Assembly (NCBI GenBank): GCA_951406725.2
Contig: OX597815.1
Span: 117,304,001-117,368,000, forward strand
Direction of reading: 5' to 3'
From: Octopus vulgaris
Lineage: Eukaryota
DNA length: 64,000 nt
The notes below the pieces were generated by a model. It ran no database searches. It saw only the letters and a program-made list of their open reading frames with translations, and had not been told where the DNA came from. Of the stretch, positions 1-64,000 are shown one piece after another. Each line of letters opens with the position of its first letter. Position 1 is the stretch's first letter. A program made the translations under genes and the position numbers.

Positions 1-497
1 TTTTAATCAACCGAATATGAACCATTTTGTTGCACAATGCATCTCCATCTTTCCTTTAACTTGAAAATACCAACTTCCCAGAATTGAGGTGGTTTCATGG
101 CAAAGAATTCATCAAGGTATCTTTTTATGTTATCCAAGGAATCAAAATTTTTACCATTAAGACAATTCTGCAGAGAGCTGAATAAGTGGAAATCCAAAGG
201 AGCAATATCTGGTGAATATGGAGGGTGGGGTAACACATCCCAACCGAGCTGCAGCAATTTTTGTCTGGTTCCCAAAGCATCAAGTGCTGAAAATGAACTT
301 TATTATCTTCCATTTTAAAAGGTTACAAAATTAACACAGGTTATAGGAACATAAACCTTCTTCCACGAAAAGATAGCTTAAACTGTGCTCTAAATAGAGT
401 TGTAGTCAAATCCTATTTTATGGACTCAACCATGTTCTAAAATAAGTCGAAAGGTAAACTACTACAAATCAGCACAAACTTTCCGGATAACCCAATA
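1..497 (-). mobile_element. Internally deleted mariner (Tc1/mariner) element
   Basis: C-terminal motif WDVLPHPPYSPDIAPLDFHLF; N-terminus MEDNKVHFQHLML at 313; TIR-like end tattgggttatccggaaagtttg (minus) ending in TA near 497. Confidence 0.85.
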
Positions 498-545
498 TAT
501 ATACATATATATAAAGAAGAGAACTCATTCTCATCATTTGGTGTT

Positions 546-576
<31 letters not shown>

Positions 577-892
577 GTAAGATACCTATATCATCATCAT
601 CATTTAATGTCCGTTGTCCATGCTGGCATGGGTTGGATGGTTTGACTGGGGTCTGGTAAGCTAGAAGGCTGCACCAAGCTCCGGTCTGATTTGGCATGGT
701 TTTCTATGGTTGGATGCCCTTCCTAATGCCAACCACTCTGAGAGTGTACTGGGTGCTTTATGTGTCACCAGCATGGGTGCCATTTGCATGACACTGGTAG
801 CTACCACAACTGTGATTTTGCTTGATATATATATGTATATATATATACATATACATATATATATATCTGTAAGTAATTTATTTTATAGAAGG

Positions 893-943
893 AGCTTCTA
901 CAGGACTAGAACTGTTTCATTCAGATGAAATCTTCAGGAAGCT
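893..943 (-). ncRNA. Type I hammerhead ribozyme motif (inverted copy of 7062-7112)
   Basis: Reverse complement reads agcttc CTGAAGA t ttcatctgaa t GAAA cag ttctagtc ctg TA gaagct. Confidence 0.75.
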
Positions 944-1790
944 GGCTGTCAAAATAAGTTCTGGTATTTATGCATTTAGGCAGATTTAATGGAGTCGTGG
1001 TGGGGGACGTTTTTTTGGGTAGGTTGGTATTTAGGAGATAAACGGCACAAGCTATTGTTCTTAGGGGAGTGGTCAAAAGGCCAGAGTGTTTTTTGAAATG
1101 AGAAGAATCAGTGAGAAAATAAATAAATGAATAAATAGAATAAATGAATAGAAACAGATATATGGGATGGGATTTTAGGTAAATTAGAAGACAATTGCTT
1201 TTTGGTGGTCAAGAGGAGGTAGGCAGTTTGTTATTGTTAGGTGGAGGGAATAGATAAATATACATGAAAAAACATATAAAATAAATATACATACAAACAC
1301 ACATAGACTACTCCAGAGAGCGCATTCTTACACGGGAGGCCATACTTGCTGTGACCTTTGCATTTCTGAGAGTTTGGAGATCTTATTCACCAAAGGCCCT
1401 CTCCTCAACAAGATCTCGGAACACTCCCCAAACTGTATGCACAAAATCTATGCAAACTACAAAAATTACAGACCCACCCGGCCACCCGATTGACGATACC
1501 CCCCCCCCCCGCCACCGTTCCTTCATCACCCCCAATTACCTTCCCTCCTAAGACTATATACATATGTATATATATATATACATATGTATATATGCACATA
1601 TATGTATATATGTGCATATATATGTATGTGTGCATATGTATATGTACATATGTATGTGTATGCGTGTATATGTGTATATATGTGCATATGTATGTATACG
1701 CGTGTATATATATGTGTATATATATATATATATACATATGTTTGTATGCGTGTGTATGTATTTATGTATGTATGTGTGTACGCGTGTATA

Positions 1791-1839
<49 letters not shown>

Positions 1840-2096
1840 GTTTGTATGCGTGTGTATGTATTTATGTATGTATGTGTGTACATGTGTATGTATTTATATG
1901 TATGTATATGCATATGTATGTGTTTATGTATATATATATGCATATATGTGTTTTTATATGTGTATGTATATATGCATGTATGTATTTATGTATATATATG
2001 TGTGTGTGTATGTGTATGTATGTGTATATGCATGTATATATTTATGTATGTGTATGTGTATTTACATGTGTATTTGTATATAAATGTACGTGTGTA

Positions 2097-2139
<43 letters not shown>

Positions 2140-2253
2140 GTATTGATGTATATATATATATATATATATGTATAAGGGTGGAAAGGAACACACGAGTTGA
2201 TATATATGAAAAAACAAGTCAAAAATAGAAAATGCTAAGATGATTTTATAGTG

Positions 2254-2306
2254 AATCTTTCAGTACCGGTTTCGGTCATTTTGAGACCTTTTCAACTGTA
2301 ACGATT
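2254..2306 (-). ncRNA. Minimal type I hammerhead motif, U3-A8 core variant (in the sense 3' repeat of the PLE)
   Basis: Exact reverse complement of 5988-6040. Confidence 0.72.
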
Positions 2307-2789
2307 AAATAATTAAATTTTGAAAAATTTAGAAAAATTAGAAGAAAGGTTTTTTAAAGGAATACTTCCATAGTAGTGTTCAGATATATGTGGCATTCTG
2401 CCTTTCTCTGACTCCCTTGTTTGCACTTGTGTATTCGAGGTCGTTGTGAGTTCTTGAGGGGGTGGGAGTGGGAAAATCTGGGCTGGTCAGTGGCGACCGG
2501 CAGTCGCTGCGTAGGCGTTATACTTAAAGACATTAGTGGGGGTAGAAGGTGGAGAAGTAGAAGAAGAAGAAGAAGATGACGGTGCCGATGATGATGACGA
2601 TGAAGAAGGAGAAGGAGAAGATGACGATGATGATGAAGAAGAAGAAGAGGGAGAAGAAGAAAAAAAACAGAGAAGGGAGAATATGAATGGGTGAAGATAT
2701 AGCTGTTTTGGGGCGATTAGTAATGGATTCTATGGAATGTAATATTTGTGTGTGTATATATATTTCTTTTATTCTTAAGTTGAGCTATA

Positions 2790-5107
2790 TTAATTGTTTG
2801 TCGTAGACCCGTTAAGAAGTGGCCTGTATTTTATAATAAAGAGATTTTCTTTACTTATTCGTTGTCTCGAGGTTGTATCGTCCCTAAATTGGTAGAGGGG
2901 GAAAATTCTGAAGTTTGGTGTTTTTTTGTTGGCGCAAGTATCTATGTGTTGGCTAAAAGCTATTTTTCTGTTTTGGGGAATTTTTATCTGGGATCTGTGC
3001 AGGGCCCATTCGTTTACGCAAACCATTTTTTGTTTGGCCTATGTACTGCTCTTGACACCCGGAGCAGGTTAGTGAGTATATTAGGTTCTCCGAAGCACAT
3101 GTGAAGTTGCTTTTCACCTTAAACCGTTGTCCCTGTTTGAAGGAAAACTCAGAACCCTCGATTAGATAGTCGCATATCCCGCAATTGGGTCTTCCACATT
3201 TTTTTACTGTCGGCTTCTGTGTTGAAGAGTGAATTCGGGCTTGTGTTAGAAGACTTTTCATGGATCTAGACTGTCTTTTGCTTTTTATGATCGTGTGTGT
3301 TTGGAGGATTGTGTTCATTCTGTGGTCTTTTTTTAGGAGGGGTATGTTGTGGAGGATGGTGCCGAAGGCTTCGTTATTGAGAGGGTTGTGTGTGGAGATG
3401 TATGGTAAGGCTTTTGGTTGTAAGTTTTTCTTTGATTTGGGATGTCTCAGTTCCTTGATGTTAAGTTGAAGGGCACGTTGAATGCACTTGTCAATAAGTG
3501 AAGGTGGATAGTTCCTGGTGATAAGGGTATCTTTTAGTTCTTGTAGTCGTGTGTCTCTGTTGTTTGCGTTAGAGACTATAGTGCATATCCTTTTTGCTAG
3601 ATTGAAGGGGATATTCATCCTGGTGTGTCTGGGGTGGCATGAATTGAATGGAAGATATTGCTTAGAGTCTGTAGGTTTATAGTATATGTCTGTTTCTATT
3701 ATATTATTAGCTTTCTTAATGAGGATATCGAGGAAGGGAAGTTGTTGCTGGCTATATTCCATCGTGAATTGGATGTTTACGTCCAGCCCGTTTAAAATTT
3801 CCTGGAATTCTATGAGTTTTTCTATATTTTTATGCCAAAGAATGAAACAGTCATCTAGATATCTCTTCCAGTTGTTTTCTATGTAGATGGAGAAAGGGCT
3901 GCCATATCTTTCTAGAACCTTACGATATAGACTGATCTCTAGGTATCCTATGACTAGGTTGGCAAAGGAGGGGGCCATTCGTGTACCCATCGCAGTCCCC
4001 GATTTTTGTCGGTAGAAGTTGTCATTGAAGGCGAAGAAGTTATTTTCCAGGATGAATTTAACCCCTTCTATCACGAATTCTTTTTTGATGCGGTGTGGTA
4101 GTTCGTTGGCGTGATTCTCTAGCCAGAATTGGATTGCCTCTAGTCCTAGGTTGTGGGGGATATTGGAGTAGAGGTTGACTACATCGAAGGATACCAGTAT
4201 GGTGTTTTGGTTTATAGTATTCGGTAGGTGATTGAGCATATCTAAGTCGTCCCTTATATAGCTTTTGACATGTTTGAGGAGTGGTTTTAACAGGGTGTCT
4301 AAAAAGTTACTGAGGCGGTGGGTTTCGCATGCGGGACCTGCTATTATGGGTCTCAATTTGAGGTCATTAGGATTAGGGACTTTAATTATTTTGTCTGTGG
4401 CTATCTTGCATGCGTTGCTTATTTTTTCACTTTTGTGGATCTTAGGTATACCGTAGAATTGGCTAGTTTTACTTGTGAAATTGGTCATATAATCATATTC
4501 TTTGTCGGTGAGCCCTGCTTTGTATGGGTTAAATATGGATTTTAGTTCCCTCATTATTTTTTGTTGACTGTAGTTTTGTGCCTTTTCATAGTATGTTGTG
4601 TCTTCCAGCATAGAAAGAACCAAAGTTATGTAAAAAGTCGTATCCATTAAGACAACAGCACTCCCTTTATCGGCCTCTTTGATTGTTATTGTTTTATCTT
4701 GTTTTAATTTGTTCAACTCAGCCCATTCTTTTTTGCTGAAGTTTGGTTTGTGTTTTTGTTTGTGCATATGTTGATATGGGTAATTAGATATGTGGTCACA
4801 GAAATCAAGTGTTTTGTTCTTACCTTTCGAGGGGGTGTAGTTACTCCTATTTCTGGCTAACGATTCGTCCTCGTTGTATTTATCGTATAGCTCTTCAGTA
4901 AGTCTTAATTTTCTGCAGAATTCTGCGATGTCTTCTTTCATTTCGTTGTAGTTGGGGTGTTGTGGGGTGGGTGTAAACTTGAGTCCATTGGAAAGTATGT
5001 TTATTTGGTTTGCTGTTAGTTCCTTGTGAGTTAGATTGATAATTTTTATTACTTTTGGTTCCTCCTGCTTGTTTGGTGCTATCTTGTGTCTCTGTGTTTG
5101 CGTATTG
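2790..5107 (-). CDS. PLE polyprotein: reverse transcriptase, Cys-rich linker and GIY-YIG endonuclease (one +1 frameshift near 3003)
   Basis: Motifs FYGIPKIHK, LRPII, SFDVVNLYSNIP, GTAMGTRMAPSFANL, RYLDD, PFLDI, YKPTD; CGRPNCGIC linker; NLIYSLTCSGCQEQYIGQT...KENLFI...LN continues in ORF 2790-3026. Confidence 0.92.
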
Positions 5108-5987
5108 GGTGTGTCTGGGGTGGCATGAATTGAATGGAAGATATTGCTTAGAGTCTTCGGAGAACCTAATATACTCACTAACCTGCTCCGGGTGTCAAGA
5201 GCAGTACATAGGCCAAACAAAAAATGGTTTGCGTAAACGAATGGGCCTGCACAGATCCCAGATAAAAATTCCCCAAAACAGAAAAATAGCTTTTAGCCAA
5301 CACATAGATACTTGCGCCAACAAAAAAACACCAAACTTCAGAATTTCCCCCTCTACCAATTTAGGGACGATACAACCTCGAGACAACGAATAAGTAAAGA
5401 AAATCTCTTTATTATAAAATACAGGCCACTTCTTAACGGGTCTACGACAAACAATTAATATAGCTCAACTTAAGAATAAAAGAAATATATATACACACAC
5501 AAATATTACATTCCATAGAATCCATTACTAATCGCCCCAAAACAGCTATATCTTCACCCATTCATATTCTCCCTTCTCTGTTTTTTTTCTTCTTCTCCCT
5601 CTTCTTCTTCTTCTTCATCATCATCGTTATCATCATCATCGTCGTCATCGTCATCACCACCATCGTCATCGTCATCTTCTCCTTCTTCTTCATCGTCATC
5701 ATCATCGGCACCGTCATCTTCTTCTTCTTCTTCTACTTCTCCACCTTCTACCCCCACTAATGTCTTTAAGTATAACGCCTACGCAGCGACTGCCGGTCGC
5801 CACTGACCAGCCCAGATTTTCCCACTCCCACCCCCTCAAGAACTCACAACGACCTCGAATACACAAGTGCAAACAAGGGAGTCAGAGAAAGGCAGAATGC
5901 CACATATATCTGAACACTACTATGGAAGTATTCCTTTAAAAAAACCTTTCTTCTAATTTTTCTAAATTTTTCAAAATTTAATTATTT

Positions 5988-6040
5988 AATCGTTACAGTT
6001 GAAAAGGTCTCAAAATGACCGAAACCGGTACTGAAAGATT
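5988..6040 (+). ncRNA. Minimal type I hammerhead motif, U3-A8 core variant
   Basis: aatc g tt a cag TTGAAAA ggtc tcaaaat gacc GAAA ccgg TA ctg a aa gatt; palindromic ACCGGT helix III. Confidence 0.72.
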
Positions 6041-7061
6041 CACTATAAAATCATCTTAGCATTTTCTATTTTTGACTTGTTTTTTTCATATATATATATA
6101 TATATATATATATGGACATGTAGATTTATGTATGGGTATATATATATATATGTGTATATGTGTAGATGTGTATATGTATGTATGTATATGCATGTGTGTA
6201 TTTATATATGCATATATGTATTTATATGCGTATATATACTTATATATGCGTATATATATTTATATACACATGTTTTTATACGTGCATATGTGTTTATGTA
6301 TGCGTGTATATATTTATGTGTGTGTTTGTATGTACATATGTATATTTATGTATGTGTTTATATATGCATAATTATGTATATGTTTATATGTACGTGCGTA
6401 TATTTATGTATGTATACTTATGTGTATTTGTATGCGTTAAAGACTTGTTTTATTTATATTTCCTGAGCGCCATACTAATACAATTGTTTGTTTGTTTTCC
6501 ACCTGCCTTCGTCTTTTGTCTATTTTCATAAAGCTTCCCGTTATATATATATATATGTGCGTGTGTGTGTGTGTGTGTGTGTGTATGTAGGTGTATGTAT
6601 GTATATGTATATATATATGTGTGTATGTATATATATATGTATGTATGTATGTATGTATATGTGTATGTATGTATACATTTTGTATATTCGCATGTGTATG
6701 TATGTGTGTTTGTATGTATATTTATTTTATATGTTTTTTCATGTATATTTATCTATTCCCTCCACCTAACAATAACAAACTGCCTACCTCCTCTTGACCA
6801 TCAAAAAGCAATTGTCTTCTAATTTACCTAAAATCCCATCCCATATATCTGTTTCTATTCATTTATTCTATTTATTCATTTATTTATTTTCTCACTGATT
6901 CTTCTCATTTCAAAAAACACTCTGGCCTTTTGACCACTCCCCTAAGAACAATAGCTTGTGCTGTTTATCTCCTAAATACCAACCTACCCAAAAAACGTCC
7001 CCCACCACGACTCCATTAAATCTGCCTAAATGCATAAATACCAGAACTTATTTTGACAGCC

Positions 7062-7112
7062 AGCTTCCTGAAGATTTCATCTGAATGAAACAGTTCTAGT
7101 CCTGTAGAAGCT
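7062..7112 (+). ncRNA. Type I hammerhead ribozyme motif
   Basis: Stem I agcttc/gaagct; core CUGAAGA 7068-7074; short stem II ttc/gaa; GAAA 7087-7090; stem III cag/ctg; GUA cleavage triplet 7104-7106. Confidence 0.75.
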
Positions 7113-7780
7113 CCTTCTATGAAATAAATTACTTTACTCTGCTATGTATTGAATACCTTATTTACTGTGGTTAACCCCGACTCAACCCAGGACCTACATA
7201 TATCTATAAGTATATATATATGTGTGTGTGTGTATATGTATATATATATATATATGAATTACATATAATTGTGTGTTGTTTAGTGTCTACTTCAGACAGA
7301 ATATGTATGGAATTTGTTGAGGCATAGTTCCTATAGCTAGATGCCTTTCCTGTTACCAACCCTTACCTGTTTGCAGGCCAGGTAATATTTCCCCATAGGT
7401 AGATATGTTTTCCATTGAGAACTGGATGATGATGAAACTTGTTTAAAACCATCACATGATGTCAAGACAAGGGTACACACAAACACACACGCACACTCAC
7501 ATATACATGTTTATGCATATATACCATGAACTTCTTTCACTTTCCTTCTACCAAATCTTTTCATTAGGCTTTTGTCACCTTGAAGCTAAAGTAAACGACA
7601 CTTGTCTAAGGTGCCATGCAGTAGGACTGAACCTGAAACTAAATGCTTGGGAAGCAAGTTTCTTAACCACACAGCCTTGCTAGTAAATTTGGAGTTACCT
7701 TTTTGTTCTGTTTAATGTTTCAATTAATAAAACAAAAACAGAAAAACATCTAATTCTATTTCTGTAATTTATATCAACAG

Positions 7781-55854
<48,074 letters not shown>

Positions 55855-58619
55855 TACTCTGGGAATGTTTACAAGTAGTGCTAGAATTATTTCTTTTTAA
55901 AGATCTGTCGAAATCAGAGGAATCTACTGTTTATATTTTGGCCCCTATTAAAAACTTATTCCCTTTTTTTTTTCATCCATATTTTTGCAAAATATTTTAC
56001 TGACAAAGTTTTGATATTATTGCTCACATGGTTTTTCATTGGTTACAGCATAGAGCAATTTGTTAGCAATATTTTTTGGAATTAGATATATTCTTCCATG
56101 AAAACAATCTTATATATCATCATCATTGTCATCATTTTCATTACCACTATCATCATCACTTTATATCTGTTTTCCATGCTGGCATGAGTTGGACAGATTG
56201 ATAGGATCTGATTGATGGGTCAGTGGACCACATCTTTCTCTATCTTAGTTTCAGCATGTTTTCTACAGCTGGATGCCCTAATATCAACCACTTTAAAGTG
56301 TGTACTGGTGCTAATTTTTTCATGGCACCTGCATCATAGAAATTACCTTATCCTCAGCAAAACTAAAGAGTTGTCTTAGTGCAGCATTGTCTCTGCTCGA
56401 CATTGCAGAATGTACTGGGTGTCTTTTTCTTGCGGCACTGGCACTTGTGAGCTCACTTCACCAGACTAAAGAGCCACTACGTCTGAAAGGGGGAATAGGA
56501 GTGACAGAGAGAGGGATATTAGTGATGATTTTAGTGAGAGAGGATTAGGAGTTGAGAGAAGCATGATGGAAAGAATGGATTTGTGAGAGGGCTGTAGTGG
56601 AGAGAGTAAACAAAGGAAACAGCATCAGAAAAGGGTGATGTGAAGGATTAGTGGAAAAGGGTGTGAGGGTGAGTCACACATAGAGTGGTGAGGATGATGG
56701 GGTCTGTTGAGTTGGTGGTGGGGTATACAGTGCTATCCCACATTATAAAGTGAGTGGGGTAGATGGAGGCTGTGGAAAAGGAAAGGGACATAAAAATAAG
56801 GGTGATGAAGAATAGGGAAACTGTGGAGAGAGTGTCAGCAAATGAAAAAGGAATAGAAATGTTGTTGAGTTGAGCCAGAGAGAGGGAAATGTGTTGGTGT
56901 TGAGGTAATGGGGAAGCTGTGGGCAAAGGGTCTGAGTGAGAAAGAAAAGTAGTGAGAGTAGTGAGGGAGAAGCAGAAAGAGAGCAGAGAATGGATGCAGT
57001 GAGAGCATCCCAGCTGCCATCATTACTTGCTTTAGAGTTCTCACCACCATGCTTGCACAAAAGTGCAGGTTTTCTCTAGTACTGCCTATTGCCAGTTTTT
57101 ACAATTCCTAGTCAATCTTTGAGATTATCCATCTGTACCACATGCCTATACAAACACCATTTTCTCTTTTGCATACTTCATCAAATTCCTCCTATACATA
57201 ACTTTTCTCTCAGGTTCTTTGTACTCATCATTCATGCACACTAATATTACACATCCAGAGAAGCTTGCTTGCTTCCTTTCTTTCTAGTCTTGTCAAATTC
57301 TCTGCATTGAAGGCCCCTGTCTCACTGCCATACAACATCATACTTTCCACATAAATATCATACAATTTGCTCCTCACTTTAAGGGAGAGGCTCTTTGTTG
57401 CTTGCAGAGGTAGTTAGTTGCTAATTTTCTTCATAAATTGACTAACATGAAACCAGTTTTTATTGCTCTACTGTTAGATTTGATCTTAAGAATCTCAAGT
57501 CTTTTTACTATATTCCTAACAACATTATATTTCCTAAGTTAAAAGGCTAATGTTTTGTTCAGCAGCCAAGAGAAATCATTGTTATAAATATGAATAAGAA
57601 CCTATAATAAGGAAACAAAACCATAAGGTTCTGTTCTATTTCATAGCTTTAGCTATAATGTTAATATCTTCTGAGTAGCTGAGCTCAACAGCAGTTTGTG
57701 ACTGTTGTTTCCTGTCTATGAGGAATAATATCAAGTATTTTGTATTGTCTTGAATTAATATTTTTTTTCTTTGATATCTGATAATATTATGCATTTTTCA
57801 AAGGGTACATTCCCTGCTTATTAAAACCTTGGTATTTTTTATCAGATCAAATTTTTTCTACAATTAATATTGTATATCATTTTTGCTCAAAAGCCTCCAT
57901 AACAAGATTACATTTCATGAACATTTTTGTTTAACTGCTGATCATTTAGATAGTATCTTGTTTACTCATGTGGTTCAACCTGAAATTGTTTATTTTTTAT
58001 CATATCCCTGTATCACCATGGCTCCCTATTTTATTTGCTATATGATAATCATCATCTGTTCTGGGATAACAATGGTATATACTAATATATATATTAAAGG
58101 CTCTGTATGTGTGTATGTGTGTGTGTGTATTTATATATATCTTCATTGTTGATTAATGCCCACTATCCTATGCTTGCATGGGTCAAACCGAATTCTTTAC
58201 ATGTTTTCAACTAAGGTAATATTTTCCCTTGGTCAGACATGTTTTCACAGAAGATTGGAAGCAAATGATACTGCTGATGCTCAATTACAGCAATAACATG
58301 GTGTCAAGACAAGGAAACACACACACACACACACACTCACTCACTCTTTTTTCTCTCTCACATGTATTAGTGGATTCTTTCAATTTCTGTCTAGCAAATC
58401 AATTGGTTAGCCTGGGGTTATGATAGAAGACATTGGCCATGCAGAGGCAATTGTCTTCTATTATAGCCACAAAGGACTGGAACTCAAAACCACGAGATTG
58501 GGAAACAAACTTCTTAACCATACAGCCACGTCTGCTTCCAGCAATTTATATCATGTGTTTGTATTTATGCATATATTTTACTCCAATAGGGTATAATACT
58601 TTTGTCCATTGCTGTGAAG

Positions 58620-59900
58620 GTGCTGGCCAGAATGGTCCTGTTGATATTAGAAATTATTACACAGTGCAGCTTCTTCATTACAGGACATTTTCTGGAGAAA
58701 TGCAAGGAGCAGTATTGTGATCTGTTCCATTGCTTTTGTGGATCTGTCAAGAGCTTTTGATATTTCAAATGAAGAACTTTTGAGAGATGTTCCCAGAAAA
58801 TTTGGTTGTCCATCCAAATTCATAAATTTCCTCTGCCGTGGCACGTCGTGCCGGTGGCACATGAAAAGCACCATCCATTCGTGGCCGTTGCCAGCCTCAC
58901 CTGGCCCCTGTACCGGTTGCATGTAAAAAGCACCATCCGATCGTGGCTGTTTGCCAGACTCGTCTGGCACATAAAAAGCACCCACTACACTCACGGAGTG
59001 GTTGGCGTTAGGAAGGGCATCCAGCTGTAGAAACATTGCCAGATCAGACTGGGCCTGGTGCAGCCTTCTGGCTTCCCAGACCCCAGTTGAACCGCCCAAC
59101 CCATGCTACCATGGAAAGCGGACGCTAAACGATGATGATGATGATTTTCACCTAGAAATGTTAGTTTAAATTGTTTGAAAGTAAAATTCTGAGTTCTTCA
59201 GTGTAAAAATGGGGGTTAGTCTAGCTCCCATACTGTTTAATAACTTCCTCAGCTGTGTGACATTACTGTTACACAGAAGAAAAGAGAGAGAGGCAGGAAT
59301 CATTATTACATCCCAACTTATTGGGAACCTTTTTCAACATCAAAAAGCTACAGGCTTATATCTAAAATCCTCATTAAACGACTGTATTCTGTTGGATATG
59401 CACACACTTTGAAATCCCGACAAACAGCATCTCAGTAGCAATTACAGTTTATAAAAGAATAAAACTGATAGTTAATGTCCACCCCACCCTCCTTTCCTCA
59501 CTCTTTCTTTCATTACAACAGCATCTAGCCACACCTTCACAATTTAGATACTTAAGCAGCACCATTTCCAGTGGCTGCACACTGAAAAAGGAGATTTGAA
59601 ATTGCCATAAGATAGGCCTCTGTATCTCTTTGAAAATTCAGATTCTTTTTAAACAATCATCCCAGCCTTTATAAAAAGGGCTCTCAGTCTGAGCTAGGTG
59701 TGAGACATGGACAATATACAGTCAGTATGTTAAGACCTTGGAGGCTTTTGTCTTCTGAAGACCCTTTCAGATAACTGGACAAGATAGAATTACATGCAGA
59801 AACCCCCTCATTAAATAATCACAAGTAATAGTAAATTTGCATTGTACAGATATCGACTGAAATGGCTCAGACATGTTGTGTGCATGTGTGACCCACATTC
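58620..59900 (+). mobile_element. Old degraded RTE/BovB-like LINE split by a younger RTE tail insertion (58832-59145)
   Basis: IAFVDLSRAFD...KFGCPSKFI, then GVSLAPILFN and FRYL-like remnants. Confidence 0.65.
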
Positions 59901-60303
59901 TCTTAGTAAGATCTTTACATCCACTTACATCCTGGTGTGAACACTTGACTGGAGTTCAAAGAACCACTTTGAAGAGAAGTATTATTAACTCTTTAAGAGT
60001 GGAAGGTATCAATCACTATCTGTCATACAGTTTGATGGTGTCACTGTAGAAGTTATGAAGATGAAACGCATTCATCACTAAAGTGAGAAGAACTTGTATG
60101 CAAAGTGACACCTGGCTTCCTCTTGTCAAATATTTACATGTACTTACTGTGACCAATGTCGCAGATTATGGATTGAAATGTCTTCAGAAGATTCAGTAGT
60201 GAAGAAGATGACCATCATCAGATTTGATGGAAATCCATAAGCAAGCAAAGTATGCATACACACACACACACTCTCTGTCTGCCTGCCTTTCTGCCCCTGT
60301 TTA

Positions 60304-60340
<37 letters not shown>

Positions 60341-63300
60341 TTCTGTCTGTCTGTCTCTCTCTCTTTCTGCACACATTCTCATTATTTTCCTTCTTCAATT
60401 TGCAAATTTTCTGCATTCACTGCCAACGCATCAACCAACATTTTACTCATCTCTTCTCATCAATATTTTACACATCTCTTGTAGAGTCTTTCAAATACAG
60501 AGAAAAGCTTCCTGATGTCTGTGGCTCTTTTCTCTAAACTAATTCCATCCACTTCGAAAACCTCTGTCCACCATTCTATCATTGAATATAACCATCTCCA
60601 CTAATTACACCACATACAACACAATACATATTTACAATTTACATTCACCAATCTCTAGCTAGCAAATTATGTACAATGTTGTATGTGCCTGTCTGTTTGA
60701 CAGTCATTTCACTTCACTTAATGTATGTCTATTGCTTCTAATGATTATGAAGAACTGAAGTTCCTGCTTTCTTTTTCTCTGGAAGAAATCCGGTTGAGGT
60801 CTGCAGATTATTTTCCTGCTGAACGTTTCTAAAGGAATTTGATGTAACTGAAAAACAGACTAACAGTAACCATATAGTCTGCAACTGGATAGATTTGAAT
60901 CTAATGCTATAAATTCCAAGACTGTTGAAGATCCATTCATTTCAAGTTTGGTTCTCCATATGACTAAAATTTGAAGAGCACTAAATCAGTAATGGCAGCA
61001 TTTTGAAGTTAATTAACTATATTTTAATTAAGTTGTCATAAATGGTTATATACTTCAGCACATACTATTTCCACTCAAATTTACTTTTGTGCCTTTCTGA
61101 AACCTATCATTGCTTTTCTCTCATGACTATTTTTTTTCTATATATGTATGTAGATTTTACTATAATATATATATATCATTCTCAGGAACACCTAGGGAAA
61201 CACACAATAGATCTCTCACAAAGCCTTGTACTGATGGGAAGTACTGACCCATACAGGCTTCAAAGGTCATTTGTTTTCCAAACTAAGATGATGGATGGAT
61301 TTGGTAGCACTTCAAGTGACTATGCAGCTCTTTTCCAAGAATAGCATGCCCACTTGTTATTCAGGAGGGACTTAGGTCTAAACTAAGATTTCCCAATCTT
61401 AGAACTGGCCAGGAACATTGTGCTTGGTGTCCTCTCTTTATGGGACAGTAACATTCAGGAAATTTACAACTTAAAGAACATGAGTTGACATTCACAATGT
61501 ATATTTATGTTTCTGTGTATACATGTATATATATGTGTATGTAAATATATATATATCTGTATGTCTGTTTGTGTATGTATATGTGTATGCATATGTATGT
61601 ATGCATGTGTGTGTTTGCACATATATCCGCTTGTGTGTGTACATATATTTGTGTGTGTGTATGTGTGTGTGTTTATGTTTACAAATGAAGGGTGTAGTTT
61701 TCTTCATATAACATAAAAGTCTTCACTCCTCTATGCTTGCTGGTTTGCCTTCATGCTGGGAAAATTAAGAAAAGGTGAGAGAGTAGAGAGAATAGAAATT
61801 ATAACTTTATATGATGGGGTGACGTTTTAATGTGCTGCCGTTTAGATATGCTGTACAAATATGGTATTTAACAAGTTCATTAAGTTATAATTGTCTACTG
61901 TATTTGTCATAGGATATATATATATATATATATATATATTTTGATGAGACTGTAACCAGACATATGTGAAAAAATTTGCTAGTTGCATGTGAATGTGCTC
62001 CATTTATTTACCTGGTACAGGTTGTAGCACCAGTTGAATATGTAGGATCCTAACTTCAATAAATAAAAGACTGTGACATACATTTTTTGAGACATAATTA
62101 TTATGACTGTCTAGAATGAATGGACTTCAATAATGCTTGTGTGTCTTTCTTGTGTACTAACATACAATGCCTTATCCATTCATCTTCTACTGACGTAATT
62201 ACATGGGTACAGAAATCCCAGACATATATATATATATGTGTGTGTTGTATACATATTTTCATGTGTTTATGTAAAATGCATTAAAACAAAAAGATATACA
62301 AAAATATACAGGAATACTTTGTTAGCATCACAATCTATTTGTTCCGGATAATTTTTATTGTAATTATAAATTTACTCAAAACTTTGCATCCACATATCAA
62401 TGAGTATATGTTATACAACATTTAAAACAATAAATTGCATTAATATTTTCTAAGAGGCTTTTAAGTCCCTCCTAAATTCTTCATGTGAACAGGGTTTTTT
62501 AAGGAACTTTGAAATTCTTTCTCCATCCTATCATCATCATCATTGTTGTCATTGTTGTTATTATTATTAAGACAGCAAGCTGTCAGAATAATTAGCCTGC
62601 TCAGCAAAATGCTTTATGGCATTTAGTCTGTCTTCGTGTTCTGAGTTCAAATTCCGTTGAGGTCGACTGTACCTTTTATTCTTTTGAGGTGGATTAAATT
62701 TGTACCAGTTGCGCACTGGGGTTGATGTAATCGACTTGTCCCCTCCCTCCAAATTTCAGGCCTTGAACCTCTAGTAGAAAGGATTATTATTATTATTTTT
62801 ATCATTATTATTATTATTATTATTGTTATTAATATACCATTGTTATCTATCTTTAAGAGCAAAAATGTGATATTGTTTGTTTAGAAAGAAAAGAAAAATG
62901 TTGATTTATCTTTTTTCTCCTCCGATTGATGTCTCATTTTAAAAGTTTTAATTAAATTTTTTTCAAAAGTTGTAAAATTATCAGCTTTTGACATCGGAAT
63001 GTTTTTGTTTTCATTGTGAAATTATCCAAAGTGTTTTCTATTTTACAAAATAAAGTTCAACAAGTCTTTTTGTGTTGAATTCATTTGTGGATTGATGTAA
63101 AATTTTTATGACTATTGTTAATGTATGATCTGATTCAAATAATGTTAATAAATTACGATTAAATAATGAAATTATCAACAGAAATATGTTTTAAATTATT
63201 TATGGTGAGTTCAGATTTTATAGCATTGATCAAATGATATTTACATCTGCACTACAATTTGATCTCCAATCCTCATTAAGTATCTTATTGATGGCTATGT

Positions 63301-64000
63301 GTATACAGTGTAATATAGAGAGAATGCTATTATTACCTTAGTTTAGATTGGGTGGTGCATTGCATCCTTGAGCAAGTCTCTTCATTTCATGTTGTCTCAG
63401 TTCATTATTTGCAACTCAGTACCATCAATAGCCTGATAGTTAACTCTGTACTAGACTGGTTGCTTATTCAGTAAAAAGTCTTTTATTCTCAGTGGCATAA
63501 ATACTCTTGAAATTGGGAGAAGGCCAAGCCTAAAGGCCTGTAGACTCAAGACAGATTTAACTTTTTTTGGGGGGAAATAAATGCTCTTGGTTATAGTCTA
63601 GTCTGAGACACAGTATACATTAAGGAATAATACATCTTTTATCTTTTACCCATTTCAATCATTTGATTGGGGCCATGCTGGAGTACCACTTTGAAGGATT
63701 TTTAGTCGAATGATTGAACTCTGTACTTTTTCTTTTTAAAGCCAGGTAGTCAATCTCTTTTGCTGAACCGTTAAGTTACCAGGAAATAAACAAACCAACA
63801 CTGGTTGTCAAGTGGTGATTTGGGAGAATTTCCATCAATCAAATCTGCTCATAAGACTTTGGTTGGCCCAAAGTACCACCCAATGGGTCTGAGCTTGGAA
63901 CCATATGGTTGAGAAGCAAACTTCTTACCACATAGCCAGAGATCAAACATATTGAAATTTAGAGAGGATATAAGTATTGTAAAAATATATTCTAAAGAAG

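Follow-up and report, generated by a model that had tools for sequence, protein, structure and literature searches.

Nested Elements in Intron 2 of a TRPA1 Homolog

The window (the whole 64-kb stretch of Octopus vulgaris DNA that was analysed) contains a 6.3-kb unit of two Penelope-like elements (PLEs), one inside the other, which makes up more than half of an 11-kb intron. The exons in the window match the Octopus vulgaris protein named "TRPA1 homolog" by NCBI. Since exon 3 begins at 7781 and exon 2 is found before the start of the window, the unit is intronic and the host intron is intron 2. An earlier note on this DNA, made from the letters alone, had placed the nested unit inside a TRPA intron, and the location of both flanking exons bears this out. 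The features of the locus are the following.

L002:6609-6785: exon 2 of the TRPA1 homolog, 3.2 kb upstream of the window
871-1305, minus strand: outer tail-less inverted arm (copy of the outer 3' end)
893-943, minus strand: outer-family hammerhead motif (core 937, cut at 899)
1306-1493, plus strand: end of the outer ORF, 5'-truncated, with the CxxC..E..N..CxH of a Hydra-type GIY-YIG (longer copies: L102, L104)
1494-2171, plus strand: first half of the outer 3' UTR, a (TA/TG/CA) microsatellite and the target of the inner insertion
2172-2199, minus strand: inner tail, 28 nt; in tandem copies L075 and L090 the following unit begins with it
2200-3095, minus strand: inner 3' end (GIY-YIG end, 3' UTR), partner of 5155-6095
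2261-2298, minus strand: inner-family minimal hammerhead with U3-A8 core and palindromic loop III
2790-5107, minus strand: inner RT-Zn finger-GIY-YIG frame (ORF2), 5'-truncated, without ORF1 and slippery site; 1-nt frameshift near 3005
5108-5156, minus strand: templated insert of 49 nt, an exact copy of 3622-3670, with 2-3 nt of microhomology at both joints
5155-6095, plus strand: inner tail-less inverted arm
5996-6033, plus strand: inner-family hammerhead in TRPA1 sense, cut after 6030
6096-6700, plus strand: second half of the outer 3' UTR microsatellite
6435-6541, plus strand: 3'-terminal fragment of a third PLE family, 105 nt, 100% identical to L104 and L115 over 94 nt
6701-7134, plus strand: outer 3' end, tailed arm
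7062-7112, plus strand: outer-family hammerhead in TRPA1 sense, cut after 7106; weak stem II, without G10.1-C11.1
7135-7200, plus strand: outer tail, about 66-70 nt
7781-7887, plus strand: exon 3 of the TRPA1 homolog (host gene; protein match)

When contigs of four DNA runs are compared with 6690-8100, exon 3 and the unique intron sequence are covered in all four runs and the contigs break in repeats; the summed contig depth of these runs gives no copy number. In a run search with 7260-8100, no RNA run was among those listed, an outcome that carries no information on expression. Other repeats surround the unit. A transposase fragment with a YSPDIAP..F motif (window 3-299, minus strand) belongs to what we take to be a mariner-like family. 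Decayed non-LTR RT fragments, presumably RTE-like, lie on the minus strand of the next intron (9114-11085), with a copy at 30521-31842. A SINE-like repeat of 200 nt (590-806) has more than ten copies within the window.

Outer Element

The outer arms (871-1305 and 6701-7134; 435 nt) differ by three substitutions and one indel in self-comparison, and those of the inner element (2200-3095 and 5155-6095) by one substitution, microsatellite indels of 48 and 3 nt and four 1-nt indels; the coordinates that the earlier note had given for both arm pairs are thus confirmed, as are the nesting and the orientation (outer plus, inner minus).

The outer element is a 5'-truncated plus-strand copy, consisting of the ORF end, the microsatellite 3' UTR, the 3' end and the tail to 7200. 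A Pfam search with its ORF remnant returned no family. By motifs seen in translations of L102, L104 and the window copy, it is classed as Hydra-type: a CxCX5C linker, DKT, CxxC and CxH, and no CCHH, are common to this family and the Hydra clade as characterized in section 11 of PMC8557442, as are (TA)n insertion and a mollusc host. It is unlike the Hydra-clade elements of that section in its N-terminal motif (RWR in copy L104, for RWK), its microsatellite 3' UTR of 0.4-1.2 kb, its tail of about 70 nt and its hammerhead without G10.1-C11.1. Like the inner family, this one is abundant: its search gave 1305 first-look candidates, a figure not to be read as a copy number, of which the best 40 were scored.

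Large non-microsatellite inserts of 2.4-3 kb are present in the same UTR of three of the seven other outer copies that have both ORF end and 3' end, so nesting is common here. Two of these three copies, possibly duplicates of each other, carry a hammerhead array. This array (L099, L103) is non-coding, 563 bp long, tandem and inverted, lies within the outer-family microsatellite and is retrozyme-like.

The fragment at 6435-6541 was at first assumed to be outer UTR. This assignment was dropped, because the fragment matches L104 and L115 and belongs to the third family. It begins at most 4 nt from the predicted ribozyme cut of that family and holds no complete motif. The third family is very abundant and its core reads CUGUNGA, a deviant form; the fragment that starts at a predicted cut is a single case.

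Inner Element

The arms of the inner element enclose, as the earlier note had it, an ORF with RT and GIY-YIG parts. The RT is recognized on the minus strand by PF00078 (E 3.6e-8, above cut-off), and its translation has the PLE-type motifs GxKF, DKG and YLDD. RT and EN are joined by a CX4CxxC linker, which fits the Neptune form CX2-5CxxC, and the C-terminal end is of GIY-YIG type by motif, with CCHH seen in translation; PF01541 (GIY-YIG) is matched in the intact family copy only, below the curated cut-off (E 0.0012). By motif the inner element is Neptune-type. These RT, linker and GIY-YIG motifs are common to it and the Neptune-type EN+ PLEs of Craig et al. 2021 (PMC8557442, in the parts cited here), together with the 3' hammerhead, the inverted 5'-truncated copy, the tail at one end and the (TA)n target. 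The family has the pLTR form of EN+ PLEs, namely tandem (copy L090) or inverted repeats, an optional tail and a hammerhead. The family search gave 2392 first-look candidates (the best 40 were scored), a figure that is not a copy number. The inner and outer copies at this locus are dead, being truncated and without ORF1 and start.

In L074 and in the window (3095) the inner end of the inverted arm lies at the same place, to within 1 nt. These are two independent insertions; the coincidence is possibly due to an RT pause site, possibly to chance.

A Candidate Frameshift Site in Full-Length Inner Copies

The inner family has two ORFs with a -1 overlap and a slippery site, not a single ORF. In a full-length copy (L090:5092-8615), ORF1 encodes 411 aa and the RT-EN frame lies in -1, with a 21-codon overlap of the two around T TTT TTA. 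This heptamer is situated 5 nt upstream of the point at which the window copy breaks off. Fifty loci of five families (L126-L175 included) were examined, and in 44 of the 46 that retain both ORFs the heptamer is in phase and equally far from the RT N-terminal motif. In the own family it is found in 29 of 29 loci, part of which are tandem copies. In four other families, with 53-67% ORF1 identity, it is found in 15 of 17 loci; the two misses are due to a point change and a 1-nt loss. The chance expectation from composition is about 1e-3 to 5e-5 per family.

The conserved slippery site is a candidate for -1 frameshifting in five diverged families. Downstream of it, neither a hairpin nor a pseudoknot better than shuffled sequences was found in any of the five, and there was no consensus structure. 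In two families translation of the second ORF could be achieved by reinitiation instead, since an ATG is kept before the heptamer motif. ORF1 of the inner family matched no Pfam family; an FL...DTRW ending is common to three homologs. In Athena elements ORF1 is frameshifted. The legend of Fig. 1 in Craig et al. (PMC8557442) allows for a frameshifted PLE ORF1 with a pseudoknot, with which the -1 overlap and slippery site seen here would fit, but not the lack of a pseudoknot; a fish Neptune element with two ORFs is described without a frameshift in the part of PMC12602865 cited here. The full-length inner copies are unlike the Neptune-type PLEs in the cited parts of PMC8557442 in that their two ORFs are joined by an in-phase U UUU UUA.

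Inverted Arms and Tails

Sequences of 9.4 kb were taken behind 21 other tailed and 13 unpaired tail-less inner copies (all from the best 40) and behind 20 tailed outer copies. These copies are drawn from the best-scoring 40 of each family search and are biased to young ones. An inverted partner, counted as a hammerhead-bearing arm, was found behind 12/21 tailed inner, 2/13 tail-less inner and 7/20 tailed outer copies; L094 has a short piece that lacks this end, and L104 is complex. Inverted copies, one-sided tails and (TA)n targets are usual for PLEs according to the cited parts of PMC8557442 and PMC3846280. The inverted arm is a family-wide by-product, not special to TRPA1, and the locus is ordinary for this genome: a new instance of a known architecture.

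The window included, 15 inner pairs are available. Exactly one tail is present in all 14 with both ends (the arm end of L074 is lost), and in the window each of the two tails, 2172-2199 and 7135-7200, is on one copy only. That the tail is confined to one copy, as the earlier note stated for both elements, therefore stands. As a general mark of the longer, "direct" copy it was ruled out: the tailed arm is longer in eight of the 15 inner pairs and the tail-less arm in seven.

The near-identity of the arms could raise the suspicion of a foldback assembly artefact. However, substitutions and a 48-nt indel separate the arms, the two nested inversions are of different ages, and the same anatomy with fixed ends recurs at 14 other inner and seven other outer loci. 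Given these differences and this recurrence, an artefact is very unlikely.

Formation of the Arms

Arm divergence within a pair is lower than between loci, 0.43% versus 1.0% in the inner and 1.5% versus 2.4% in the outer family, values with which the order of nesting agrees. Inner pairs have 40 non-majority variants common to both arms, 12 of them private to the pair; two family polymorphisms do not agree between the arms of their pair (L088, L125). Each of the two inner end points has ATAT as its last letters and is followed by (TA)n. In the tandem copies L075 and L090 the tail continues into the next unit, and the distal end is placed in the loop of an 8-bp stem. The joints of the 15 inner pairs have 2-5 nt of microhomology (11/15), are blunt (one) or contain filler of 1-3 nt (one or two) or templated filler (two, the window's 49-nt copy of 3622-3670 among them). 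No target-site duplication was readable in the microsatellite flanks.

The simplest reading of one-tail pairs, shared private variants and an excess length on either arm is that each target strand primed one cDNA on a single template, where two fixed sites serve as starting points. The element endonuclease would cut both strands of a (TA)n target, and RT on a shared template would start from each target 3' end, at either of two fixed sites that end in ATAT. In the inner family these sites would be 28 nt apart and would yield one tailed and one tail-less cDNA. Both cDNAs would stop early, and microhomology would join them head-to-head; at some joints a templated patch would be added, such as the 49 nt in the window.

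Alternatively, a single cDNA or an antisense template could give the inverted arm by priming itself or snapping back, as proposed for rotifer PLEs from palindromic joints (cited part of PMC3846280). Private variants common to both arms fit such an origin as well, and the templated insert shows template jumping. Nevertheless, snap-back on one cDNA cannot give a tail-less arm that is longer in seven of 15 pairs and shorter in eight; in addition, the joints are microhomologies, not palindromes, and both outer ends are fixed points directly followed by (TA)n. Self-priming thus seems improbable, though less so than an artefact. Gene conversion between the arms could likewise produce shared variants, as could two RNAs transcribed from one source locus.

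Copying into two cDNAs agrees with the Anolis PAc element, in which, in the part of PMC11167929 cited here, both strands are extended and two RT start sites bound the tail, like those of the inner family with its distal end in a stem loop in tandem copies. Unlike that element as described there, genomic inner pairs use one site per arm (14/14). Frangieh et al., in the cited part of their work, found the start site to be alike on both strands; equal use on both strands does not by itself yield strict one-tail pairs.

Hammerhead Motifs

A type I hammerhead descriptor identifies four motifs, with cores at +5999, +7068, -2295 and -937 and cuts after 6030, 7106, 2264 and 899, respectively. The claim that each arm pair has its own hammerhead, giving two different motifs per strand, is hereby supported. 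In the 64-kb window the descriptor also gives one weak match, at 41522, and Markov controls (n = 20, 64 kb each) contain 0-2 hammerhead cores each.

The core nucleotides of type I, stems I and II and the NUH site are present. The inner motif has the U3-A8 covariation; its stem III cannot close in a monomer, and the palindromic loop III closes only in a dimer. In the outer motif U/U takes the place of G10.1-C11.1, and the fold of lowest energy is a different one from the ribozyme fold. Neither the inner nor the outer ribozyme fold was favoured over shuffles, a stable monomer fold being found for neither. The Rfam scan proposed as a check in the earlier note recovered the inner pair, weakly (HH9, 22.9 bits, below the gathering threshold of 52), left the outer pair unscored and otherwise returned microsatellite noise.

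On these sequence features the four are classed as PLE-type hammerhead motifs, putative rather than proven ribozymes. The minimal type I hammerheads of metazoan PLEs (cited part of PMC4209133) resemble the inner one in the U3-A8 core, the dimer-needing palindromic loop III and the opposite-strand pairs, and single minimal ones are inactive in vitro. They differ from the present case, where two nested families provide two motifs per strand. The hammerhead of the Anolis PLE is inactive without protein, according to the cited part of PMC11167929.

Predicted Masking and Editing in TRPA1 Pre-mRNA

Whichever strand is transcribed, the antisense arm comes before the motif. The pairable arm ahead of the plus-strand cores (5999 and 7068) measures 844 and 367 nt, and the duplex over the motifs amounts to -69 and -94 kcal/mol versus -4.3 and -6.7 for the ribozyme folds. 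Read-through transcripts would therefore zip into dsRNA, a probable ADAR substrate, rather than cleave. The arms have the potential for about 1.3 kb of dsRNA, and the outer plus-strand cut lies 675 nt before the acceptor at 7781, both in agreement with the earlier note (which gave about 670 nt). The competition between cleavage and folding that it envisaged is predicted to be lopsided: the antisense arm comes first, the duplex energies dwarf those of the ribozymes, a dimer is required by the inner motif and the outer one is devoid of G10.1-C11.1. Masking, editing and absence of cleavage in the pre-mRNA are predictions of this model.

Transcription that began inside an arm would produce an RNA with an unmasked motif. 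The 3' ends at 5155-6095 and 6701-7200 are of the kind that in tandem copies sit just before the next ORF. A hypothetical promoter in them would face TRPA1 exon 3, and the minus-strand arms face exon 2.

Editing of the arms by ADAR is plausible by analogy with published metazoan patterns. Very high hyper-editing and dsRNA load are reported for octopus in the cited part of PMC5625713, and editing of such hairpins is expected. It probably would damage the A-rich hammerhead core.

A regulatory role for TRPA1 is unlikely. Such a role would mean that the outer hammerhead, 675 nt ahead of exon 3, cuts an appreciable fraction of the TRPA1 pre-mRNA and, gated by ADAR editing of the arms, tunes TRPA1 output. 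The core is intact in four of four copies, the octopus editing and dsRNA load would suit ADAR gating, and the position upstream of an exon of a neural gene resembles that of the intronic CPEB3 ribozyme, which affects its own mRNA (cited part of PMC10274809). The latter, however, is single, conserved and active, whereas the motif here is young, repeat-borne and accompanied by its antisense strand in cis. This antisense arm lies ahead of the motif as its perfect complement, the ribozyme fold is not the energetically preferred one, the motif is unchanged family sequence without locus-specific tuning, and editing would presumably strike the core itself. Moreover, cutting by a hammerhead left introns able to splice in reported experiments (Dye 2006 and Fong 2009, via the cited part of PMC2995048). 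We consider cleavage on such a scale highly improbable. An editing-gated switch, in which ADAR loosens the 1.3-kb dsRNA and frees the outer hammerhead so that the editing level sets TRPA1 output, is just as improbable. Hammerhead repeats are depleted from Xenopus introns according to the cited part of a retrozyme preprint (10.64898/2026.07.22.740005).

Implications for Penelope-Like Elements

The locus is probably a young Neptune-type PLE that inserted into an older Hydra-type one, within the microsatellite 3' UTR of the latter, in intron 2 of the TRPA1 homolog, with arms likely made at insertion and four hammerhead motifs as passengers that are predicted to be masked. A literature search at the level of titles, with few subscription papers covered, found no paper on frameshifting in Neptune elements, on twin priming in PLEs or on octopus TRPA1 and editing.

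The conservation of the slippery site points to gag-pol-like expression in these PLE families, with no RNA stimulator involved. As a readout of how PLEs insert, strict one-tail pairs, shared private variants and an excess length on either arm predict copying of one template from both target strands, at two fixed sites. The arm-first geometry would account for introns tolerating ribozyme-bearing PLEs whichever way they point, and the same geometry would supply many long hairpins for ADAR.
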